Source: a virus
Virus record (IMG/VR): IMGVR_UViG_3300032287_001974
Span: 1-64,000 of that record
Direction: 5' to 3' (one strand)
Length of the DNA stretch: 64,000 bases
Shown here: positions 1 through 64,000 of the stretch, one piece after another
Layout of the letters: the number at the start of each line of letters is the position of its first letter
Position numbering within the stretch: the first letter of the stretch is position 1
Made by a program: the position numbers and the translations under genes
The notes under the pieces: generated by a model
The model's input: the letters and a program-made list of their open reading frames with translations, nothing else
The model's database searches: none
What the model was told of the DNA's origin: nothing

Positions 1-41
1 CCTGGCATATAGCCAGCTCAGCAACAAGCAACCAACCCAAC

Positions 42-74
42 AAAAAAACCTCACGCCCGAAGACGTGAGGTTTC
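42..74 (-). terminator. Intrinsic terminator for the minus-strand early genes
   Basis: AAACCTCACG/CGTGAGGTTT stem next to an A7 run (U-tract on the minus strand), just past the stop of 85..492. Confidence 0.75.
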
Positions 75-84
75 TCTGCAAAAC

Positions 85-492
85 TTAAGGCGCTTGCACT
101 AGCCGAAGGGCGTGATAGGCACCTAACTCATCGTGGCTTGAGCGAACAACCTCTAGGATGCCGTTGTCAAGCAACTTGAAGCGAAGAGTGAAGTCACCGT
201 CGAGAGTGAGAGACGACCAAACATCCTTTACGGATTCAGGCTCCCATCCACCTCTGCCGGCTAGGCGTCGCCATGTTGCGCCCGAATACTCGACCTCAAC
301 CATGTACTCGCCTAGAGTCTTGTCACCTAGCCATTGTTCGATGACATACTCAACATGGTCGACTTGTTCGGTGAAACAGTCGCCATAGCAATACTCAGCG
401 GGCGTTGCCTCTCCCGTCTCATCATTCCAAACCTCGCAAATGCAGTCGCTAGTAAGCGTGCCGTTTGCGATTACCGTTGATTCCTGAACCAT
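85..492 (-). CDS. Hypothetical early protein
   Basis: 135 aa ORF with GAGGGAG RBS and an upstream promoter motif. Confidence 0.75.
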   Translation of the reverse strand: MVQESTVIANGTLTSDCICEVWNDETGEATPAEYCYGDCFTEQVDHVEYVIEQWLGDKTLGEYMVEVEYSGATWRRLAGRGGWEPESVKDVWSSLTLDGDFTLRFKLLDNGILEVVRSSHDELGAYHALRLVQAP

Positions 493-533
493 GATTCTCC
501 CTCAGTTGTGTAGCCCTTGTTGACTACAAGACA

Positions 534-568
534 AGACTATTAGGTAATAGCCTTGCTATCAGAGATAG
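534..568 (-). promoter_or_regulatory. Early promoter motif, copy 1 (CTATCTCTGATAG-N16-TAGTCT)
   Basis: Same motif and identical 16-nt spacing at 1486-1520 and 2769-2803, each upstream of a minus-strand operon. Confidence 0.7.
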
Positions 569-600
569 CTAATCCGTTACCAAACCGTTATACATGCCCT

Positions 601-670
601 CAACCCAACAAACAGCCAACCAGCCGCCTATTATTTAGGGGGATCGGCTGGTTGGCTGTTTGTTGGGTTG
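601..670. repeat. Perfect 26-bp inverted repeat with 18-nt spacer
   Basis: 601-626 is the exact reverse complement of 645-670. Confidence 0.95.
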
Positions 671-680
671 GCCTCCCATG

Positions 681-760
681 CCTCTCAGCGGGGCTGTGCG
701 CCCCGCTGAGGGCTTTTGGGAACACCCAGCCACTCCGAGGGGGCGGAGTGGCTGGGGGCT
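681..760 (-). other. Pair of GC-rich hairpins (terminator or sRNA), module copy 1
   Basis: CTCAGCGGGG/CCCCGCTGAG and CCCAGCCACTCCG/CGGAGTGGCTGGG stems joined by GGGAACA; same layout at 1651-1730. Confidence 0.6.
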
Positions 761-762
761 TT

Positions 763-918
763 CTATGCGTGCCAGTAGTCCCATTCTTGGTCACGCAAAA
801 CTTGTGCTCCTTCGATACAGTCGGCGCACTCCAAATCGTAACCCTCGCGGTCGATTAGTTCCTCGACTTCTTGGTCACAAGTTGGGCAAGTGATTGCTTC
901 GTCGTTTTGTTCGGTCAT
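763..918 (-). CDS. Small CxxC...CxxC zinc-finger protein
   Basis: CPTC and CADC; the ATG at 918 overlaps the upstream stop (ATGA). Confidence 0.65.
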   Translation of the reverse strand: MTEQNDEAITCPTCDQEVEELIDREGYDLECADCIEGAQVLRDQEWDYWHA

Positions 919-1130
919 GGCGTTACCTCCTGCGGTTCTTTGAGCCATTCATTTATTCTAGTGCGGAAGCCCTCGAAACTCATTTCTATCGTGGGCGTGT
1001 TGCTGGCGTAGTCCCAGACATTTATCAGGTCGTGGGGCTCGGTGTGGTTCTTGTTGCTTACTTCGATTAGAGCACCGCCAGACCACTCAAAACGCAAGTG
1101 CTCGGTTTCGGCGATTAGTTTGATTTCCAT
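915..1130 (-). CDS. Hypothetical early protein
   Basis: 71 aa ORF with GGAGGG RBS. Confidence 0.7.
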   Translation of the reverse strand: MEIKLIAETEHLRFEWSGGALIEVSNKNHTEPHDLINVWDYASNTPTIEMSFEGFRTRINEWLKEPQEVTP

Positions 1131-1195
1131 TTAGTTCCCTCCAAAGGATTATTAGGTGAGCCAGTTTTAGGACTTGGCTCAGGTCACAGGAAAAT

Positions 1196-1426
1196 CTAGA
1201 ACCCTAGACTTTTGACTACCCAGAAATCGCCGTCTTTCCAGCGGTTTCGGGTCGCCAGACTACCAACGCCAGCGACCCTGATTTCCCTGACGCCATCAGC
1301 GTCAGTGGTTACCTCAGTCACTTCACCGGTAATGCTGGTGTCGGTTAGCCCGTGGCGTAGTGCCACCTTAGCACCGACTACAACCTGAGCCAACAACTCA
1401 GTCTGTTCGACTTGTAAAGTTTCCAT
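1196..1426 (-). CDS. Hypothetical early protein
   Basis: 76 aa ORF, first gene after promoter copy 2. Confidence 0.7.
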   Translation of the reverse strand: METLQVEQTELLAQVVVGAKVALRHGLTDTSITGEVTEVTTDADGVREIRVAGVGSLATRNRWKDGDFWVVKSLGF

Positions 1427-1485
1427 GTTCTCACCCTCTCTCCGTAGGCTCCCGCACTTTGCGTTTCCTCTCGCCTACAAAAACT

Positions 1486-1520
1486 AATCTAGTGCCTAAT
1501 AGCCCTGCTAACAGACATAG
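1486..1520 (-). promoter_or_regulatory. Early promoter motif, copy 2 (CTATGTCTGTTAG-N16-TAGATT)
   Basis: Motif conserved three times. Confidence 0.7.
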
Positions 1521-1559
1521 CAGAAAAATAGTTATAACAGATTGGTAACGACACGCCCG

Positions 1560-1647
1560 ACCCAACAAGTTATCAAATCGTTATAAAGCAATCGGCAACC
1601 CTAGTAATAGGCCGATTGCTTTATAACGATTTGATAACTTGTTGGGT
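1560..1647. repeat. Perfect 37-bp inverted repeat with 14-nt spacer
   Basis: 1560-1596 is the exact reverse complement of 1611-1647. Confidence 0.95.
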
Positions 1648-1650
1648 TGG

Positions 1651-1730
1651 TGCCCCTGCTGGCATGGGGGATACCAGCAGGGGCAGGGGGAACACCCGCC
1701 CTTGACTAGGGGGAGCCAAGGGCGGGGGCT
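1651..1730 (-). other. Pair of GC-rich hairpins with C5 loops (minus strand), module copy 2
   Basis: TGCCCCTGCTGG/CCAGCAGGGGCA and CCCGCCCTTG/CAAGGGCGGG stems; both loops contain GGGGG on the plus strand. Confidence 0.6.
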
Positions 1731-1731
1731 T

Positions 1732-1941
1732 TTATCCCAGCAAGCGTTTTACTTGCGGGGCGAATGTTAGCAGGACTGCTAGGACTGAACCGATTAGCAA
1801 GCCGTTAGCGAATGTCTCGCTGACTGTTTGGCTTGGTTCACCGCCTAGCAGGATTAGCACGCCGTAGAGCACGCACCAGAGAACAGCAACAACAGGAACC
1901 GCGAGCGCGCCTAGCACTGCTCGGCGAATGTAATACTTCAT
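1732..1941 (-). CDS. Small two-TM membrane protein
   Basis: Two hydrophobic stretches. Confidence 0.7.
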   Translation of the reverse strand: MKYYIRRAVLGALAVPVVAVLWCVLYGVLILLGGEPSQTVSETFANGLLIGSVLAVLLTFAPQVKRLLG

Positions 1942-2081
1942 TAGTTCGCCACCTTTTCACGCTCGGCATTGGCGCAGGTGTAGCAGATTTCGCCGATGCG
2001 GTCTAGGCACTCCAAGAGTAGAGCGTCTACCCCAGAGTGAACGATTGACTCGATCGAGCCACAAACAGAACATTTATTCAT
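1941..2081 (-). CDS. 46 aa zinc-finger protein (not in ORF track)
   Basis: MNKCSVCGS...ICYTCANAEREKVAN; AAGGAG RBS; TAATG overlap with the next gene. Confidence 0.65.
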   Translation of the reverse strand: MNKCSVCGSIESIVHSGVDALLLECLDRIGEICYTCANAEREKVAN

Positions 2082-2136
2082 TTGATACTCCTTGATTAGG
2101 GAGAGAGCAGGGGCTTGCGCCCCCGCTCTGCTCGTA

Positions 2137-2436
2137 TTACTTGACTAGGTAAACCTCGCCTTTAGCGTGGATTTCGCTAACTGCGTCTAGCGGGATAGAG
2201 CGGATTGCTCGCTCTGGAGTTGTCTTGCTTGCGACTACATCAAGGACAACTAGCAAACCTTTTGACTTAGCGTCATAGGCGGGGTCTCCACCTTTTAGTT
2301 TGCTTGCGAAGTTGGTTGTTGCCAACATCTTGCGGGTCTCACCTGTGGTGCGCTTGGTGAAAACAACCGAGAACATTTTGCCGTTGAGGGAGCGGAGGAA
2401 GTCCTCCACCCCCTCACGCTGAATTGAGAGCGACAC
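2137..2436 (-). CDS. WYL_2-like / SH3 beta-barrel phage protein
   Basis: FSVVFTKRTTGETRKMLAT...RSIPLDAV pattern typical of phage WYL_2 (DUF2693) proteins. Confidence 0.6.
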   Translation of the reverse strand: MSLSIQREGVEDFLRSLNGKMFSVVFTKRTTGETRKMLATTNFASKLKGGDPAYDAKSKGLLVVLDVVASKTTPERAIRSIPLDAVSEIHAKGEVYLVK

Positions 2437-2687
2437 TAGTTGTCGGTCCCAAAGTCGGCTTCGGCTTTTGCTCGCTCGGCTTTTGCCTTGCGGGTAGCCT
2501 TGCTCTCGGCAAGTGTGGCAACGAGCAACTTTTTGAGTTGCTTCGCTTGAGCAGGTGATAGCAACACGCTAACGCCCTGTCCGTTGTCGGCGGTGAACCG
2601 AACGGAGATGTCGCCATCGCTGTCTGCGTAGGCGGTAATGCGGGCGTTCTCTTCACTGTAGAGATGCGCCGATAGTGAGATAGCCAT
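2436..2687 (-). CDS. Hypothetical early protein
   Basis: 83 aa ORF coupled to the next gene. Confidence 0.7.
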   Translation of the reverse strand: MAISLSAHLYSEENARITAYADSDGDISVRFTADNGQGVSVLLSPAQAKQLKKLLVATLAESKATRKAKAERAKAEADFGTDN

Positions 2688-2768
2688 AAGGCTAGCCCCC
2701 TAACTCCCTTGCGGGATAGGTCTAGGTAATCGCCTAGCCGATTAGTTAGTTCCCTCTAACTACTACTA

Positions 2769-2803
2769 ACACTAGTGCCAAACAAGCCTACTAACAGACA
2801 TAG
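2769..2803 (-). promoter_or_regulatory. Early promoter motif, copy 3 (CTATGTCTGTTAG-N16-TAGTGT)
   Basis: Motif conserved three times. Confidence 0.7.
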
Positions 2804-2830
2804 ATTATAACGGAATGATAACGACTACTC

Positions 2831-2880
2831 TCGAACACTTGTTCGAACAGGGGGGTAGGGTTAATCGAACATCTGTTCGA
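2831..2880. promoter_or_regulatory. Two actinobacterial LexA (SOS) boxes
   Basis: TCGAAC-ACTT-GTTCGA at 2831-2846 and TCGAAC-ATCT-GTTCGA at 2865-2880, both perfect matches to TCGAAC-N4-GTTCGA. Confidence 0.8.
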
Positions 2881-3101
2881 ACACCCCGCCAGGTGTCAGG
2901 AACGGTTGAGGGTGCTAAAAGGTAGGCAGTAGCCTAAAACGGCGGGGGTAGCGGGCACGGCGGATCCGGCGCGCAGCGGGCCCTGCGGGTTTCTTTGTTC
3001 CCACCTACCTGCACATTTGCATCAAATATTTGAATAGCTACTTAAATAGATGATTGGAAGAGTTGAAGTAGCTTTGTCTGCTGCGCCGCCGAATTTCAAG
3101 C

Positions 3102-3129
3102 TTGACATGCAAAAAAACTTAAGTATAAT
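3102..3129 (+). promoter_or_regulatory. Consensus SigA promoter
   Basis: TTGACA-N16-TATAAT at the head of the plus-strand arm. Confidence 0.75.
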
Positions 3130-3176
3130 CGAAGGTTTACAGGGCTATAGCTACTCAGCTAGTCCATAATGGAGTA

Positions 3177-3365
3177 ATGGAACCAGGACGTCAATTCGGT
3201 AAGCTAATCAACTTCACTCGTCGCCGCGCTCAGAAGCGTGATGAGCAGATCAGTCAGAGTACTCCCTTCGGTCCAATGAGCGCATTCCGCGATGACGCAG
3301 AGAACCGCATCAAGCATCAGGAAGTAAAGAACCTAGAAGAGCAAGCCAAGAAAGAAGATAAGTAA
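3177..3365 (+). CDS. Small hypothetical protein (N-terminal GRQF motif)
   Basis: GGAG RBS; first of a chain of coupled ORFs. Confidence 0.7.
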   Translation: MEPGRQFGKLINFTRRRAQKRDEQISQSTPFGPMSAFRDDAENRIKHQEVKNLEEQAKKEDK

Positions 3366-3637
3366 TGGCATCTGCAGAAAGTCAAGACCCTAAAAACCCA
3401 GATTACTACGATTACGGTAATGGGAATGGAAAGTATTTAGATGACCATGACAAAAAGGTCATGCACCCTAGCTCTGGGATTAAAGGGTTTGAGTGGCACC
3501 CAGCGGGCGTCAATCCAGATAACGGTAAGAAGTTCTTGAAGCACCACACCTATATCGATTACAAGAATGGCTGCCGCAACTGTGAGCGACTAGAAGACGC
3601 GCGCATTCACCCTAACGGCTCTAAGCCCTGGGAGTAA
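3365..3637 (+). CDS. Hypothetical protein
   Basis: TAATG coupling; His/Cys motifs. Confidence 0.7.
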   Translation: MASAESQDPKNPDYYDYGNGNGKYLDDHDKKVMHPSSGIKGFEWHPAGVNPDNGKKFLKHHTYIDYKNGCRNCERLEDARIHPNGSKPWE

Positions 3638-3638
3638 G

Positions 3639-3821
3639 ATGGCCGGCCGCGTTCACGAATTCCAATCGGGTGTATTTACCCCAAAAAGGCCCGTTTTTGA
3701 AGCTGGAGTAAGTAGAGTCAACGATCGTATCTTTACTGGTCCTAGAGGTGCTGTTCAGCGGTACAATGTTTCTATTGCGGCATCGGACGTCGCACGCAAC
3801 CCTTACAGAGGAAATTTCTAA
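3639..3821 (+). CDS. Small hypothetical protein
   Basis: GGAG RBS, coupled to the next gene. Confidence 0.65.
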   Translation: MAGRVHEFQSGVFTPKRPVFEAGVSRVNDRIFTGPRGAVQRYNVSIAASDVARNPYRGNF

Positions 3822-4012
3822 TGGAGTCTAAAGACAATCAGTTTGGCGACATGTCTCACATTCGCAAGACCAATCCAATCAACGCCAAGGATCCAATCCC
3901 AAACTGCGTTAACTGCAAGGGTGTCCTCCACAACGGCTTCTACGGCGACTACAACTACTGCGACGACTGCGTGGTAGACTTGGAAGATCGCGCAATGGGT
4001 AAGGATAAATAA
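3821..4012 (+). CDS. Small zinc-finger protein
   Basis: CVNC...CDDC. Confidence 0.65.
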   Translation: MESKDNQFGDMSHIRKTNPINAKDPIPNCVNCKGVLHNGFYGDYNYCDDCVVDLEDRAMGKDK

Positions 4013-4344
4013 TGGCTGAAAAGAAACCAGCAAGCAAGGCTAAGACCAAAGCCGGTACTACTAAAGACGGCAAGAAGGTCTACGGCCCATTCAAGGGTTC
4101 TGCTAAGAATGGCGGACGCCCTATGATGTCTGTCGTAAACAAAGACGGATCTCGCACGTCTGTAGATGCTGCTAAGTTCAAGTATGAGCAGAAGCACGGT
4201 AAGCTTCCAAAGGGCACCGACGTTGACCACAAGAACAACAATCACTCGGACGACAAGATGTCAAACCTTCGCCCACTTAAGCACGGAGCTAACACCGCTA
4301 AGGAAAACAAGCGTCGTGCCGGCAAGAAAGAGAACGACAAGTAA
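4012..4344 (+). CDS. HNH endonuclease-like basic protein
   Basis: DVDHKNNNHSDDKMSNLRPL...ANTAKEN HNH motif. Confidence 0.75.
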   Translation: MAEKKPASKAKTKAGTTKDGKKVYGPFKGSAKNGGRPMMSVVNKDGSRTSVDAAKFKYEQKHGKLPKGTDVDHKNNNHSDDKMSNLRPLKHGANTAKENKRRAGKKENDK

Positions 4345-4535
4345 TGGACCCAAAGTTTCCACAGATTGATAAGGCTGCAATGACTAAGCAGCTTCAAGAC
4401 GAGTCCGCTGACTATGTTGCCTCTCAGCCAAAAGAGCGCAATCAAGGCTACCTATCTAGCGGTGTCAATCGACTTGTTCGCGGCTCTCAGAACATTGTTT
4501 CAAGTGGCCCCCTAAAAGACCCCTACAAAATTTAA
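4344..4535 (+). CDS. Small hypothetical protein
   Basis: TAATG coupling. Confidence 0.65.
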   Translation: MDPKFPQIDKAAMTKQLQDESADYVASQPKERNQGYLSSGVNRLVRGSQNIVSSGPLKDPYKI

Positions 4536-4544
4536 GGAATAGTA

Positions 4545-4757
4545 ATGGACCCGAAAGACGACCAGTTCGCTGAACTTCGTAAGCTGCAGAGTGAGCACGA
4601 CCCATCTAACCTAGAAGCATGCCCTGACTGTGGCGCTGCTTCGACTATGGGTAAAGACATCTGGGGCAAGGACGTCAGACTGCATCGTGCAGATCGCGGC
4701 AATGGCATGTATGGCTATGATGTCGTAGACCACAGTAAAGACAAAGACGCCAAGTAA
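4545..4757 (+). CDS. Small hypothetical protein (CPDC)
   Basis: AAGGA RBS. Confidence 0.65.
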   Translation: MDPKDDQFAELRKLQSEHDPSNLEACPDCGAASTMGKDIWGKDVRLHRADRGNGMYGYDVVDHSKDKDAK

Positions 4758-4909
4758 TGTATCCAAATCAGACCCAGACTCCAGGCGCTTCTATGGGCGC
4801 TGCGACCCCAACCGGCGATGAGAGCAGCAAGCCTACTGAAGCCCCAGCCGCCACCGGCTCTGCCCCGCCCATTGCTAGCTCCGCGACTTCTGGCGTTGAA
4901 GGCTACTAA
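4757..4909 (+). CDS. 50 aa low-complexity Pro/Ala/Thr protein (not in track)
   Basis: MYPNQTQTPG...GVEGY; TAATG coupling. Confidence 0.55.
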   Translation: MYPNQTQTPGASMGAATPTGDESSKPTEAPAATGSAPPIASSATSGVEGY

Positions 4910-4922
4910 ACAAATAATTTAG

Positions 4923-4957
4923 TTTAGACCGTTAAAATTTCCCCTAGGGGCGATACT
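4923..4957 (+). promoter_or_regulatory. Putative late promoter TTTAGACCG-N20-GATACT
   Basis: Member of a motif family found about 12 times, mostly upstream of structural or lysis genes. Confidence 0.6.
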
Positions 4958-5015
4958 TGTTATTAGCGTCCCGATCAGGCGCTGTAATTACTTCTCTAGA
5001 GATTAAGGAAAAAAC

Positions 5016-6224
5016 ATGGCAACAGATTCTAGCGGCCAGCAAGCCGTAGATTTCGTATGGGGAAAATTCCCTATGCAGCCAAACGATGACCGTGCGGCTA
5101 CAATCAGCAACACTGGTGGAACCACTGGTTCTACTCAGACTCAGAACAAGACTTACGTTGTTACTGCGGCTTCGGCTTCAGGTGGCGTTGTAACTTACAC
5201 ATCTGCTAACACTCTTCAGGTAGGCGAAATCGTAACCATCACTGGTCTATCGACTTCTGCATTCAACTTGACTAACGTAGCAGTTGGTACTGTGTCGTCT
5301 TCACAGTTCACTGTAACTAACGCAGCTACTGGAACCGCTGTTACTGGCGCTACTGCTGTTGCTACCGCTGCTGCTGGACGCCTTCCAGGCGTTGGTGCAG
5401 ACTACAGCTGGTCGGCTACTACTCAGGTTGCTTCAGACCGCCTAAACCCTGCTCTTGACGGACACTCAGACGCAGAGGCCGGATGGTCAGGCTACCCTCT
5501 ATTCGTTGCTGGCGAAGGTAACTTCATCGTTACTGCTGCATCTGGTAACGGAACCACAGTCACCTACACCTCACAGAACTTCTTGACTGCTGGCGAAACT
5601 GTAAACATCACTGGTCTAACTGCTTCGGCATACAACCTTACTAGCGCTACTGTTGCAACTGCTAACGCTACTTCGTTCACAGTTACTAACTCTGCTAACG
5701 CTGGTCTTGTTACTGGCCAGTACGGCAAGGTTCAGGCAACGGATGCACTAACAGCTGCTGACGGTGTCGGACTTGGTAACATCATCGTTCCTAACGTTCT
5801 AGGTGAGCTAACAACAGTGGCTCTTGATGAGCTAAAGGACGCTGGTTACGAAACCGCCAACATTACCAACACCACAGGCGTTACAAACACCGCTACACAG
5901 CCTACTCGTATTAACGTAACCTCGACTACCGCGGCTACTGTATACGTAAGCGGCGGTACTGGAACATGGCCTGTTGGAACCAAGGTTACCATTGCTACCG
6001 GTACGGGCATCCCAACTGCTCTCGTCGGTACTTGGTCGGTAACCGGAGGTAGCGGAAGCACCCTAGTTATCGCCGGTACTGGTTGGACCGTAGCCGACAC
6101 TGGCTCGATCACCCCTGGAACTAAGTTGACCGGTGCGACTCTGACCGTTAAGACTCAGAGCGTTGCCGCTAACGCAGCAAGCATTGGTACTGGTTCAGCA
6201 ATTACCATCACCTCCTGGGCTTAA
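5016..6224 (+). CDS. Virion structural/decoration protein with repeated beta-domains and a split PASTA domain
   Basis: Two VTAASxxGxxVTYTS..L..GE.V.ITGL..SA.NLT repeats; VPNVLGELTTVALDELKDAG...VKTQSVAA PASTA-like halves; strong RBS and own terminator. Confidence 0.65.
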   Translation: MATDSSGQQAVDFVWGKFPMQPNDDRAATISNTGGTTGSTQTQNKTYVVTAASASGGVVTYTSANTLQVGEIVTITGLSTSAFNLTNVAVGTVSSSQFTVTNAATGTAVTGATAVATAAAGRLPGVGADYSWSATTQVASDRLNPALDGHSDAEAGWSGYPLFVAGEGNFIVTAASGNGTTVTYTSQNFLTAGETVNITGLTASAYNLTSATVATANATSFTVTNSANAGLVTGQYGKVQATDALTAADGVGLGNIIVPNVLGELTTVALDELKDAGYETANITNTTGVTNTATQPTRINVTSTTAATVYVSGGTGTWPVGTKVTIATGTGIPTALVGTWSVTGGSGSTLVIAGTGWTVADTGSITPGTKLTGATLTVKTQSVAANAASIGTGSAITITSWA

Positions 6225-6237
6225 TCACCCTAAAGAA

Positions 6238-6270
6238 GAGCCCCAGCCAATCGGCTGGGGTTTTTTCTTT
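6238..6270 (+). terminator. Intrinsic terminator
   Basis: CCCCAGCC-AATC-GGCTGGGG followed by a T-tract. Confidence 0.85.
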
Positions 6271-6309
6271 TAGCAGTAATTAATTATTAAAACGCTCTAC
6301 AATCGAAGC

Positions 6310-7059
6310 ATGGCAGAAAACATCGAGCGCGCAGCGCAGAATCAAATATCTAATGCCGCTGGCTCAAGTCGCGGACAAAACGGCGTAATTGCCGGAATTC
6401 TTACGGGTAACTATCTCAGGGAGAGACGCGACCGCAACCGTGCTGGTCGACCAGGTGCAAACGGTGAACCTAGCCAGGCTCACTGGGAGAACATGGATGC
6501 TTACGCTAACCGTGAGCACCAGCGCCGTCTAGACTTCCTACAAAAAGCCCAATATGGCGACGGGGATGGTACTCCTGGCCCTGATGGTGCCCCTGCTCGT
6601 AGAAGTGGATCCCCAGAGGGAACGTTTGCTCACAACATTGAGTATGGCGACCGTGGTATCAAAGTAGGTTACACTCAGCGCAGAGCAGAAGCCGCAGCAG
6701 CTGCCGATAAGCCAGCTGCAAAGGGTCGCACTCGCCAGACCGCAGGAACCCCGCCTAAAGCCTCTACAGGCTCTAAGACTCGTGGTGCTCAGGCAGGTGC
6801 TGCAATTGGTGGCGCTATCGGAACTGCTCTAGGAGCCGCAGCTGTTAAGAACCCTGCAGGTGCCGCAGTGGGTGGCGAAATTGGCGCTAAGGCTGGAGAA
6901 GCTATTGGTAGCGCCGTGTCAAACACTATTGCTAAGTCTAAGGAAAAGAAGGCTGCTGCATCTTCGGGCAGTGCTGCTGGCTCTAGTTCTTCGCCAAAGC
7001 CTACTCAGCCGGCTGGCTCTAGCTACACCACTGACATTAAGTTCGGTACTACTAAGTAA
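6310..7059 (+). CDS. Gly/Ala-rich protein with glycine zipper (possible ejected/internal protein)
   Basis: GAQAGAAIGGAIGTALGAA...GAAVGGEIGAKAGEAIG; leaderless start 6 nt after TACAAT. Confidence 0.65.
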   Translation: MAENIERAAQNQISNAAGSSRGQNGVIAGILTGNYLRERRDRNRAGRPGANGEPSQAHWENMDAYANREHQRRLDFLQKAQYGDGDGTPGPDGAPARRSGSPEGTFAHNIEYGDRGIKVGYTQRRAEAAAAADKPAAKGRTRQTAGTPPKASTGSKTRGAQAGAAIGGAIGTALGAAAVKNPAGAAVGGEIGAKAGEAIGSAVSNTIAKSKEKKAAASSGSAAGSSSSPKPTQPAGSSYTTDIKFGTTK

Positions 7060-7173
7060 ATGAAGCCTTCAGGTAGAACGCGTGAGTTCCGCGACGCACT
7101 TATGCGTGTCGGAGATTATGCTATTGCCGGTCAGCGAACTAACCTAATCCAATGGGGAAGGTGGACACCGTGA
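7060..7173 (+). CDS. 37 aa hypothetical protein (not in track)
   Basis: MKPSGRTREFRDAL...WTP, adjacent to the upstream stop. Confidence 0.5.
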   Translation: MKPSGRTREFRDALMRVGDYAIAGQRTNLIQWGRWTP

Positions 7174-7319
7174 AAAAAGAATTTAAGACGGCCGTTTTTA
7201 AGCCAGTTCAAATAAATGACTCACGCTTCGGTATCCGAAAGATTTACCTGAACACTCTAGAAAAACCAAGTATCCTTACATACAATAACCCCGGCAGACA
7301 CTGGTGGGGAACTAAATAG
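7170..7319 (+). CDS. 49 aa hypothetical protein (not in track)
   Basis: GTG start overlaps the upstream TGA; KKEFKTAVFKP resembles 3639..3821. Confidence 0.5.
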   Translation: MKKEFKTAVFKPVQINDSRFGIRKIYLNTLEKPSILTYNNPGRHWWGTK

Positions 7320-7376
7320 CCTGTTTTATTTGGTTTAATAGTTTATCCTTGACCTGAAGCATTTGAAAGGACCGTA

Positions 7377-7706
7377 ATGGCCACCTATACCCCTAAGAGA
7401 CTCGCTGGACCAGCGCAGCTGACCACCTCTGCTGTTGCTGTTTACACCGCACCTAGCACAGCAGTTATTAAGCAGATTATCATCAATAACACTTCGGCCT
7501 CTGCCGTTGCAGTTACTGCGCACATTCTTCCAGTAAGCGCTTCCGCGAGCGCGGCTAACGCAATTATCAGCTCTCTTACAGTTGCACCTTACTCGCAGCT
7601 TATCTGGGCAGCGGATATCCCAATCACCACAGGTGAAAAGCTATCCATGCTTGCTGCTACCGGGTCAGTGATTACTTATCTAGTAAGCGGAATCGAGATC
7701 GTCTAA
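7377..7706 (+). CDS. Virion fibre-associated beta-sandwich protein
   Basis: YTAPSTAVIKQIIINN...GIEIV pattern common in phage minor structural proteins. Confidence 0.6.
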   Translation: MATYTPKRLAGPAQLTTSAVAVYTAPSTAVIKQIIINNTSASAVAVTAHILPVSASASAANAIISSLTVAPYSQLIWAADIPITTGEKLSMLAATGSVITYLVSGIEIV

Positions 7707-7849
7707 TGGCGCGCCCGGGCGATGTGACCTCTTACGGCACTACAATCCTTACCAGCAATGACGACGGTCAGCGCAACATCTATGTTTCTACCGCCGCACC
7801 TATATCTTCGGACGGTCAAAATGGAGATGTCTGGATCGTCTACGCTTAA
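7706..7849 (+). CDS. 47 aa fibre adaptor peptide (not in track)
   Basis: RNIYVSTAAPISSDGQNGDVWIVY, a P...G..GD.W fibre motif; TAATG coupling. Confidence 0.65.
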   Translation: MARPGDVTSYGTTILTSNDDGQRNIYVSTAAPISSDGQNGDVWIVYA

Positions 7850-7858
7850 GGAGACCCT

Positions 7859-8608
7859 GTGCCTGACGTTTATAGAAGCAAGGTTAAGGTAGGCGGTGTT
7901 TGGTATACCGTTTCCGCTACTTATGTAAAAGTAGCCGGTACTTGGAGAACAGCCACAGGTGTCTACTCTAAAGTAAATGGGGCCTGGGTAACTGCTTACC
8001 CCTATCCTCTTTCTGCCGATACTTCTTTAACTAACCTTAGAGTTAATGGTGTACTGGTCGGTAATGGCGGCACATTTAACGCGGCCACGGGCACAACTTC
8101 AGTATCCATCTCTGCTACCATCGCAGCCGGAGCTACTGCTACTGGCTTAGGTACTGTGTCAGTTGCCTACGCAAACAACCCAAATACCAAGAGCATTGTA
8201 GTAACCGCTGAAAACGGGTCTACCACCGCTACTTATACGGTTAACATCGCAGTAGGAGCTCCTCCGACAGTCACTGTGTACTACAAGTACTGTACTAGCT
8301 CGTCCTCTACGGCGATCACTTCAGGTAGCTACACAGACACTACAACCACAAGTGCAAGCACGGCTTGCGCTAATCGCTACGCACAACTGGGCTATCCATA
8401 CACTTGGCAATGTGGCGCTACCGTCCCCGCTGATCCCGACTGTCTAGCCACTTGTACTTCATGCTGTCAAGATACCGGAACGTTCACCTGTGCCCCCTAC
8501 GGCGTTGGAAGAGTTAGGTACATTTTCCCTCAGTACGACCCCTGCTGCGGCAGAACCTGTCCCGACCGAGTTTACTACGTAGACAACGCGCCTTGCATAG
8601 GCGAGTAG
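7859..8608 (+). CDS. Fibre/spike protein: KVxGxW repeats, cadherin-like beta-sandwich, 12-Cys C-terminal domain
   Basis: KVGGVW/KVAGTW/KVNGAW; SADTSLTNL...IVVTAENGSTTATYTVNI; AAGGAG RBS with GTG start. Confidence 0.7.
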   Translation: MPDVYRSKVKVGGVWYTVSATYVKVAGTWRTATGVYSKVNGAWVTAYPYPLSADTSLTNLRVNGVLVGNGGTFNAATGTTSVSISATIAAGATATGLGTVSVAYANNPNTKSIVVTAENGSTTATYTVNIAVGAPPTVTVYYKYCTSSSSTAITSGSYTDTTTTSASTACANRYAQLGYPYTWQCGATVPADPDCLATCTSCCQDTGTFTCAPYGVGRVRYIFPQYDPCCGRTCPDRVYYVDNAPCIGE

Positions 8609-8629
8609 TTAAAGCTGTATACTTTTACT

Positions 8630-8992
8630 ATGTTTGAAAAAGTAAAGGCAATAGTAGAAATAAAGGTTGGCGATGACCTTGTACAGGCCATTTATATAAC
8701 TGACCTTGACAAAGCCCGCCACTGGCTAATTATTGCCGAGAACCCTGTGCTTATAGTTGAGGTCACAGGTATGGCCTGGGAACCTGCACGCGGCGCTCGC
8801 TGGACCGGCACAGAATTTGAATCGGTGACGCACCACCTACTTCTCCCAGATATGCTGTATTTTGCTTTTGTGGTGGACGGTGTATGTGTGTATGTTGAGT
8901 TGCTAGACCCCTCTTTCACAGAAAAAGCGGCCGTTGCTGCGGCTTATAGAACCGGACCGAGTTTTGAGGTGCACTATGGTCGACCTGAGTGA
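8630..8992 (+). CDS. Putative fibre chaperone, copy 1
   Basis: GARWTGTEF motif; leaderless start 6 nt after TATACT; modules shared with 22350..22739. Confidence 0.55.
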   Translation: MFEKVKAIVEIKVGDDLVQAIYITDLDKARHWLIIAENPVLIVEVTGMAWEPARGARWTGTEFESVTHHLLLPDMLYFAFVVDGVCVYVELLDPSFTEKAAVAAAYRTGPSFEVHYGRPE

Positions 8993-9260
8993 GTGGGAAA
9001 AGTACAAGGCTAACCCCGAAGAGTATTCTAAATCGCTTGTGGAGTCTAGAGCGGGCGAAGTAAGCAAAGAATCTAGGCCCTGGGACTTCCTTAATCCCCA
9101 CACTGAATACGTCTCTAAAGAAGAGGCGGCTATCCGCTTAGACATCTGTAAGTCATGCCCCGAACTTATACAGAGTTTATTGCAGTGTAAAAAGTGCGGC
9201 TGCTTTATGAAAGCCAAAACTATGATTAAGCATTCTGAGTGTCCGCTGCATAAATGGTAA
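8976..9260 (+). CDS. Small Cys-rich (DUF6171-like) protein, copy 1
   Basis: RLDICKSCPEL...QCKKCGCFMKAKT...CPLHKW; ATG at 8976 has a GAGGT RBS. Confidence 0.75.
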   Translation: MVDLSEWEKYKANPEEYSKSLVESRAGEVSKESRPWDFLNPHTEYVSKEEAAIRLDICKSCPELIQSLLQCKKCGCFMKAKTMIKHSECPLHKW

Positions 9261-9346
9261 TTTAGATGTAGGTTCAGGCCACTTGTAAAGTCAAAAAGTG
9301 CGACACTTTTACTAATGCTTTTTGGCCGAACTTAATAGGATTTATA

Positions 9347-9616
9347 ATGACCGTTGCAGAGCTAGCTACCACGCTCGCCGCTTTTGCTACGGTGCTAGCT
9401 TTTGTAGGTACCCTAATTGCGCGAATTATGCGCAACCACACTAATAAGGTCGTCGGCGACTTAATTAAAGAATATCTGTCTGAACTTAAGCCAAACTCCG
9501 GGTCATCCCTTAGAGACGAAGTTAAGTGTATTAGAGATGACATGGTAGACCTTAAAGTCGATATCGCATCCCTTGAAGGCAAGTTCGACCAACACATTAA
9601 AGAAACAAACCGCTAA
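9347..9616 (+). CDS. Single-TM coiled-coil membrane protein (holin/spanin-like)
   Basis: N-terminal TM followed by PNSGSSLRD and a coiled coil, typical of actinophage lysis-associated proteins. Confidence 0.55.
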   Translation: MTVAELATTLAAFATVLAFVGTLIARIMRNHTNKVVGDLIKEYLSELKPNSGSSLRDEVKCIRDDMVDLKVDIASLEGKFDQHIKETNR

Positions 9617-9663
9617 ATCTGGTAGACTAGGTCTACTAATTCATTTAACTACTAAGGAATCCT

Positions 9664-9903
9664 ATGAACTGCGCTAATTGCCCAGAACCAGCTTTATACA
9701 AAATTGATCCTGTAGTAGCAAACGTTCGCTACTACTGTGAGAAGCACCTTCCACTTACCTACCAGGCACAGGCACACCTGGGGCTGTTTCCGCTAGATGA
9801 GCCGGCAGTCACCTCTTCTAAGAAGAAGTCGACTCCTGCAGTCGAAGAGGATCCAGTGGAAGAGCCTGTTGCAGAAGAAGCTTCTTCAGACGAAACCGAA
9901 TAA
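9664..9903 (+). CDS. Small zinc-finger protein with acidic tail
   Basis: CANC...YCEKH. Confidence 0.65.
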   Translation: MNCANCPEPALYKIDPVVANVRYYCEKHLPLTYQAQAHLGLFPLDEPAVTSSKKKSTPAVEEDPVEEPVAEEASSDETE

Positions 9904-10166
9904 TGAAAATTATTCGGGTACAGGCTGTGCAAGCCCACCCAGTGCCCAAAAGGGTACACGAGCCTTACGGCCCATTTCCGGTAGAGTTATTTGATGAGCC
10001 GGAAATTGTTTACGATTACGCTAGCGAAGATGACGACGGCTCGTCTAGTCTAGAACCTGGCGCAACCGCCCAAAATAATTACAGACCTGCTCGTTATTTT
10101 AGATGCCGACACTGCGACCTTCGCGTAACGGAAGAAGAAATAGAAGCCCACATCTGCGGAGAATAA
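9903..10166 (+). CDS. Hypothetical protein with C-terminal zinc finger
   Basis: CRHC...HIC. Confidence 0.65.
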   Translation: MKIIRVQAVQAHPVPKRVHEPYGPFPVELFDEPEIVYDYASEDDDGSSSLEPGATAQNNYRPARYFRCRHCDLRVTEEEIEAHICGE

Positions 10167-10670
10167 ATGGCTAAAAGACCAAGCATACCTAGCTGGGATG
10201 AGATCAGCCGGGGTGCGGGAGTATCTAAGGCTTGGGAAAATACCTTCCTACCACCTAAGCCGTCTACCCCGTCAGAGTGGCGTGAAACGATGATGGCGGA
10301 AGTATCCCCGCAGCCAGATGAGGGATTCGAGACCATGGACCCGGGCGGGGCCGGCTTGTCGGTAACCTCTTCTTCTAATCCAGACAGACCTCGCACATTA
10401 CAGGCCGGGTATGACTACAACACGGGCACTATGACTGTAATCTTTAGAGACGGCACATGGTGGGAGTACCGAGAAGTACCGGCCTCAATGTGGCTAAGCT
10501 TTAACTCTGCCCCGTCTAAGGGAAAGTTTTTGCGTAGTTCTGGGCTAGATAACTGGGGTGACATGGGCCCGGCAGATGTTACTAACATGCCTCGACACCG
10601 TCGCGCTCAAATGAACGATGTACAAAAATTTGCAGATTACATGTATCCTAGTAATAAACCGAATCAATAA
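10167..10670 (+). CDS. KTSC domain protein
   Basis: GYDYNTGTMTVIFRDG..WEYREVP...SAPSKGKF. Confidence 0.8.
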   Translation: MAKRPSIPSWDEISRGAGVSKAWENTFLPPKPSTPSEWRETMMAEVSPQPDEGFETMDPGGAGLSVTSSSNPDRPRTLQAGYDYNTGTMTVIFRDGTWWEYREVPASMWLSFNSAPSKGKFLRSSGLDNWGDMGPADVTNMPRHRRAQMNDVQKFADYMYPSNKPNQ

Positions 10671-10679
10671 AGGAACCCA

Positions 10680-10967
10680 ATGAAATCAATCGGATCAGTA
10701 TACGTAGACACCTTAAAACTAAAACACCCTGTACGCCCCGTCTTTGAGTGGGGCTGGTCACAAGAAACAGAGGAGCCGTTCCGAGAGAGCGCTGTCTGTG
10801 TCGTACTCTGGGTACCCTTCGTTCCCCGCGGTTACGCATTTGGTATCTGGGGCAAACCAGTTCACGAAGACATAGCACTGCAGAAAGCCATCAAAGCTTT
10901 TGACAAAGCACCTAAGCCGGAGGAGATCAAGACCTGGCAAAAGGTAGGCGAGCTTGAAGATTTTTAA
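10680..10967 (+). CDS. Hypothetical protein
   Basis: AAGGA RBS. Confidence 0.65.
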   Translation: MKSIGSVYVDTLKLKHPVRPVFEWGWSQETEEPFRESAVCVVLWVPFVPRGYAFGIWGKPVHEDIALQKAIKAFDKAPKPEEIKTWQKVGELEDF

Positions 10968-11202
10968 TAGCCGCCGAAAATGGGACAAGCCCTTCTCAGA
11001 GAGAATCTCTAAGCGGGTGTCTCGCATACCTACAAACGATCTAACCGTATGGCTAGACCAAGCTATCTATGAGCTAGGTAGATTGACCAGCGCGTATGAA
11101 AGAAATCCGGGAAAAGAAAGTGCCGGAGAATTACTTACAGCTGCAGAGGCCGTACATGCCGTTACAAACGAATTAAATAAAAGAATTACCCCCCTACTTT
11201 AA
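10954..11202 (+). CDS. Hypothetical helical protein
   Basis: 82 aa ORF upstream of the terminase. Confidence 0.6.
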   Translation: MKIFNSRRKWDKPFSERISKRVSRIPTNDLTVWLDQAIYELGRLTSAYERNPGKESAGELLTAAEAVHAVTNELNKRITPLL

Positions 11203-11235
11203 TACTTTACTATTTAGTTCTGCTATTATTAAATA

Positions 11236-11304
11236 GCCAACCTCCTCTCTCCCGTGTGGCACTTAGTAACCCTGAGTCGTGTTGGCTCAGGGTTACTTAT
11301 TTTT
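11236..11304 (+). ncRNA. Candidate sRNA/attenuator with anti-SD loop
   Basis: Extended -10 TGCTATTAT at 11221-11229; GCCA-ACCTCCTCTCTCCCGTG-TGGC hairpin; 14-bp terminator stem at 11265-11297. Confidence 0.45.
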
Positions 11305-11316
11305 AAGGTGTATTAA

Positions 11317-12897
11317 ATGAGCGATTTAGAAGATTTCTACGAAGACGACTTCGAGGAGCAAGACGGCCCCGAGGAAGAACTCATTGATGAGTACGACGAC
11401 GGGCTAGACGAACTATCCCGTGAGTTTGTAGAGACTCTCGTCGATAAAATCATGATATTTATGAAGGCCCTAGTAGGCCACGATTTGCGCGCCTACCAAA
11501 AGCCGCTGGCTCGCCGATTAATCGAATCGGTAATCATTAATGACGGCGAAGAGATTACGGCACTGGCCTCTCGTCAGTCAGGTAAGTCTGAGACAGTAGC
11601 CGACACCGTAGCAGCCCTTATGGTAATCCTCCCTCGCTTAGCTAAGATGTACCCTGATTTGTTAGGTCGGTTTAAAGACGGTCTGTGGGTAGGCCTGTTT
11701 GCCCCTGTAGAGGGCCAGGCAGAAACATTGTTTAGCCGTGTTATCTCACGACTTACCAGCGACCATGCCCTTGAGATTCTGGGAGACCCAGAGATCGATG
11801 ACGAGGCTAAGAAGGTGGCGGGTGTTACTAAGCAGGTCAGGCTAAAGAACTCGGGCTCCAGCGTTATGATGATGACGGCTAACCCACGGGCAAAGATTGA
11901 GTCTAAAACCTTCCACCTAATTGTTATCGATGAGTGTCAAGGCGCTGACGACTTTATTGTGGCTAAATCTATTGGCCCAATGCTTGCGTCTACTAACGGT
12001 ACTATGGTTAAAACAGGGACCCCAAGCACCCAGAAAAACAATTTCTATCGCGCTATACAGATGAACAAGCGCAGACAAACAGGCCGCGGATCAAAGCAAA
12101 ACCACTTCCAATGGGACTGGAAAGATGTATCTAAAGTCAGCGTAGAGTACGGCAAGTTTATTAAGAAAGAGTCGCTGCGCATTGGTGAAGACTCTGACGA
12201 GTTCCAGATGTCGTACAACTGCAAGTGGCTTCTAGAGCGCGGCATGTTTGTAACCTCAAGCGTTATGGACGAGCTGGGCGACACATCACAAGAAGTTGTG
12301 AAAGCCTGGCATAGAACTGCTTGTGTAGTGGGGATCGACCCCGCGCGTAAGATGGACTCTACTGTAGTAACTGTGCTATGGGTAGACTGGGACCGCCCAG
12401 ACGAGTTCGGTTATTTTGACCACCGAATTCTAAACTGGCTAGAGATTCAAGGTGACGATTGGGAAGATCAATATTTCCAGATAGTAAATTTCCTAGAGAA
12501 CTACAATGTATTAGCTGTGGGCGTAGACGCCAACGGAGTTGGAGATGCTGTAGCCCAGCGTCTGAGGCTACTGTTGCCCCGTTCAGAGGTGTACTCAATT
12601 GGGTCGAGTCAGCCAGAGCAGTCGAAACGCTGGAAACACCTAAAACAGTTGCTGGACCGAAGAATGGTAGGGTGGCCCGCCCACGCTAAGACGAGGCGAC
12701 TACGTACCTGGAAGCGCTTTTACCAGCAGATGACCGATCTAGAGACTAAGTTCACCGGGCCCAACTTCCTAGCCCACGCTCCAGAAGAAGCCCACGCTCA
12801 CGATGACTACGCTGACAGCCTGGCTATTGCGGTGTCTTTGACTATAGATTTGACTATGCCGCAGGTAGAAGTTTCCTCCTCACCATTTTTTAGATAA
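11317..12897 (+). CDS. terL: Terminase large subunit
   Basis: ASRQSGKS Walker A, LIVIDE Walker B, GTP coupling motif, GIDPA and HDDYADS nuclease motifs. Confidence 0.95.
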   Translation: MSDLEDFYEDDFEEQDGPEEELIDEYDDGLDELSREFVETLVDKIMIFMKALVGHDLRAYQKPLARRLIESVIINDGEEITALASRQSGKSETVADTVAALMVILPRLAKMYPDLLGRFKDGLWVGLFAPVEGQAETLFSRVISRLTSDHALEILGDPEIDDEAKKVAGVTKQVRLKNSGSSVMMMTANPRAKIESKTFHLIVIDECQGADDFIVAKSIGPMLASTNGTMVKTGTPSTQKNNFYRAIQMNKRRQTGRGSKQNHFQWDWKDVSKVSVEYGKFIKKESLRIGEDSDEFQMSYNCKWLLERGMFVTSSVMDELGDTSQEVVKAWHRTACVVGIDPARKMDSTVVTVLWVDWDRPDEFGYFDHRILNWLEIQGDDWEDQYFQIVNFLENYNVLAVGVDANGVGDAVAQRLRLLLPRSEVYSIGSSQPEQSKRWKHLKQLLDRRMVGWPAHAKTRRLRTWKRFYQQMTDLETKFTGPNFLAHAPEEAHAHDDYADSLAIAVSLTIDLTMPQVEVSSSPFFR

Positions 12898-12903
12898 ATT
12901 GCG

Positions 12904-12938
12904 TTTATCCTGCAAAATAATTAGTTTCGGGCAACACT
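12904..12938 (+). promoter_or_regulatory. Putative late promoter TTTATCCTG-N20-AACACT
   Basis: Member of the repeated motif family. Confidence 0.6.
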
Positions 12939-12972
12939 TGTATGGAGGCCTCAACCTTTTAGGAGAATATTC

Positions 12973-13371
12973 ATGTCAATAGCCCCAGCCCCAAAGTTCC
13001 CAGAGAAGCCGGGAACAACTTACGACCGTAAGGTATCTGCAGCAGTTCCTGGCCAGCGCGGCCCACTTCGTTTTGAAGAGGGTATCGGCACTGACACAGA
13101 CGTTCCAAACGAATTCTCGCGTGGAGCAATGCAGGGCTACATGCCAGCACCAGGTCGCCCAAACCGCAACCAGGCTGTCCACACAAAGACTGCTGAAGAG
13201 ACCATGAGCGAACGTGCTCACGTCGGTTCAGCATCGTGGGTAGAAGCACCTGATTTCCTTCAGGAATTCTCTAGCGGTTCGTTCCAGGACTATGGTCAGA
13301 ACACTTACGAAGAGAAGTTCGTAAGCGGTACTCACCAGCAGCACCCAAACCCTGCTCAGGTCCAGGACTAG
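12973..13371 (+). CDS. Probable virion protein
   Basis: AGGAG RBS, biased codon usage, followed by a hairpin; lies between terL and portal. Confidence 0.7.
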   Translation: MSIAPAPKFPEKPGTTYDRKVSAAVPGQRGPLRFEEGIGTDTDVPNEFSRGAMQGYMPAPGRPNRNQAVHTKTAEETMSERAHVGSASWVEAPDFLQEFSSGSFQDYGQNTYEEKFVSGTHQQHPNPAQVQD

Positions 13372-13442
13372 TAATTGCTTATTGCCCTCGCTCGCTGCTA
13401 ATAGCGGCGGGCGGGGTGTAATAGCATCTAAGGTGGTGTGTT

Positions 13443-13742
13443 ATGGCTCTAATTAAAGGCCAAGAAGTAAAGGAAACTCCTAGACAGATTCCTGCTAACC
13501 CTAAGCTGTGGAACATGACCACCACACAAGCAAAAGTTAGATTTCCTAAATACCCTTCACCTGCAGCGGCTCACTGGGTGCACTCACGTTATATGCAACT
13601 AGGCGGCCGCTTTGTCGATTCCGAGAAGGATGTAGACCCTAGATTCCGAGACTACGCCCAGGAAAAGATGGATAAGCAGGAAGAGAAAGCTAAAGTCAAA
13701 GTCACTAAAAAAGTGACCAAAAACGTCACTAAAAAACTGTAA
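13443..13742 (+). CDS. Basic hypothetical protein
   Basis: PANPKLW...YPSPAAAHW...LGGRF motif. Confidence 0.7.
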   Translation: MALIKGQEVKETPRQIPANPKLWNMTTTQAKVRFPKYPSPAAAHWVHSRYMQLGGRFVDSEKDVDPRFRDYAQEKMDKQEEKAKVKVTKKVTKNVTKKL

Positions 13743-13830
13743 ACACTCTGAACTACAAATATTTAATTACGATACACTTTAGGTGTAAAATAAAACAATG
13801 CTGATTACAACCCCGGAAGCACGCTAAAGC

Positions 13831-15537
13831 ATGTCAATTGATTTTTCCCCACCAAGCTATAGAGCTGCGTCTTCCGACCTTACCATCTCCATTTCCCCAC
13901 TGGGTCTTGTTGAGCTTGCTGATGAAGAGTTTGAGGTTCACGGTCCTCGTCTAAACCGTTACTCACTAAACTGGGCCATGTACCTAGGCCACCACACTTC
14001 TTACCGCCGCCAGGCCGGCGAATCCTCTATTGTTCTAAATTACTACCGAGCAATCACAGACTTTATTATTAACTTCACCTTTAGCAAGGGCGTACAGTTC
14101 CGCAGCGAGAAGGCCACCGAAGCTATCCTCCCAGCCCTGCTAGAGCGCGTTTGGGAAGTGGACAACAACAAAGCCACCGTCCTTTGGGAGATCGGTCAGC
14201 AGGGCGGTGTGTCAGGCGACTGCTTTATCAAGGTTGCGTACGAAGAGGGCTACCAAGACCCAGCTGGAATGATCCACCCTGGCCGTGTTCGCATCCTTCC
14301 CCTTAACTCTTCTTTTGCCTTCCCTGAGTTCCACCCTCACGACCGCGAGCGCCTCATCCGTTTTAAGCTCAAGTACCGCTTCTGGGGAACCTCGCTAGAA
14401 GGTACTCGTCAGGTCTATACCTACACTGAGATTCTTACTGACGACATGATCGAAGAGTATATTAACGACGAGTTGATCGACTCACGCCCTAACCCACTCG
14501 GCGTTATCCCAATCATTCACATCCCTAACGTACGTGTTTCTGGCTCTCCTTGGGGCCTTAGTGACTGCAACGAGATTATCAATATCAACCGCACATACAA
14601 CGAGGTTGCTACCGACATCGCCGACATCGTGAACTACCACGCTGCTCCTGTGACTGTTATTACAGGTGCTAAGGCTAGCCAGCTTGAGAAGGGCGCTAAC
14701 AAGGTTTGGGGCGGCCTTCCAAAGGACGCTAAGGTAATGAACCTTGAGGGCGGCGGCACAGGCCTCAAGGGCGCTATGGATTTCATGGATCGTCTAAAAA
14801 AGGCCATGCACGAAATGACTGGTGTGCCTGAAACGGCACTTGGTCAAGCACAGCCTATTTCAAACACCTCGGGCGTTGCGCTATCTATTCAGTTCCAGCC
14901 TTTGATGAACCGCTACCACCAGAAGATTGTGCAGTACGCGCACGGCCTAGAGCGCATTAATGAGCTTGTACTTAAGACCCTCGCTATTAAAGAGCCAGAA
15001 ACCTTTATCTTTGACCCTGACAGCGAGACTCCACCTAAGCCTGACCAGCTTATTCAGCTTGACCCTAACGACCCGCACACGTACCGCACCTACTGCCACT
15101 TCCCTCCACCGCTACCGCTAGACAAACTAATTGTGTTGAACGAAATTCAGTCGCTTCTATCCCTCGGCCTTCAGTCTAAGGAAGGCGCTTTGCGTGACCT
15201 TGGCGAGGAGTTCCCAGAGTCGAAGCTCCAGGAAATTCGTCAGGAGCTTATTGACGACGCCCTAGCAGAGGGTTCTCTAAACCTTATTAAGACAGAGATT
15301 CAAAACGAGATCATGTCGCTTACAGGAATGGCCACTGGACCTGACGGACAGGCTACCCCGGCTGCACCTGAGCAAGTTGCTATGGCTGAACAAGCCGCTG
15401 CCAGCACCCAAGTCCTAGACCCGGCTATTCTCGATAACCTACGCTTAGGTGAGCAAAAAGTCAGAACACGACTTGTCACCGAGGCTTACGGAACTCGTCT
15501 CCCACAGAGACAGGTACCGCAAGATTATGAGAAATAA
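13831..15537 (+). CDS. Portal protein (SPP1 gp6-like)
   Basis: Position and size; NPLGVIPIIHIPN, G.SD and SGVALSIQFQPL motifs. Confidence 0.9.
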   Translation: MSIDFSPPSYRAASSDLTISISPLGLVELADEEFEVHGPRLNRYSLNWAMYLGHHTSYRRQAGESSIVLNYYRAITDFIINFTFSKGVQFRSEKATEAILPALLERVWEVDNNKATVLWEIGQQGGVSGDCFIKVAYEEGYQDPAGMIHPGRVRILPLNSSFAFPEFHPHDRERLIRFKLKYRFWGTSLEGTRQVYTYTEILTDDMIEEYINDELIDSRPNPLGVIPIIHIPNVRVSGSPWGLSDCNEIININRTYNEVATDIADIVNYHAAPVTVITGAKASQLEKGANKVWGGLPKDAKVMNLEGGGTGLKGAMDFMDRLKKAMHEMTGVPETALGQAQPISNTSGVALSIQFQPLMNRYHQKIVQYAHGLERINELVLKTLAIKEPETFIFDPDSETPPKPDQLIQLDPNDPHTYRTYCHFPPPLPLDKLIVLNEIQSLLSLGLQSKEGALRDLGEEFPESKLQEIRQELIDDALAEGSLNLIKTEIQNEIMSLTGMATGPDGQATPAAPEQVAMAEQAAASTQVLDPAILDNLRLGEQKVRTRLVTEAYGTRLPQRQVPQDYEK

Positions 15538-15543
15538 TTAGGG

Positions 15544-15579
15544 TTTAGCACCAAAAAAACAAAAGTGTCAAGTCATACT
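15544..15579 (+). promoter_or_regulatory. Putative late promoter TTTAGCACC-N21-CATACT
   Basis: Repeated motif, upstream of scaffold and capsid. Confidence 0.6.
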
Positions 15580-15661
15580 TGATATTGAAAACCATTGAGT
15601 GGTCATACGAGCTACGCACTTAGGTGCATTTGGAAAACGACCTAGAGAATAAAGGAAATAT

Positions 15662-16471
15662 ATGAGCACAGCAGAAACCCCATCAGCTGCTGCAGAGGCT
15701 TTTGAAGCCGAAGCAGGAGTAACTCCGGTCGTAGTAAGCCCTGACGCTGACGCGTCAACTGCTACGGACACGTCTACCTTCACCCAGGCACAGACCGAGA
15801 AGTCATCGAAGTTTTACACTGACGACGACCTCGCTAAGGTTCGAGCACAGGAGAAGGACAAGCTCTACCCTCAGATCGAGAAGTACAAGGCAGAACTCGA
15901 AGAGCTGAAGAAGCTCCGAGACGAAGAAGTCCAGTCTAAGCTCGCTGAGAAAGAGGCCAGAGACGCGGAAGCCCGCGCCAAGGCCGAGGCAGAGATGGAC
16001 GTTCGAGACCTTCTAAAGCAGAAGGAGCAGGAGTTCAACGAGCAGTTGGAGCGTGAGCGCCAGGAGCGCGAACGCCTATTTGCAACGCTGGAGCGTGAGA
16101 AGCAATTTGCTGACATCCAGTCTTTCAAGACAGAAGTTTTGGAAGCTGAGCGGGAAAACATCATTCCCGAACTATTGGATCTTGTAGGCGGAAACACCCG
16201 CGAAGAGATCGCACAGAGCATCGAGGGCTTGAAAGAGCGCTCAGCTCGAATCCTGGAGAGTGCTCAAGCAGCAATGCAGAACGCTCGTAAGGAAATGAAG
16301 GGAACGAGCGTAACAACTCCTCCCGCCGGGCCAATGGACATTAATTCGGAGCAACGTAACTACACGGCTGATGAAATCGCAGCCATGCCGATGAACGAAT
16401 ACGCTAAATATCGACAGCGCCTACTGAGCCCAACAGCTCAGGGACGCTCCCAGGGACTGTTCGGAAACTAA
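15662..16471 (+). CDS. Capsid scaffolding protein
   Basis: Glu/Lys-rich coiled coil directly before the capsid gene; C-terminal IAAMPMNEYAKYR helix. Confidence 0.85.
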   Translation: MSTAETPSAAAEAFEAEAGVTPVVVSPDADASTATDTSTFTQAQTEKSSKFYTDDDLAKVRAQEKDKLYPQIEKYKAELEELKKLRDEEVQSKLAEKEARDAEARAKAEAEMDVRDLLKQKEQEFNEQLERERQERERLFATLEREKQFADIQSFKTEVLEAERENIIPELLDLVGGNTREEIAQSIEGLKERSARILESAQAAMQNARKEMKGTSVTTPPAGPMDINSEQRNYTADEIAAMPMNEYAKYRQRLLSPTAQGRSQGLFGN

Positions 16472-16510
16472 CCCAACCTCAACCACTAAGTCTTTAAGGA
16501 GACCCCCACA

Positions 16511-17578
16511 ATGGCATCAGGTATAACGGGTACCGGCAATCTAGCCGCAGCCCCTACCTCATACTCGGGTACTAACACCCAGCTAACTCAGGCGATTCAG
16601 CAGATCTGGTCAAAGGAAATCCTTTTCCAGGCTATGCCAATCCTTCGCTTTGAGCAGTTCGCAGTTAAGAAGACAGAACTAGGTGTTGCACCTGGTCTTC
16701 AGATTAACTTCCTGCGTTACAACAACCTCGGAGCAGCTTCACCGCTCGTTGAAGGTGTACGTATGCAGACCAACGCGCTAACCGCACAGCAGTTCTCGAT
16801 CACCGTTTCGGAGCACGGATACGCACTTGCTGTATCAGAGCTTCTTCTTAACGCTTCGTTCGACGACGTAATGGCATCGGCTTCGCGTCTTCTAGGTCGC
16901 AACATGGCTCTTTACCTAGACAAGTTGTCACGCGACACTCTATACAGCGCGACTTCAACCATCTATGGTGAGGACCGCTCAGGCCTTGCAGGTGTGAACA
17001 ACTGGTACGCTTACGGAGTTAACGGCACCACCCGTGCTTCGATGACCGGTTCGAACTTCCTAACCCCTCGCACCGTCAAGGATGCAGTTGAGACCCTCTC
17101 GACCAAGAACATCCCAAGACTAGGCGAGACCTACGTTGCGTTCGTTCACCCGCACCAGAGCCGTCGTCTACGCGACAACCCAGAGTTCATTGAAGTAACC
17201 AAGTACGCTGCACCTGGTAACTTCATGCTAGGTGAGATCGGCCGTCTATACGACACCGTATTCATCGAGACTACTCAGGTTCGCCGTACACCTAACGGTG
17301 CCGGTACCAACTACACCACCGACACAGCTGCTGCTTACACAGTAACTCCTGGTGGAGGTTACATCACTCCAAACGACTTTACCGGTAACGGTAGCTCGGA
17401 CCGCTACGACGCCATCTTCATTGGTGACAACGCATTCGGTCACGCTATCTCGCTTCCAGTAGAGCTCCGCGATGGTGGTATTCTAGACTTCGGTCGTGAG
17501 CACGCCCTTGCTTGGTACTCAATCTTCGGTCTTGGTCTAATCACTGACCAGGCTGTTGTGATTGCAGAAACCAACTAG
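16511..17578 (+). CDS. Major capsid protein (N4-gp56 family)
   Basis: Position, 355 aa, YVAFVHPHQ and GEIGRLYDTVFIETT motifs, strong codon bias. Confidence 0.92.
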   Translation: MASGITGTGNLAAAPTSYSGTNTQLTQAIQQIWSKEILFQAMPILRFEQFAVKKTELGVAPGLQINFLRYNNLGAASPLVEGVRMQTNALTAQQFSITVSEHGYALAVSELLLNASFDDVMASASRLLGRNMALYLDKLSRDTLYSATSTIYGEDRSGLAGVNNWYAYGVNGTTRASMTGSNFLTPRTVKDAVETLSTKNIPRLGETYVAFVHPHQSRRLRDNPEFIEVTKYAAPGNFMLGEIGRLYDTVFIETTQVRRTPNGAGTNYTTDTAAAYTVTPGGGYITPNDFTGNGSSDRYDAIFIGDNAFGHAISLPVELRDGGILDFGREHALAWYSIFGLGLITDQAVVIAETN

Positions 17579-17591
17579 TAGTACCCCGATT

Positions 17592-17623
17592 AGTGGGGGG
17601 TCAGAAATGGCCCCCCACTTTTC
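17592..17623 (+). terminator. Intrinsic terminator
   Basis: AGTGGGGGG/CCCCCCACT stem followed by TTT. Confidence 0.75.
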
Positions 17624-17657
17624 ACCCCCCATCAGTTACTAATCAGGAGAATACCCC

Positions 17658-18026
17658 GTGGCTACACAAAAAAAGGCAACCGACTTTACAGGACGTCAGC
17701 GCGACAAGCTTGCGCAAGAAAATCTAGAGGCTATGCAGGAACGCGCTACTGAAATGGCGCTTGCTACTGCAGAAGCAGCTTTCAAGGTTGAGAACGAAAT
17801 TCTCGACGCAACCAAGCCAAACCTAGTTGAGACTATCGTAGTAGACGACATCACAACTACAGGCGCAAGCGGCAAGACTGTCGTAATCCGAGTCGCAGAG
17901 GACATCGAATCGATGACCCTAGGCGCTGGCAATTACTACACTTTTAAGGCTGGTCAGAAGTACGAAGTGACCCCAGAGGTCGCAGCTCACCTAGAGCAAA
18001 AGGGCTACCTAGCTACTCGTTACTAG
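17658..18026 (+). CDS. Head-associated hypothetical protein
   Basis: AGGAG RBS with GTG start. Confidence 0.7.
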   Translation: MATQKKATDFTGRQRDKLAQENLEAMQERATEMALATAEAAFKVENEILDATKPNLVETIVVDDITTTGASGKTVVIRVAEDIESMTLGAGNYYTFKAGQKYEVTPEVAAHLEQKGYLATRY

Positions 18027-18070
18027 ACACAGCTTCCTACGACTCAGCGGGCCTAGTGCCCGCTGTTTCG

Positions 18071-18105
18071 TTTATCCAGACTTTTCCTTACATTTAAGGC
18101 ACCAT
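18071..18105 (+). promoter_or_regulatory. Putative late promoter TTTATCCAG-N20-CACCAT
   Basis: Repeated motif directly after the terminator at 18045-18070. Confidence 0.55.
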
Positions 18106-18135
18106 AGTTATAGTGAATCCGTTAGGGGCTATTAA

Positions 18136-19200
18136 ATGGCAACTCTCTTAGACCTAGTGGCTAAGGTAAGAACTGAACTGAACGACCAGCCTCGTCAGTT
18201 CACTAAGTCGTTCACGGGGGACGGCGCAACTAAAGACTTTGTTCTTGGTTATAAGCCAATCGATGCCAACACTCTTTTAGTTACCTCGGGTAACACAACC
18301 CTTACCAACCCAACAACCTACACAGTTGAGGCCGGGATTGGTGTCGTTCACACTGTAACCGCTCCAGCATCTAACGTAGTTCTTAAGGTAGTTGGTAGCG
18401 TTTACCGATACTTCTCTGATGCCGAAATTGAGTATTTTGTAAATACTGCTGTAACTCAGCACACCTTTAACCGCACAGACGGCTACGGTCGGCAGATGAA
18501 CATTAGCATGTTGCCAGAGGTCGAGGTCTATCCAATAACGATCTTGTCTACAATAGAGGCCCTATACGCCCTGGCAACAGACGCTTCTTTTGATATTGAC
18601 ATCCAAGCTCCAGACGGTGTCACAATCCCGCGAGCGCAGCGATACAGCCAGCTCATGGGCCTAATTGCTCAACGCCAGGAACAGTACCGCAACATTTGTT
18701 CCGCCCTTAACATCGGCCTCTGGCGTATCGAAATCGGCGTTCTGCGCCGCGTCAGCAGGACAACAAACAAGCTTGTGCCTGTTTACATGCCGCAAGAGGT
18801 TGATGACGCTAGAAAGCCGGAGAGGGTCTATTTGCAGAACGACCTTACTGGTCGCAGCCCGCTACCTACTACCGTAGGAATCTACGACCTAGTTATTGAA
18901 GAAGGCGACAACTTCTCTGTAGTCTTGGACTTCCCTGACGACACTAACTTTAACGACCTAGTTTGGAAAGCCCAGATCCGTACTTACCCAGGCTCCCCTA
19001 CTTTGTGGGCAACTATGACCACTGCCGTTAATAACTCAACGCTAAAGAAGCTCACTATCTCCTTAACTAAGGAACAGACTAAATATCTGCCAGTTCGTTG
19101 CTCATGGGACATCCAGGCCACATCAATTGCTGACCCTACACAAACTCGTACTTACCTTCGTGGTCAGGTGTTTGTAAACAAGCAGGTGACTGTAGACTAA
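18136..19200 (+). CDS. Head-to-tail adaptor/neck protein
   Basis: LVAKVRTELND...YFSDAEIEYF adaptor motifs with an inserted beta-domain and a C-terminal Ig-like domain. Confidence 0.7.
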   Translation: MATLLDLVAKVRTELNDQPRQFTKSFTGDGATKDFVLGYKPIDANTLLVTSGNTTLTNPTTYTVEAGIGVVHTVTAPASNVVLKVVGSVYRYFSDAEIEYFVNTAVTQHTFNRTDGYGRQMNISMLPEVEVYPITILSTIEALYALATDASFDIDIQAPDGVTIPRAQRYSQLMGLIAQRQEQYRNICSALNIGLWRIEIGVLRRVSRTTNKLVPVYMPQEVDDARKPERVYLQNDLTGRSPLPTTVGIYDLVIEEGDNFSVVLDFPDDTNFNDLVWKAQIRTYPGSPTLWATMTTAVNNSTLKKLTISLTKEQTKYLPVRCSWDIQATSIADPTQTRTYLRGQVFVNKQVTVD

Positions 19201-19553
19201 TGGTAGACACAATCATTGTAACTCCGGCTGCCCCCGTCACTGTAGGGGTGTACTCCGGACAGCCTGGCCCCCCAGGAGCTACTGGTGCTACTGGTGCTAC
19301 TGGTGCTACTGGTCCTGCTGGACCACAAGGACCTGCGGGAATTAATGGAACTACACAGGTTATCGCATACACCCATACGCAAAATGCGGTATCCTCTACT
19401 TGGAGCATTACACATAATCTGAGTTTCAAACCTAACGTCTCAACTACGGATTCCTCCGGATTCGGTATGGAGGGAACAGTTAGCTACACGAGCGCTACCA
19501 CTCTAACTATTGAATTTGGCTTCGGCACAACCGGATTTGCGTATCTATCTTAG
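19200..19553 (+). CDS. Collagen-like fibre protein
   Basis: GQPGPPGATGATGATGATGPAGPQGPAG followed by a YTHTQ...WSITHNL domain. Confidence 0.8.
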   Translation: MVDTIIVTPAAPVTVGVYSGQPGPPGATGATGATGATGPAGPQGPAGINGTTQVIAYTHTQNAVSSTWSITHNLSFKPNVSTTDSSGFGMEGTVSYTSATTLTIEFGFGTTGFAYLS

Positions 19554-19561
19554 GAAAGTAA

Positions 19562-21250
19562 ATGGCCCGTAATTTTTATACCCCAATCAACCTGAATGGT
19601 CTTGAACTTCAAGACGCTGCGGTAGGTAACCTATCGACTACGTCGATCAACGCCATAACTTCGGGAACTGGTCGTATCCAGTATGACTCCACCCTAAACG
19701 TCCTTAAGTACCGCGATAACTCGGGCTGGCAGACTATCTCTACCGGTGGCGGCTCGTTTACCCTCGGTAGCACTAGCATTTCGCTAGGTGGCACAGTTAC
19801 CACAGTTGCAGGTCTTACTCTTTCAGGCCCTACATTTAGCGGCACTATTACTACGCCGCTTACCACTGCTGGTTATGTAACCAATAACGGCAGCGGTGTT
19901 CTAGGGTCTGTAACCACAATCCCTAACGCTGGCCTTACTAACTCAACTATTTCTGGCGTTTCTCTGGGTGGCACCCTAGGTGCTCTTAGCCTAGGAACCG
20001 GCCTTTCTTACGACGCTGGCACTACCTACACAGGTGGCACAGCCCGTACACTAAGCGTTGCTACTGGCTCTACTTCGACTGCTGGTATTGTCTCCCTAAC
20101 TGACTCTACTTCGTCTACAAGCACTACGACTGCCGCTACCCCAAACAGCGTTAAGTCTGCATACGACTTGGCTAATGCTGCCCTACCAAAAGCTGGTGGC
20201 ACCATGTCTGGTGCTATCGCTATGGGCAGCAGCAAGATTACGGGTCTTGGAACCCCTACTGCGTCAGATGATGCGGCTACTAAAGCTTACGTTGACAACG
20301 TGTCTCAGGGCCTTAATGTGCACGATGCTGTTAACTATGCAACTACCGCTGCTCTAGGCACTACCGGTAACCTTGTCGGTGGAACTATTACTACCACTTA
20401 CGCAAACGGAACTAGCGGCGAGGGCGCGACCCTTACTATTGCTACTTCGTCTAACTGGACAGCAATCACAATTGACGGCCAGTCGCTCACTGTTACCAAC
20501 CGTGTGCTTATTAAGAACCAGTCATCCGCCCTACAGAATGGTATTTATACCGTAACCTCTGTGGGTGCTGTGGGAAATACCACTTCGTTTGTGTTTACCC
20601 GTGCAACAGACAACGATCAGGTCCCAGAACTCGAAGCCGGTGACCTAACTTACGTAATTGCGGGTACTGCAAACGGCGGTAACGGATACGTCCAGACCGC
20701 TGTAGTAACCACAGTTGGTAGCTCGTCGGTTACTTGGTCTCAGTTCTCTGGTTCATCTACCACTCTTGCAGGTGCTGGTCTTACTCCTAACGGAACTAAC
20801 CCTAACCAAATTGACGTCGGCTCTACAACACTTACCGTAACCTCAAACGCCGTCGATCTTGCAACTGTTACTCCAAGCAACTCTGGTTCGGCAAGCGCCG
20901 CTACTATCGTAGATGACATAACAGTTGACAGCTACGGTCGCGTAACTGGTGTGACTTACACGTCTGTCCCGTTCACCGCCCTGGGTACCACTACCTCTAC
21001 TGCCACAGCTACAGCCGCTTCTGGAACGATTACCTCTGCTCGCCGCGTAACCGGCGTAGGTATTGGTACTGGTACAGCAATGGTTGTAAACCACGGCCTT
21101 GGTCAATGGGTACACGCCCAGATCTTTGACACTAGCGGTAACCTAGTTGAAACTGACGTATTAAACGCCTCTACCAACAGCGGAACTACGACATTTACAT
21201 TTGCTTCTTCGCAGACCTTGACTGGATTCCAGTACGTTATTGTAGGTTAG
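19562..21250 (+). CDS. Tail/neck fibre protein
   Basis: Fibre repeat STAGIVSLTDST...AATPNSVKSAYD; ITGLGTPTASDDAATKAYVD; RVLIKNQS...NGIY. Confidence 0.85.
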   Translation: MARNFYTPINLNGLELQDAAVGNLSTTSINAITSGTGRIQYDSTLNVLKYRDNSGWQTISTGGGSFTLGSTSISLGGTVTTVAGLTLSGPTFSGTITTPLTTAGYVTNNGSGVLGSVTTIPNAGLTNSTISGVSLGGTLGALSLGTGLSYDAGTTYTGGTARTLSVATGSTSTAGIVSLTDSTSSTSTTTAATPNSVKSAYDLANAALPKAGGTMSGAIAMGSSKITGLGTPTASDDAATKAYVDNVSQGLNVHDAVNYATTAALGTTGNLVGGTITTTYANGTSGEGATLTIATSSNWTAITIDGQSLTVTNRVLIKNQSSALQNGIYTVTSVGAVGNTTSFVFTRATDNDQVPELEAGDLTYVIAGTANGGNGYVQTAVVTTVGSSSVTWSQFSGSSTTLAGAGLTPNGTNPNQIDVGSTTLTVTSNAVDLATVTPSNSGSASAATIVDDITVDSYGRVTGVTYTSVPFTALGTTTSTATATAASGTITSARRVTGVGIGTGTAMVVNHGLGQWVHAQIFDTSGNLVETDVLNASTNSGTTTFTFASSQTLTGFQYVIVG

Positions 21251-21259
21251 ACTTAACCT

Positions 21260-21796
21260 ATGGCAAGGACTATATATACGGACCTTACGGCCACTGGTCG
21301 TACATTTACCGCCGCTACCTTCTCAGGTAACCTTTCTGGAACCATAAACAGCATTACTATCTCCGGCACATCTAGCACAACCATGACGCTGCCTTCTACT
21401 ACGGCAACTATTGCTAGAACTGACGCGGCTCAGACCTTTACAGGAGTGCAGACGTTTAATGGAAACGTCATTTACCACATTGCTACAAACGCCCAAACCG
21501 CGTCCTACACCCTTGTTTTAGCGGATGATGGAAAAATAGTTGAAGTCAGCAACGCATCTGCTAACACCGTGACTATTCCATTGAACTCCGCGGTTGCTTT
21601 TCCTGTAGGAACTCAAATTACCGTTATTCAAACAGGCGCTGGACAGACAAGCTTTGCAGTTACTGCTGGTGTGACTCTTAACGCTACCCCACAAGCAACC
21701 GCAAACACCGCAAAGCTTCGTGCCCAATGGTCCTCAGTAACCCTACTCAAGCGTGACACAAATATTTGGGTTGCCATGGGCGATTTGACGTTCTAA
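21260..21796 (+). CDS. Fibre-associated protein
   Basis: SYTLVLADDGK...FPVGTQITVIQ...LRAQWSSVTLLK...W...GDL domain. Confidence 0.7.
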   Translation: MARTIYTDLTATGRTFTAATFSGNLSGTINSITISGTSSTTMTLPSTTATIARTDAAQTFTGVQTFNGNVIYHIATNAQTASYTLVLADDGKIVEVSNASANTVTIPLNSAVAFPVGTQITVIQTGAGQTSFAVTAGVTLNATPQATANTAKLRAQWSSVTLLKRDTNIWVAMGDLTF

Positions 21797-22332
21797 TGGC
21801 TATAAGTGGCGGTATTGCCGCGGGAGCAGGGAAAGAGCCTGACAGGCCTACGTCTGTGTCAGCCACGGCCGGTAATGCCTCAGCAACCGTCTCCTTTACA
21901 GCTTCCACCCATAAGGGCAAAGGAAACTCAATTGCTACGTATGTAGCTACCTCTTCCCCTACAGGAATAACTGGCACTAGCTCAACTTCACCAGTTACTG
22001 TTAACGCTCTGTCTAACGGTACTGCCTATACTTTTACTGTTGTAGCCAATGCAACCTACGGGGCTTCAACTATAACTAGTGCGGCATCAGTTGCAAGCAA
22101 CTCTGTTACCCCAGTAGCCCCAACTACCACTACTACCACTACTACCACGACAACTACAACCACCACAACCACCACAACCACTGCGGGAACTACCGCAGCC
22201 CCTAACTACAAACGTTGTACTTCTGCCCAAGTTTCTGTGGGTTGTTGTACGAGCACAAGCTGCTGTGTCGTAGGTGGTGGCGGTGTTTCTTGTGCTACCC
22301 CATCTTGTGGTGGTACGCTAACTTGTTTCTAA
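21796..22332 (+). CDS. Fibre-tip protein: FN3 domain, poly-Thr linker, 8-Cys C-terminal knot
   Basis: PDRPTSVSATAGNASATVSF...LSNGTAYTFTVVA FN3; 20 Thr codons; TAATG overlap places the start at 21796. Confidence 0.8.
   Translation: MAISGGIAAGAGKEPDRPTSVSATAGNASATVSFTASTHKGKGNSIATYVATSSPTGITGTSSTSPVTVNALSNGTAYTFTVVANATYGASTITSAASVASNSVTPVAPTTTTTTTTTTTTTTTTTTTTAGTTAAPNYKRCTSAQVSVGCCTSTSCCVVGGGGVSCATPSCGGTLTCF
22123..22182 (+). repeat. ACN x20 poly-threonine tract
   Basis: 20 consecutive Thr codons with mixed third positions. Confidence 0.9.
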
Positions 22333-22349
22333 GATGTTAGGATTTATAT

Positions 22350-22739
22350 ATGCTTACTGATGCTGATCTAGAGTTTGTGCACCAAGGCACTAATGGGGTT
22401 GCACTAGTTTGGGTTATTGACGAACAGTGCCTCTATGATTTGCCGCTATCTGTAGAGCACGCGTTTATCTTTCAAGAAGCGGACGAGGTGCTGGACGTAT
22501 CGGAAGACTACTCAGACCACGACGGCATTACAGTGGAGTTCCGTAAAAATGGCGTGACCCTAGAAACCCTGCAGACAGGTGAGTACTTCGGCAGTATTTT
22601 GCTAAGTAACCCTTTGGTATTAGACCTGCATCAGTACCCTTACGGACTGTACGTAAGCTCCCCAGACGCACTATTCCAAAACGGTGAGTTTGTTATACTT
22701 GACCACGACGTAACAGGAGAGGACCCTTTCTATGAGTAA
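22350..22739 (+). CDS. Putative fibre chaperone, copy 2
   Basis: Modules shared with 8630..8992; leaderless start 6 nt after TGTTAGGAT. Confidence 0.55.
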   Translation: MLTDADLEFVHQGTNGVALVWVIDEQCLYDLPLSVEHAFIFQEADEVLDVSEDYSDHDGITVEFRKNGVTLETLQTGEYFGSILLSNPLVLDLHQYPYGLYVSSPDALFQNGEFVILDHDVTGEDPFYE

Positions 22740-22962
22740 GAGTCGCTGGGAGCAGTACAAAGAAAAAAATGGCGTTACTCCTCTAGATTTGTTAAACCCT
22801 AAAACCATAAAAATTGATCTCACTGCCGCAACCGCGCGAATGGATATCTGTAAAAGTTGTCCAGAACTTATAGGTCTTACCCACCAGTGCAAAAAGTGTG
22901 GGTGCTTCATGGACGTTAAAACTAAGCTAGAGGCGGCTAAATGCCCTCTCGGCAAGTGGTAG
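22732..22962 (+). CDS. Small Cys-rich (DUF6171-like) protein, copy 2
   Basis: RMDICKSCPEL...QCKKCGCFMDVKT...CPLGKW. Confidence 0.8.
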   Translation: MSKSRWEQYKEKNGVTPLDLLNPKTIKIDLTAATARMDICKSCPELIGLTHQCKKCGCFMDVKTKLEAAKCPLGKW

Positions 22963-24008
22963 CGACTACTCGCTGGGACGAGTATAAAAAGAAGCACGGC
23001 GTTACGTCGCCTCTTAAGTACCCAATTGCAATGGCGCAGATTGACCCTAATGGGCTCTGCAACGTTGGCTGTTGGTTTTGCCCTGTAGGCTACGCGCCTA
23101 ACCCCGAAGTAGGCAAAAAGAACATGCCCATAGAGGTTCTTGACAGCATCCTTAAGCAGCTACACGAGGGCAAAGGTAGTTTTGTTTCTCGCGGCTTTGA
23201 TTTTATATACACCGCTCATTACAACGAGGTCCTGCTGTACAGGCACTTTGAAGAGATGTTGGCCCTCTTTCGAAAGTACGGGTTTAAAACAATGATCCTT
23301 ACTAATGGGACCCCCCTTACCCCGGCTAAGACAGACATCATAAAACAGTACCCTGATGTCGTATATGGTATTTGCTTTAATACTCCCTCAGCAAACCAAG
23401 AACGCTGGTCCAAGGCTGTAGGAATGAACGAAAAGATATTTGCCAAGCTTCTTTCTAATATTAGCTACGCTATCGAACAACTCCCTGAGATGTTTGAGAC
23501 CAAGCGCCTATCGATCCAAGTAAACGGCCTCAATAAAATGTCGTTGTTTGAGTATGGTGGTTGGATAGATAAACTACAGAACGCTCCAGAAATAGACCTA
23601 GACCCAGAAACGGGCTCCCTTGCTACAGAGGTTGCTGAATTTGAATCCCTATTCCCAGGCATGCAGGTGTACGGTATGCCAAGCCTTATTGATCGAGCAG
23701 GGCACCTAGACAAACATGGGGTTATAACTAACGCTCGTGCTATTGAGTCCTACAGCAAGGGCGACAAGACTCGTGTAGTGGGCTGTGGCAACGGCAAGGA
23801 GGTCGGCGGTAGACCTAATGGGTGGCTGCACGTAAACGCTAATGGTGACGTATTTATCTGCTGTAACGATTATGACTTTGAAAGTACATTTGCTAACGTT
23901 GCAGATAAGCCTTTAAAGGATATCTGGCACGGCTCAGAGCACACCACTATGATACAGCAAGCCTACGACACTATATGTAGGACCTGCTCAGCTGCAATTT
24001 GGGAGTAA
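22956..24008 (+). CDS. Radical SAM protein with SPASM/Twitch domain
   Basis: CNVGCWFC (CxxxCxxC); YNEVLL; LTNGT; C...WLHVNANGDVFICCND...KDIW...CRTC; start is GTG 22956 or ATG 22941. Confidence 0.9.
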   Translation: MVATTRWDEYKKKHGVTSPLKYPIAMAQIDPNGLCNVGCWFCPVGYAPNPEVGKKNMPIEVLDSILKQLHEGKGSFVSRGFDFIYTAHYNEVLLYRHFEEMLALFRKYGFKTMILTNGTPLTPAKTDIIKQYPDVVYGICFNTPSANQERWSKAVGMNEKIFAKLLSNISYAIEQLPEMFETKRLSIQVNGLNKMSLFEYGGWIDKLQNAPEIDLDPETGSLATEVAEFESLFPGMQVYGMPSLIDRAGHLDKHGVITNARAIESYSKGDKTRVVGCGNGKEVGGRPNGWLHVNANGDVFICCNDYDFESTFANVADKPLKDIWHGSEHTTMIQQAYDTICRTCSAAIWE

Positions 24009-24009
24009 C

Positions 24010-24981
24010 GTGGCAAGCATATTTATTCAACTAGCTTCATACCACGACTATGAGCTCCCCGGCACTATCTTAAACGCGCTAGAGATGTCATCGGGTAATC
24101 ACCAGATTAACTTTGGGGTTCACCACAACTACTACGAAGTAGACGATATCTTGATTCCAAATATCTCTAACGTAAAGGCCACTATAAGCAAGGCCCCCCA
24201 CAATCTAGGTATGGGCATTAGCAGAGAGATAGCGCATAACTTCTACTGCGGTGAAGACTACTATATGCAAGTAGATGCTCACACTAGGTTCAGAGAGAAC
24301 TGGGACAATAACTACATAGTCGAGATTGATTACTACAGGTCATTAGGGTTTGAGAAGCCGCTGCTGACAACCTATCCCAGAAACTACTGGTACACAGACG
24401 GCAAGATGGAGCACGATGAGGGCTGGGCAATCAGCTGCATTAGCTTTGAGGAAGATAAAGAACGGTTTGCAACCTTAAGGGTTCCTTCTCAAATGGCCTG
24501 GAGCAACCCCAAGGGAAACGTATTTAGTCGGTCCGTGTCGGGCGGCTCCATATTTACTGTAGGGCCCTTCTTTGTCCCCAACAGGCGCACACACTCAGTT
24601 GGTGAAGAGATTTTAATAGCTGCAAGGGCTTATACCCACGGGTATGACTTGCTCGTACCGAGACAGAACCAGTTGTCTCACCTTTATTACGACCACACTA
24701 AGGCGGGCGTAAACGGGCGACGTTTGGTTTGGCAAGACTTTCCTGAGAAGTCAAGTGACTTTGAAAAAATAGGGCTTGAGGAGGTTCAGTCCATATTTAA
24801 AAACAATGTCATAGGCGACCAAGGGTTTGGTACTGAACGAACTCTAGAAGAGTTTGAGGTGTTTGCTGGGTTGGATTTTGCCTCGGGAGCAGTAATTGCT
24901 AGGGAGGACGCCGGGGTTGAGACCAGACTCGCTGAGCTTTCTTGCCCAGTAGGGTTTTGGAACCCACTCTTGCGTCAATAG
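24010..24981 (+). CDS. GT60-like polypeptide N-acetylglucosaminyltransferase
   Basis: SIFIQLASYHD, SR...Y.GEDYYMQVDAHTRF..NWD (DxH), GEEI...ARAYTHGYDL, HLYY and G..RTL.EF..F.G.DF motifs of the Gnt1/GlcNAc family. Confidence 0.8.
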   Translation: MASIFIQLASYHDYELPGTILNALEMSSGNHQINFGVHHNYYEVDDILIPNISNVKATISKAPHNLGMGISREIAHNFYCGEDYYMQVDAHTRFRENWDNNYIVEIDYYRSLGFEKPLLTTYPRNYWYTDGKMEHDEGWAISCISFEEDKERFATLRVPSQMAWSNPKGNVFSRSVSGGSIFTVGPFFVPNRRTHSVGEEILIAARAYTHGYDLLVPRQNQLSHLYYDHTKAGVNGRRLVWQDFPEKSSDFEKIGLEEVQSIFKNNVIGDQGFGTERTLEEFEVFAGLDFASGAVIAREDAGVETRLAELSCPVGFWNPLLRQ

Positions 24982-25018
24982 CCCTGATTTTTTTGGCAAT
25001 ATGCGAGACACTATAAGT

Positions 25019-25110
25019 GATCAATAGACTTACCTGGTAGCAGGTAGGAACAAAAAATACCCGACAAGGTACTAGGGTAAAGCCCCCAGCAGAGGTGACT
25101 GGGGGCTTTA
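25019..25110 (+). ncRNA. Candidate ~90-nt structured sRNA
   Basis: Late-type promoter (-10 GACACT at 25007-25012), two hairpins and a terminator stem, no real ORF. Confidence 0.35.
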
Positions 25111-25166
25111 CTAATTAATTACCCGACAAAGATAACAAAATACCAGTATACTAAAAAAAGGTAATC

Positions 25167-25757
25167 ATGAGAGCACATACACCTGGCGGTAGATTTGATG
25201 CGGACTTTGAGTCCGATCGTATCAGTGAGGGAATCACTGAGGATTTAGCCAATCCCGCAGGTAACTCAGCGGACTGGTGGAAGTTCGACTCCGTGAACAA
25301 CAAGGTAGACCCTATCTATGACGTAGAACCTATCGGCACCGGAAGAACCTGGACCGGCCCGAGCGTTCTTCGAGTTATCCGCTCTACTATTACTGAGGGT
25401 TCTAACCCACTTAACCCACGTGGTTTCTACAACACAGACACGTTGCACCTTACAGTCAACATTGATGACATGTACGATGTAAGTTCAGAGCTATTCTTTG
25501 ATCGCTCTAAAATTAAACCGGCCCTTGACCTTGCAAACAAATACCGCGTTGTGTGGAAAGGGCAAGTTTACCGCCCAATCCGAACTCAACCAGCGGGCCT
25601 AGTGGCTACCCGCCACACCCTAATCGTTATTGATCTTATACAGCTAGCTCCGGATGAGCTAGTCAATGACAGTCAGTTCCTTGACTACGCTGCACCTGGC
25701 GTAGTGGGAATAGGCTATGGTAATGCACCATTCGGAAACAACCCTTACGGAGATTAA
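25167..25757 (+). CDS. Head closure/neck protein
   Basis: Position; DPIYD, GFYNTDTLHLT and RVVWKGQVYRP motifs. Confidence 0.6.
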   Translation: MRAHTPGGRFDADFESDRISEGITEDLANPAGNSADWWKFDSVNNKVDPIYDVEPIGTGRTWTGPSVLRVIRSTITEGSNPLNPRGFYNTDTLHLTVNIDDMYDVSSELFFDRSKIKPALDLANKYRVVWKGQVYRPIRTQPAGLVATRHTLIVIDLIQLAPDELVNDSQFLDYAAPGVVGIGYGNAPFGNNPYGD

Positions 25758-25979
25758 ATGCCAGTTCCAAATAAACCTGTAGTTGGAGAAACCAACTGGG
25801 GAGACAAACTTAATACTGCTCTGGACTACTTAGATAATAAAGTAGGTCCTTGGGTAGCCGTTCCTGCAACTGCTACTTCCACCGGCACTGCCGGTCAGAT
25901 AGCCTATGCTTCTGGATTTTTGTACGTATGCGTTGCTACTAACACCTGGCGTAGAACCGCCCTAACCACCTGGAGTTAA
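25758..25979 (+). CDS. Small structural protein
   Basis: WGDKLN...PATATSTGTAGQIAY...YVCVATNTWRR fibre-type motif. Confidence 0.65.
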   Translation: MPVPNKPVVGETNWGDKLNTALDYLDNKVGPWVAVPATATSTGTAGQIAYASGFLYVCVATNTWRRTALTTWS

Positions 25980-25982
25980 CCC

Positions 25983-26222
25983 ATGGCTAAAGTAAGAACT
26001 AAAGACGGCGTCGGGCACGTAGTCACTAAAAAGAAGTCTGACAAAGGTATTGGCAAGAAGGGCGACATTATTGTTGACCACACCGCCACCTCAAAAGGCA
26101 AGTACGACAAGATGAACTTGACCAAAGTAGCTAAGGCTAAAACTGTTAAAGAAGGCGTTGCTGGAACTCGTAAGTGGCACGCAGAGAACCCCCAGAAGAA
26201 AGCGAAGAAGAATGGCAAGTAA
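25983..26222 (+). CDS. Small Lys-rich basic protein
   Basis: Composition; coupled to the next gene. Confidence 0.7.
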   Translation: MAKVRTKDGVGHVVTKKKSDKGIGKKGDIIVDHTATSKGKYDKMNLTKVAKAKTVKEGVAGTRKWHAENPQKKAKKNGK

Positions 26223-26388
26223 GAAGCCGGTCTGGGAAAAGCCAGACCCTACTAAAAAAGACAAGCCGCTCAGCAAAGGCCAAAAGTCCTCTGCTAAAGC
26301 TAAGGCTAAGGCTGCTGGTCGTCCGTACCCTAATTTGATTGATAACATGGCTGCTGCCAAGAAGGCGAAGAAGAAAAATGGCAAGTGA
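26212..26388 (+). CDS. Small Lys-rich basic protein
   Basis: MASKKPVWEKP...AGRPYPNLIDNM; start at ATG 26212. Confidence 0.7.
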   Translation: MASKKPVWEKPDPTKKDKPLSKGQKSSAKAKAKAAGRPYPNLIDNMAAAKKAKKKNGK

Positions 26389-26695
26389 AGCTTGGCAGAA
26401 AAAATCTGGCAAAAATGCTAAAGGCGGCCTGAATGAAAAAGGCCGCAAGTCTTATGAGAGGGCTAACCCTGGCTCAGACCTAAAAGCCCCAGTAAAGTCT
26501 GGCGACAACCCTCGCCGCGCTTCGTTCCTAGCTCGAATGGGTGGAAACCCAGGCCCAGAACGTAAGCCCAACGGAGACCCTACCCGCCTGTTGCTATCGC
26601 TACAGGCGTGGGGAGCATCATCCAAAGCTGACGCTAAAAAGAAAGCAGCCGCCATGTCTAAGCGTCTCGACAACAAGAAGAAAGGCACTAAGTAA
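26378..26695 (+). CDS. Basic phage protein (DUF6321-like)
   Basis: AWQKKSGKNAKGGLNEKGRKSY...LKAPVK...RRASFLARM. Confidence 0.7.
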   Translation: MASEAWQKKSGKNAKGGLNEKGRKSYERANPGSDLKAPVKSGDNPRRASFLARMGGNPGPERKPNGDPTRLLLSLQAWGASSKADAKKKAAAMSKRLDNKKKGTK

Positions 26696-26919
26696 TGCCA
26701 CTAGCACCAAAGGGCTCTAAGAGCTCAATCAACAAGCAGTCAAACGCTGCTCCTAAGTACGCACCAAACAACCCTGTAGACCGCCAAGCAAAGAAGGCGT
26801 TGTCCAAGGGATCTGTGGCTAAGGGTGGTACAATTAAAGCTCCAGGCGAGATCATTGCCATGGCATCTGATAAGACGCGTAACAAAGCAAACGCCATCTC
26901 ACAGAAAAGAAATAAGTAA
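26695..26919 (+). CDS. Small basic protein
   Basis: TAATG coupling. Confidence 0.65.
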   Translation: MPLAPKGSKSSINKQSNAAPKYAPNNPVDRQAKKALSKGSVAKGGTIKAPGEIIAMASDKTRNKANAISQKRNK

Positions 26920-26984
26920 TGTCTGATTGCAAGTGCGGCAACTGCGGTTGCGGAAAGAAGGACCCTAATGGCCCTAGTTCATAA
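26919..26984 (+). CDS. 21 aa Cys-rich micropeptide (not in track)
   Basis: MSDCKCGNCGCGKKDPNGPSS; TAATG coupling. Confidence 0.45.
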   Translation: MSDCKCGNCGCGKKDPNGPSS

Positions 26985-27264
26985 CTCATATACCCTAGCG
27001 GCAACAACGCCTACCGCTATTGCTACCATCCCGTTGAACAACCCTAGAACCTCAGTTGTTGTTACTAACGTGGACACCGCCTCGGTATACCTTGGCGATT
27101 CTTCTGTTTCTACAGGAGCTAACGTAGACCGCGGAATTAGGGTTGCTACCAACACCAACCAGGAAATCTGGCTAAATGGTGGCGAGACCCTATATGCCGT
27201 TTCTCTAGCCGGAACCGCAGCCTACGCAGTTGCAGTTCTATACTCAACCGTTATCCCAGCGTAA
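26968..27264 (+). CDS. Small beta-rich structural protein
   Basis: R.SVVVTN....VYLG....G......LYAV pattern. Confidence 0.65.
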   Translation: MALVHNSYTLAATTPTAIATIPLNNPRTSVVVTNVDTASVYLGDSSVSTGANVDRGIRVATNTNQEIWLNGGETLYAVSLAGTAAYAVAVLYSTVIPA

Positions 27265-27273
27265 GGAACGTAA

Positions 27274-27573
27274 ATGAATAAGAAACCAGCGTACGAAAAA
27301 GGCAAGTACACCGAGGCCAAGGACGAGAAGAAGGACGCGGCAATGCTTAAGAAACGCGGCCTAACCTCTAAGTCTGACAAGTCTGAGTGGAAGAAGAAAG
27401 ACGACGCCCACGCCGCTAAGAAGAAGCCAAAGACTATGGCTGAAGACAAGAAGATTGACGCCAAGATGATGAACTCTATGGCTGCCAAGAAGCACTCTGC
27501 TCATGAGAAGGCTGAAGGCAAAAAAGGCGAAAAACTCGAAAACAGGATGGAAAAGAAGCCAGGCCGTAAGTAA
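27274..27573 (+). CDS. Lys/Glu-rich protein
   Basis: AAGGA RBS. Confidence 0.7.
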   Translation: MNKKPAYEKGKYTEAKDEKKDAAMLKKRGLTSKSDKSEWKKKDDAHAAKKKPKTMAEDKKIDAKMMNSMAAKKHSAHEKAEGKKGEKLENRMEKKPGRK

Positions 27574-27575
27574 CA

Positions 27576-27944
27576 ATGGCTAAAACCGACAAGGAACTTA
27601 GGCAGGTTAAGAAAGACTCTGCCACCTCTGCGCGCGTACTGCGCGTCAAGGTCCCTCAGCAACCTGGTTACAACGGCGTTGTTACCAAAAAAGAGGGTAA
27701 GAAGACGGTAAGCACTAACGCCGTAAGGGCTGTTAAGCGAACCGACGACCGCCTTGCGGACAACAGCGCTAAAGGCTTTGACCAGTCTCCTCGCGATAAG
27801 CAGTTATACAAGGCTATCGGCGCTGGTAGAAGTCAGCAGTTTAAGTCTGACTTGGAGCGCTCGCGGGTTGGAAAGCTAGAACGCGGGGTTGACATGCCAA
27901 GGAAAGGCATTGTAGGAGCACCCAAGGGCTCCGGCACAGTTTAA
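27576..27944 (+). CDS. Basic hypothetical protein
   Basis: ORF followed by a terminator at 27958-27984. Confidence 0.65.
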   Translation: MAKTDKELRQVKKDSATSARVLRVKVPQQPGYNGVVTKKEGKKTVSTNAVRAVKRTDDRLADNSAKGFDQSPRDKQLYKAIGAGRSQQFKSDLERSRVGKLERGVDMPRKGIVGAPKGSGTV

Positions 27945-28057
27945 ATATAAAAGGTTTAGCCCTGCGAAAGCGGGGCTTTTCTTTTATCCTGTAAGTGGCC
28001 CTATGCGGGGGCTGCACCAAACTTGCGCTGTACCTTGCTTATTTAATGGAGACACTC

Positions 28058-28225
28058 ATGTCTAGCCTTGACAGAGACCAACACAGATCGGTCTCACAAT
28101 TTTCCGAGATGGATTTCATCCGCGGAATGGCTGACAGCGCTACTAAGGGCCACGGCACAGCAAACTTGCTGGCGGGTCTAGCAATAGGGTTTCTAGTAAA
28201 TAAAGCAGTACGGTGGTACAAGTAG
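28058..28225 (+). CDS. Small protein with C-terminal hydrophobic helix
   Basis: GGAG RBS before ATG 28058. Confidence 0.55.
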   Translation: MSSLDRDQHRSVSQFSEMDFIRGMADSATKGHGTANLLAGLAIGFLVNKAVRWYK

Positions 28226-28551
28226 TGGCGACAACTTTTAAAGATACCGCAGCCAACTCACTTAAGACTCTCCAGTCATCTTTGACTAAGGAGATACAGT
28301 CTGACGCCCTATCTGCCGGGTGGCCTAAAATGTACGCTAACTCGCTAAGTGTTCGAATCGATAAATCAAACATTTATATCGATTACCCAGAACAGCTAGC
28401 TCAAGACATCGAGGACTTGGAGTACGGGTCTGAGTCTCAGCCGCCTAAGCCGATCTTGCGCCTATTCATAGACCGCCACTCAGAGGACTTTCAAAACATT
28501 TTTGCCGAGTCCTCGGTCAACTATCTATTTGATTCGGGGGTACTTCCTTGA
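28213..28551 (+). CDS. Neck/tail completion protein
   Basis: LEYGSE.QPPKPILR motif (HK97 gp10-like); alternative start at GTG 28225. Confidence 0.6.
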   Translation: MVQVVATTFKDTAANSLKTLQSSLTKEIQSDALSAGWPKMYANSLSVRIDKSNIYIDYPEQLAQDIEDLEYGSESQPPKPILRLFIDRHSEDFQNIFAESSVNYLFDSGVLP

Positions 28552-29159
28552 GTTTTCTATTTAGCGAAGATGAGGCCCTAAAGACTCGACTTAAGGGAAT
28601 CATTGTTTACGACGAGAAGAACAACAACCGCGAAGTAGGCGTTTGGTTTGCTAACCCTGACATTGAACAGCGCGCCCAGTCTTACCCCTACATTACTGTT
28701 GAGCTAATTGACACTGTGTGGGCTAGCTACCGTCAGGCTTCTGGCTTGATTGTGGACAACGACGCCCAAGGAACAATTGCCCCAGTAGCTGGAAAGCTAT
28801 ACACCTACGAAGTACCGGTTGCTTGGGATTTAACTTACCAAGTTACTACCTACGCCAGACACCCGCGACACGACCGCGCTATGCTGGCCCACCTGCTTAA
28901 TAAGGTATTCCCGTCAAAGCGCGGGTACTTGCCTATTAAAAATGATCTGGGAACAGAAACGGGCTATCGCCACTTGTTCCTCGATGAATACACAAAGCGA
29001 GACACTATTGAGGATGGCCGTCGGCTATACCGCAACGTGTTCACTCTCACAGTTACAAGTGAGGGAGCTGCTCTGCTTCCAACGGATGCGCCGGAAGTTG
29101 AACAAGTACTCATTAACGACACTACACAAAATATCCCGACTGACCTACAACCTCTGTAA
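28548..29159 (+). CDS. Tail terminator protein
   Basis: YPYITVE motif; position directly before the sheath. Confidence 0.65.
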   Translation: MSFLFSEDEALKTRLKGIIVYDEKNNNREVGVWFANPDIEQRAQSYPYITVELIDTVWASYRQASGLIVDNDAQGTIAPVAGKLYTYEVPVAWDLTYQVTTYARHPRHDRAMLAHLLNKVFPSKRGYLPIKNDLGTETGYRHLFLDEYTKRDTIEDGRRLYRNVFTLTVTSEGAALLPTDAPEVEQVLINDTTQNIPTDLQPL

Positions 29160-29194
29160 TATACCGCTACCTCTAACTATCAAGGAGAAAACTA

Positions 29195-30718
29195 ATGCCG
29201 TACCTACGTCCCGGTGTGTACATTGAGGAAACCCTCAATCCAAACCCACCTATCGTCGGTCCTAACTCTGACTCAGTTGCAGCCTTTGTGGGCACTTCTG
29301 ACAAGGGCCCAGTGGCCGCAACTCTAGTGACCTCATGGTCACAGTTCACAAGCCTTTATGGCTCATGGAGCACAACTGCTAGCCGTAACAAGCTAATTAC
29401 AGCTGTATACATGTTCTTTGCAAACGGCGGAAGCCGCTGCTACGTCAAGCGCGTTACTGCTGGAACCCCTGTTGTTGCTACCAGCACCTTCCTAGACAGC
29501 ACCTCTCCAACAGCAGCCAATACTTTAACCGTAAACGCGCTTAACGCTGGTGCTTGGGGCAACGACATCTGGATTGGTATCAACACCTCATCACTTGGCT
29601 CTAGCTACTTTGATCTAACTGTCTACTACAGCAGCACTGCCTCTGCAGGTAATGCAGTTGAGCGATTCACTGACATTACTATGCTAAACAGCGACCCACG
29701 TTACGCTATCTCAGTTATTAATGGAAGTTCTGCTTACATCACTGTAGTTGACGCAAGCCCATCGGACAGCCACACAGCGAGCGACAACCCAGCCCCTACT
29801 GGAGCTGGTGGAAGCGTTCCTGTAGAGCTAGCCTCTGGTGCAGATGGCACCGCCCCTACAGATGCTAACTTGGTTTCTGCGCTGACTGCTTTTGACACCA
29901 TTACTCAGAGCCTAATCCTGAACCTTCCAGGTGTTACAGGCACAACTGATGTAAACGGTGCAATCACTTACGCAGCCGGCCGTGGAGACGTGTTTGTAGT
30001 TATCGACCCTCTTGTTGATACTGTGTCAGCTCAGCTAACTCGTGCGGCTGCTTACACCAGCACTTCGTACGCAGCCGTGTACTACCCTAGCTTGGTTATT
30101 CCAGACCCAGTTAGCTCTGCACCTAACGCAATTACAACTGTCCCGACCGGAGCCGCTGTTATGGGCCGCTATGTTGCAACAGATGCTTCTCGCGGTATTT
30201 TCAAGTCTCCTGCTGGTCTAGATGCTCGTCTTTCTGGAGTTGTCTCAGTAGCACAGTTGACTAACAGCGACCTTGACGCACTAAACAGCGCCTCGGCTCC
30301 TGTAAACGCAATCCGCTACGTACCAGGTTCTGGCATCGTGGTTATGGGTGCCCGTACCCTAAAGCCAGGATACGCAGACCGTTATGTATCGGTACGCCGT
30401 AGCCTAATCTACTTAAAGAAGAGCTTGGAAGACCTAACTGGTTTTGCAATCTTCGAGCCAAACGACGAGCGTCTATGGAATCGACTAACTTCTACAGTAG
30501 AAACTTTCCTCACCGACTTCTGGCAACAGGGCGGTCTCCGCGGTCTAACCCCGGCAGACTCGTTCTACGTCAAGTGTGACGAGGAGAACAACACTACCAA
30601 CCAAATTGACAATGGAAACGTAGTGGTCGAGGTAGGCGTTGCTCTCCAGCGTCCTGCTGAATTCGTAGTTATCCGCATTAGCCAGTACGACAGCGGCGCT
30701 GTTGTAACTATTTCCTAG
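29195..30718 (+). CDS. Tail sheath protein
   Basis: YLRPGVYIEE, FFANGG, GARTL, YVSVRR, FEPND and PAEFVVIRI motifs. Confidence 0.95.
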   Translation: MPYLRPGVYIEETLNPNPPIVGPNSDSVAAFVGTSDKGPVAATLVTSWSQFTSLYGSWSTTASRNKLITAVYMFFANGGSRCYVKRVTAGTPVVATSTFLDSTSPTAANTLTVNALNAGAWGNDIWIGINTSSLGSSYFDLTVYYSSTASAGNAVERFTDITMLNSDPRYAISVINGSSAYITVVDASPSDSHTASDNPAPTGAGGSVPVELASGADGTAPTDANLVSALTAFDTITQSLILNLPGVTGTTDVNGAITYAAGRGDVFVVIDPLVDTVSAQLTRAAAYTSTSYAAVYYPSLVIPDPVSSAPNAITTVPTGAAVMGRYVATDASRGIFKSPAGLDARLSGVVSVAQLTNSDLDALNSASAPVNAIRYVPGSGIVVMGARTLKPGYADRYVSVRRSLIYLKKSLEDLTGFAIFEPNDERLWNRLTSTVETFLTDFWQQGGLRGLTPADSFYVKCDEENNTTNQIDNGNVVVEVGVALQRPAEFVVIRISQYDSGAVVTIS

Positions 30719-30729
30719 GAGGAACCTAA

Positions 30730-31329
30730 ATGGCAACCACCCAAAACGCCAAGAGTAGCATTCAACGCTTCTCTAAACTGGCTACTGATCCAATCCGTAA
30801 TTTTAGATTCCTTGTGGAATTTCAGACTACCGCGGATGGCAACCCAGCTGCCAACACCTTCATGAACTTCAGTGGAGGCTTCACTCAGATTTCAGGTCTG
30901 AACATCACTACCCAGAGCATCAGCTACCGCGAAGGCGGCATGAACACGACTCTGCACCAGGTTCCTGGTCAGACCTCGTTCCAGCCAATCACCCTTCAGC
31001 GTGGTGTTATCTACGGTAAGGATGAGTCAATCAACTGGATGAAGACCCTGTTCGCAGCTGCTGCTGGCGAAGGTATCCCGGGTTCTGGCGGAAAGAACTT
31101 CCGTTGCAACCTAGTCATCTACGTCCTTGACCACCCAATTACCGCTGACCCGCTAATCACGGCTAATGACATCGTGTCTACAAAGGCATTTAAGATGAAG
31201 TTTAAGGTACACAACGCTTGGATTCAGGCGCTGAACTTTACTGACCTTAACGCCCAAGACAACGCGCTTATGTACGAGACCATGACTCTTGTGCACGAGG
31301 GCCTTTCGGTATCTTTCGTAACTCAGTAA
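30730..31329 (+). CDS. Tail tube protein (T4 gp19-like)
   Basis: DPIRNFRFLVE, YREGG, ITLQRG and ETMTLVHEG motifs. Confidence 0.92.
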   Translation: MATTQNAKSSIQRFSKLATDPIRNFRFLVEFQTTADGNPAANTFMNFSGGFTQISGLNITTQSISYREGGMNTTLHQVPGQTSFQPITLQRGVIYGKDESINWMKTLFAAAAGEGIPGSGGKNFRCNLVIYVLDHPITADPLITANDIVSTKAFKMKFKVHNAWIQALNFTDLNAQDNALMYETMTLVHEGLSVSFVTQ

Positions 31330-31371
31330 TAAATTCTGGTAAACTAATAAATAACTAATTAGGAGCATTAC

Positions 31372-32175
31372 ATGTCTGAAGAGATTTTCACAAGCAATAC
31401 AACGGCAATTGAATCAGCTATCGCTGAGGTCAATGATACGCCGGAAGTAGAGATCGAAACCGTTGCACCATCTAATACTGACGTGCTGCTCCCCGGCGGA
31501 TTCATCGCCGGGGACGGCTCGGTAGTAAAGTACGCAGAAGTGCGTGAACTTAACGGAGTTGACGAAGAGGCAATTGCCAAAACCGGAACTCCAGGCAAGG
31601 CTCTCATGGCTATGCTACAGCGAGGTCTAGTGTCTCTTGGCGGCGAAAAAGCTACCAAAGAGGACCTAGACAAGATGCTTAGCGGAGACCGTGACGCAGT
31701 GCTTATTGGTATTCGTCGAGTAACCTTCGGTGACACTATTGACTTTGAGTTCCCTTGCGAAAACTGCAAGACAGACTTAAACGTAACCGTGAACTTAGGA
31801 ACTGACGTCCCTTACAAGAATCTTGAGGACCCTCAAGAGGGACGCACGTTTGTGTACCAGTCTAAGACCAGCGGTGAAATTAAAGTCTCTTTGCCTACTG
31901 GCCTTGTGCAGCGAAAGCTTCTTGAGAACATTGATAAGAGCCGACCTGAACTAAACACCATCCTTTTGGCTGGCTGTGTAGATTCAATTAACGGCAATGG
32001 TTCTCTGGGAGCTAGCTCTGTTCTAAAGCTTGGTATGAAAGACCGAGAGCAACTTGTCACTGAGATCATTACCAGAACCCCAGGCCCACGCCTTGGGGAG
32101 GTGAAGACGACCTGTGAGGCATGTGGCGAGGATATTCCTATGCCACTGTCGTTGGCAGATTTGTTTCGTCTATAG
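31372..32175 (+). CDS. Baseplate hub/tail assembly chaperone (T4 gp26-like)
   Basis: RELNGVDEE, GDRDAVLIGIRRVTFG and two CxxC motifs; lies between tube and tape measure. Confidence 0.75.
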   Translation: MSEEIFTSNTTAIESAIAEVNDTPEVEIETVAPSNTDVLLPGGFIAGDGSVVKYAEVRELNGVDEEAIAKTGTPGKALMAMLQRGLVSLGGEKATKEDLDKMLSGDRDAVLIGIRRVTFGDTIDFEFPCENCKTDLNVTVNLGTDVPYKNLEDPQEGRTFVYQSKTSGEIKVSLPTGLVQRKLLENIDKSRPELNTILLAGCVDSINGNGSLGASSVLKLGMKDREQLVTEIITRTPGPRLGEVKTTCEACGEDIPMPLSLADLFRL

Positions 32176-32323
32176 AGACGAAGATTACGAAGCACTACTC
32201 GACCAGTATGAAGCACTAACCAGATCATTTCCCGGATGGACGCTCTCTGACATCAGAGAGATGTCTGTAAGAGAACGTTTAAATTGGTTGTCTCGTGCAT
32301 CCAGAAATAGGATAGGTCAGTAA
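32165..32323 (+). CDS. Chaperone C-terminal extension, probably reached by +1 frameshift
   Basis: GWTLSDIREMSVRER motif, no good start of its own; TTT_CGT at 32164-32169. Confidence 0.55.
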   Translation, partial: FVYRDEDYEALLDQYEALTRSFPGWTLSDIREMSVRERLNWLSRASRNRIGQ

Positions 32324-34698
32324 TGTTAGGTTTACCGGTAGGCGGTAGCAGCCCTAAAAAGGCTAAGCTAGTCGCTGACCTTGCCGTTGAGTATACCAAG
32401 CTCAACGCTATCCTTGAAAAAACGGCAACGCTTTCTGGCACCATCTCTAAAAACCTTAAAAATTCTAAAGGTGGCGGCCCCGGCGGCGGCGCTATGCAAT
32501 TTGGCAGCAGCCCGCCCCCTCCTATAGCCGGTGGCTCTCCTCCCCCAGGCAGCTCTGCTGTAGTCGGTACCGGCCCTGGTGGCGGTGGCTTAACCACTCC
32601 TGTAGGAAACACTCAATTTAAGAGCCCTGGCGCTAGCAGCATGAGCTGGAGCGAAGTAGGCAAGAATGCTATGCGCTCTGTTGCCGAGGGTATTCCCGGC
32701 GCACTTGCCGCAGGTGGCTCAGGATTTTTACAGGCTATTAACCCTAGCGATTTTGTTGCCAACGATATGGCTCGTCGATCAATGGCTTTTTACCAGGGAA
32801 TGGGCGGACAAACAGGGGCCGATAAAGCCGGCAAGCAAATTGAAAATATGATGAACGCTGGAACCGCTACCAGCGCTCTAGATGGTGCTAACGCTGCCAT
32901 GATGGGTGCCAGTAATGGCCTTATGCCAGGCATAGGTGGTGGAGCATACAGTGGTGCTGCTGGCGTTTCTAACATTATGCCGGGTGTTGGCCTTGAGGGC
33001 GGTATGGAAGCTCAGGCTGCCCTTAATAAAGCTAGTTCTGTAAACAAGCTTCGTATGATCGGCATTCAAGTTCGTGACGCTAACGGTTTGCCTAGGGCCG
33101 TAGAGGATGTTGCACGTCAGCTTTGGGGCCAACTAAAGGGCATGACCGGCGGCGACGGCCAGGGCTCTATTACTGAGGAAGACCTTACCTTTGCTTTGCA
33201 ATCAGGTAACTCACTTGACTCAATGCTTAACCAATACTTTGGTAATGACCCAATTCTTCGTCAGTCAGTTATCCGCTACCTGTACCAGTTTGCTTCAGGA
33301 AAAGGCACAAGTAAAAAAGACCTAGAAAAAACTAACGCTAACCCCGCTGTATCCCAATCAGCAGGTAGACGAAACGCTGCCGCTTACGGCGCTATTAATG
33401 CTTACACTACCAAGGGCGCGCAGGGGGTTACAGACGCTAACGATATGGTCGCTCAGCTAGCTAGAATCGCAACTTCTTTGGAATTCCTGCTGGGCCCTGT
33501 AGTCCAGTTTACTACGTTTATGCAGACGCTTAGCGGCGGAGCCAACGGCGGTATCGGAAACCTAATCGGTGGTCTTGGAAACCTAGTTGGTCCAGCCATT
33601 GGAATGGCGCTTACAAAAGCATTTGGGCCTGTAACTAACTTTTTTAAAGGCATGTTTGGCGGTGGCACGGCTGCTGCCGGAACAACTGCTGCGGGCACAT
33701 CCGCTAAGGCTGGTACAGCTGCAGCCAGTAAACTAGGCACTAGGGCAGCGGGTCTTGCGGCTGCGCCATTTATTACTAACGTCAGTAATATGATTGGCCT
33801 TGCTACTAGAGACAAGAATGTTCCGCTAACTGAAATCGAAAAAGCTACGCTACAGCATGAGTCTGGAATTAGAGCCGCAGATGCTATGTATATACCTTCG
33901 GGCAAAGATGGCAAGCCTTGGTGGGAAGACTTTGGCGGCGGCGAGGGCGGCGACGGCCAGCTTTACGGCATGGGCGATGGTGGCACCCTTGCAAGCCCTA
34001 CCGATGGATACAGCAACAACATTACTAGTCGCTGGGGCGAGATCCGCCACCTAGTTATTGACGGCAAGAAGGTCACTACTAAGCCGCACGGCGGCATGGA
34101 TATTGGTGTTCGTGAGGGTACATCTGTAAAGGCTGTTAAAGACGGAACAGTTATTCACACCGGATATAACCCAGACGGCTTTGGTAATAACGTTATTATT
34201 CAGCACGACGATGGTTACCAAACTGTTTACGCCCACCTTAGCTCTAAGTCAATGCAGAAGGGTGACAAGGTAACTGCTGGTCAACTTGTTGGGTTGAGCG
34301 GTAACACCGGTTTCTCTAGCGGCCCTCACTTGCACTTCCAGGTACAAAAGAACATTAATGGTAAAACTTATGACCCCGCTGCTTACCTATCCGGGTCTAA
34401 GGACGTAACGGCTTCTGGCGTACACTCAGGCACTCCGGAAGACGCGGTTTCTAACGCGTTGTTCAGCTCTAGCGCCGGGTCTCTATTCTCTGGAGTAAAG
34501 CCCAAAGATGGCGGCGGTGGGTCTGAGTCTAGCGACCCTACTATCCTTCCAGTCGGGTCTGGCAGCCGTGGAGGAAATAACGTTACGGTAAACATCAACG
34601 TACCTGCCAGCGCTTCAATTAACGAGCAGACACTGGCTCGGGAAGTAAAAAGAATTCTTCAGGAAGATGAACGAGTAAAGATGGCGGTAAATAGATAA
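32323..34698 (+). CDS. Tape measure protein with C-terminal M23 peptidase
   Basis: Ala/Gly-rich helical body; HGGMD, YAHL and HLHF M23 motifs. Confidence 0.85.
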   Translation: MLGLPVGGSSPKKAKLVADLAVEYTKLNAILEKTATLSGTISKNLKNSKGGGPGGGAMQFGSSPPPPIAGGSPPPGSSAVVGTGPGGGGLTTPVGNTQFKSPGASSMSWSEVGKNAMRSVAEGIPGALAAGGSGFLQAINPSDFVANDMARRSMAFYQGMGGQTGADKAGKQIENMMNAGTATSALDGANAAMMGASNGLMPGIGGGAYSGAAGVSNIMPGVGLEGGMEAQAALNKASSVNKLRMIGIQVRDANGLPRAVEDVARQLWGQLKGMTGGDGQGSITEEDLTFALQSGNSLDSMLNQYFGNDPILRQSVIRYLYQFASGKGTSKKDLEKTNANPAVSQSAGRRNAAAYGAINAYTTKGAQGVTDANDMVAQLARIATSLEFLLGPVVQFTTFMQTLSGGANGGIGNLIGGLGNLVGPAIGMALTKAFGPVTNFFKGMFGGGTAAAGTTAAGTSAKAGTAAASKLGTRAAGLAAAPFITNVSNMIGLATRDKNVPLTEIEKATLQHESGIRAADAMYIPSGKDGKPWWEDFGGGEGGDGQLYGMGDGGTLASPTDGYSNNITSRWGEIRHLVIDGKKVTTKPHGGMDIGVREGTSVKAVKDGTVIHTGYNPDGFGNNVIIQHDDGYQTVYAHLSSKSMQKGDKVTAGQLVGLSGNTGFSSGPHLHFQVQKNINGKTYDPAAYLSGSKDVTASGVHSGTPEDAVSNALFSSSAGSLFSGVKPKDGGGGSESSDPTILPVGSGSRGGNNVTVNINVPASASINEQTLAREVKRILQEDERVKMAVNR

Positions 34699-36152
34699 TG
34701 TCTGACGCAGGACTATATAATCTTCAGAGCTCCGCAGCTAAAAGATCTGCTAACTCTAATGACAGGGACCTAAGCCCTGCACAGTACTACGCTAATCTTG
34801 GTGTAGATCCGTCGGTAAAGCCGGGAACTCCGCAGCCAAAGATTAAGGCGGGAACGATTATTACCACAGTCGGCCCGGCAAACAACTCTATTTGGGCACT
34901 CCAGACATCAAGACACGCCGCCGGCATTCCTGTAGTACCTGCCGCTTGCTACCCAAAGGGGCATAAACTTGCTGGCGGAGTCAGCATGGGAGTTACTAAG
35001 GTCCTGTCTTACGCTGACACGCAGAACCCTAGCGTCACTAAAAACTACACCTTTGTTAACCAGTCTGTTAAGATTAAGGGCCCTGACGGCGAGTGGCTGT
35101 ACTACCGCGGTTACTACATTCCTAAAGTTAAGACTGTTGTTGCCAAGCCGAGCGTAGACAATAAGCCTATTCCACTAAAGCCAAGCAGCCCTAATGAGTA
35201 TAGGTGGAACTTACCGCCTCACAAGTGGAGCCTTCCTGTACTGCCGTCTAGTGACCCTAACTTTATGCCAACTGGTTACAACCGACCTCCGTCACAAGAC
35301 CGATACCGTCGTGGCCGTTTGTGGTGGAAGTCTAGTGACCCTAACCTGTCTATCGGTACCAGCACTGACAATAGCAAAAACTCTAGTGTTGCAGGAAAAG
35401 ACGACGCTCACAAATACGGGTTTCAGTTCCTGTGGAACCCGGAAAAGTTTACTACCTCAGTTCAAGTAAACATGGATGCTACCCCCTCTGCACAAGACCG
35501 TTTTATTGGTGGCCCTGGTTACTTCCCAGCTACTGAAGTTCTCTCACTGACTATCAGGATTGACAGAACTAATGACTTTGCTTGCGCAGCTAGCATGTTT
35601 GATCGCCCCACCTGGTCGGCTCCTCCTACCCTACTTAAAAGAGATTCGGGACTGTCTCAGGACATTATTAATTTAACCAACGCAGGGCTTCTTGCAAATA
35701 ACTTTGCTAAACACCAAAACTTTGTCGATAAGTCACAAGTAGCGCAGTTTATTCAGTACTACCGCGTCAACGGCAGCTTTGCTCAAGACGAAACAAATGC
35801 GTCTATCGAAGCAAAACTTATTGACCTGTATCAGCGCGGCACTTTGGCTGATATTGAGTTTTTGCTTAGAGCTATTAACGGCTCTGGACCGGGTAGCGGT
35901 AGAAACGGTAAACCGGTTACGTGGGCCAATGGTCGAGGTATTTCTACCGCCGACATTGGGTTTCTTGTTCCTACCGTTCTAAACATTGACGTTGGTCCGT
36001 TGTCTTACCAAGGTTACGTAACTAGCTTGTCAATCGAACACGGGGCTTTCACTCAGGACATGATTCCTATTCGTTCTGACCTTACTGTTTCATTTAACCT
36101 ACTGGCTACAGTCGGCCTTACCGCACCTGAGTTGGCAGGAGGAACTAAATAA
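34698..36152 (+). CDS. Baseplate hub/tube-initiator-like protein
   Basis: FQFLWNPE...GYVTSLSIEH..F...MIPIRSDL motifs. Confidence 0.65.
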   Translation: MSDAGLYNLQSSAAKRSANSNDRDLSPAQYYANLGVDPSVKPGTPQPKIKAGTIITTVGPANNSIWALQTSRHAAGIPVVPAACYPKGHKLAGGVSMGVTKVLSYADTQNPSVTKNYTFVNQSVKIKGPDGEWLYYRGYYIPKVKTVVAKPSVDNKPIPLKPSSPNEYRWNLPPHKWSLPVLPSSDPNFMPTGYNRPPSQDRYRRGRLWWKSSDPNLSIGTSTDNSKNSSVAGKDDAHKYGFQFLWNPEKFTTSVQVNMDATPSAQDRFIGGPGYFPATEVLSLTIRIDRTNDFACAASMFDRPTWSAPPTLLKRDSGLSQDIINLTNAGLLANNFAKHQNFVDKSQVAQFIQYYRVNGSFAQDETNASIEAKLIDLYQRGTLADIEFLLRAINGSGPGSGRNGKPVTWANGRGISTADIGFLVPTVLNIDVGPLSYQGYVTSLSIEHGAFTQDMIPIRSDLTVSFNLLATVGLTAPELAGGTK

Positions 36153-36433
36153 TGACTATTCACATTGGTTCTCGATACGAAGACTCAGTAGTAGATTTTG
36201 TAGCGTTCTCTCAAGACGGGGACGCCGCTCCTATTGTCTTCTACGAGTTTTCTGACATCGGTCAGATTCAGTACGTTGAGTACACGTGGAAAGAGGGAGA
36301 CCGCCTAGACCAGGTAGCAGCTAAGTTTTACCAGTACCCCGACCACTGGTGGATCATTGCTGAATATAACCCCAACGTTACTGACCCGCAAAATATTCCC
36401 GCTGGAACAAAGTTAAGGATACCTAGTGTCTAA
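36152..36433 (+). CDS. LysM/gpX-like baseplate protein
   Basis: EGDRLDQVAAKFY....WWIIAEYNP....IPAGTKLRIP. Confidence 0.85.
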   Translation: MTIHIGSRYEDSVVDFVAFSQDGDAAPIVFYEFSDIGQIQYVEYTWKEGDRLDQVAAKFYQYPDHWWIIAEYNPNVTDPQNIPAGTKLRIPSV

Positions 36434-37739
36434 CTTTGTAAGGCTTGATTTGCCTAATAACCAGTTTAAATTTAAGCGTGTCTACAAACTTAGTTACATG
36501 CAGGAAAACTACCACCATGATTTTGCCCGTGTCTACTTTAGAGACTGGGCAATTAGCCCTACTCAACTGAGGTCCGGTTCTCCGATGGTAATTCAGTTGC
36601 ACGGTAAAAAGTTCTATGGGTATGTGCACGACGTGCGCTCCCACCAAGATAACAACAGCAACTTTACTGAGATCGGTTTTATTGGCGCATCTTGGGTGAT
36701 GAGACAGGCTAGCCAGCAAGTATACAATGACGTTACAGCTGACCAGATCGTTGTGCAAATTGCTAAGAAATACAACTTTGGATACAAAGTTACTGCGCAC
36801 CCACGCGTGTTCCCGCACATTTCTCAGGGCGGGTTAACTGACTGGGAGTTCATGGTAAAGCTAGCAAAGCAGTCTGGGTATTTCTTGCGCGCCGAAAACA
36901 CAGTTCTGTACTTCCAGCCCCTGCTAGAGGACTTTGACGGCCTGATCAACGAAGCTAAAGATTTTATTAAGGCTGACGCTGGTGTTAAGTCCGGCCCCCC
37001 TTTGTATTACTTTAAGCCAATTGTAGGGGAGACACTGGTGCACCACGGTGCAGATAAGTCAGCTGTATCAATTGCAGGTGTTAACCCAGAGACTGGTAAA
37101 CTATTTAAATACACTAAACAAACCCGATCAAAGTCCACCAGAGCAAAATCTAATCCTGAAATGTTTGATAAGCACGCCACCAACGTTGTAGCTAACAGCT
37201 ATGAGGCCGCCGTGTCTGAGGCAGTAGCTGCCGACAATAAAAGCCTTTTTCCTTATCAGGCTGACGCTCAGGTTATCGGTACCCCATCTTTGCGCCCCGG
37301 CATGCCTATACACCTATCTAATTTAGGAAAAGACTTCTCCGGCTATTGGACCATTCTTCGGGTAGAGCACGAGGTTCTTGAGGAATCTCTAAACGTTCAG
37401 GTTTACAGCACTACCCTGAGCCTAGGCACAGACTCACTTGGAGAAACCTCTAAGCCTCAATACCCTAGGCGTCCGGCCGCTAAACCTGCCCGCAACATTG
37501 TCCCTAACGTTAGGAACACCAGACTTAAGCCAGAAACCAAACTTAAAAGCAGCGGGCTCCACGTGCAGCAAACTAAAACGACTGCTTTAGTCGGACGTGT
37601 TAACCGCGCTGACCTAAAATCTAAATCATTAGTTAAGGCGGCGTGGACCTCTGTTCAGGGAAATCTGAACACCAAACAGCCGTCTCCTACATCTCCAGTG
37701 CAAAGGTTTAAGGTGAACGCTAATGCAGCACGAGGTTAG
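36426..37739 (+). CDS. Baseplate hub protein (gpD/gp27-like)
   Basis: SQGGLTDWEFMVKLA, LYFQP, G.PSLRPG and SGYWTI..VEH motifs. Confidence 0.8.
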   Translation: MSNFVRLDLPNNQFKFKRVYKLSYMQENYHHDFARVYFRDWAISPTQLRSGSPMVIQLHGKKFYGYVHDVRSHQDNNSNFTEIGFIGASWVMRQASQQVYNDVTADQIVVQIAKKYNFGYKVTAHPRVFPHISQGGLTDWEFMVKLAKQSGYFLRAENTVLYFQPLLEDFDGLINEAKDFIKADAGVKSGPPLYYFKPIVGETLVHHGADKSAVSIAGVNPETGKLFKYTKQTRSKSTRAKSNPEMFDKHATNVVANSYEAAVSEAVAADNKSLFPYQADAQVIGTPSLRPGMPIHLSNLGKDFSGYWTILRVEHEVLEESLNVQVYSTTLSLGTDSLGETSKPQYPRRPAAKPARNIVPNVRNTRLKPETKLKSSGLHVQQTKTTALVGRVNRADLKSKSLVKAAWTSVQGNLNTKQPSPTSPVQRFKVNANAARG

Positions 37740-38430
37740 GTATCCAGGTTTCTATCGGGCCGTTGTAGTAGACAATAACGACCCAAAAAACTTAGGCCGT
37801 ATTAAAATGATGGTTCCGCAAGTCTCTGGCGAGAGCGTAACTGACTGGGCATGGCCTGTGCTAGGCGGCATTTCTGGGTTTAACCCTGTCTACGGTGAGT
37901 GGCAAGCAGACTACGCTCAGACGGCCGCGAGCACTACTGCAGCCTACGCTGTGACCTTTGGGACTAATGATGGCGCATACGGCATAGACCTGGAAAACAA
38001 CAGTGAAATTCACTTTAGTTTGGCCGGTATATACAATATCCAGTTCTCGTTTCAGTTTGAGAACACTGCTGCAGCTGACCACGATGTGACTATTTGGCTT
38101 CGTAAAAACGGCGCAGACGTGCAGGGCTCTGCCGGATTTGTAGCGGTACCCAGCAAACACGGCAGTATAAACGGGCACACAATTGCTGCGTGGAACTACG
38201 TGCTTGAGTTTGCCGCCAATGATTACTTTGAAATTATGTGGCACGTAGATAATACTGCTGTGAGTATGCCGTACTACCCGCCCGGCACCTCGCCTACCCA
38301 CCCTTCTGCAGCCAGCTCCATCCTTACCGTAGCTGCCGTAGGTAAGGTAACCCCAGCTGCCTCCGGCGGGGTTTGGGCGGCTTACGAAGGCGGAGACCCT
38401 AATTTCCCACTATGGATTGGAACATTTTAA
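37723..38430 (+). CDS. Baseplate spike OB-fold protein (gpV/gp5-like) with inserted C1q-like domain
   Basis: YRAVVVDNNDPKNLGRIK..VP....TDWAWP and VWAAYEGGDPNFPLWIG halves flank an insertion. Confidence 0.8.
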   Translation: MQHEVRYPGFYRAVVVDNNDPKNLGRIKMMVPQVSGESVTDWAWPVLGGISGFNPVYGEWQADYAQTAASTTAAYAVTFGTNDGAYGIDLENNSEIHFSLAGIYNIQFSFQFENTAAADHDVTIWLRKNGADVQGSAGFVAVPSKHGSINGHTIAAWNYVLEFAANDYFEIMWHVDNTAVSMPYYPPGTSPTHPSAASSILTVAAVGKVTPAASGGVWAAYEGGDPNFPLWIGTF

Positions 38431-38837
38431 TGGCCGGATCAGTATTTACTATACCGTTTAGCTTTAACAACATTGGCCAGACCTCGGCCACTGAGGACCC
38501 AAAGCAGTACTGGAAACAGCGAATTGTTCTGGTCTTGGCTACCCGCTTTGGTGAGCGAGTGATGCGACCCGACTTTGGCAGTGACCTGTACACCGCCCTC
38601 TTTGAAAACGAGGCTATGGCCGCTGACATAGCCCAGAGAACTATTAATATCGCCTTTAATACTTGGCTCCGTGAATTACAATTAATAGAGGTTATACCTA
38701 GCTACGACTACACCACCGGCTACCTGGATGTTTATGTCAGATACAACTTGCCTACTGGGGACGAGGACAACGTATCTATTAGTACAGCTATATTCAACCG
38801 AACCGGAGACTTGATCCAGGAGATAACTAATGGCTAA
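38430..38837 (+). CDS. Baseplate wedge gp25/gpW-like protein
   Basis: LATRFGERVMRPDFGS. Confidence 0.9.
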   Translation: MAGSVFTIPFSFNNIGQTSATEDPKQYWKQRIVLVLATRFGERVMRPDFGSDLYTALFENEAMAADIAQRTINIAFNTWLRELQLIEVIPSYDYTTGYLDVYVRYNLPTGDEDNVSISTAIFNRTGDLIQEITNG

Positions 38838-40536
38838 TTCTGTAAACTACATACCGCAGGTAGACTATACCTCCCGCGACTACTCCGCTATTCGTGACGA
38901 TCTGCTTAATCTTATTAACCAGTACAATCCTGCGTGGACAAGCCGTGACCCATCTGATTTAGGTATGACACTTGTAGAACTGTTTGCCTACATGGGCGAC
39001 CTTATGAACTTCTACACTGACCGTGCCGCAAACGAGGGATTCCTAGCCACCGCTAGCCAACGTGACAGCATCTTGCAGATGGCTGCAATGTTGGGCTACG
39101 CGCCTACAAAAGCAGTAGCCGCTACTACTACATTGACGCTTACTAACTCAACCGCCTCCGCAGTTACTTTTCCGGCCAAAACTCAAGTAGCTACTACGGC
39201 AGTAGTTAATGGTTTAAACACTCAAGTTGTGTTTGAAACAGACGTCGCAGTTACCGTTGCCGCTAAAGTTTCCGGAGTTAACGGAACCGCCTCAGTAGCG
39301 GCTACCGAAGGTGTCACTACTACTCTTGAAGACCTGGGGCCATCTACTGGATCGCCAAGTCAGGTATTTAGACTTGCAAACACAGGTGTAATTAACGACA
39401 GTATCACTGTGACCGTTAACAATGTTGTTTACACTTACCTGACCTCAATGGTTGAGAGCAACAGCTTTGACACTGTGTTTACTACAATAAACGATGCCGA
39501 TGAAAACACTTACATCATCTTTGGTGACGGAGTTATGGGACGAGTCCCAGCAGCTGGAAATACTGTCTACGCCACTTACCGCACCGGTAATGGGCACGCA
39601 GGAAACGTACCAGCACAGACGCTAAAAAGTTTCCTAACTAACTCTGCGGCTGGTGTTACCGTAACTAACGGTTCTGCGGCTACTGGCGGCGCTGATGAAG
39701 AGTCTTCTGACTCTATTCGACTGAACACCCCTAGGGCCCTTAAGTCCCTAAACCGAGCTGTATCGCTTAGGGACTACGCCTACCTAGCTTTGCAGGTTTC
39801 AGGCGTAGCAAAAGCAAGCGCGGACGCAAACTCGTTTAACAGCATTATCCTGTACATGGCTCCTTCCGGAGACCCTGGAGTAAGTGCGGGTGTTGCTACC
39901 CCAGCCTTTACTGCGTTAGCGGACAAGGTAGCGGCCTACTTCATGGACAAGACGGCTCCAAACGTATCGCTGACTATTCTTCCGCCTACTTACGTCCCTG
40001 TGAACTTAGAGATCACTGTGCGAGTGCTGCCTCAGTACCAACAGAGCGTTGTAGTTGGTCAGGTCAATACTGCGCTTTCACAGCTCGTTTCTACTGATAG
40101 CTCATTCTTTGCGGACTTGATTCCAGTGCAGTACTTACTTACCAGCGCAAGCACAGTAAATGGCGTTGACTACATCACTGTAGAGCACCTACGCAAAAAC
40201 ACAAGCGAGCAATCTTTCACCGTCTCTAGCTACACCAGAACATCTAACGTGGCACAGCTAACTACAAGTGCTACGCACAACATTACTGTTGGCCAGACAA
40301 TTAAAGTCACCAACTCAGCTAACGGTGGAAACAACGTAGATACCGCTGCAGCCGTAGTAACCGCTGTGGGCGCAACTACTATCTCGTTTGCAAACACAGG
40401 CGGCAACTTGGGCGCTACTACGCCAACAGTTACATCCACTGTACGAGCCAACGTCGTTGAGACAATCTCGTGCGCAGTCAACGAAATCCCATCAAAGGGC
40501 ACCTTCACCCTAACCGGTGTCGGTGGTATTCAGTAA
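38830..40536 (+). CDS. Baseplate wedge J/gp6-like protein
   Basis: DYTSRDY, FGDGVMGRVP, GGADEES and RAVSLRDY motifs. Confidence 0.9.
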   Translation: MANSVNYIPQVDYTSRDYSAIRDDLLNLINQYNPAWTSRDPSDLGMTLVELFAYMGDLMNFYTDRAANEGFLATASQRDSILQMAAMLGYAPTKAVAATTTLTLTNSTASAVTFPAKTQVATTAVVNGLNTQVVFETDVAVTVAAKVSGVNGTASVAATEGVTTTLEDLGPSTGSPSQVFRLANTGVINDSITVTVNNVVYTYLTSMVESNSFDTVFTTINDADENTYIIFGDGVMGRVPAAGNTVYATYRTGNGHAGNVPAQTLKSFLTNSAAGVTVTNGSAATGGADEESSDSIRLNTPRALKSLNRAVSLRDYAYLALQVSGVAKASADANSFNSIILYMAPSGDPGVSAGVATPAFTALADKVAAYFMDKTAPNVSLTILPPTYVPVNLEITVRVLPQYQQSVVVGQVNTALSQLVSTDSSFFADLIPVQYLLTSASTVNGVDYITVEHLRKNTSEQSFTVSSYTRTSNVAQLTTSATHNITVGQTIKVTNSANGGNNVDTAAAVVTAVGATTISFANTGGNLGATTPTVTSTVRANVVETISCAVNEIPSKGTFTLTGVGGIQ

Positions 40537-40545
40537 GGAAATATA

Positions 40546-41031
40546 ATGCCATTAGCAAACGCTTATTACCCCGGGAACATTAAGACGGACTTTACTACAA
40601 AGGTAAACAACACCGACATCGTAGATGCGTCGCACCCTAACATCTTGCAGGATGAGGTGATCGCTATTGAGACATACCTTGGAGTTAACCCGCACGTAGG
40701 AACAAGAACCTACACCACGTCAGGCTTTACGACTGGTACCAGCCACGCCTCCGTAGCGGCTCGCCTTACCAACCTTGAAGTTGGTATCACAGGAGACGTC
40801 CACACCCAGTACGTGAAGATTGTCGGCGGAAGCACAATTACTGCGGCTACTTCAGGTACTAAAGGTTTGGTAGTCAAAGCTGCAGCTAGCCAATCAGCTA
40901 ACCTGTTGGAGTTCCAGCCTAGCGGGTCAACCACTCCAATTGCTTACATCACCGCAGCTGGCGGGCTGGTGGACACACGAGTCACCGAAGACATCGACAA
41001 CTTACACGTACTTACTTACGTATTTGGCTAA
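40546..41031 (+). CDS. Baseplate/fibre-associated protein
   Basis: H.N.LQDEVIAIETYLG motif. Confidence 0.6.
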   Translation: MPLANAYYPGNIKTDFTTKVNNTDIVDASHPNILQDEVIAIETYLGVNPHVGTRTYTTSGFTTGTSHASVAARLTNLEVGITGDVHTQYVKIVGGSTITAATSGTKGLVVKAAASQSANLLEFQPSGSTTPIAYITAAGGLVDTRVTEDIDNLHVLTYVFG

Positions 41032-41043
41032 TTAGGGATTTAA

Positions 41044-43053
41044 ATGGCGCTCTACGGCAGTAATTTTTATAACCTCTTCACCTATGGTGCGGAGACGCTC
41101 GCTGACTTTGACGCCAGACCTATCTTCTCTAATCCTACTGATTACAAAACCATTTCTGTCTGGTGGACCAAACCGTCGGGTGACTGGTCACAGCTCGTTC
41201 TAGTTAGAAGCAGCTTGGGATTCCCAGTAACTCCAGATGATGGAATTACTCTTCTAACCACAACCTTTGCTAACCACGACTCTTTGCAGCTTCCGTTTGT
41301 AGACGTTGGTGCCGACTTTGTTGGCGGACAGGGATTGGCCGAAGGCCAGACGTACTACTACTCTGTATTTGTAAAGCGCACCTCAGATAGTTTGTGGTTT
41401 AGGGCCGGTAATACACTTTGCATTTCTGTAAAAGATTATGGAACTGCATCTTTGATGTACAACTACATACCGACACCATATAAAGTTACAGACTTTAATA
41501 CTGCGTTGACCCCGTCACCAGGAACTAACAACGACCTATATAACTTCCTAAAGGTCTTTGCTTTTGAGTACGACCTCATTAAGACAACCGCCGAGAACGT
41601 TAAAAACAGATACAACATCAGACTTTTGGATGGGCGACTTATCCCACTAATGATGGACCAGTTTGGCTGGACCTACGAGTCTGAGATGGGTATTGCCCAA
41701 GGTAGACGACTGCTTCAGTACGCAGCCCAAATTTACATGACTAAGGGCTCAGTGTACGGAGTCAAAGCTTTTGCTAAAGCGTTCTCCGGCTACGGGGCTT
41801 CTTTGGGCACTGCTGTAAACCTCATGCTTACACAGGATGACTCGTCGTTTGAAGACACAGTCGGCTCTTGGAACACCGTGACTAATGGAACAGCTACGGC
41901 TATTACTGGATTGGCTGAGTCGCCTGTAGTGCCTCCGTACGCAGAGTCAACTGCGCCTTCTAATTTCCCTAACCTGCAGACTGGTATTCTCAAGATTGCC
42001 GCCAGTGCTTCTGGCGGAACCGTATCTACTTCGTGCGGTGCGTCTGCGCCTGTTACTAAAGGCATTCCAGTAACGGCAAGCACAGCGTACACCTTTAGCA
42101 TTTACGCTAGGTCTAAAACTACCGCCCGAGCAGTTTCTATAAATATTAACTGGTATGACAGAGACGGCACCCTCCTTGGCCAAGGCACGGCAGCTACCAC
42201 TACTACTTCAACTAGCGCCTGGGCTCGATTGACAAAGATCACGGCTACTGCCCCTAGCACTGCGCAGTTTGCCGTACCTACTATCTCTATCGCGAGCACC
42301 GCGGCTAACGAGGTTCACTACTTTGACGCAGCTCAGTTCCAGCTAGGGTCTTCCGCAACTGACTTTGTAGATGCCCGACGCGTAGATATTTACCTACAGC
42401 CTAACCGCATCAACTACATTAAAAACCCAAGCTTTGAGTCGGTGACTACTAACTGGTCTGTCTCTGACGCTACGGCTACTGTGTTTGCTGACGGTGCAAC
42501 TACAGGAAGCACAAACTGCCTAAAACTTGCAGTAACAGCGGCAAGCCCTACGGCCACTACTTCTTCCTATAGCAACGTGACAGCCGGCAAAGACTACACC
42601 GCGAGCGCTTACGTTAAAGGCACAGCCGGAAGAACCTCTCACATACGAATTTATTGGTATGACTCGTCTAACACATTGTTAAGTTTTTCCGCGGGTAGCG
42701 ACGTCACCTTAAGCGCTACGGCATGGCAAAGAGAAACGGTAACTGGCCTTGCGCCAACCGGTGCTGCTAAAGCTAAGGTATCTATTCGATACTCAGCAAG
42801 CACCGTGTCTGGAGACACAGTTTACGCAGACTCTGTTTTATTTGAGCCAGGTAACGTAGCTAACCCATATTTTGATGGCAGCAATGGGTACAAACAAGCC
42901 ACTGATTTGTTATGGGAAAGTAACGACACGGTCAACGGTCTGTCTATGTACTACAAGAATAGGACTAACACTACCCTGCGTTTAAAGAACATTATGGGCG
43001 ACTACATTGACGTCGGATCCCCGTGGGCACTATTTACTGGAACCATTATTTGA
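41044..43053 (+). CDS. Baseplate wedge (gpI/gp7-like) with two carbohydrate-binding-module-like repeats
   Basis: IYMTKGS motif; two NL...SFE....W / YT.S.Y / I.WYD / W.R..T..AP..A / D...F repeats. Confidence 0.75.
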   Translation: MALYGSNFYNLFTYGAETLADFDARPIFSNPTDYKTISVWWTKPSGDWSQLVLVRSSLGFPVTPDDGITLLTTTFANHDSLQLPFVDVGADFVGGQGLAEGQTYYYSVFVKRTSDSLWFRAGNTLCISVKDYGTASLMYNYIPTPYKVTDFNTALTPSPGTNNDLYNFLKVFAFEYDLIKTTAENVKNRYNIRLLDGRLIPLMMDQFGWTYESEMGIAQGRRLLQYAAQIYMTKGSVYGVKAFAKAFSGYGASLGTAVNLMLTQDDSSFEDTVGSWNTVTNGTATAITGLAESPVVPPYAESTAPSNFPNLQTGILKIAASASGGTVSTSCGASAPVTKGIPVTASTAYTFSIYARSKTTARAVSININWYDRDGTLLGQGTAATTTTSTSAWARLTKITATAPSTAQFAVPTISIASTAANEVHYFDAAQFQLGSSATDFVDARRVDIYLQPNRINYIKNPSFESVTTNWSVSDATATVFADGATTGSTNCLKLAVTAASPTATTSSYSNVTAGKDYTASAYVKGTAGRTSHIRIYWYDSSNTLLSFSAGSDVTLSATAWQRETVTGLAPTGAAKAKVSIRYSASTVSGDTVYADSVLFEPGNVANPYFDGSNGYKQATDLLWESNDTVNGLSMYYKNRTNTTLRLKNIMGDYIDVGSPWALFTGTII

Positions 43054-43079
43054 CAAACGTCCTGACTCGGACTTAGTAT
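43050..43079 (+). promoter_or_regulatory. SigA-type promoter for the replication operon
   Basis: TTGACA-N18-TAGTAT. Confidence 0.6.
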
Positions 43080-43105
43080 GGGATCTCCGTTCATAGGAGG
43101 CAAAC

Positions 43106-43690
43106 ATGAGACGAGTAACCATCGCGGTTATAGGTAACGCAAAAACAACCCGAGCCAACCTAGAGGCTCTAATCAGCGACGTAGTTGAGTCAGTAGATGA
43201 GGCTACCATCGTAACTGTGTACAACGAAGCTCCGTCTGAGGGGCTTATCTGGGCAACCCAGTACGCGCAGGACAAGGGCATAGAGTCCCTACAGTATCCA
43301 GACAACAACTATGAAACTCTAGTGGCTGACCACAAGCGGGACGAACTTCGCTTTTTTATGCTTTGGTCCGATGAGGACCCTGAGTGCCAACTAGCTGCTT
43401 CTATGGCCCAGGAGCACAACATCCCAGCATATGACCTAACTGATGGTCTTATGTTAATTTCCCTAAATCAAGCCCCAATCTCCAGGCCGGCTAAGACTGA
43501 ACCGCCAGTTATTGAGGCTGTTGTAAACCCCGCACCAACCCAACAACCGGAGCCTGATGTAGAAGAACCTGTAGAGGAAGGGCTTGAAGAGTATGATCTC
43601 GGAGAGGTCATGACCCTGGCTCTTGAAGAGGCTGGTAAAATATTTGCTCGGTCATTTGCTGCCGAGTTCATGAGACTTCTAAAGAAGTAG
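43106..43690 (+). CDS. Hypothetical protein (Rossmann-like N-terminus)
   Basis: AGGAGG RBS. Confidence 0.7.
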   Translation: MRRVTIAVIGNAKTTRANLEALISDVVESVDEATIVTVYNEAPSEGLIWATQYAQDKGIESLQYPDNNYETLVADHKRDELRFFMLWSDEDPECQLAASMAQEHNIPAYDLTDGLMLISLNQAPISRPAKTEPPVIEAVVNPAPTQQPEPDVEEPVEEGLEEYDLGEVMTLALEEAGKIFARSFAAEFMRLLKK

Positions 43691-43691
43691 C

Positions 43692-44573
43692 ATGGAAGAG
43701 CTAAGCACGTCAGCGCAACGCTGGCTACGTTTCTTTACCCAAAACCCAGAGCTGCCTTTAAATTACCTTACAATTATGAGCATGGACGTTAGTCGTGCTC
43801 GCAGTGTGGCAATCCTAAAAGAACTAAAGGAATTTGGTTTTGTTCAGGTGGTCAAGCGTATTGGTGGAGGTTCTTCACTTAAGCTTGCACGCAACGGAGC
43901 TTCCAATGCGGTAGGCTCCGGAGCTTCCAATACGGTAGGCTCTGGTTATAGCTATACAGCTAGTAGTGCTATTTCCAATAGCTATACAGCTAGTACTGCT
44001 AATAAAGCTACAAATAAATTCCTCGACGGGGTCGAGGGAGAGGAAAATAAAATGGGTGACGATTGGTTTGATAGAACCTACGGCTCTAGCGATGACCTTG
44101 CTCGTGACCGTAAGCGGCACATGGAGCAGAAGAAGGCCGAGTACACAGAGGCCCGCGAAGTCAAAGCAGCACAGCGCAAAGACAAGCACCGCTCAAACAT
44201 TGATCCGGTCAGCTGGACTTGCAAAGACGTTGCGTACGAGTTCTCTGACCGCATGGCAAACATCTGGAGCATCAAGCCGTTTAGCGTTACCCAGTCTAGG
44301 TTTGTCCAGGCACTTGCAGTATTCCGCAAACAGCACGATACCGACGGCGCGCTAGAGCTTGCTATTGTAGATCTTTTCTTCAGCACCCTGCAGCACGACA
44401 AGTACACCGATGGCAACCACCTGTGGAGAGCGTTTTTGTACAAGGCTCCGTCTCTAATCCAGACAGCACGCGAGCGCACAATTTCAGTTGAACAGCGCGA
44501 GACCGATATCATTAAGGACCAAGAGCTAACTTCTAAGAAGCTTTCACTACTAGACGAGGACGACGATGTATAA
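43692..44573 (+). CDS. Replication initiator (wHTH) carrying internal iterons
   Basis: ILKELKEFGFV wHTH; internal direct repeats; precedes the DnaC-like loader. Confidence 0.65.
   Translation: MEELSTSAQRWLRFFTQNPELPLNYLTIMSMDVSRARSVAILKELKEFGFVQVVKRIGGGSSLKLARNGASNAVGSGASNTVGSGYSYTASSAISNSYTASTANKATNKFLDGVEGEENKMGDDWFDRTYGSSDDLARDRKRHMEQKKAEYTEAREVKAAQRKDKHRSNIDPVSWTCKDVAYEFSDRMANIWSIKPFSVTQSRFVQALAVFRKQHDTDGALELAIVDLFFSTLQHDKYTDGNHLWRAFLYKAPSLIQTARERTISVEQRETDIIKDQELTSKKLSLLDEDDDV
43895..44020. repeat. Putative origin: 2x24-bp tandem repeat, 2x24-bp repeat at 30-bp spacing, AT-rich flank
   Basis: CGGAGCTTCCAATRCGGTAGGCTC at 43895 and 43919; ATAGCTATACAGCTAGTASTGCTA at 43948 and 43978. Confidence 0.75.
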
Positions 44574-45252
44574 GCCAGACGAACTTCCGGCCAGACGCCG
44601 TACCTGGGTAAAGATTGCCAGCCTTCCACCAGCCAAAATTGGCTGGACTCTAGAGGACTGCAAGGATGTGCCCGCAGAAACACTTGGCCATATAAACAAG
44701 TGGATGAAAGCTGTAAGCGCCGATAAGGTAATTCGTGCTGAGGGCAAAGAGACCTGTGGTCTTGGATTGATGCTGTACGGCCTTCCAGGGCGCGGTAAGA
44801 CCACGGTTGCCAATACCATACTCCAGGAGGTTATCCGCACCATAGACCCCGCTGTGCTCGGTATGGAGCCGGGGAAGGCCGTTTCTCGTCCTTGCTACTT
44901 CATCACCTACAACGGCCTACTGGACCTAAAAGGTTCCATTATGGAGAACCACGACAACACTGAGGAACTGCTGTACAACAGCATTTTGGGTGAGGCTGAG
45001 GATGACGCCTACAATGTCAGGCTGCTAGTTCTAGATGATGTAGGCAAGGAGCACGCCAGCGCATCAGGGTGGCAAAAGAACATGCTGCACCACGTATTGC
45101 GTACTAGGTTTAACAATGGTTTGCCAACTATTGTGACTACCAACATCCGCCTTGATGACTGGGAGGCCCACTACGGGTCCGCTACCCAATCGTTTGTTCA
45201 TGAGGCGTTTCTGTACATCAATATGGACTCAATTACGGATCTGAGGAAGTAA
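44566..45252 (+). CDS. DnaC/IstB-like AAA+ helicase loader
   Basis: GLPGRGKT, LLVLDDVGKE and PTIVTTN motifs. Confidence 0.9.
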   Translation: MYKPDELPARRRTWVKIASLPPAKIGWTLEDCKDVPAETLGHINKWMKAVSADKVIRAEGKETCGLGLMLYGLPGRGKTTVANTILQEVIRTIDPAVLGMEPGKAVSRPCYFITYNGLLDLKGSIMENHDNTEELLYNSILGEAEDDAYNVRLLVLDDVGKEHASASGWQKNMLHHVLRTRFNNGLPTIVTTNIRLDDWEAHYGSATQSFVHEAFLYINMDSITDLRK

Positions 45253-45548
45253 TGACTGTCAGACTTATTCAAGTCTTTCTTAGCCACAAGTCAGATGCCC
45301 CAGGGCCAGGGATATTCGAGGTCAGCGCGGATGAGGATAGAAACCTAACTTGCACTTGCCCTGGGTTTATGTCTAAGTCTGTGTGCAAACATACAAAGCT
45401 TGTTACTGAGCGGATTGAACGAAACAACGGCATGTACCCATTTGATTTTGTTGACGAGACTAACCAAAAAGAAATTAAGCTAGCGATGACAGACGAAAAC
45501 CTTTTTAGGGAGTTCATAATTAAACACGCTAAGATCGAGGTCTACTAA
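45252..45548 (+). CDS. SWIM zinc-finger protein
   Basis: CTCPGF....CKH. Confidence 0.8.
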   Translation: MTVRLIQVFLSHKSDAPGPGIFEVSADEDRNLTCTCPGFMSKSVCKHTKLVTERIERNNGMYPFDFVDETNQKEIKLAMTDENLFREFIIKHAKIEVY

Positions 45549-45955
45549 TGCAGAACGGCGATATTAGCAATGCAATGCCTAAGCGCATACTAGTAACGAC
45601 TGACGTTATTACCGATGAATATGAGGACAAGAAAAAAGTGCTAGGATTTGTCCCAGTAAGGTCTAAGAAGATTGAGTACAACAGGCTCGTTCTTAGTCAT
45701 CTGTATATGACCACGTTAAAGCGCGGCATTACTATGGAGTTAATCAGCTATACTCGCTCTGAAAAAGAGATGGTAGATTTGATGCTCTACTTAGACAAGA
45801 TCGGTACGAACCCGTTTCGTTATGGATCTGCTTACAAGTCGGTCGACAAGTTAGTTGCAGAACTACCTTTTAGACCAGAGGTTATCGGTGTAATAGATAT
45901 CCCAACGCGACTACTTCGGTATGGTCGTTGGGGATTGGACTTTCCTTCATTATGA
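45548..45955 (+). CDS. Hypothetical protein
   Basis: Coupled ORF in the replication operon. Confidence 0.7.
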   Translation: MQNGDISNAMPKRILVTTDVITDEYEDKKKVLGFVPVRSKKIEYNRLVLSHLYMTTLKRGITMELISYTRSEKEMVDLMLYLDKIGTNPFRYGSAYKSVDKLVAELPFRPEVIGVIDIPTRLLRYGRWGLDFPSL

Positions 45956-47178
45956 GTACAGAAGCAAAACTACTAAGTGCGGTCATAGCCGTCCGCGACT
46001 TATCCCCGCTTTTTGAGCGCAATGTCGCAGATCAGTGGTTCCCCGACGAAGAAGACCGCCGTGTGTGGACCTTTATGCGTACGCACTTCTCTAAATATGC
46101 AGAGTGCCCAAGCGCAGAGGTCATATCGGCTAACTTCCCTACCTACGTTCTTCAGCCAATCACCGACTCGATTGACTATCTGCTTGACGACCTGCTAGAT
46201 AAGCGACGTAAGAACTCGATTACGACGACGCTACGTGCTGCTGTAGACGAGATTCAAAACAATAAGAACCACGAGTCTGCGCTGATGATTATGCAGGGCG
46301 GCCTTATCCGCCTTGAAGAAGAGGGACTTAACAACACCTCTGACGTTAACCTTATCCAGACCACAGAGTCTCGATGGGAAGACTACATCTTCCGTAAGAA
46401 CAACCCAGGTTTGCTGGGCGTTGCTACCGGCTTCCCTACTATTGATGCTGTGACTAACGGGCTACAAAAGGGCCAGTTGATTGTGGTAGTCGCCACACCA
46501 AAGACCGGTAAGTCAACTCTGGCCTTGCAGATTGCAAATAACATTCACAAGCAGGGGCTATCACCAATGTTCCAGTCGTTTGAGATGACTAACCGTGAAC
46601 AGCAAGACCGTTACGACTCTATGCGCGCCTTGGTTTCGCACAATCGACTTATTACTGGTGCTCTTACTTCAGACGAAGAAAAACGATACAAAGAGTCGCT
46701 AGACAAAATGTCTGAGGATGAGGCTAATTTTTGGCTAGTGGACTCGGCACACGGCATTACTACCTCAGCCATCCACAGCAAGATTCAGACTCTACAGCCA
46801 GACGTTATCTTTATTGACGGTGTGTACTTAATGCTTGACGAGCAGACTGGTGAGTCAAACACTCCACAGGCCCTTACTGGAATCACCCGTTCCCTAAAGC
46901 GACTAGCCCAGAAAACAAATAAGCCAGTTGTAATCACTACACAAGCACTTAACTGGAAGTCTAAAAAGGGAAAGGTAACCACTGACTCGATCGGTTACTC
47001 ATCCTCATTCCTCCAAGACGCAGACGTTGTGTTTGGCCTTGAGCGCGAAGATGAGAACGTAGATGATACCCGTATCCTAAAGGTCATGGCAGCCCGTAAT
47101 AGCGGTAACGTAGAGGCTACACTTATGTGGGATTGGGCATCAGGTCTATTCCGTGAAATGAACAGCGACGACGTATGA
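45952..47178 (+). CDS. dnaB: DnaB-like replicative helicase
   Basis: GVATGFPTID, ATPKTGKS, SFEM, IFIDG and QDAD motifs; ATGA overlap places the start at 45952. Confidence 0.92.
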   Translation: MSTEAKLLSAVIAVRDLSPLFERNVADQWFPDEEDRRVWTFMRTHFSKYAECPSAEVISANFPTYVLQPITDSIDYLLDDLLDKRRKNSITTTLRAAVDEIQNNKNHESALMIMQGGLIRLEEEGLNNTSDVNLIQTTESRWEDYIFRKNNPGLLGVATGFPTIDAVTNGLQKGQLIVVVATPKTGKSTLALQIANNIHKQGLSPMFQSFEMTNREQQDRYDSMRALVSHNRLITGALTSDEEKRYKESLDKMSEDEANFWLVDSAHGITTSAIHSKIQTLQPDVIFIDGVYLMLDEQTGESNTPQALTGITRSLKRLAQKTNKPVVITTQALNWKSKKGKVTTDSIGYSSSFLQDADVVFGLEREDENVDDTRILKVMAARNSGNVEATLMWDWASGLFREMNSDDV

Positions 47179-48128
47179 GACTAGAAGAAATGGAGCGCGT
47201 ACTAGAACGCCTCAACATTGACCCTATAAACATCCGCGGGTCAGAGATTCTTGCACTATGCCCAGGCCACAAGGAGATGACCGGCAAAGAAGACCACCAC
47301 CCATCTTGGTGGATTAACGCTGAGACAGGTGCGCACATCTGCTTTTCCTGCGGGTTCAAGGGAAACATCTGGTCGCTAATTGCTTCAGTGCAGGGTCTCA
47401 AGGACGCCAACGGGCTTCTAGACTACGCAGATGCTAAGGACTGGCTATACCTTTCATTCGACAACATTTTACTTGGCTCACCTGACGAAGAAGAAACTGA
47501 AGAGTCAATCTTTAAAGAGGTAGTCGAGGTTGGTGAATCTAGACTAGCTTTGTTTACTATGCCGCCCGCTAGCGCACTAAAAGCTAGAGGCTTTACGCAG
47601 GAAGCTGCTCAGAAGTACGGGCTTATGTGGGACCCTAAGTATTCAAACTGGATAACCCCAATTCGCAACCCCTATTCAAATAAATTGCTCGGTTGGCAGG
47701 AGAAGGGCTACAAGCGACGTTATTTTAATAACTACCCGCAAGGCGTGGAAAAATCGACTACATTATTTGGGTTCAAGCAATATACAGGCGGTCGCATGAT
47801 TGTGGTCGAGTCTCCGCTCGATGTGGTTCGCTTAGAGGCCGTCGGTATCACTGGCGGAGTATCCACCTACGGTTCCATTATTTCCGCTACTCAGGTAGGC
47901 TTGATCAGAGAAGCAGACGAGATTGTGTTTGCTTTGGACAACGACGAGTCAGGAATCAACTCATCTAAGAAAATGCTGGAACTTAGCATCAAGCTCGGAT
48001 TTGAGGCCTGGTTCTTTAGCTACTCACACACTGAAATGAAAGATGTAGGCGGCATGAGCCGTAGCGAAATACTTATGGGGCTAGACAACGCTAAGCACTC
48101 CGTACACGGATTAGGAGCTATTCAATGA
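47175..48128 (+). CDS. dnaG: DNA primase (Zn finger + Toprim)
   Basis: CPGH...CFSC; VVESPLD; LDNDESG; KDVG. Confidence 0.9.
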   Translation: MRLEEMERVLERLNIDPINIRGSEILALCPGHKEMTGKEDHHPSWWINAETGAHICFSCGFKGNIWSLIASVQGLKDANGLLDYADAKDWLYLSFDNILLGSPDEEETEESIFKEVVEVGESRLALFTMPPASALKARGFTQEAAQKYGLMWDPKYSNWITPIRNPYSNKLLGWQEKGYKRRYFNNYPQGVEKSTTLFGFKQYTGGRMIVVESPLDVVRLEAVGITGGVSTYGSIISATQVGLIREADEIVFALDNDESGINSSKKMLELSIKLGFEAWFFSYSHTEMKDVGGMSRSEILMGLDNAKHSVHGLGAIQ

Positions 48129-48421
48129 GCGCACCAGATTATATGGCACAGGTTGAAAAAAACGCCAATGAGGAATGGGTAGGCGCAGCTGCCGACATTG
48201 TAGCGCGCCTAGCCGCCGCTAAAAAAACATTTACCACAGACGACGTGTGGGAAGAACTAGCCAAACTAGATGTTAGAACGCACGAGCCGCGGGCTATGGG
48301 CGCAGTCATGTCAGCCGCAAAACGTATGAAAATGGTCTCATCAACATCAACTTACGTCATTAGCACTAGACCTGAATGCCACAGCCGACCAATACGTGTT
48401 TGGGAATCATTAGTAATATGA
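48125..48421 (+). CDS. Hypothetical protein
   Basis: FTTDDVW...EPRAMGAV...HSRPIRVWES motif. Confidence 0.7.
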   Translation: MSAPDYMAQVEKNANEEWVGAAADIVARLAAAKKTFTTDDVWEELAKLDVRTHEPRAMGAVMSAAKRMKMVSSTSTYVISTRPECHSRPIRVWESLVI

Positions 48422-50001
48422 GTTTTGTAGGCACGCTACTTCCATACCAGCCCGAGGCCGTAGACAAAATGTGCGAACGAGGCAAGATGTTGGTCGCCTA
48501 CGACCTAGGACTTGGCAAGACTGTTTTGACTATTGCCGCTGTAGAACGCCTAATGGACGAACAAAAGGTTACAGAACCCGGTCTAATTATTTGCTTGTCT
48601 AGCCTTAAGTACCAGTGGGCAGCTTCTATTAAGAAGTTTACTAATGGCTCTAACCCAATTGTGATTGATGGCTCTCCTGAACAGCGTAAGCGCCAGTACG
48701 ACCGCGCTATGAAGTGGCGCACTACCGGAATCGACTACATCATTATGAATTACGAGCAGGTAGTAAATGATTGGGAGTTTGTCAGCAAACTACCTCGCGG
48801 ATTTGTAGTCTTAGACGAGGCAACAGCCATTAAGTCATTTAGATCTAAGCGAGCCAAGGCCGCTAAAAAGCTTGCAACTTGTGAGTACCGGTTTGCTTTG
48901 ACGGGTACCCCTGTCGAGAATGGCAAGCCAGAAGAGCTTTACAGCATTATGCAGTTTGTTGACGACAGCGTGCTCGGCAGGTTTGACAAATTTGACGCAA
49001 CTTTTATTGTACGTAACGCTTGGGGCGGCGTAGACCGCTACCGTAACCTGCCTACTCTTCATGAGCGTATGAAAGAAGCTTCTGTGCGTAAAGCTCAGAA
49101 AGACGCAGACGTAGCGCCGTTCCTTCCCGGGACAATTCATAAAGACCCTGTCTATGTGACGTTAGACAGAAAAGCAGCTAAGTTATACAAGCGCATCTCT
49201 GACGATCTTTTGCTAGACCTAGACAACGCCCAGACATTGTTCGGTGGTTCGTTTAACATTATGGCGCACTACGGGTTTGAGAAATCATGGGGCGGCCCTG
49301 AAGATGAGCTGCGCGGTCAAGTAATGTCAAAGGTTGGCGCACTTAAGATGCTTGCTTGTTCTCCACAGTTGCTTAAGACTAGCGCTAAGAAATTCCACAG
49401 CGGTAATGGCGAAGGTTCTGCTTATGCCGCTCAATTGGATGACGAAGGGTTGCTAGAGGCAATGCCCAATACAAAGCTAGACGTTTTTACTGCTTATGTA
49501 AAAGACTTTTTAGAACAAGACGAGAAGAATAAGCTGGTGGTATTTTGTTCCTACGTAGACATGGTGGATCTTATAGCAGACCGCGTTGGACGCGATATAA
49601 CCGTTACCTACACTGGTCAATTAGACGCTAAGACAAAGGAGAAGCATAAGAATGCTCTTAATAACGACCCTTCTGTTCGTGTTTTCGTCAGTTCTGATGC
49701 TGGCGGCTACGGTGTTGATTTACCAGCGGCGAATATGCTCATTAACTATGATCTCCCTTGGTCTTCTGGTCTTGCTACTCAGCGTAACGGCCGTATTCGT
49801 CGGGCTTCTTCTGAGTGGAAAACTATAGTTATCCAGGACTTCCTAATTGCCGGCTCAGTAGAAGTTAGGCAATTTGAGGCACTTCAGCAGAAAAATGCTA
49901 TTGCAGCCGCTGTTATAGACGGCGAGGGAATCAATAAAAACGGCGGGGTAGACCTAACTATTGGCTCACTACGCGGATTTTTGCTAGACACATCGGTATA
50001 G
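48418..50001 (+). CDS. SNF2-family helicase
   Basis: DLGLGKT, VLDEA, LTGTPVEN, GVDL and QRNGRIRR motifs. Confidence 0.92.
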   Translation: MSFVGTLLPYQPEAVDKMCERGKMLVAYDLGLGKTVLTIAAVERLMDEQKVTEPGLIICLSSLKYQWAASIKKFTNGSNPIVIDGSPEQRKRQYDRAMKWRTTGIDYIIMNYEQVVNDWEFVSKLPRGFVVLDEATAIKSFRSKRAKAAKKLATCEYRFALTGTPVENGKPEELYSIMQFVDDSVLGRFDKFDATFIVRNAWGGVDRYRNLPTLHERMKEASVRKAQKDADVAPFLPGTIHKDPVYVTLDRKAAKLYKRISDDLLLDLDNAQTLFGGSFNIMAHYGFEKSWGGPEDELRGQVMSKVGALKMLACSPQLLKTSAKKFHSGNGEGSAYAAQLDDEGLLEAMPNTKLDVFTAYVKDFLEQDEKNKLVVFCSYVDMVDLIADRVGRDITVTYTGQLDAKTKEKHKNALNNDPSVRVFVSSDAGGYGVDLPAANMLINYDLPWSSGLATQRNGRIRRASSEWKTIVIQDFLIAGSVEVRQFEALQQKNAIAAAVIDGEGINKNGGVDLTIGSLRGFLLDTSV

Positions 50002-50008
50002 TAATAGA

Positions 50009-50182
50009 ATGCCAACTTATCAATACAAATGCCCGCTCTGCCAGGCGGCTCTAGAGGTTACCAGGAGTATTCACGAGGACGACCCAGGCTACGAGTGCAG
50101 CAACTGTAAAGTTCCGTTTACCCAGGTGCTCAGCGGCATCTCACTATCATTTAAGGGGTCAGGGTGGGCGCACAAGGAGTAA
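50009..50182 (+). CDS. FmdB-family zinc ribbon protein (not in track)
   Basis: MPTYQYKCPLC...CSNC...FKGSGW. Confidence 0.85.
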   Translation: MPTYQYKCPLCQAALEVTRSIHEDDPGYECSNCKVPFTQVLSGISLSFKGSGWAHKE

Positions 50183-50187
50183 TAAAG

Positions 50188-50526
50188 ATGCCAACTAAAA
50201 TTAAGGTTGGCTCCCAGATTTGGGATATAGTAGAAAAACCTCGTAAGGGTGACCTAAGCCTTTCCGAAGACAGCTTTGGCTACACTTTGGCTCGTGAAAA
50301 TCTAATAATCCTAGATAACAGCATGTCAAACAGCCGTAAGCGCCAGACTCTCTTGCATGAGATTCTTCACGCAATTAAGTTTTCTTTTGGCAGCCCGGTC
50401 ACACCAAAAAAGACTGACGAAGCCGAAATTTGGGAGCACTACTACATAGCAATGTACGAAGAAGGGCTGCTTTTAGTTCTTCGGGATAACCCGGGGTTAC
50501 TTGCATACCTATTAAAGGAAGATTAA
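50188..50526 (+). CDS. HExxH metallopeptidase-like protein
   Basis: QTLLHEILHA; start at ATG 50188. Confidence 0.75.
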   Translation: MPTKIKVGSQIWDIVEKPRKGDLSLSEDSFGYTLARENLIILDNSMSNSRKRQTLLHEILHAIKFSFGSPVTPKKTDEAEIWEHYYIAMYEEGLLLVLRDNPGLLAYLLKED

Positions 50527-50535
50527 GGTTAAACA

Positions 50536-50793
50536 ATGGCAGCAGGAGAATCATTTAAAATGACATTTGATGAATGGCTACAGATTGGCCTTGACAACGC
50601 CTGGGTAGGGCCATCCGTGTGCTCTACGCACGACGGCATTCCAATGACTGGTGAAGAGGAAGAAGAAATGTACGAAGGGGACCCTTGCGTACACATTCTT
50701 AGACTTTACGAGGACGAGGAAACTAAGAAAGCTGTAGAGGAAAACCACTCTCCTAGCGTCTGGCGTGCAACCAACTCCGGTTTTAGTGTATAG
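50536..50793 (+). CDS. Hypothetical protein
   Basis: CSTHDG...DPCVH motif. Confidence 0.7.
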   Translation: MAAGESFKMTFDEWLQIGLDNAWVGPSVCSTHDGIPMTGEEEEEMYEGDPCVHILRLYEDEETKKAVEENHSPSVWRATNSGFSV

Positions 50794-50805
50794 TTGTACC
50801 TACAT

Positions 50806-50879
50806 CGCGGTGTGGGGCAGCTCGGTAGTCCGCTAGGCTCATAACCTAGAGATCGCAGGTTCAAATCCTGCCACCGCAA
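50806..50879 (+). tRNA. tRNA-Met (CAT), initiator-like
   Basis: Cloverleaf with CTCATAA loop, C1:A72 mismatch and TTCAAAT T-loop; no encoded CCA. Confidence 0.9.
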
Positions 50880-50895
50880 CGAAAGAAAGTGCAAT

Positions 50896-51033
50896 ATGGC
50901 AAAAGGAAAGGGCGGAGGCCCAAAGCCACCTGTTAAGGGCGGTAACTCAGACCGCAAGAACGGTAAAGCTGACAAGAAGTCTCCAAAAGTCTTTGACCCA
51001 GTAAAGCGCCGTCTTGTAACTAAAACTAAATAG
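50896..51033 (+). CDS. 45 aa basic protein (not in track)
   Basis: MAKGKGGGPKPP...KRRLVTKTK between the tRNA and tmRNA. Confidence 0.6.
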   Translation: MAKGKGGGPKPPVKGGNSDRKNGKADKKSPKVFDPVKRRLVTKTK

Positions 51034-51039
51034 TGACTA

Positions 51040-51370
51040 GGGGATGATCGGTTTCGACGGTCATTCGTAAATTGGTGAAGCAAGCAGAGATAGCGGAGTC
51101 TCTTAAAACCGCTAAAAAAATAAATGCTGAATCTCGTTCTGCATTCGCACTAGCTGCCTGATCGTAGTTAGTACCCCCAGGAAAGCAGCAGTTCTAGCTG
51201 GGCACTTGGGTTTTAAATAAATAGAACAACTTGTATCACGTCCATGCTGGAGACGTAAAACTGAAGCACCACAGGATGTGGCAGTTCGGTCCTGGAAATA
51301 TAAACTGCCTAAGCTTGTAGAAGAACAACACACTAATGATCGGACCGGGGTTCAATTCCCCGCATCTCCA
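51040..51370 (+). ncRNA. ssrA: tmRNA
   Basis: 5' GGGGATGATCGGTTTCGAC; 3' GGTTCAATTCC...CATCTCCA with G3:U70; tag ORF at 51126-51161 encodes AESRSAFALAA. Confidence 0.95.
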
Positions 51371-51432
51371 CGCTTGCAGATAAAGGGAGCGCCCAGCGGT
51401 CTGCCCGTCCTAGGCAACGGAATTCTCCCAAT

Positions 51433-51504
51433 TGATCACTAGCTCAACGGCAGAGCAACGAGCTGTTAACTCGAAGGTTCCTGGTTCGAATCCAGGGTGG
51501 TCAG
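51433..51504 (+). tRNA. tRNA-Asn (GTT)
   Basis: Cloverleaf with CTGTTAA loop and G73. Confidence 0.9.
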
Positions 51505-51506
51505 CC

Positions 51507-51580
51507 CGCGGGGTAGGGTAGTTAGGTAATCCGCCAGCTCGACTAGCTGGAAATCGTGGGTTCAAATCCCACCCCCGCAA
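51507..51580 (+). tRNA. Atypical tRNA: fMet-type body with TCGACTA anticodon loop
   Basis: CGCGGGG/CCCCGCA-A acceptor, intact D and T arms, CCAGC/GCTGG stem; the loop lacks U33 and purine 37. Confidence 0.75.
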
Positions 51581-51581
51581 C

Positions 51582-51620
51582 AAAAAAGCCCCAGGCTATA
51601 AACCTGGGGCTTTTTTATTT
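51582..51620. terminator. Bidirectional intrinsic terminator
   Basis: AAAAAAGCCCCAGG...CCTGGGGCTTTTTT between convergent units. Confidence 0.9.
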
Positions 51621-51625
51621 AGTTA

Positions 51626-51979
51626 TTACTTGACGTTGTCGTCGTCATCAAATAGATCAGAGAGGTCTCCGAAGTCGTCTAGCTCTGAGGTTTCTTTGGC
51701 TGAGGCTTTTACAGCTTCTGCAACATCCTTATTGTCAGCGGCTTGTTTAGCAACAGCAGCGCGGAAGCCTTTTTCGATGTCTTCGTCTGAGATATTTGCA
51801 TCCCAAGCTAGCTGAACACCGAAGAAGATAATAATTGATGAGAACACTGTTGCAACACCGATAAGACCACCAGCAACCCATCCAACTGACGAGCTACCAC
51901 CAACGGCAGCACCAGGGATAAACGCAAACATGACTACACCAATGGAGCGAACAATAATTTGTTTTAATTGCTTAAGCAA
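51626..51979 (-). CDS. Holin-like two-TM protein
   Basis: Two TM helices, downstream of the endolysin; TTG start with AAGGAG RBS. Confidence 0.65.
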   Translation of the reverse strand: MLKQLKQIIVRSIGVVMFAFIPGAAVGGSSSVGWVAGGLIGVATVFSSIIIFFGVQLAWDANISDEDIEKGFRAAVAKQAADNKDVAEAVKASAKETSELDDFGDLSDLFDDDDNVK

Positions 51980-52505
51980 GCGGGGTCTCCTTCTTAGGGG
52001 CTTTAGAAGTTGGAGCAGGAGCAACTACTGGAGCTTCTGCAGGGGCAGCGGTTTTTGCAGCAGCTTTAGCTGCAGCGGCTTCGCTCTTAATCATTTTTTC
52101 TAGGAAAGTGTGGGCGTCGTATACCTTGCCAGTAATGCCTCCACCGCTGGTTAGCGATAGGGTAAAGTGCAGGTGAACCCCGCTACTGGCGCTTCCAGAT
52201 GTTCCAGCCCCACCAACTGAAGCACCAGACTTAACTTTGGTGCCTACTTTAAGAGGAGACTGCTTGTCCATGTGGCAGTAGATGAAATAGTGCTTCCCAA
52301 CCTTAAGCTCAACAACCCAACCAAGGACGTCAGTCCATTTGTTTAGGGTAATCTGACCATCTCCAACAGCTGGCAGCGGTGTGCCAGCTTTGAAGCCGTT
52401 GTAGTCCACGCCTCGGTGAGGGCCTAGGCCCATAGCCTTGCGCTGAGGTGAGTGCGAGCCAAATGGGTCAGCAACCTTTTTGAACGGCAAACGGTAGTTG
52501 TACAT
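51972..52505 (-). CDS. M23 peptidase endolysin
   Basis: HRGVD, YCHM and HLHF motifs. Confidence 0.85.
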   Translation of the reverse strand: MYNYRLPFKKVADPFGSHSPQRKAMGLGPHRGVDYNGFKAGTPLPAVGDGQITLNKWTDVLGWVVELKVGKHYFIYCHMDKQSPLKVGTKVKSGASVGGAGTSGSASSGVHLHFTLSLTSGGGITGKVYDAHTFLEKMIKSEAAAAKAAAKTAAPAEAPVVAPAPTSKAPKKETPLA

Positions 52506-52536
52506 TGTAGTCCTTTCAGTACTTGTCTATTGTCTC

Positions 52537-52704
52537 TTATTCGTCGTGGTTTCGCAGGGGAAACGTAACGACCCAAGCAATAATTGCACCAATAATGGCC
52601 CAACCAACTACCGACTTAGCCGAGCCCTCAAGTACGATCCAGGCCACAAACATACCCAGAAGGGTCCATAGTTGGCCCAGCATGTCGTTAAAAAACTTTT
52701 TCAT
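52537..52704 (-). CDS. 55 aa two-TM membrane protein (not in track)
   Basis: MKKFFNDMLGQLWTLLGMFVAWIVLEGSAK...; TAATG coupling. Confidence 0.7.
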   Translation of the reverse strand: MKKFFNDMLGQLWTLLGMFVAWIVLEGSAKSVVGWAIIGAIIAWVVTFPLRNHDE

Positions 52705-52940
52705 TAGTCCTCATCCTCCTTACTGTTCTTATTAGATGCCTTAGCGCCAAAATAGCCGCCGAGAATACCTATGATTCCACCTAGGGCAGTCTGCACCAAG
52801 GTCATAACGTCCGAGGAGACCTCTACAGGTTCCCCAGTGGTTTGGGTCTCAATGGCTGCTACAACATAGTCGCCAACGATTGCAAATAGAATTGCAACCA
52901 TAACGCCAGCCGCAAGGATTAGCATTGTTTTTTCTTTCAT
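52704..52940 (-). CDS. Two-TM membrane protein
   Basis: Two hydrophobic helices; GGIIGILGGYFG. Confidence 0.7.
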   Translation of the reverse strand: MKEKTMLILAAGVMVAILFAIVGDYVVAAIETQTTGEPVEVSSDVMTLVQTALGGIIGILGGYFGAKASNKNSKEDED

Positions 52941-52942
52941 TG

Positions 52943-54784
52943 TTAGTTCTTTCTACTAGAAACGGAACTGGCAGCAGCGGCTGCTGCGCTAGTGGCTGCT
53001 CCCGTTGCCGCTTGTACTGCTGCTCCAACAGCAACTACAGCCACAACTACTTGCTTTTCCGCTAATTCACGGACTGCGGGGGACATATCAGAACCGACGT
53101 TGCCCATAAAGTTAATGGCGTCAGTAAGGGCGACTACGGCGGCTCCAAGTACAGGAACAGCAGCCAGTTCAGGATCTACCTCAATGTCGTCTGCTTGGGC
53201 AGCCACAAATAGGGCTTCAAGAGCCTGAGTATATTCAGGAGAGCCTTGTTCAGTATTTTCAAGTACCGTGTAAGCGGCTTCTACTAGCTCTTCTACCTGA
53301 GCTTCGCTAAGTTCTTGCGGATCAATCTCAGTTAGGTTTTCCATTACAGCTAAAGATTCTTCGGTGGCTGCTGCTTCGTCTGGAGGCTGTACCGGTTCGG
53401 GCTGTACCGGTGTTGGCTCTTCAACAGGTTCCTCGCTAGGCGAAGGTTCAGATGCTGGCTCTTCCTCAGATGGAACGGGGTCAACTGGCTCCTCTACTGG
53501 GGTAGCGTCTATTACCGCCTGAGTAAGGGCAGGGATAGCCGCCACAGCTGTGTTTAATCTATTGTCCGCGTTTTCTTGGTCAATAACTGCTGAATCATAA
53601 ATAGATTTAGATGCTAATTCCGCCGCTACTTTATCAATTAAAATGGCCTGAAGTGTAGGGTCATGGATCAAAGGGGCCGTGGCATCCATCACCGGTTCTT
53701 CGGTAAAGAACGTTTCTGTTTCCCAAACGGTGATGTCTTCGGACGTAACCACGTCCTCGTACGTGACGACGTCTACCCAAACAATTACCTCTTCAAACGT
53801 AGTCTCAGTAACCCAAGTGACAACATCTTCGTAAGTTGTTACCGCCTCATACGTAGTCTCTGTTATAGTCTGCTCACCAAACCAGCTTGGCGGGACAATA
53901 GTGTTGGCTGTGCCAGCGGTTGAATAAAACAGCTGTACCCATGCGCCACCGCCATTTTCGTAGTAGTACAGGGTAGTTGGGTAAAGAATGCCCGCTCTAA
54001 TCCACATTGGCTCAGAGATAGTTCCACCGCCACCTTTGTCGTACCAGTCATTAATAAGCGACATACCAGCGATGGTTAGTTTGATCCCATCGTCGCCCGG
54101 GGCGTAAAACGTGTACCAACCGTCGGAAGGGACCATAATATTGCCCTCAAATGCGACAAGAACGTCCTCTGCCTTGCCCGAGTTAAGCACCAAACCGCCG
54201 CCCCACTGGAAGTCAATGTTTTGTACATTTTGTACAGAAAGCGGGGTCTCGTTAGCCGTTGGTAGCGGCGGAGCATTGTTGTACCCCTGGCGATTATAGG
54301 ACTTAGCCATTAATCCGCCAGGAACTACTGTTGTTGTAGTGCGGGGAACATAGGTCGTAGTAGCAACTTGAGTCACTACCGGAACTTCCTGTGTGTGCGT
54401 CACAATCTCTGTGTGCGGGGTAGGAGTAACATGCTCAACAGTTGTGGTCGTAGTAATGGTTTCAATGTGTGAAACCTCACGAGTGTGGGCTACCTGCTCA
54501 GTAGGCCTTACCCAAGCAGGGTCAGGTATTAACTCGTTGTCGTATTCGCTTTGGGCGTTTGCACGGTTAACTTGAGACGCCTCATACTCAGCAAGGGTTG
54601 AGGATACTTTTTGATCTGCGGTTTCTTTTGCTAGGGTAGCGTCAGTTACCTCTTGCTGACCTGCAGCAAGAGCTAATTGTGCCTCTTCAAAACTTTGGGC
54701 GTAGGCTGGTGACTGAAATAGTAGCGGACTAAAGGCTACAAAGACTATTCCGATTGATGCTGCGATTTTTCGCAGTTTTTGCAA
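52943..54784 (-). CDS. Secreted/membrane-anchored PA14-domain protein
   Basis: Signal peptide ending AYA; IDFQWGGG...GDDGIKL...INDW...YYENGGGA PA14 motifs; Pro/Glu linker; C-terminal hydrophobic segments. Confidence 0.8.
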   Translation of the reverse strand: MQKLRKIAASIGIVFVAFSPLLFQSPAYAQSFEEAQLALAAGQQEVTDATLAKETADQKVSSTLAEYEASQVNRANAQSEYDNELIPDPAWVRPTEQVAHTREVSHIETITTTTTVEHVTPTPHTEIVTHTQEVPVVTQVATTTYVPRTTTTVVPGGLMAKSYNRQGYNNAPPLPTANETPLSVQNVQNIDFQWGGGLVLNSGKAEDVLVAFEGNIMVPSDGWYTFYAPGDDGIKLTIAGMSLINDWYDKGGGGTISEPMWIRAGILYPTTLYYYENGGGAWVQLFYSTAGTANTIVPPSWFGEQTITETTYEAVTTYEDVVTWVTETTFEEVIVWVDVVTYEDVVTSEDITVWETETFFTEEPVMDATAPLIHDPTLQAILIDKVAAELASKSIYDSAVIDQENADNRLNTAVAAIPALTQAVIDATPVEEPVDPVPSEEEPASEPSPSEEPVEEPTPVQPEPVQPPDEAAATEESLAVMENLTEIDPQELSEAQVEELVEAAYTVLENTEQGSPEYTQALEALFVAAQADDIEVDPELAAVPVLGAAVVALTDAINFMGNVGSDMSPAVRELAEKQVVVAVVAVGAAVQAATGAATSAAAAAASSVSSRKN

Positions 54785-54815
54785 TCAAATCCTTTTAGAT
54801 AAGGGGGGTAGCTCA

Positions 54816-54850
54816 ATTATCGCCGATATGCTAGCATTTTTCTCTATAAA
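54816..54850 (-). promoter_or_regulatory. Putative late promoter TTTATAGAG-N20-GATAAT for the lysis/membrane cassette
   Basis: Same motif and spacing as the plus-strand late promoters. Confidence 0.55.
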
Positions 54851-54978
54851 CCGACCGTAGCTCCCAAGAAGCTCTCTCGGGTTGTGTTATAGTGGCTCTT
54901 ACAACTAAATAGTGGTAACAATGTCACTTTGACAATAAACGACCGAGTACTAACTACCAAGGAAAGGTAGGTCGCTAA

Positions 54979-55548
54979 ATGAAGAAGATCATTGCAATCG
55001 GTGCTATCGCACTAGTAATGACAAGCTGCAGTTCATCAGCATCTGCAGTGGAAACAAAGGCTAGTGCAGTAGCCGTCGTACGGGTTGTGGAACCCGTCAG
55101 CTTTCTAACGAAAGTTAAGCACAAGCAGTTGGACTTTAAAAAAGAAATCAAACTGCGCGGCATAACTAACAAAATGGAAAGTGTAGTAAACCAGGTAAAG
55201 AGCCGTGTCGGCAAGACATGGTACGTTTTCTCTGGCGCATCGCCTAGAGGCTGGGATTGTTCCGGCCTTACATACTGGGCGTATGAACAATTAGGAATAG
55301 AAATCCCTCACTCTGCTAATAAGCAGGGCCACCTTAATAAGGGTGTAAAAGACCCAAAGGTTGGCGATATCGTGCTGTTCGGTTACAAAGGAACACGCAC
55401 TTACTACCATGCCGCACTCTACATCGGTAACGGAAAAATAATCCATGCAGGATTCCGAAAGGGTACATCTACACAGATATTAGATCTGAATGACCCTTCA
55501 CTCAAAGGCAGCAAAGTTAAATTTGTTCGTCTCGTAGAAACACTATAA
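54979..55548 (+). CDS. NlpC/P60 cell-wall peptidase with signal peptide
   Basis: YVFSGASPRGWDCSG, GDIVLF and HAALYIGNGKIIHA motifs. Confidence 0.9.
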   Translation: MKKIIAIGAIALVMTSCSSSASAVETKASAVAVVRVVEPVSFLTKVKHKQLDFKKEIKLRGITNKMESVVNQVKSRVGKTWYVFSGASPRGWDCSGLTYWAYEQLGIEIPHSANKQGHLNKGVKDPKVGDIVLFGYKGTRTYYHAALYIGNGKIIHAGFRKGTSTQILDLNDPSLKGSKVKFVRLVETL

Positions 55549-55600
55549 ACTAGACCAGTAACGGCTGGGGGCGTGCGTAAAGTGCGCCCCCAACTTTAAT

Positions 55601-55673
55601 GCCTCAATAGCTCAGTTGGTAGAGCGCCATACTTGTAATATGGATGTCGCGGGTTCGATTCCTGCTTGGGGCT
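55601..55673 (+). tRNA. tRNA-Thr (TGT)
   Basis: Cloverleaf with CTTGTAA loop and TTCGATT T-loop. Confidence 0.92.
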
Positions 55674-55693
55674 CTCAATAACTAAGGAGAACC

Positions 55694-55924
55694 ATGTCTG
55701 TCGTTGTTTACAGCAACCCTAACTGTGTCCAGTGTGAGCAAACTAAAAGATTCTTAACCCTTAAGGGCATTGAGTTTGAGTCTAAGATGATTACCGATAG
55801 CCCGGAGGTCATGCCAATTATTGAGGAGAACGGCTACAAGTCCGCCCCAGTAGTAGTGGCTGGAGACAACAGCTGGTCCGGATTTAGACTTGACAAGTTA
55901 AGCTCGCTTGTCAACGTTAAGTAG
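55694..55924 (+). CDS. nrdH: NrdH-like glutaredoxin
   Basis: VYSNPNCVQC...APVV...WSGFR. Confidence 0.9.
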   Translation: MSVVVYSNPNCVQCEQTKRFLTLKGIEFESKMITDSPEVMPIIEENGYKSAPVVVAGDNSWSGFRLDKLSSLVNVK

Positions 55925-55939
55925 TGTATCCTTGACATA

Positions 55940-56030
55940 GACACGCCAATCGGGTGTCCTATAAAAATACTGTGCTGCGGGCAGTTATATAACTAACTAA
56001 GGCACAGTTGTCGTCTAAGGAGACAACATG
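55940..56030 (+). promoter_or_regulatory. Structured 5' UTR, possible RNA thermometer
   Basis: Multiple hairpins; GTTGTC/GACAAC encloses the AAGGAG RBS next to the ATG. Confidence 0.5.
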
Positions 56031-56573
56031 AGTAGAAATCCGTACGAAGAGTACGATAACTTCAAAAAGGGCAAGGGACAATTCCCGCCAAACCCCTACG
56101 AGCCACATGATCCGTGGCCAAAGCATCCGGAATGGAAAATTCCGGAAAAACCAAAAGTAATTACCATTTCCGACCTATTCCCGCGCATTGACCGCTGGGG
56201 TATTGGCTATCTCCCACTGCTAGAGCAGCTCAAGCAAATCGCTAATGAAAAGCCGTCGTACCCTCCGTATGACATCATTGACAATAAAAACGACACCACT
56301 ACGGTATCAGTTGCTGTTGCCGGCTTTACCAAGAAAGAGCTTGAGGTCAGCATCCACGAAGGTGTGCTAAAGATCGAAGGTAAGAAGAAGGCCAAGAAAG
56401 AAACTGGCGAGGTTGTCTACCAAGGCATCGCTGCCCGTGACTTTACGCTGACCTTCGCGCTTGCAGAGTACTTCGAGGCCCAATCAGCTTCGGTAGAGGA
56501 CGGCATGCTAACTATCACGCTCTTTAAGAACGTGCCTGATGAAAAGAAACCAAAGGTAATTGACATCAGCTAG
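56028..56573 (+). CDS. Hsp20 small heat-shock protein (IbpA-like)
   Basis: SYPPYDI, VAVAGF, YQGIAARDF and EDGML motifs. Confidence 0.92.
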   Translation: MSRNPYEEYDNFKKGKGQFPPNPYEPHDPWPKHPEWKIPEKPKVITISDLFPRIDRWGIGYLPLLEQLKQIANEKPSYPPYDIIDNKNDTTTVSVAVAGFTKKELEVSIHEGVLKIEGKKKAKKETGEVVYQGIAARDFTLTFALAEYFEAQSASVEDGMLTITLFKNVPDEKKPKVIDIS

Positions 56574-56594
56574 GTAATTTGGTAACCTAGAACA

Positions 56595-56631
56595 AAGCCC
56601 GGGATACACAGATGATGCGTCCCGGGCTTTT
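56595..56631 (+). terminator. Intrinsic terminator
   Basis: AAAGCCCGGGA/TCCCGGGCTTTT. Confidence 0.75.
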
Positions 56632-56645
56632 GCTATACTTGGTAT

Positions 56646-56810
56646 ATGCCTAACGCACCTAAAACCCCAACCAGGACCATTCGTGTTTCTGATGACCTAT
56701 GGACCGCCGCTCAAGCTCAGGCCGCCGAGCAGGGGATCACGGTAACTAGTGTGCTCATTGAGGCCCTAGAAAAATTTGTTTATCCTGAACTTGACAACCG
56801 GGAGAAATAA
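56646..56810 (+). CDS. Ribbon-helix-helix DNA-binding protein (not in track)
   Basis: TPTRTIRVSDDLWTAAQ..A...G.TVTSVLIEAL; leaderless after TGCTATACT. Confidence 0.8.
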   Translation: MPNAPKTPTRTIRVSDDLWTAAQAQAAEQGITVTSVLIEALEKFVYPELDNREK

Positions 56811-56819
56811 CCTTACGTT
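56779..56819 (+). promoter_or_regulatory. Overlapping SigA (TTGACA-N17-TACGTT) and late-type (TTTATCCTG-N20-TAACCT) promoters
   Basis: Both patterns present. Confidence 0.55.
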
Positions 56820-56872
56820 TGTATTGCTAAGAGTTAGCAAACCCCAAGGGGTTTTAGACTAATAAGGAATAC

Positions 56873-57307
56873 ATGCCAATCATCACTAACGAGCCAGCAC
56901 CAGATCTGGACCCAATCCGCCGCGAAGTTCAGCAGTACGTTACCCTAAAGGACGAGGCTGAAGCAATCACTGAGCGTGTTAACACCATCAAGAAGCGCCT
57001 AACTGGTTACATCGAAGACCTAGGCGAGCCAAACGAAAAAGGCAGCATTGTTCTTACGGTTGATGATGACCGCACCGGAACCCGCTCAATCGTAAAGCAA
57101 CGTCGAGTCTCAAAGCAGTTTGACGAGGACAAGGCAAACACCATACTCCAGTCAAAAGGTGTTTTTGAAACCTGCACCAAGACCATCACCGTTCTAGATC
57201 AAGACGCAGTAATGGCCGCCTACTACGAGGGCAAGCTTACCGATGACGACATTGACACCATGTTCCCTGAAAAGGTGACCTGGGCTATCGTTTTGGAGAA
57301 GAAGTAA
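56873..57307 (+). CDS. Hypothetical coiled-coil protein
   Basis: AAGGA RBS. Confidence 0.7.
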   Translation: MPIITNEPAPDLDPIRREVQQYVTLKDEAEAITERVNTIKKRLTGYIEDLGEPNEKGSIVLTVDDDRTGTRSIVKQRRVSKQFDEDKANTILQSKGVFETCTKTITVLDQDAVMAAYYEGKLTDDDIDTMFPEKVTWAIVLEKK

Positions 57308-57519
57308 TGTCCAAAATGGCCGAGCTACATGCTCGTGGCATCTCCAACCTGCGCGACTACGTTCTTGGTCGCCAGGACGAGCGCGAGGAACTGCTACGCA
57401 TTTTGGAACAGGAGCTAACTGCCGCTGACAAAATGTACGACACCGACATGGTGGAGATATGCACTCACCTAATTCAGGCGCTTAACGTTTTCCCTGTTGA
57501 AACAGAGGAGCCGGTATGA
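57307..57519 (+). CDS. Hypothetical protein
   Basis: Coupled ORF. Confidence 0.65.
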   Translation: MSKMAELHARGISNLRDYVLGRQDEREELLRILEQELTAADKMYDTDMVEICTHLIQALNVFPVETEEPV

Positions 57520-57752
57520 GCAAATCATTTTCAGAAATTTTTGCAAAGTTTAACCCTCTAGAGATACTTAAAGAAGAAATGCGGGTAGACATAAATAACC
57601 CGTCTCCGGCCGTTGAAGAGATACTTGCATTAGGAGCACAGGCAGAACGTGTGCGAATCCACAATGCAGTATCTAAGCTTAATGTCGACTCGTTTGATGA
57701 CATCTGTTACAAAGCAGACGTGCTCGCGCTTCTAGAGGCAGACAAGAAATGA
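57516..57752 (+). CDS. Hypothetical protein
   Basis: ATGA coupling. Confidence 0.65.
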   Translation: MSKSFSEIFAKFNPLEILKEEMRVDINNPSPAVEEILALGAQAERVRIHNAVSKLNVDSFDDICYKADVLALLEADKK

Positions 57753-57925
57753 ACGAAGACATAACTAAGCAAGAGATACTTGTTTTTGTGGCTATTTTTC
57801 TTGTTATGATTGGCACCCTAGTTTATGGTTTCTTTTTTGCTGGGGTCGGAAAAGTAGATAGCTGCTGGGATAAGTACTCTACGGAAGAAGAAGCCATACT
57901 TAATTGTGAGGGAGAAAACAAGTGA
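57749..57925 (+). CDS. 58 aa single-TM protein (not in track)
   Basis: ATGA coupling; TM followed by CWDKY...AILNCE. Confidence 0.6.
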   Translation: MNEDITKQEILVFVAIFLVMIGTLVYGFFFAGVGKVDSCWDKYSTEEEAILNCEGENK

Positions 57926-58089
57926 GCATTATTGCTTATGACGCAGGTCTTAAAGACGGCAAATCTGAAACCATCCAAAAAGTGCTTGACAAAATCAGCG
58001 ATATGATGGTTGACCCGCCCATGCGCGGGGACATAGCGCTGTCAGATCTTCGCCGGTTCATTGACTCCGAGTTTTTAAAAGATAAGTAA
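57922..58089 (+). CDS. 55 aa hypothetical protein (not in track)
   Basis: GTGA coupling. Confidence 0.5.
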   Translation: MSIIAYDAGLKDGKSETIQKVLDKISDMMVDPPMRGDIALSDLRRFIDSEFLKDK

Positions 58090-58099
58090 CAGGTTCACC

Positions 58100-58570
58100 A
58101 TGGCATCAGACTTTTTTGACGAAACATTCGCTGACTTGGATAAGTTCTATCCAAACAGCAAGCGTAAGCGCCGTGAACCTGTCGCACCTAAAGCACCAGT
58201 TGTAACTAGCTGGGAAGACACATACTTTGAAAAAACTTTGCCAAATGGTAGACAACTTCAAATGTATACACTAGGCTCTTTAGCTAAGGCCCTAGGACGT
58301 TCAACCAAAACCATGAGGCAATGGTTGGACAAAGGAATACTTCCATCATCTCCTTACCGACTCCCCTCCAAGCAGGGAGCCAATGGTAAGGAGTATGCTG
58401 GGAGGCGCTTGTACAGCAAGGCTATGGTGGAGGCCGCGGTAGTGATTTTTGCTAACGCTGGACTTATGGACACAGATCGTGTAGACTGGTCTATACACCG
58501 GAATCTTGTTGACAAGATCGCCGAGGCGTGGGAAACTATCCGCGCAAAAGAAATGCAAACAACTAATTAA
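58100..58570 (+). CDS. MerR-like HTH DNA-binding protein
   Basis: YTLGSLAKALGRSTKTMRQW..KGILP...RRLYS. Confidence 0.8.
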   Translation: MASDFFDETFADLDKFYPNSKRKRREPVAPKAPVVTSWEDTYFEKTLPNGRQLQMYTLGSLAKALGRSTKTMRQWLDKGILPSSPYRLPSKQGANGKEYAGRRLYSKAMVEAAVVIFANAGLMDTDRVDWSIHRNLVDKIAEAWETIRAKEMQTTN

Positions 58571-58578
58571 GGAAAAAC

Positions 58579-59238
58579 ATGCCAGTACAGCAAAATGCCC
58601 CAGATGCCGCCAGCTACGTTGCCGACGACATTGACAACCGTCCAGAGCAGAACACTGCTACATCGACCTCAGTCCTTTCGGGCTGGGATGCCGCGGACAG
58701 CATTACCACTACGAGCGATTACCCAACTGAGGTAAAGTTCGAAGAGAACAAGCACCAGGTTTTTAAATTCCTGGACGAGAGTGGCCCATTCGCCATCTAC
58801 AAGCAGCACTTCCTAAAGCAGAAGACAAGCGGTAAGCGCTCGTACGTCTGCATCGGTGCTGATTGCCCACTATGCGTTAAGCTCCAGGACCGCCCGGAGA
58901 ACAAGCGCGCATTCACCGTTGTTACCCTCAACTCACCAGAGGGAATGCAGCGTCAGATGCTCATCTCAGGTGCACGCCTTTACCAGGCTTTGCACGCAGC
59001 TCACTACTCACCACAGGGCCCGCTTACCAAGGGCTACTGGGCGATTGTGCGCCTCGGTAAGGGTCCACAGACCACTTACACGGTAACTCCTATCAAGGAG
59101 CGCGACCTCGACGAAGACTGGAGCATCAGCCAGGAAAAGGCTGCCTCAGTAGTCTCTTCTTCAGAGGTTTACACTCGCGGACTCATCAAGGAACACTCGC
59201 TAGAGGAACTTGACGAGATCGCGGACTCGCTTATCTAG
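58579..59238 (+). CDS. ssDNA-binding protein (gp32-like)
   Basis: QHF...YVC...DCPLC zinc motif; R.GKGPQTTYTV; acidic tail. Confidence 0.75.
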   Translation: MPVQQNAPDAASYVADDIDNRPEQNTATSTSVLSGWDAADSITTTSDYPTEVKFEENKHQVFKFLDESGPFAIYKQHFLKQKTSGKRSYVCIGADCPLCVKLQDRPENKRAFTVVTLNSPEGMQRQMLISGARLYQALHAAHYSPQGPLTKGYWAIVRLGKGPQTTYTVTPIKERDLDEDWSISQEKAASVVSSSEVYTRGLIKEHSLEELDEIADSLI

Positions 59239-59252
59239 ATAACCCAGCGATT

Positions 59253-59280
59253 GGCGGGGGACTAACCTCCCCCGCCTTTT
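59253..59280 (+). terminator. Intrinsic terminator
   Basis: GGCGGGGGA/TCCCCCGCC followed by TTTT. Confidence 0.8.
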
Positions 59281-59302
59281 GCGTCAATGCCAGGATGCCA
59301 AA

Positions 59303-61285
59303 ATGAATATCATCACCACTGCTGAACAACTATCCGAGATGGTAGACCACTACCTAACTCAAGACGCGTTTGCGTTTGACGTAGAGACCGTAGGACCACG
59401 CCGAGGCATGACCCCGGTGAACGAGGTCTTATGGATCACACTAGCCACACATGGCCGATGCGATGTTATCCCTATGGGTCACCCTAATGGTGATTTTGTA
59501 GAAGAGGTATTTCCGCTCACCGGCCAGGGTGAAATAAGAAAGCAAAAAGGGCTGCCACTGCGCCCTAGCGACTACAGCCGAGACAGCAAGAAAGCCACTA
59601 AGGTTTTTGGTCCTGCCCCCCAACAGCTTTACCCAGCTGAAGTCTTTAAGGCCCTAGAGCCTCTCATGTTCAACGAACAGATTTTAACTATTGGTCACAA
59701 CCTTGTGTTTGATGTCACGTCTATCTCTAAGTACTACGCCGGTCGCATACCTACCGCACCCTACTTCGACACCATGGTTGCCTCATTTGTAGTAGACAAC
59801 AGAAACAAGAACAAGTGCGGACTTGCAGACTGTCTTAAGCGCGAGTTTGGTTACGAAATGGAAAAGGGCGTTGGTAAGGAAGTTGAGGTCTACGACTTTG
59901 ACACTGTAGCCAAGTACGCTTACCTAGACTCTAAATACACGTTCTTGCTATGGAAGTCCTTAGTGCCAAAGCTACAGGTTGCTGATCTTGACCGAGTTAT
60001 GTCACTTGAGATGGATGTGCTAGGTGTGCTTTGCGACATGAAGCTTACCGGCGCAACGATTGACATCGAGTCTCTCAAGCAACTCAAGGAAGACCTAGAG
60101 GCAAAGGTAGAAGAAGCCAAGGGCAACATCTACAGGGCTGCTGGGCGTGAGTTTAACATTAACTCTAACCAAGAAAAGCAAGCCCTACTGTATGGGGCTA
60201 AAGAAGACGGCGGTCGCGGACTAAAGGCTAAGGTCCTTACCCCAAAGGGTAACCAGAAAGACCGAGACAACGTAGACCTATCATCCTCCGACTACTCTGT
60301 GTCAGCTGAGGCACTGGAGCCCTATCGTGACAAAGACCCGTTGGTAACCGCACTTCTGGAATACGCAGATTACAACAAACTTTTGTCTACCTACGTTATC
60401 CCATACCTAGGCGGCGACATCGAGAGAACTACAGCGGGAAAGACCCGAACTGAGACCAAAGAGACCATGCTGATTAATGGGCGACTCCACGGTGACTTTA
60501 TTCAGATCGGTGCTGAGACCGGACGCTTCTCTAGCCGAAACCCTAACCTACAGAACGTCCCTGCTCCGCACACGCCTCACGGTAAAGCGATTCGTAACTT
60601 GTTCGTAGCCCCTCCAGGTCACAAGCTAGTGGTCGCCGACTACTCGCAGATTGAGCCTCGCGTTATCGCCTCGTTCTCAGAAGACCCAATTATGATGGAC
60701 AACTATCTAAACGGTAAAGACATCTACACCACCGTGGGTGAGACTATGGGCGTAGATCGCAAGGCTGGCAAGGTGCTTGTCCTGGCAATGGCTTATGGGG
60801 TTGGCCCAGACAAAATTGCCGCAAGCATCGGGTGTACTAAGACTGAGGCTAAGGACCTACTGGACCGATTTGCGCATGAGTTTAGCTCAATATCTAAATA
60901 CCGAGCAAAGGTACTAGGCGCAACTCGTCAAGGTAAGCCTGTCCCACACATCAAGACCATCACAGGACGCCGCCGTTATTTACCAGAGATCCTGTCTAGG
61001 GATAACGGGTTCAGGGCCGGTGCAGAGCGCCAAGCGTTCAACACCAAGATTCAGGGCAGTGCTGCAGACATCATCAAGATAGCCATGGTCCGTGCGCACA
61101 AAATGATTCCAAAAGGTACTAAGATTATTCTTACGGTCCACGATGAGTTGGTACTCACCACTCCAGCAGAGACCGCTGATCAAGCAGCAGAAGCGCTGCG
61201 CGAAGCGATGGAGGACATCCAAGTGCTAAAAGTACCGTTGATTGCAGACGTAAAGGTAGTAGATAGATGGGGCGAGGCAAAGTAA
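59303..61285 (+). CDS. polA: Family A DNA polymerase with 3'-5' exonuclease
   Basis: FDVET, GHNLVFD, TGRFSSRNPNLQN, ADYSQIEPR, NTKIQGSAADI and TVHDEL motifs. Confidence 0.97.
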   Translation: MNIITTAEQLSEMVDHYLTQDAFAFDVETVGPRRGMTPVNEVLWITLATHGRCDVIPMGHPNGDFVEEVFPLTGQGEIRKQKGLPLRPSDYSRDSKKATKVFGPAPQQLYPAEVFKALEPLMFNEQILTIGHNLVFDVTSISKYYAGRIPTAPYFDTMVASFVVDNRNKNKCGLADCLKREFGYEMEKGVGKEVEVYDFDTVAKYAYLDSKYTFLLWKSLVPKLQVADLDRVMSLEMDVLGVLCDMKLTGATIDIESLKQLKEDLEAKVEEAKGNIYRAAGREFNINSNQEKQALLYGAKEDGGRGLKAKVLTPKGNQKDRDNVDLSSSDYSVSAEALEPYRDKDPLVTALLEYADYNKLLSTYVIPYLGGDIERTTAGKTRTETKETMLINGRLHGDFIQIGAETGRFSSRNPNLQNVPAPHTPHGKAIRNLFVAPPGHKLVVADYSQIEPRVIASFSEDPIMMDNYLNGKDIYTTVGETMGVDRKAGKVLVLAMAYGVGPDKIAASIGCTKTEAKDLLDRFAHEFSSISKYRAKVLGATRQGKPVPHIKTITGRRRYLPEILSRDNGFRAGAERQAFNTKIQGSAADIIKIAMVRAHKMIPKGTKIILTVHDELVLTTPAETADQAAEALREAMEDIQVLKVPLIADVKVVDRWGEAK

Positions 61286-61761
61286 TGTGGCCGTTCTCTA
61301 AAGGGCCTTCAGACGAAGGCGACGATTCAGAGCAAGGGGTCGAATACGTCATGGATAAAATTCCACTGACTACACTTTTTCGTTGGTACATGTACGACAT
61401 GAATGTAGATGAGCCAAACAAGCACACTAAAGTTTTTGATCTTACTCCAGTAAGCCCAGAGGGTGACGAAAAAGAAAGACAAGAGTCTGAGGCTCGCTCT
61501 GACCAGATAGAGCCTCTATTGTCGTTTCTAAACTTGTACGCTAATATGAACGCCCGATACATATTTGAAATGCAAAAAGCTGACCTATTAGATGCTCCCG
61601 ACATGACTGAAGCAAAGCTTAAAAACGAGTCTGCAACGATTCAAGCATTTTATAGGCAAATCACTTTTGCTGGATTAGTGACTACTTTTTCAAGCGCATT
61701 AGAACTCGGGCTGGTTACAATTAACGGCTCGTACACAGAGATAGATGAAGGAATCCTATGA
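61285..61761 (+). CDS. Hypothetical protein
   Basis: TAATG coupling at 61285. Confidence 0.7.
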   Translation: MWPFSKGPSDEGDDSEQGVEYVMDKIPLTTLFRWYMYDMNVDEPNKHTKVFDLTPVSPEGDEKERQESEARSDQIEPLLSFLNLYANMNARYIFEMQKADLLDAPDMTEAKLKNESATIQAFYRQITFAGLVTTFSSALELGLVTINGSYTEIDEGIL

Positions 61762-62141
61762 GTAACTCATGGTGGGCTGACAAGCTCGGAAATCAACAAG
61801 CACCTGCACAGAGACCGGCAGCACAGCCCTACGCAGCTCCCCCAAGCTATCCGTCGCAGACACCGCCGCCAATCGCTCAGGCGACTGCTGAGGGCCACAG
61901 GCTTCCAGCTAGCGCTGTGTCGTACGACCGCTGCCCAAACTGTTCTAGCGGTAACTACGGCAAGATGCCTGGCATGCCTGAAGCTAAGGCACGCTGCTAC
62001 GACTGCGGATATCCAATTACTCAGTCAGGGTCTGGCATGCCCGGAATGCACATCCCATCTAACGGTAATACCGAAGCTGCAAAACAAATCAGCACCAGCA
62101 ATAACTTCAACCCCGGAACTATCATTGATCGGATTGGCTAA
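61758..62141 (+). CDS. Pro/Gln-rich zinc-ribbon protein
   Basis: CPNC...CYDC. Confidence 0.7.
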   Translation: MSNSWWADKLGNQQAPAQRPAAQPYAAPPSYPSQTPPPIAQATAEGHRLPASAVSYDRCPNCSSGNYGKMPGMPEAKARCYDCGYPITQSGSGMPGMHIPSNGNTEAAKQISTSNNFNPGTIIDRIG

Positions 62142-63160
62142 TGTCTAAAGCAGTAGAAGCCCTAGCGGCAAAGTTAAATAAAAAACTGGGCGACAACACT
62201 ATTGTCAGAGCTTCTGAGATTGTACCTATGACTCGGTTTACATCCGGCTCACTATCACTCGATATGATTTTGGGCGGAGGCTGGCCAACGAACCAGTGGC
62301 ATGAAATTATTGGCGAGGCAAGCAACGGTAAGACTGCGCTAGCCCTAAAGACTATTGCAGCCAATCAAAAACTTAACCCTGACTTTACTACTATTTGGGT
62401 CGCCGCAGAAGAATGGGTGCCCGAGTACGCAGAGATGTGTGGCGTAGACGCCAGTCGTGTCCACGTGTTTACTAGCAATGTCATGGAGATTGCCTTGAGT
62501 GCGGTCCTAGAGTTTGTAGAAACCAAAGAGGTAGACTGCGTAGTTATTGACTCCCTACCCGCTCTAGTACCTGCTGCGGAAGACGAGAAAGAAATGGACG
62601 AGTTCACTGTCGGTCGTGGCGCTATGCTCATGGGCAAGTTCTTCCGTAAGATGGAGAAGGCTGGTAAGCGTAGCATGCTAGGCGAAGACCGACCATTTAT
62701 CGGTCTAATCATCAATCAGTTCCGTATGAAGATCGGCGTAATGTACGGCGACCCACGCACCACCCCTGGCGGAGAAGCTAAGAACTACTTTTTCTTCACA
62801 CGCATTGACGTAAAGCGCGATGAGTGGATTGAGGTCGGTACTGGCCAGGACAAGAAAAAAGTCGGCCAAACTATTAAGTTCCAAACCCGTAAGAACAAGT
62901 CATCCCCTCCGGGGCAGTCAGCGTTCGTAGACTTCTACTTTGACGACGGTTCGGGCATTGACAAAGGCGAGTACGACTTTGCTAAAGAGATTGTATCCCT
63001 AGCCATCATTAACAAGCTAGTTACTCGTGCAGGTGCTTACTATCGGTACGCTGATCGACAGTGGCAGGGCGCAGACGCGCTGCTTAATTCCATTCGCGAA
63101 GAGGTAGATTTGCAGGAGCAGTTAACTACCGACGTTATGGGTACACTTAAGCTGGCATAA
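62141..63160 (+). CDS. recA: RecA-like recombinase
   Basis: SGSLSLD..LGGG.P, GEASNGKT, VVIDS and INQFRMKIGVMYGDPRTTPGG motifs. Confidence 0.97.
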   Translation: MSKAVEALAAKLNKKLGDNTIVRASEIVPMTRFTSGSLSLDMILGGGWPTNQWHEIIGEASNGKTALALKTIAANQKLNPDFTTIWVAAEEWVPEYAEMCGVDASRVHVFTSNVMEIALSAVLEFVETKEVDCVVIDSLPALVPAAEDEKEMDEFTVGRGAMLMGKFFRKMEKAGKRSMLGEDRPFIGLIINQFRMKIGVMYGDPRTTPGGEAKNYFFFTRIDVKRDEWIEVGTGQDKKKVGQTIKFQTRKNKSSPPGQSAFVDFYFDDGSGIDKGEYDFAKEIVSLAIINKLVTRAGAYYRYADRQWQGADALLNSIREEVDLQEQLTTDVMGTLKLA

Positions 63161-63372
63161 TGCAACGGGCAAAGAGGAACGTACAAGCTGTATGCAACAC
63201 TTGCGATAGGCCTTTTTATTCTAAAGGGATGTGTAAAAGATGCTACATGGCATTGTACAGAAGCCAATTAAGCAAACCAAAGCCAGACCGAATCACAAAC
63301 CGCAATTATGTACCAGAAACTGATGCAGAAGACCTCTGGCTATTTGTAAAGAAAGAGTTAAATATTGGCTAA
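63160..63372 (+). CDS. Small zinc-binding protein
   Basis: CNTC...KGMCKRCY. Confidence 0.65.
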   Translation: MQRAKRNVQAVCNTCDRPFYSKGMCKRCYMALYRSQLSKPKPDRITNRNYVPETDAEDLWLFVKKELNIG

Positions 63373-63709
63373 GTCAGAGGGGCAAAAACAATCCCTTAAG
63401 CACGAGAAAAGACTAGCTAAGGCAGTCGGAGGTCAGCGTAATGTTGCCTCCGGCGCGTTTTGGTTTCGCAAAGGCGACGTCCGCTCTCAGGACCTGTTGA
63501 TTGAGCATAAGTGGACGGGTAAGAAGTCGTTTACCCTTAAGTCTGACGTCTTAGAGAAGATCACTACCGAGGCCCTTCTTGACAGCCGTACGCCAGTCCT
63601 GGGGATTAGCCTAAACAACGTAAACTACGTGGTCATGGACGAAAATGACTTCTTGACTATTCGCGAATATTTGATAGACTGTTTAGAGGAGCACACCGGA
63701 GAGAAGTAG
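63365..63709 (+). CDS. Holliday junction resolvase (PD-(D/E)xK, Hjc-like)
   Basis: HEKRLAK...SGA...KGDV...LIEHK. Confidence 0.8.
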   Translation: MAKSEGQKQSLKHEKRLAKAVGGQRNVASGAFWFRKGDVRSQDLLIEHKWTGKKSFTLKSDVLEKITTEALLDSRTPVLGISLNNVNYVVMDENDFLTIREYLIDCLEEHTGEK

Positions 63710-63731
63710 GCCCGACTATTTTTGGAGCCAC

Positions 63732-64000
63732 TTGTCTGACGACGACTTTCAATTCCAGTACTTTCCATGGATGGATGACGCTAAATGCGCCGAGACTGTC
63801 CCAGGTACTAAGCCCCCGGTATCTAAGTACGATCCAGACATCTGGTTTCCCCCTCGCGATAAGAACTTGTACAAACCTATCGCTGATAAAGCTAAGTCCA
63901 TTTGCTTTGGTAAAGACGGCAAGGGCGAATGCCCTGTTCGTATGCAGTGTCTATTGAGCGCAGATGAGCGAGACGAAGTCCACGGCATCTGGGGCGGCAT
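63732..64000 (+). CDS. whiB: WhiB-family transcription factor (truncated by window end; not in track)
   Basis: WMDDAKC...DPDIWFP...AKSIC...ECPVRMQCL...HGIWGG. Confidence 0.9.
   Translation, partial: MSDDDFQFQYFPWMDDAKCAETVPGTKPPVSKYDPDIWFPPRDKNLYKPIADKAKSICFGKDGKGECPVRMQCLLSADERDEVHGIWGG

Follow-up and report, generated by a model that had tools for sequence, protein, structure and literature searches.

In the textbook account a bacterial protein starts with formyl-Met, which one dedicated tRNA brings to AUG or a near-cognate codon, and to our knowledge a start on another codon with another amino acid is something that only engineering has achieved. What is a tRNA for that combines the body of an initiator with the anticodon GAC? 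Such a tRNA is encoded on the plus strand at 51507-51580 of the window, by which we mean the whole 64,000-nucleotide stretch of viral DNA analysed here, the first 64 kb of an 85.6-kb IMG/VR record (G000) that is about 97% complete and has a G+C content of about 49%.

An initiator-type tRNA body with a GAC anticodon

ARAGORN called a tRNA-Val with the anticodon GAC at 51507-51581, and the sequence scored 52.3 bits against the Rfam tRNA model (RF00005; gathering score 29). Its acceptor stem is built from CGCGGGG (51507-51513) and CCCCGCA (51573-51579), with C1 unpaired opposite A72 (51579); the discriminator is A73 (51580), and CCA is not encoded. The D stem has 4 bp (GGGU/AUCC) and the T arm, GUGGG-UUCAAAU-CCCAC, is regular. 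The anticodon arm (51534-51550) has the stem CCAGC/GCUGG and the loop UCGACUA (51539-51545), that is U32, C33, G34, A35, C36, U37 and A38, in which the anticodon GAC (51541-51543) and the two bases that follow it form GACUA (51541-51545), the complement of the UAGUC of a candidate start site described below. In the minimum free energy fold U32 pairs with A38, which gives a 6-bp anticodon stem and a 5-nt loop. The first-pass annotation, made from the letters alone, had described the C1:A72 mismatch, the intact D and T arms, the loop with its alternative 6-bp/5-nt form and the lack of the three consecutive G:C pairs of initiators. The mismatch and the arms can be read directly in the sequence, the loop agrees with both sequence and fold, and positions 29:41, 30:40 and 31:39 hold A-U, G-C and C-G instead of the G:C run.

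The likeness to tRNA-fMet covers the unpaired 1:72, G2:C71, C3:G70, A73, a purine-pyrimidine pair at 11:24 (here G11:C24), and the T arm with the acceptor 3' strand. The 27-mer that spans these last two elements is identical in an initiator 3' fragment that ends in CCA (L089) and in a phage tRNA-Met (CAU; L090). Unlike tRNA-fMet, the tRNA carries GAC in place of CAU and UCGACUA in place of CUCAUAA, and it is without the run of three G:C pairs. With elongator tRNA-Val(GAC) it shares the anticodon, A73 and the likely ValRS elements A35 and C36, but it departs from that class in C1xA72 where a Watson-Crick 1:72 pair is expected, in the initiator-type acceptor and D stem, and in U37 where a purine is expected. 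The main identity elements of ValRS are A35, C36 and A73. We thus regard tRNA-fMet as the closest natural relative of a tRNA that is not a strict member of that class and that would not be a substrate of MetRS. In addition, C33 and U37 contravene two near-universal rules of tRNA structure, U33 and a purine at position 37.

The tRNA is the last gene of a cluster of RNA genes on the plus strand. The cluster contains a phage tRNA-Met (CAU) at 50806-50880, which is the initiator-like CAT tRNA that the first reading had placed about 700 nt upstream. It was found by ARAGORN and Rfam and confirmed by its fold, has C1xA72, the loop CUCAUAA and two of the three G:C pairs, and is about 72% identical to the GAC tRNA, with compensated differences in the stems. 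Between the two lie a tmRNA (51040-51373; tag AESRSAFALAA; ARAGORN, and 138.5 bits with Rfam RF00023) and a tRNA-Asn (GUU) at 51432-51507, no more than 2 nt from the GAC tRNA and called by both ARAGORN and Rfam. Downstream, a G+C-rich hairpin between an A run and a T run (51588-51616) reads as a bidirectional terminator, from its sequence, from terminator-like matches on both strands and from the ORF map, and faces convergent minus-strand genes. No formyltransferase or peptide deformylase gene was found in G000. The RNA run X20 has zero coverage over the GAC tRNA, which is uninformative either way on its expression.

The gene recurs in independent assemblies. The IMG/VR contig L006 has an identical copy, with a different tRNA-Asn beside it; the copy on the metagenome contig L116 differs by a 1-nt insertion in the D loop; and in a further sample (run X2) the tRNA is covered without gaps, at 98.5% identity, by a contig of 1,146 nt. 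Since all three carry it, the tRNA is not an assembly artefact. Contigs of G000 relatives, with 85-95% likeness, are present in two freshwater metagenome runs, and GenBank phages gave no megablast match to the region of the tRNA. Of four matches to 17-mers of the arms, three were due to chance and lie in coding DNA, and the other GenBank matches to the tRNA body were ordinary CAU initiators.

A family of GAC and UAC initiator-type tRNAs

We collected 80 relatives of G000 through a neighbouring protein, and among them only L006 has the tRNA. We also searched viral, metagenome and genome collections with a pattern in which the acceptor stem, GAC and the T loop were the only fixed elements. This search returned four further lineages, five in total, with the loops UUGACUU, UCGACUU and UUGACUA; all five have U37 although the pattern left position 37 free. 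A second pattern with a free anticodon yielded L127, which has the body of the L112 tRNA with UAC, also a Val anticodon. The tRNAs of L118, L241, L114, L127 and L112 scored 48.9-56.4 bits with the Rfam tRNA model.

The largest set comes from Bacteroides phages of ~50 kb, which we reached through the relatives of a gene that lies close to the tRNA of the L109 type. All the loci with enough flanking sequence (72 of 72) carry a variant of the tRNA at one syntenic spot, in at least nine sequence forms. Most of these forms had been missed by the patterns because their T loops differ. The commonest is also present in the cultured phage BS-TP2, within an unannotated gap of 176 nt, where ARAGORN calls a tRNA that is absent from the Rfam list at threshold. 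Altogether the family comprises at least 14 distinct sequences from five or more phage lineages, and its carriers range from the ~86-kb freshwater phage and the ~50-kb Bacteroides phages to inovirus-like elements of ~7 kb and others.

When 14 distinct sequences are aligned, pairing holds in 98.9% of stem cells, compared with 41-48% when the partner strand is slid, and compensatory double changes were found at 14 of the 20 stem pairs, including all five of the anticodon stem and all five of the T stem. C1, G2, C3, A72, A73, U32, A35, C36 and U37 are invariant in 14/14 members, a count to be read with the fact that part of the family was collected with patterns in which GAC and the acceptor stem are set. 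Position 11:24 is purine:pyrimidine (A:U or G:C) in 13 of the 14. Within the loop, position 33 holds U or C, position 34 holds G (once U, in L127) and position 38 holds U or A, so that the consensus is U-Y-G-A-C-U-W. The three G:C pairs occur in no GAC or UAC member and are present in the sister tRNA of L241. As a separate observation, C33 of the loop in G000 is not accounted for by the extended-helix reading given below.

The invariant acceptor end, the Val-type anticodon and U37 point, at the level of sequence, to a family that is under purifying selection for these three elements and is not decaying. The first-pass annotation had taken the intact stems as a sign of selection over decay and had proposed a search for homologues with covarying stems and a conserved odd loop; the 14 sequences are such homologues, and their covariation bears out the original reading. 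Two of the outcomes that it had named as fatal, an assembly error and random decay, are contradicted by the independent contigs and by the covariation, respectively. As to neighbouring genes, in the Bacteroides phages the tRNA always adjoins genes for an ASCH-domain protein and a PAPS-reductase-like protein, neither of which neighbours the tRNA of G000. Pfam and PHROGs disclosed no enzyme neighbour common to the lineages.

Genes without a canonical start in the tRNA carriers

Several carriers of these tRNAs have genes that lack a canonical start where one would be expected and open on a codon complementary to the anticodon. In the Bacteroides phages the first such gene encodes a small basic protein and lies ~0.5 kb downstream of the tRNA, between the ASCH-domain gene and the PAPS-reductase-like gene. 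Past an upstream stop it reads GA-GTC in 14/14 haplotypes, in the divergent L114 and in BS-TP2. In three haplotype groups an in-frame stop directly precedes GTC; in others the stop and GTC are separated by 3 to 7 or more codons of unrelated sequence. The first ATG, GTG or TTG comes only 11-19 codons past GTC, and the stretch up to it is kept as protein, with synonymous exchanges of AGA with CGC/CGT, of GGG with GGA and of CCT with CCG. Homologues elsewhere open M-A-R-R where the Bacteroides phages have V-A-R-R, and the GenBank annotation of the BS-TP2 gene (gp53) begins at an internal ATG. The same phages have a second such gene, small in size and flanked by the ParB-like and the small-terminase gene. 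It opens with TGA-GTT in the L109 type and with ACA-GTC in L114, has a similar N-terminus in both and reaches its first canonical start 6-16 codons in; its 16-codon extension has three variable sites only, too few for a test of synonymy. Certain database variants of the target genes have upstream canonical starts.

The inovirus-like elements L112 and L127 measure 6.7-7.7 kb, and a Zot-family protein is encoded in L115. About 100 nt upstream of the tRNA they carry a coat-like ORF that opens TAG-GTC. Between L112 and L127, which are 82% identical, this ORF has 16 synonymous differences and one non-synonymous difference, and over the 22 codons that precede its first canonical start all the differences (7 of 7) are synonymous. 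The other well-supported genes of the element have a canonical start no further than 2-7 codons past the upstream stop; the coat-like ORF is its only gene without one nearby. In L118, an ORF of 318 aa lies 23 nt past the tRNA and opens TGA-AGG-TGC-TTA-GTC; the motif GSIAGGA, which is common to the N-termini of homologues that start with Met, precedes its first ATG.

Neither Pfam nor PHROGs gave a family for the target proteins, and those of G000 and L118 have no detectable similarity to each other. The small low-complexity target proteins had no tblastn match in GenBank phages, probably as a result of the low-complexity filter. Over the other carriers, a pooled count of GTY codons preceded by a Shine-Dalgarno (SD) sequence was too noisy for use. 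Separately, AGG is mildly raised at ORF heads in phages with a CCU tRNA, which we record as a lead only.

The sister locus L241, on the GenBank scaffold MT839454 of a gut phage that is more distantly related, allowed us to compare a different anticodon in the same setting. The gene order is that of the Bacteroides phages (tRNA, ASCH gene, two small genes, PAPS reductase), and the PAPS reductase is 48% identical. In its tRNA, U1xU72 is unpaired, A73 and the three G:C pairs are present and the loop is UUAGUGU, hence the anticodon AGU followed by G37. The two small genes are homologous to the first and second genes of the Bacteroides phages (by blastp against a small set, at 2e-9 and 2e-5), and an identical 12-mer, GCTGC-ACT-CGAA, heads both of them, with ACT in frame four codons past a stop. 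The first canonical start is at codon 26 in one of them and four codons before the end in the other. In the same two syntenic gene families, A|GUC accompanies GAC with U37, and C|ACU accompanies AGU with G37. As judged from these sequences, a change in the anticodon and base 37 is matched by one in the start codon and the -1 base.

Position 38 follows the same tendency. In the lineages with A38 (G000 and L118) the mRNA base at -2 is U, and UAGUC with GACUA would form five Watson-Crick pairs; in those with U38 it is G or A, with one exception, the second gene of L114, where -2 is C and is not complementary. A counter-example concerns the codon itself: L127 has the anticodon UAC and its coat-like gene still opens GTC, so that between L112 (GAC) and L127 (UAC) there is no switch from GTC to GTA or GTG. 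U37, and A38 in G000, would be explained because they lengthen the codon-anticodon helix.

In G000 itself we found one candidate. The sequence GGAGG-TAA-ATA-GTC at 69565-69578, with GTC at 69576, lies 5.6 kb past the end of the window and heads an ORF for a small, Gly/Ala-rich protein of 93 aa. The UAGUC in this sequence complements loop bases 34-38 exactly. No such tRNA occurs anywhere in the relatives G001, G003, G004 and G005, whose junction here reads ATG, in a gene that evolves fast; G002 is without the gene. This comparison of carriers with non-carriers covers the G000 lineage. The gene is of low complexity, and its start could instead be the adjacent ATA or a TTG that follows in frame 7 codons downstream. 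Across G000, GTC preceded by an SD sequence is not enriched (2 sites, compared with 3-6 for arbitrary codons), and two comparative screens of G000 against three relatives disclosed no further start-less gene. The candidates that these screens raised were frame artefacts or ordinary genes, such as one with CTG/TTG at 67951 and one with a downstream ATG at 45874, and an SD-preceded GTC site of L006 is absent from G000. The 69576 site is therefore the only candidate in this genome, and its evidence, which is that of sequence, is the weakest of the five cases.

A putative non-Met initiator and its alternatives

Taken together, we consider it likely that the GAC tRNA is a phage-encoded initiator, probably charged with valine, which serves private GUY start codons through an extended helix of 4-5 bp. 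With somewhat less assurance we also favour a wider proposal, namely that dissimilar phages of dissimilar hosts encode orthogonal non-Met initiator tRNAs (Val here, probably Thr in L241), with private starts and with bases 37 and 38 pairing with mRNA positions -1 and -2. A tRNA for non-AUG initiation was among the functions that the first-pass annotation had suggested, and it is the one that finds support, in the GUC and GUU codons on start-less genes of four other lineages and in the covariation of L241.

In the mechanism that we propose, the tRNA would be co-transcribed with tRNA-Met, tmRNA and tRNA-Asn and would receive its CCA from the host. Host ValRS would charge it through A35, C36 and A73, the identity elements that the family holds invariant. 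The unpaired 1:72 together with G2:C71 and C3:G70 would lead to formylation and to exclusion from elongation by EF-Tu; IF2 would bring the tRNA into the ribosome's P site at a GUY codon, and there bases 37 and 38 would pair with -1 and -2 of the mRNA and extend the codon-anticodon helix. One or a few phage genes would be gated by the private start codon, the candidate in G000 being the gene at 69576. The host initiator cannot read GUC, and therefore translation of these genes would depend on the presence of the phage tRNA. Expression, valine charging, formylation and the P-site mechanism are all steps that we infer, and a purpose as a timing or insulation switch of expression is speculative.

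In E. coli the run of three G:C pairs in the anticodon stem is important for P-site selection, and its absence is a real difficulty for P-site selection as it is understood in that organism. The extended helix might, in our model, compensate for it. The same absence leads to the first alternative, that the RNA, once charged and formylated, decodes no start and is a decoy or inhibitor, which would stop initiation in the host by occupying IF2, formyltransferase or 30S P sites, or would soak up a toxin directed at fMet-tRNA. Such a decoy would keep the acceptor determinants of formyltransferase and IF2, which are invariant, could dispense with the pairs needed for productive P-site selection, and would fit the thin target-gene evidence in G000. 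However, it has no need of a constant anticodon, whereas in the family A35 and C36 never change and position 34 is only G or U; it predicts neither complementary codons at the openings of start-less conserved genes in four lineages nor the joint change of anticodon, base 37, codon and -1 base in L241. The anticodon stem-loop of tRNA-fMet is the part cut by VapC-type nucleases, and it is here that the phage tRNA is no mimic of tRNA-fMet. Of the two forms of this idea in the first-pass annotation, the toxin decoy is at odds with that unlike stem-loop and with a conserved anticodon of Val type (A35, C36), and sequestration of IF2 or formyltransferase accounts for neither the invariant anticodon nor the matching codons. 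We hold the decoy to be very unlikely.

A second alternative starts from phage tRNAs that evade tRNA-targeting defences through changes in the anticodon loop, a documented phenomenon (PMC10264068): the tRNA would be a substitute for elongator tRNA-Val, and its altered loop would let it escape a host anticodon nuclease, as proposed for the tRNAs of T5-like phages. An abnormal loop (C33, U37) around a normal Val anticodon is what this explanation would expect, and both groups are phage-encoded with non-host-like nucleotides in the loop. The defence-evading tRNAs are elongators that keep their isotype and body, whereas the GAC tRNA is initiator-bodied and its anticodon matches the starts of special genes. 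The unpaired 1:72, the CGCGG acceptor and the purine-pyrimidine pair at 11:24 are conserved in the family, and such initiator features disfavour use by EF-Tu, as is established for tRNA-fMet. Moreover, a filamentous element of 7 kb is hardly a carrier of a spare Val tRNA, the switch of isotype in L241 is accompanied by a matching switch of codon at the heads of two genes, and nuclease escape predicts no relation to gene starts at all. Its probability is in our view very small.

A role away from the ribosome, as a primer, as a donor of aminoacyl groups to a transferase, or as an element that serves the structure or processing of the RNA cluster, would find its best argument in the constant place of the Bacteroides-phage tRNA beside the ASCH-domain and PAPS-reductase-like genes. 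These neighbours are missing in G000 and no partner enzyme is common to the lineages, and the codon matches and the covariation at -1 and -2 would be left unexplained, for which reasons we rate such a role as highly improbable. Finally, a decaying duplicate of phage tRNA-fMet with a scrambled anticodon loop has a next to negligible probability: the loop does violate the U33 and purine 37 rules and only two other contigs among the close relatives of G000 carry the tRNA, but the stems are paired and compensated across distant phages around an invariant loop core, the L006 copy is identical while its adjacent tRNA-Asn differs, and all the stems differ from those of the neighbouring tRNA-Met by compensated changes.

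The initiator with private GUY starts thus has its closest functional analogue, as far as the analogy reaches, in engineered anticodon-mutant initiators. These were shown to start at matching non-AUG codons, including GUC (PMC11744186). Both the E. coli tRNAfMet CUA 'amber initiator' and the GAC/AAC variants (PMC11744186; bioRxiv 10.1101/2021.05.25.445580) combine an initiator body with a swapped anticodon and start with a non-Met amino acid, and the natural family appears to do likewise. Unlike them, the natural family is virus-encoded and conserved, with U37 and W38 matching mRNA positions -1 and -2, and the engineered tRNAs keep the three G:C pairs and A37, which the GAC/UAC family does not. 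As with phage suppressor tRNAs, a virus-borne tRNA would alter the reading of codons for the virus's own genes. Suppressor tRNAs accompany stop-codon recoding and act in elongation at stop codons, whereas the GAC tRNA would act at initiation and on a sense codon. In the full-text literature, with most subscription journals outside the search, we found no published account of naturally occurring, phage-encoded initiator tRNAs whose anticodon is not that of Met.

If our reading is true, these phages contain a natural orthogonal initiation system, which would expand the rules of translation initiation and offer ready-made parts for synthetic biology. Phage gene calling would have to change, as the annotations of the BS-TP2 gene gp53 and of many database homologues begin at an internal ATG, and private-start genes would be silent or mis-annotated everywhere else. 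The covariation of 37 with -1 and of 38 with -2 would make the long-debated idea of an 'extended anticodon' testable for initiation, and experiments are feasible in the cultured pair of BS-TP2 and Bacteroides salyersiae, which carries the system. For the phages themselves, the finding suggests a new layer of gene control, in which certain genes would be expressed only with the phage's own tRNA.

RNA genes and a probable TTG start in the phage genome

In the window, the initiator-bodied tRNA with the GAC anticodon (51507-51580, plus strand) lies next to a tRNA-Asn, from which it is separated by only a CC (51504-51507). The 3' end of tRNA-Asn and the 5' end of the GAC tRNA must therefore be processed at virtually adjacent sites. 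The same region contains a phage-encoded tmRNA (51040-51373) with the tag AESRSAFALAA, which only a few of the close relatives carry. Contigs of a riverine metatranscriptome showed high likeness over a tmRNA-like part, with a 38-nt segment replaced.

Beyond the window, we examined the ORF at 67951-69024 of the whole phage genome (G000), a conserved gene of 340 aa. Within 68010-68020, G000 has a CTG, as does its tRNA-less relative G001 at the corresponding site, and the relatives G002 and G003 have the ATG start of the gene there. Two codons downstream of the CTG lies a TTG with good SD spacing, which is probably the start of this ORF.

Family tRNAs in Bacteroides phages and inovirus-like elements

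The commonest variant of the tRNA is carried by the cultured Bacteroides phage BS-TP2 (L219, PQ571275.1) at L219:4140-4212, between gp51 and gp52, where nothing is annotated. Directly 5' of it (L219:4118-4139) we observed a perfect 7-bp hairpin, UAGUACC..GGUACUA, which occupies the same place in the Bacteroides-phage loci L139-L218 and may act as a signal for processing or for termination. The conserved frame of gp53 (L219:~4662-4860) opens at TGA-GTC, whereas the BS-TP2 annotation of this gene begins at an internal ATG.

Family tRNAs are also carried by inovirus-like elements. One small element contains a DUF3800-V RNA (Rfam RF02964; L112:695-790, minus strand; 75.6 bits). The element in L115:5564-8271 and L119 is integrated beside host branched-chain amino-acid ABC-transporter genes in a 46-kb contig that also belongs to a MAG, and its tRNA lies ~1.6 kb inside the element, away from the junction. 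Separately, the viral contig L089 carries at 14029-14075 (minus strand) the 3' part of a genuine initiator tRNA, running from its anticodon loop through the CCA; an attachment site located within a tRNA-fMet gene would be expected to leave such a fragment.

Other initiator-type tRNAs and their candidate start codons

Phage CAU initiator tRNAs in L125, L128/L134, L137, L138 and L237 have U37 instead of A37 and keep the three G:C pairs (loops UUCAUUU, UUCAUUA and UUCAUUC), so U37 also occurs beyond the Val-anticodon family. The sequence at L122:8843-8913 combines an acceptor stem of the initiator type with an anticodon arm of unusual form, whose loop may be UCUGUUG.

Five phage loci from IMG/VR sample 3300045988 (L123, L126, L132, L135 and L136) carry an initiator-bodied tRNA with the loop CUCCUUA (anticodon CCU, U37). 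Several ORF heads in these phages have the form AGGAG..TTTAA-AGG-G, and among the codons at their SD-spaced ORF heads AGG ranks third in frequency (6, vs 30 ATG). Together, the CCU tRNA and the AGG heads may constitute an AGG-start system.

Finally, the gut-phage scaffold L241 (GenBank MT839454.1, reverse complement) encodes an initiator-type tRNA at 31-103 with U1xU72, the three G:C pairs, anticodon AGU and G37. Downstream of it lie two small genes (536-941), both without a canonical start and both opened by the identical 12-mer GCTGC-ACT-CGAA. This tRNA and the two genes are a sister system of the proposed GAC-tRNA/GUC-start system.
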